From Eledone cirrhosa (Eukaryota), in the NCBI GenBank assembly GCA_964016885.1, contig OZ024741.1:341248001-341312000 (forward strand): a DNA stretch of 64,000 nt, in the 5' to 3' direction. Position numbers and translations under genes: made by a program. Below, in pieces: positions 1-64,000 of the stretch. How positions within the stretch are numbered: position 1 is the first letter of the stretch; each line of letters begins with the position of its first letter. Below the pieces are notes generated by a model, which was given only the letters and a program-made list of their open reading frames with translations, searched no databases and was not told the origin of the DNA.

Positions 1-229
1 TGAGCAAGAGATTTTATTTCATGTTGCTCCAGTTTACTCAGCTGTAGAAATGAGTTGCGACGTCACTGGTGTCGAGCTGTATTGGCCATCATCATTGGCA
101 TGAAGAGGGGAGACAGGTATGCATGGGCAGCTGCTTGTCTTCCACAAACAACTTTTCTGACTTGTACCTCGGAGCGAAACTTTCTAGGTGCAAATCCCAT
201 GGTCATTTGTGACCAAAGAGGGTCTTTAC

Positions 230-297
<68 letters not shown>

Positions 298-301
<4 letters not shown>

Positions 302-899
302 TCATCATCATCATCATCATCGTTTAACGTCCATCTTCCATGCTAGCATGGGTTTGGACGGGAATTTTCACACTTGAGGCAAGATTGGTTGTCTTGCTCG
401 TATAGGACTGTCTGACGGTTTTTCTACGGCTGGATGCCCTTCCTAACACCAACCACGTTTACAGTGTGGACTGGGAGGTTTTTACCGTGTTACCTACACA
501 GCCACATAACAGCGTGGACTGTGTGTTTTTTGTTGTGACACCTACATGCCCTCATTTGTTTTGAACTGGATGCTGTGGTACCAACATAACTTTACATTGG
601 AAGGGGTGGTGTGGATGGGGTGGGGGGGTAGTGGGGCCGGGGTGTATTTTGTTAGAGGTGCCTACTGACTGTAGGTTTCGCTTTGTACTTAGGCAAGGCT
701 TGTCTTCTGTATTACTGTGTATCGCCAAAGATCTCGGTCCAGTGACATTGTCTTGGAGAGGTGTAGGTGTGTGAGGTCGGAATTTAGCAAGTCGTCCCAG
801 GTTTTTCTGGGTCTGCCTACTCCGTGGCTACCGTCTATTTTTATTGCCCTGAACTTTTTTATACAGCTGTCGTCTTTCATGCGCATCACGTGACCGTAC
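298..899 (-). mobile_element. RTE subfamily A 3' end
   Basis: Encodes MRMKDDSCIKK..GRPRKTW; has the same 3' UTR and (CAT)n tail; TA repeats on both sides. Confidence 0.9.
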
Positions 900-1926
900 T
901 AATATATATATAAAGTGACCAAGCTCAAACTTTCTACTCAGAAAATAAAATTTACACTCTACATGTTTCAATTTTTTAAGTATCATGGTATTTTTAACAT
1001 CAATTCTAATATGTATGTATTATCAAAAACCCCTATCCACACAGTAAAGTGATCATGATAAAAAGCGCCCACTCCCCACTTAAAGTGGTTGTGTTGGTGT
1101 CATGACATAAAGCACTCAGACTACTCTATACAGTGGTCATTTTGTTGCGATGATAAACAGCACCCAGTCCAACTGTTAAAGTTAGTCACTAGGTTGTGGA
1201 GTTGTTATTCAATTCATCCTTTCTATTGAGTTTCTGCATAAATCCAGTTATATGTGTCACTTCCTTAAGGAGGTGAAAAATGAAGAGGATGCCATAAGAA
1301 TCTGGAAGTACAGCAGATCCAACAGGGGCAATAGATGATGTGCAAAGGTGCACTTCTGAAGAGTCTCAACTGGAATGATATATGGAGAGGAAAGTCTGCA
1401 CTGAAGGGCATCTGGGTGACCATCCAAAACAAGATTAGAATATATGAATTAGACATGTTCTCTTGTTCAGACTAGTATGTGACAGAGTGTGATGCAGTGT
1501 GACAGCCCATCTGGCCCAGGCAGGCTTAAGGGAAGTAAATATTTAACAATTATGTGGATGCACACACTTCCCCTCTCCTCCATCCTGGTACACCTTTCCT
1601 CTCCAGCACATGGAAAGTGGAACATGCTCCACACCTGCTCCCCCATAGTGTTGGTGCCCCTGACAAACTGCCCCAGTAAACCCTGTTAGACAGTTGACTA
1701 GGTTCTATGATGGAAAGTACCTAGTCCACTCTCTAAAGTAGTAGTGATGGTGCCATGAGAAAAACTCATTGTAATGTGGTTGGCACTATGAAGGGTACAA
1801 AGTCATAGAAAACCAAACCAAAAGTAGATCTAAATGAGCAAGATGTGGTCACCTGATTATATGACAATTCATCTAACCCATGAAAGCATGGAAAATAGAC
1901 GTTAAATGGTGATGGTGATATATATA

Positions 1927-2028
1927 CAGGGTGTCCCCCCAAAAAATGTATACATACTTTGATTACCTGTACAGGCAATATTTATTAGAATGCCATTGAA
2001 ATGTGTATACATTTTGTGGGATATCCTG
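1927..2028. mobile_element. Tc1/mariner-type MITE
   Basis: TA|cagggtgtcccc..aaaatgtataca ... tgtatacatttt..gggatatcctg|TA. Confidence 0.75.
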
Positions 2029-2166
2029 TATATACAGTATTGATGGCTATGAGAAAGAGTACTCAATACCAAAAAAGAGATAAATAGTTTTAAGTTTGAC
2101 TCAATGACCGGTTACTCTAAAGTTTATCCTGAATGATTACAGGGCGATCAGACATTCATAAATAGT

Positions 2167-2205
<39 letters not shown>

Positions 2206-2301
2206 TATTTATATATTTTTTATTTATGTATTTATATATATATAGCTTAAAATGGAGTGAGAATAAGAAGAAAGCATGAACGGGGGGAGGGGGAGGTTTC
2301 C

Positions 2302-2367
2302 TCATCAGTTGTCTACTGGGGTTCTCGGATATTTCCACGCTTTAAAGACAAGATGTCTACTGCCCAG
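2302..2367 (-). ncRNA. Candidate permuted hammerhead
   Basis: Minus strand gacaT-C-ttgtct-ttaaagcgtg-GAAA-tatc..agacaa-CTGATGA; helix I 6 bp, helix III with one mismatch, outer helix ctggg/cccag. Confidence 0.6.
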
Positions 2368-3020
2368 AGCGTTCAATAACTGGGTAAGTTATTGGGAAAA
2401 TGGAGGAGGAAGGGAAGGAAAATAGAAGGGAAAAGGGAAGAAAAGAGAAAACAGCGAAAAAAAGAACAAACCGAGCAAAATGCGAGCAACTTAAGGTAAG
2501 AAAATCCAAGACCACAGCGATAACAGAACTTAAGTTCAAGAGCGTGTGGGCGAGCAAAGAGACACATCTGACCCCAGCGAGTGTAAGTGAGAAAAGGACT
2601 GCTAGAGGGTTAGGTGAGGGAAACAATGAGGTGGCTGACTGAGAGAGGATGAGTGAAAGTGAGAGGGAGAAAGGCAGAGGAAGAAAGAGGGGTAAGAGTA
2701 AAAAGTAACAAAATAGGTAGGTAGAAGGAGAGAGAAGACTGACACACACATACAGTGTTAAAAATGGATGCTTTTCATTTTTGAAAGAAACAATATAGAT
2801 TGACAGAATAAAGAATTCATTACATGTATAGAGAGTATGCCATGAATAATTTTGTTGATAGTTAAATAGAAGTTTCCACACTAGTAGCTTATTGAAACTG
2901 TTATTTTGAACATATCACAATTGGGAAAACTTCAGTCACTATCATCATCACTTACATGGGCTGGAAAGAATATGTTCAACCCATGCAAGCATGAAAAAGT
3001 AGATATAAAAGGATGATGGT

Positions 3021-3087
<67 letters not shown>

Positions 3088-3279
3088 AAAATGTTTAACC
3101 CCAACGGCAGAGCTCAATCCGTTTCCACGGCTGTTTCTAGACTGAGCGTCCAGAAATAGCCGTCAAAACGGCTTGAGCTCTACTGTCGGGTTTAAACATT
3201 TTCCTATTACCCACTCTGCTACCCTAAGTATTGAGTACTCTGGTGCGTTATGTTCCATCTCATTACCACACTTCCTTCG

Positions 3280-3314
<35 letters not shown>

Positions 3315-3394
3315 CACACACACCCATATATATATGTAGAAATTGAAAATAGCATATATTTTCACTAGCTCTGACAGTTTGGCAGGTGAACAGT

Positions 3395-3444
3395 GAGCTG
3401 TACTGATGAAGGGTGATACCCAGAAACATTAGTATCTGCAGTTC
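3395..3444 (+). ncRNA. Type I hammerhead ribozyme candidate
   Basis: gagctgta-CTGATGA-a-gggt-gat-accc-a-GAAA-cattagta-TC-tgcagttc; helix I 8 bp, helix III decayed. Confidence 0.6.
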
Positions 3445-3671
3445 TGTTCGCATGCCAACACAAGAGCAAGAATGAAGGGTTCATTCTACTAACATGGCTA
3501 TAAAATTGAAGCTTGTTAGCATAATTGCAAACGAATCGAATGTTATTTTTAATATTAAAAAAACTCAGATTACATTTATTATATATATATATATATATAA
3601 AGAGAGAGAGAGAGAGAGAGAGAAAGGGAGAGAGAGAGAGAGAGAGACAGACAGAAAGATGAAAACATATA

Positions 3672-4023
3672 TAAATGTCAATGTGCATGAACAACCAAGC
3701 ATCGACGAGTTGAGAGTGAAACTGTGTATAAGAGGGATAAACTGTAGTGTGTGGGAGAGAAGACTACATTGTTATTGCCATGTGATGCACATGGAAGATG
3801 ACCGCTGGGTGAAGAAATGCCAAGAAATCCTAGTGGAGGGAAGTTGGAGTAGAGGAAGACCACGAAAAACAGGGTGGAGGTGGTGAGAGCCAACCTCAGA
3901 TCGTTGAAGTTCACAGAGGAGATGACGAAAGACTGTGACAAATGGAGAGATGCTGTTCTGTAGAGGACCCATACCACCCTTGTAAGCAGGGAAAAGCGGA
4001 CGTAAAATGATGATGATGATGAT
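3672..4023 (+). mobile_element. RTE subfamily B 3' fragment
   Basis: EQPSIDELR..MEDDRWVKKCQEI..GRPRKT followed by a (GAT)n tail. Confidence 0.85.
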
Positions 4024-4155
4024 ATTGTATGTTTATATAAAATAAACATATGGGTAGCTTCACTATCAAAGAAAAATAAATTTTTTCGTTACGAAAAAAT
4101 TATTTTTCCTATTTTCGTCTGTGAATATATCGCAGAGTTGCCAGTACGTTTTCAG

Positions 4156-4206
4156 AATGTCAGACAGTGCTGTTTCAAGAAATGTTAATATTTCATCAGT
4201 GACACT
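4156..4206 (-). ncRNA. Type I hammerhead ribozyme candidate
   Basis: agtgtca-CTGATGA-aatattaacatttctt-GAAA-cagcactg-TC-tgacatt; helix I 7 bp, GUC triplet, weak helix II. Confidence 0.65.
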
Positions 4207-4619
4207 TAATCAACCCATACTATATAGATCATTATTATCATGATTTCTCCATTCTTACATGGTTCATGTATGAAAGTGGGTCGGTGAGAGGAATGATGAA
4301 AATGAACATGGAAAGAGATAGAGGAAAAGGAAACCAAGAAAAATATGATTAAATATGGTGGAAAGATGAAAAACCATGGTATTGTTGAGGTGAGGATGTC
4401 AGGAGTAGAGGAAAATGGAAATGCTTTGTCGTGGGATCCGCAAGGCTAACTCTTGTTTTAGCAGTGTAAATGGCCTTAAAATGGTTGTTGTTGTTGTTTA
4501 GGCATCTTAGGATGATCTTCAGCTCCCCCCACTACCCTCTCTTTTCCTCTTCCTCTTCCTCTCCTTCTACTCCCTCCTTCCCCTCTTCGTCACCTTCCTT
4601 ATAAAAAATCCTTACTCAC

Positions 4620-59285
<54,666 letters not shown>

Positions 59286-59636
59286 CTGTATGACACATAC
59301 AGTTCATTCCGGTCAAAGTGTTGTTTCTATAGAAACAGAATGGCAATGTTACACATTGGTTATAACATACAAACATACATATAAATATATACATATGTAC
59401 ATTATAAACATATATACATATGAACATACATATAAAACATATATACATACATATGCAATCATAAAATCATCTTTCAGGATAATTGTTCAATATATTATAC
59501 ACAAACATATATGAGTGTATGTATATATATATATATATATATATACTCATATATGTATATATATATATATATACTCATATATATATATATGTATGTATGT
59601 GTATATATATATGTGTATATATATATATATATGTGT

Positions 59637-62270
59637 AGAAGACGGGACAAAATGTCTGTTGTAAACACTAAATACCTCCCCCGTGAAGAATGCACCTCCC
59701 AACATAGCCTAGTGGTTAGTGACCTCATAGCCAGGAATAGACGTACTCGACGACAGAGGAGGCCTACCTTGAGGAGAAGAATATGGAAGTTGAAGGACCC
59801 CATAGCCAGTGACAAATTTAAAAGCTTATTACTTGATGCCTTTGACAATAAGGAAGAGCAATTAGAGATGTACAATATAGAGGAAGAGTGGCAATTCTTG
59901 AAAGTGAACCTGCTGAAAGCAACGGATGAAATCTGTGGCTGGAGCAGACCTATAGGCAGGAGGAGAGTAACTTGGTGGTGGAACAGTAAGGTGGAGGAGT
60001 CAATCAAGGCCAAAAAGCAGGCTTGGAAAGTATGGCAGGATGGGGGAAGTAGAGAGCACTATCAAGTAGCCAGGAGAGAAGCTAGGAGACAAGTGTACCT
60101 TGCAAAAAGAGTAGCAGAGGATAGAAAGCTCAAGCATGTTCTGCAACGTGAGGACCAAAAACATGAGGTGTTCAGGATTACTAGACAATGTGTCAAGGAA
60201 AACCGTGATATTGTCGGGGAGAAGTGTGTCCGTAATGATAATGGTGTACTTGCGCTCACTGATATTGATAAGAAGATAGCCTGGAAGAGTCACTATGAGA
60301 GACTACTAAATGAGGAGAATAAATGGGAAAAAGATAGTCTGCCCCAAATCGATCCAATAGAAGGACCAGCGGTGCAAGTTAAAGGTAGTATAATAAGTAA
60401 GGCAATCAAAGATATGAAGACAGGCAAGGCAGCTGGGCCTTCGGAGATAGTTGCTAAGATGTTGAAGGCATCTGGTATGGTGGGACACACTATGGTCACC
60501 CGTATAGTTAACCAAGTAATACAGAATGGGGTCATACCGAAAGGGTAAAGGGGATGCTCTAGATAGGGGAAACTATAGAGGCATTAAGTTAGTTGACCAG
60601 GTCATGAAGGTCACAGAAAGAGTTATAATGCAACTAATCAGAGAGCGAATTGATCTAGATGAAATGCAGTTTGGGTTTGTGTCAGGTAAAAGTACCACAG
60701 ACGCTCTTTTCCTTGTACAACAACTACAAGAGAAGTATTTAGCTAAAAGTAAACCCCTCTACTTAGCTTTTGTAGACCGGGAGAAAGCTTTTGACAGAGA
60801 CCCCCGCTCCATTATCTGGTGGGCTCTTAGAAAACTAGGTGTAGATGAATGGCTTGTGAGAGGTATACAAGCTATGTATAATGAAACAGTCAGTAAGGTT
60901 AGAATTAACAATGAATATTGTGAAGAATTTAGTGTAAAAGTTGGCATTCATCAAGGCTCTGTCTTTAACCCCCTCTTATTTATTATTGCCCTTCAGGCTA
61001 TAACAGAGGAGTTCAAGACCGGCTGCCCATGGGAACTCCTATACACAGGTGATCTAACGCTCATAGCTGAATCAATGGCTGAACTAGAGAAGAAATTCGA
61101 AACATGGAAGCATGGCCTAGAATGAAAAGGCCTTAAAGTTAACTTGTCTAAGACTAAAATTCTAGTTTGTAGAAAGGAAAATAGGACACAGGTGCCCTCA
61201 GGGAAATGACCATGCTCAGTGTGTAGGAAAGGAGTAGGCAGAAATTCCATTTTATGTCCCAAATGCAAACTATGGGTACATAAAAGATGTAGTGGGATCA
61301 CAGGTAAACTATCTAAGAACGTAGACTTTATATGTGGCCAATGCTTAGGTGCAATAAGTAGCAAGTGTCCATAGGATACTAGCTCCTTCCATTGCCCAGA
61401 TGGTTCTATAGAAATAGTAGACACTTTCCGTTACCTGGGTGACAAAATCACCAGTGGAGGGTGTTCTGAAAGTACAGTAGCCAGAGTCAGAATGGGATGG
61501 AAAAAGTTCAGAGAGCTTATACCACTGTTGGCCACAAAAAGTTTCTCTCTAAAAATGAAAGGCAGATTGTATGATGCCTGCATACGAACAGCAATGCTAC
61601 ATGGCAGTGAGACATGGGCCTTGTGTACAGAGGATCTATGCAGACTGGAGAGGAACGAAGCTTGCATGCTCCGTTGGATGTGTAATAGTAATATACGTGA
61701 ACGGCAAAGCATAAATGAACTAAGTGAGAAATTAGGAATAAGAGGGATCAGATGCTGTTTACTTGAGAGAAGACTACAATGGTCATGTGATGCGCATGAA
61801 AGACGACAGCTGCATAAAAAAGTGCAGGGCGATCAAAATTGATGGTAGTTATGGAGTAGGTAGACCCAGAAAAACCTGGGATGATCTGATAAATTCCTAC
61901 CTCACACACTTACATCTCTCTGGGATAATGTCTCTGGACCGAGATCTTTGGCGCTACGCAGTAATACAGAAGACCCGCCTTGCCTATGTACAAAGCGAAA
62001 CCTACAGTCAGTAGGCACCTCTTAACCAAATATACACCCCAATCTACTACCCCTACCCTAACCTCCCACTCCCACCAACAACACGAGATAATGAGATCGA
62101 GATCGTGTAGGTGTCACGACAAAAAAAACAAAAAAAACACACAGTCCACGCTATAATGTGGCCTTGTAGGTAACATGGTAAAAAGTTCCCAGTTCCACAC
62201 TGTAAATGTGGTTGGTGTTAGGAAGAGCATCCAGCCATAGAAAACCTGCCAGATAGTCCTATATGAGCGA
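59637..62270 (+). mobile_element. RTE LINE subfamily A, 5'-truncated and frameshifted
   Basis: ORFs 59511-60548, 60526-61125, 61492-61842 and 61763-62014 are collinear with the 30676 ORF; YADD has decayed to YTGD; starts after (TA)n; tail replaced by an inverted duplication. Confidence 0.92.
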
Positions 62271-62906
62271 TATAGCGTGGACTGTGTGTTTTTTTGTTTT
62301 TTTTGTCGTGACACCTACACGATCTTGATCTCATTATCTCATTTATTAGGACTGGATGTTGTGGTACCAACTTTACAGACAGAGGGTGGTGTTGGTGGGA
62401 GTGGGAGGATAGGGTAGGGGTAGTGGATTGGGGTGTATATTTGGTTAAGAGGTACCTACTGACTGTAGGTTTCGCTTTGTACATAGGCAAGGCGGGTCAC
62501 ATATATATAAATACATACATATATATATACATATATATATATACATACATATTATATACACATACATATATATATATACATACATATATACATGCATACA
62601 TACATATATACATGCATACATATATATATACATAATGTGCTGACATGTTAAAAGTTAAATTCTGTGCCAACCTCGTTAGACTTGAGTTTATCCCAGTTTA
62701 ACTGATGTTAAGCAACTGAGAGTACACCAGACTTGCTCACTGCTGGTATTCACTTCATTACACCTAAGTGGACCGAGTTTATATTCATAGAAATCTGGGA
62801 CTTGTCTCTTTCTTCTCACTTTCTGTTGCCTAAACCATTTTGTTTGTTCACCCTAACGTTCTCTTTATTTACGTGTCCCAACGACTTTTTTTAGCCGTTG
62901 TTCGCA

Positions 62907-62971
62907 CCAACCTGAGGTATATGGCCCTTAAAGCGATGAAATGCCTGGGACGGTTGGAGGGTCACTGATGA
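62907..62971 (+). ncRNA. Candidate hammerhead ribozyme, non-circularly permuted
   Basis: aggtaT-A-tggccct..GAAA-tgcct..agggtca-CTGATGA: helix III 6 bp, helix I 7 bp, outer helix ccaacc/ggttgg. Confidence 0.7.
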
Positions 62972-63536
62972 AGGACTCACTTTTTCATATGTATCCCATT
63001 TGCAACGCCGCAGCTCCATTATTATCATATTTACACATATATTTTTTCCTCTGCTGCCACCCGTCTGTTTCGTTCTTTGTATCTTTACCCTTTCTAGCAG
63101 TCTCTCTCTCTCTGTTAGCCTCTTCCTCAACTTTCACTCACTCATACCCTGTCACTGCCTCTCCTCCTCTCCTCTTTCTTCCCGCTTGACCTGTCCGATT
63201 TCTTTTCTCGCGCACTCTTGGCCAAGCCGGTATGAAATTTTTTTTCTCTCTCTCTCTCGTCTGCGTCTTCACAGAACTTATGTTTACCGAATTCGCAGAC
63301 CAGACCCCTTCTTCTTCCTCCCCGTTAGACCTGTGCGAAATTCCTTCCTCGCTCACATTTCAACCAGGTTTGATGGTCTTTATTCTCTAGTTCACGGTTT
63401 TATCGAGTTTATATTCATAGAAATCTGGGACTTGTCTCTTTCTTCTCACTTTCTGTTGCCTAAACCATTTTGTTTGTTCACCCTAACGTTCTCTTTATTT
63501 ACGTGTCCCAACGACTTTTTTTAGCCGTTGTTCGCA

Positions 63537-63601
63537 CCAACCTGAGGTATATGGCCCTTAAAGCGATGAAATGCCTGGGACGGTTGGAGGGTCACTGATG
63601 A
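63537..63601 (+). ncRNA. Candidate permuted hammerhead, identical second copy
   Basis: Exact repeat of 62907-62971 at +630. Confidence 0.7.
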
Positions 63602-63660
63602 AGGACTCACTTTTTCATATATATATATATATATATAAGAAAGCCTTTGACAGCCTTTGG

Positions 63661-64000
63661 CAGTCAGCAAAGTTAGGATTAGCAATGAGTATAGCGAGGA
63701 ATTTAGCGTACAGGTCGATGTCCACCAGGGCTCTGTTCTTAGCCCTCTCCTGTTAATTATAACCCTGCAGGCAATAATGGAGGAGTTTAAGACCGGATGC
63801 CCATGGGAACTCCTGTATGCAGATGACCTCGCACTTATAGCTGAATCTATGGTAGAACTAGAGAAGAAATTCCAAACTTGGAAGCAGGGACTAGAAAGAA
63901 AGGGTCTCAAAGTCAACCTGACAAAGACTAAAGTCCTTGTAAGTAGACAAGAAAACAGAACCCAGATCCCCTCAGGGACATTTCCCTTGCTCAGTATGTA
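63661..64000 (+). mobile_element. RTE RT fragment running off the window end
   Basis: VHQGSVLSPLL..GCPWELLYADDL..LKVNLTKTKVL. Confidence 0.88.

Follow-up and report, generated by a model that had tools for sequence, protein, structure and literature searches.

A predicted hammerhead ribozyme with a rearranged strand order in a tandem repeat of Eledone cirrhosa and its likely relationship to Naiad retrotransposons

The window, i.e., the whole 64,000-nucleotide stretch of Eledone cirrhosa DNA that was analysed, contains a non-coding insertion at 62774–63624 (plus strand). This comprises 148 nt of a 5'-truncated repeat unit, a whole unit of 630 nt (62922–63551) and 73 nt of the next, and ends in (TA)n. 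Belonging to the repeat family referred to here as A, it carries a putative ribozyme at 62907–62971 and an identical core at 63537–63601, within a second, identical ribozyme (63531–63601, plus strand; H17 = A63551). Other mobile sequences were observed in the window. LINE copies, which we take to be RTE-like, occur at 30469–33249 (plus), 35232–36899 (minus), 60500–62000 (plus) and 63640–64000 (plus); one has an open frame of 926 codons, and an inverted partial LINE copy lies 2 kb from it. A broken fragment of a Penelope-type reverse transcriptase occupies 47850–48340 (plus). The positions 26843–26944, 47153–47210 (minus) and 58084–58141 (plus) hold a long, nearly perfect hairpin repeat, present in many loci, as well as two tRNA-like matches; the latter fall just below the Rfam cut-off and are probably SINE heads.

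In the first family A copy, the strands of the hammerhead core were read on the plus strand in an unusual order. The cleavage-site block S (62916–62929) includes helix IIIb, U16.1 (62920), H17 (A62921) and helix Ia, with cleavage predicted 3' of A62921. It is followed by the G block (62933–62945), consisting of helix IIb, G12-A13-A14-A15.1 (62938–62941) and helix IIIa, and then by 62952–62971, which includes the 3' strand of an outer helix, helix Ib and the C block CUGAUGA (62965–62971); there is no helix after A9. The 5' strand of the outer helix (62907–62912) pairs with 62952–62957. Just upstream of it, 62902–62905 pairs with 62933–62936 according to sequence and covariation, and so takes over from the strand that normally forms the 5' side of helix II, although U62901 faces U11.1 (62937) as a mismatch atop this helix. 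Between the outer helix and block S, 62913–62915 (U3n, G2n, A1n) is the non-bulged strand of a predicted kink-turn, together with a loop and G-A at 62946–62951. Helix I has 7–8 bp, helix III 5–6 bp and the outer helix 6 bp, these being the lengths given in the original prediction; the upstream hairpin that it also described was located at 62879–62900, with an A.C mismatch leaving six of seven pairs. All core nucleotides were present (C3-U4-G5-A6-N7-G8-A9, G12-A13-A14, A15.1-U16.1 and H17).

Helices I and III surround the core and covary, as in hammerheads generally, and a helix II that would stack under G12 is formed through 4–6 bp with the 5' strand, its top pair being mismatched in group A. 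The block order, S-G-C, is none of those that define types I, II and III (CGS, GSC or SCG, without a pseudoknot). A descriptor for the S-G-C order with at least 5 bp in both helices I and III matched the window twice, compared with a mean of 0.0 and a maximum of 0 in 100 dinucleotide shuffles; when relaxed to 4 bp in each helix, the shuffles gave a mean of 0.08 and a maximum of 2. A four-helix descriptor also matched twice, and not at all in 60 shuffles. Therefore, the non-circularly permuted order originally proposed for both family A copies (X-Z-Y in its notation) was borne out by the sequence and by these counts. It had also been anticipated that descriptors for types I to III would miss such a core; indeed, an Rfam scan of the window returned no hammerhead among the 150 of 181 matches listed, nor was one returned for five ribozyme-bearing Naiad loci considered below. 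The minimum-energy fold of 62877–62975 was another structure, as computed by a program that handles nested folds and has pseudoknots outside its scope.

Three further copies with the same order were found in the window. The first (2302–2394, minus strand, with hairpin; H17 = C2352) belongs to a family B with units of about 540–575 nt, and has one mismatch (C.A) in helix III. The second (57165–57256, minus strand, with hairpin; H17 = A57215) represents family C and is decayed: G12 has become T at 57198 and helix I is broken. Its tail repeats at 589 nt. The third (19533–19602, plus strand; H17 = C19559) represents family D; it is old and decayed, with a weak helix I and lost 5' strands. Elsewhere, family D keeps the 5' strand of helix II and the outer helix, and lacks the kink-turn. 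The cores predicted at 2302 and 57165 (minus) and at 19551 (plus) do exist, but all three are decayed and none passes the strict descriptor. Furthermore, three sequence families had been proposed and the window holds four, since the copies at 2302 and 57165 differ in helix III, the outer helix and the unit.

Searches of the 3.0-Gb genome recovered the four families, with 1468, 1695, 899 and 42 candidates at first look. All 11 core nucleotides were intact in 30 of 33 rows for family A, 28 of 36 for B and 22 of 32 for C; that is, the core was conserved across copies, loss of which would have spoken against the proposal. A pattern combining the linker and GAAA had 16,312 matches in the genome against 12 for a reversed control, while GAAA followed by CUGAWGA had 12,846 against 218 in the control. 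A chance match in repeat-rich DNA could be envisaged because relaxed descriptors with one core mismatch do match scattered, unrelated loci. However, the absence of strict matches from shuffles, both genome counts, and covariation across four families and the Naiads of other organisms are contrary to it. The shuffle and genome counts refute chance as an explanation, and its remaining probability is negligible.

The most unusual feature concerns helix II. The bases after A9 do not pair with the bases before G12; instead, the partner of the bases preceding GAAA is, in each of the four families, the strand just 5' of the outer helix. This helix has 4 bp in family A (62902–62905 with 62933–62936), 5 in B, 6 in C and 5 in D, and both of its sides have changed at four positions among families A to D. 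A helix II of 0–1 bp had been predicted, which is correct for the usual partner strand and overlooks the 4–6 bp formed with the strand 5' of the outer helix. Covariation was evaluated in a block alignment of 17 rows, which comprised five real copies from the window families and 12 metagenome Naiad ribozymes, the near-duplicate L282 being left out. Paired cells numbered 83 of 85 for helix I, 83 of 85 for helix III, 82 of 85 for the outer helix and 79 of 85 for helix II with the 5' strand, values that none of 2000 column shuffles reached. For the usual helix II, the figure was 21 of 85, lower than the mean of 30.1 in the shuffles. Covariation of helices I, III and the outer helix across families, its absence being another result that would have counted against the prediction, was therefore upheld. 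The 12 Naiad rows were chosen by a descriptor that requires these helices, so that pairing in them is partly built in, and the alignment rows are not independent because repeat copies are related. Controls on the Naiad rows gave no antisense matches and none in 60 shuffles, against 13 matches among 18 loci in which CUGANGA occurs no more than 600 nt from the end of the ORF. The block-anchored alignment was used in place of a MAFFT alignment, which misaligned families B, C and D at the 5' helix (47% paired). In family A, a longer, G.U-rich register of the 5' strand, sharing bases with the upstream hairpin, was often favoured by the scripts; the register abutting the outer helix was adopted because it is the same as in B, C and D.

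The top pair of helix II bears on whether the core is really opened. G10.1-C11.1 is the favoured top pair in hammerheads. C11.1 faces a G in the 5' strand in all 13 Naiad 3'-UTR ribozymes, whereas the base after A9 is a G in only three of them. The corresponding position is a U.U mismatch in group A (62901/62937) and an A.G in most of family B. If these molecules were plain type-SGC hammerheads with a helix II of a single pair (A62972-U62937), the 5' strand would only stabilise the fold and the core would not be opened. The base after A9 could indeed pair with 11.1 throughout family A (A-U, 33 of 33), in most of family C (A-U, 29 of 32) and in D (G-C), and the 5' strand does mismatch 11.1 in group A. 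Nevertheless, the same pair is impossible in most family B rows (G.G in 23 of 36), in 10 of the 13 Naiad ribozymes and in 1,777 of the 2,881 genome matches with A at 11.1. A covariation of the base after A9 with 11.1 in group A was rejected on the last count, since only 1,104 of those matches have the U required. Moreover, the SGC hammerheads of Eckert et al., as presented in the text of PMC10085705, have a covarying stem II, and their interaction strand lies 3' of the C block. A one-pair helix II in an unopened core is therefore unlikely. Rather, because the 5' strand mostly supplies helix II, nothing after A9 needs to pair, and the backbone is likely to be open inside the core, between A9 and helix II (10.1). 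Copies with a weak top pair may be slow, or A62972, which could pair with U62937, may serve as 10.1.

A kink-turn has a C-G pair, a 3-nt bulge, and the pairs G1b.A1n and A2b.G2n. In families A to C, the loop that connects helix III with the outer helix largely agrees with this consensus at the sequence level. Family A had G1b in 32 of 33 rows, A2b and A1n in all 33, and G2n in 32 of 33. Families B and C kept G1b, A2b and A1n, and had U at 2n in 35 of 36 and 30 of 32 rows respectively. There was no kink-turn pattern in family D.

The original prediction was right that natural, non-circularly permuted hammerheads have been reported: the class is in print, and the order seen here is that of type SGC (PMC10085705). 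According to the text of Eckert et al. 2023 (PMC10085705), type-SGC hammerheads, i.e., HRIMA-1 and SGC variants, have the order site-GAAA-CUGANGA and are known only from environmental RNA. The window ribozymes share with them the block order, the core nucleotides, the pseudoknotted helices I and III, a linker of about 3 nt between helices I and II, and a helix tying stem I to stem II. They differ in that CUGAnGA and the stem II strand form one unbroken block in type SGC, CUGAnGA leading directly into that strand, whereas the window ribozymes have the stem II and interaction strands 5' of the motif, leaving the usual helix II paired in few cells of the alignment; the kink-turn-like sequence of families A to C is a further difference. 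The tying helix corresponds to the well-paired outer helix, with its second strand 5' of the motif and not 3'. Because the 5' strand rebuilds helix II, the window ribozymes are not type SGC as defined; judging from sequence, such a ribozyme would work like a hammerhead without being a member of that type. Only two natural metagenome sequences of type CSG are described (PMC10085705). They have the same ring of strands, from which the window form differs in where it is opened, namely inside the core; it would become CSG if A9 were connected with the 5' helix II strand and the chain were broken after IIIa. We infer that the fold is a circular permutation of the SGC/CSG/GCS ring, opened in the core rather than in a loop, or equivalently an SGC ribozyme whose 3' part, made up of the stem II and interaction strands, has been shifted to the 5' end. 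The outer helix would then take the position that the stem I-II interaction helix has in SGC and CSG, an equivalence drawn from the text of PMC10085705.

Family A is a non-coding unit of 630 nt, with 97–100% identity among the copies fetched. It occurred as partial tandems, as arrays of up to 21 junctions, and back-to-back with inverted, 5'-truncated copies. Units of family B were about 540–575 nt (with one spacing of 652) and those of family C 530–590 nt. Among 37 family A 3' ends from 22 loci, 13 were at unit position 73 and 19 at 121 (32 of 37), followed by (TA)n; these positions are alignment ends that overshoot shortly into (TA)n, and long ends were preferentially picked up by the query. 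Of 12 inverted pairs, nine had one arm ending at 73 and the other at 121, meaning that one arm only had the longer tail. The window elements combine 5' truncation, partial tandems, an inverted copy, a one-sided tail and a (TA)n target. One locus (G000:C1:132609127-132623614) holds some 21 family A units and, in addition, an inverted block, and two unit haplotypes alternate over much of its length; therefore, the long array did not arise from a single monomer circle alone, and rolling on one such circle was rejected as the source of the 21 junctions.

The tandem arrangement suggests another possibility, in which two adjacent units dimerise to give an ordinary type I hammerhead and the observed order is an accident of repetition; according to PMC6765202, Penelope type I hammerheads with a short stem III are thought to act as dimers. 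However, the partner strands are all contained in a 70-nt stretch of one unit, while the type I order would draw on three units 630 nt apart and on a helix II after A9, which is absent. Helix III is not short (5–8 bp), and single copies behind Naiad ORFs retain the whole fold. Such a dimer is very improbable.

A more serious objection is that the fold is real but that the copies here are slow or dead relics, and that the repeats spread without cleavage. All inserted family A chains except three span an intact cleavage junction, of the five copies in the window three have decayed, helix II has a weak top pair, and the SGC rates given in PMC10085705 are rather slow (0.007–0.19 per min). Against this, the core is kept by families and subfamilies while the helices change on both sides, which requires selection during spread, and chains that cross the junction are also expected from re-ligated circles, going by the retrozymes described in PMC7229834. 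Spread without cleavage is accordingly considered improbable.

The window elements resemble animal non-LTR retrozymes in consisting of non-coding tandem units with one hammerhead each, in their proposed Penelope origin (PMC7229834; Li et al., bioRxiv 10.64898/2026.07.22.740005), and in a GC content below 50% (44% here). As far as those two texts were available, the known elements have type I hammerheads and units of about 170–400 nt, and circular RNA has been demonstrated for them. The present ones differ in having the opened S-G-C form and units of 540–740 nt (630 nt in family A, and B and C as above).

Penelope-like insertion anatomy, including a tail at one end, is described by Craig et al. 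2021 (PMC8557442), and the window elements resemble Naiads in that text in their (TA)n targets, 5' truncation, partial tandems, inverted 5'-truncated copy and tail at one end; this anatomy is not specific to Naiads because it is shared with other Penelope-like clades. The likeness extends to the ribozyme, the same fold being seen at the 3' end of many Naiads. The window elements are unlike Naiads in encoding no protein, and so have no ORF with N-terminal GIY-YIG, CxC, DKA and RT. In the same text, Naiads are said to be without a canonical hammerhead, although some hold 'HHR_core' or 'HHR_half_core' strings fitting no descriptor. The last 300–350 nt of 44 of the 54 published consensus records (Craig 2021, File S5) were examined by eye. 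The S-G-C order was seen in 11 of the 44, from a ctenophore, cnidarians, an acanthocephalan, a crustacean, a spider and two octopus elements, and 10 of these 11 had the 5' helix II strand; the two octopus ends also showed the upstream hairpin and the kink-turn pattern. Seven nematode ends (one assigned by file part only) appeared to be complete C-S-G hammerheads, with full helices I to III and the outer helix at the same place. Neither order was seen in the remaining ends of the 44, over the same 300–350 nt.

Further Naiad-type elements were obtained by using a decayed Naiad RT of the E. cirrhosa genome to recover proteins with N-terminal GIY-YIG, CxC and DKA, which led to 75 metagenome loci from the best 80 of 352. 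The four-helix fold was found on the sense strand, 75–486 nt behind the ORF, in 13 of the 75, or 13 of the 47 with at least 300 nt downstream; it occurred once upstream of the ORF (L238) and never in antisense. The other 62 loci had no such 3' motif, and many of them are short. Wherever motifs were found in the ORFs of fold-bearing loci, GIY-YIG preceded DKA and DKA preceded RT. An Rfam scan produced no hammerhead row in 19 Naiad loci, including the five ribozyme-bearing ones mentioned above. No Naiad loci were found in viral contigs or in a first metagenome scan.

Another conserved, structured motif of about 60 nt was present in 16 of the 75 loci, none of them among the 14 with a hammerhead; it lay behind the ORF in 14 of the 16 (L225:3169, L226:2433, L227:2132, L228:2151, L236:1905, L239:3273, L243:128, L248:2321, L253:3601, L254:3661, L257:3548, L275:2356, L283:2467, L284:671, L289:1609 and L292:2122 are all of the positions). 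It had no Rfam match, and one of its strands bears what we take to be a resemblance to the twister-sister cleavage strand. From its sequence and position, it is possibly a second ribozyme at the same place in Naiads. A like motif was noted by eye in the published Naiad ends of a bivalve and, twice, of Clytia, within the records covered. In addition, L278:1855-1913 (plus strand), behind a Naiad-type ORF, gave a weak twister-P5 match of 32 bits (gathering threshold 37.6, E = 0.009).

A coding parent was sought in the E. cirrhosa genome. A Naiad RT motif pattern had 21 matches, against 54 in the control, and six of these looked like decayed Naiad RT. The remnants were broken and 68–84% identical to the query copy, in contrast to the near-identity of family A copies. 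None of the 20 remnants that were extended had an A to D ribozyme downstream, and a further 18 loci yielded only unrelated nested elements and no coding Naiad with such a ribozyme; across these 20 old, broken remnants and 18 loci, no 3' end common to family A to D units and a coding Naiad was found. A short pattern from a published octopus Naiad ribozyme had no matches in this genome. Penelope-type ORFs near family A arrays were rejected as parents; they belong to different families with a C-terminal endonuclease, and are separated from the arrays by (TA)n or nested in antisense. One Penelope-type element with a C-terminal endonuclease ends, by eye, in an ordinary type I hammerhead (L081:690-760, plus strand), and therefore both wirings coexist in this genome. 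With no coding parent found here, descent of families A to D from Naiads is inferred from what the two have in common, namely the fold, the linker and the pattern of insertion.

The explanation preferred, with a probability of roughly 0.7, is that the 630-nt repeat carries a self-cleaving hammerhead with an opened core, and that it is a retrozyme-like Naiad derivative, cut once per unit and copied by a Penelope-type reverse transcriptase. Its basis is the sequence, the covariation, the copy number, the insertion anatomy and the presence of the fold behind Naiad ORFs, from which folding, cleavage, circles, the partner enzyme and Naiad descent are proposed. From 5' to 3', the fold would consist of the IIa strand, outer helix, kink-turn, IIIb-U-H-Ia, a 3-nt linker, IIb-GAAA-IIIa, the kink-turn loop, outer helix and Ib-CUGANGA. 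Transcription would run through tandem units, each being cut once, 3' of H17 (A62921), and the unit RNAs might be ligated to circles by a host ligase, as seen for other animal retrozymes in the available text of PMC7229834. A Penelope-type reverse transcriptase would copy the unit RNA back, with priming by nicked (TA)n on the AUAU motifs that lie some 70 or 110 nt beyond the cut. The repeat itself is likely to be a non-coding derivative of Naiad retrotransposons. Taken as a whole, the original prediction was right but incomplete, and is partly supported: it did not include the 5' strand, the kink-turn consensus, the setting in a mobile element or the connection with Naiads.

We lean, with somewhat less confidence, towards a broader reading. 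A four-strand hammerhead with its core open between A9 and helix II, a wiring not in print, would be braced by the outer helix and by a kink-turn that perhaps binds a host protein, and would represent the missing Naiad ribozyme across several animal phyla. Nematode Naiads would be the C-S-G opening of the same ring, and tandem duplication within one transposon clade would therefore have moved the opening point, while other Naiads would have swapped in a different structured RNA at the corresponding position.

No report of permuted hammerheads in Naiads or animals was found in a literature made up mostly of open sources, with few subscription journals, and the available portions of bioRxiv 10.64898/2026.07.22.740005 and PMC13725137 report none. 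If the interpretation is true, animal genomes would for the first time be known to contain a non-circularly permuted hammerhead, one of them with more than 16,000 copies. The published assumption that CUGAnGA and the stem II strand are inseparable would be broken, and the statement that Naiads lack hammerheads would be corrected. A natural series, with C-S-G in nematodes and the opened S-G-C form elsewhere, would bear on how permutations arise. Finally, a host and a role would be named for a class known so far from unassigned environmental RNA.
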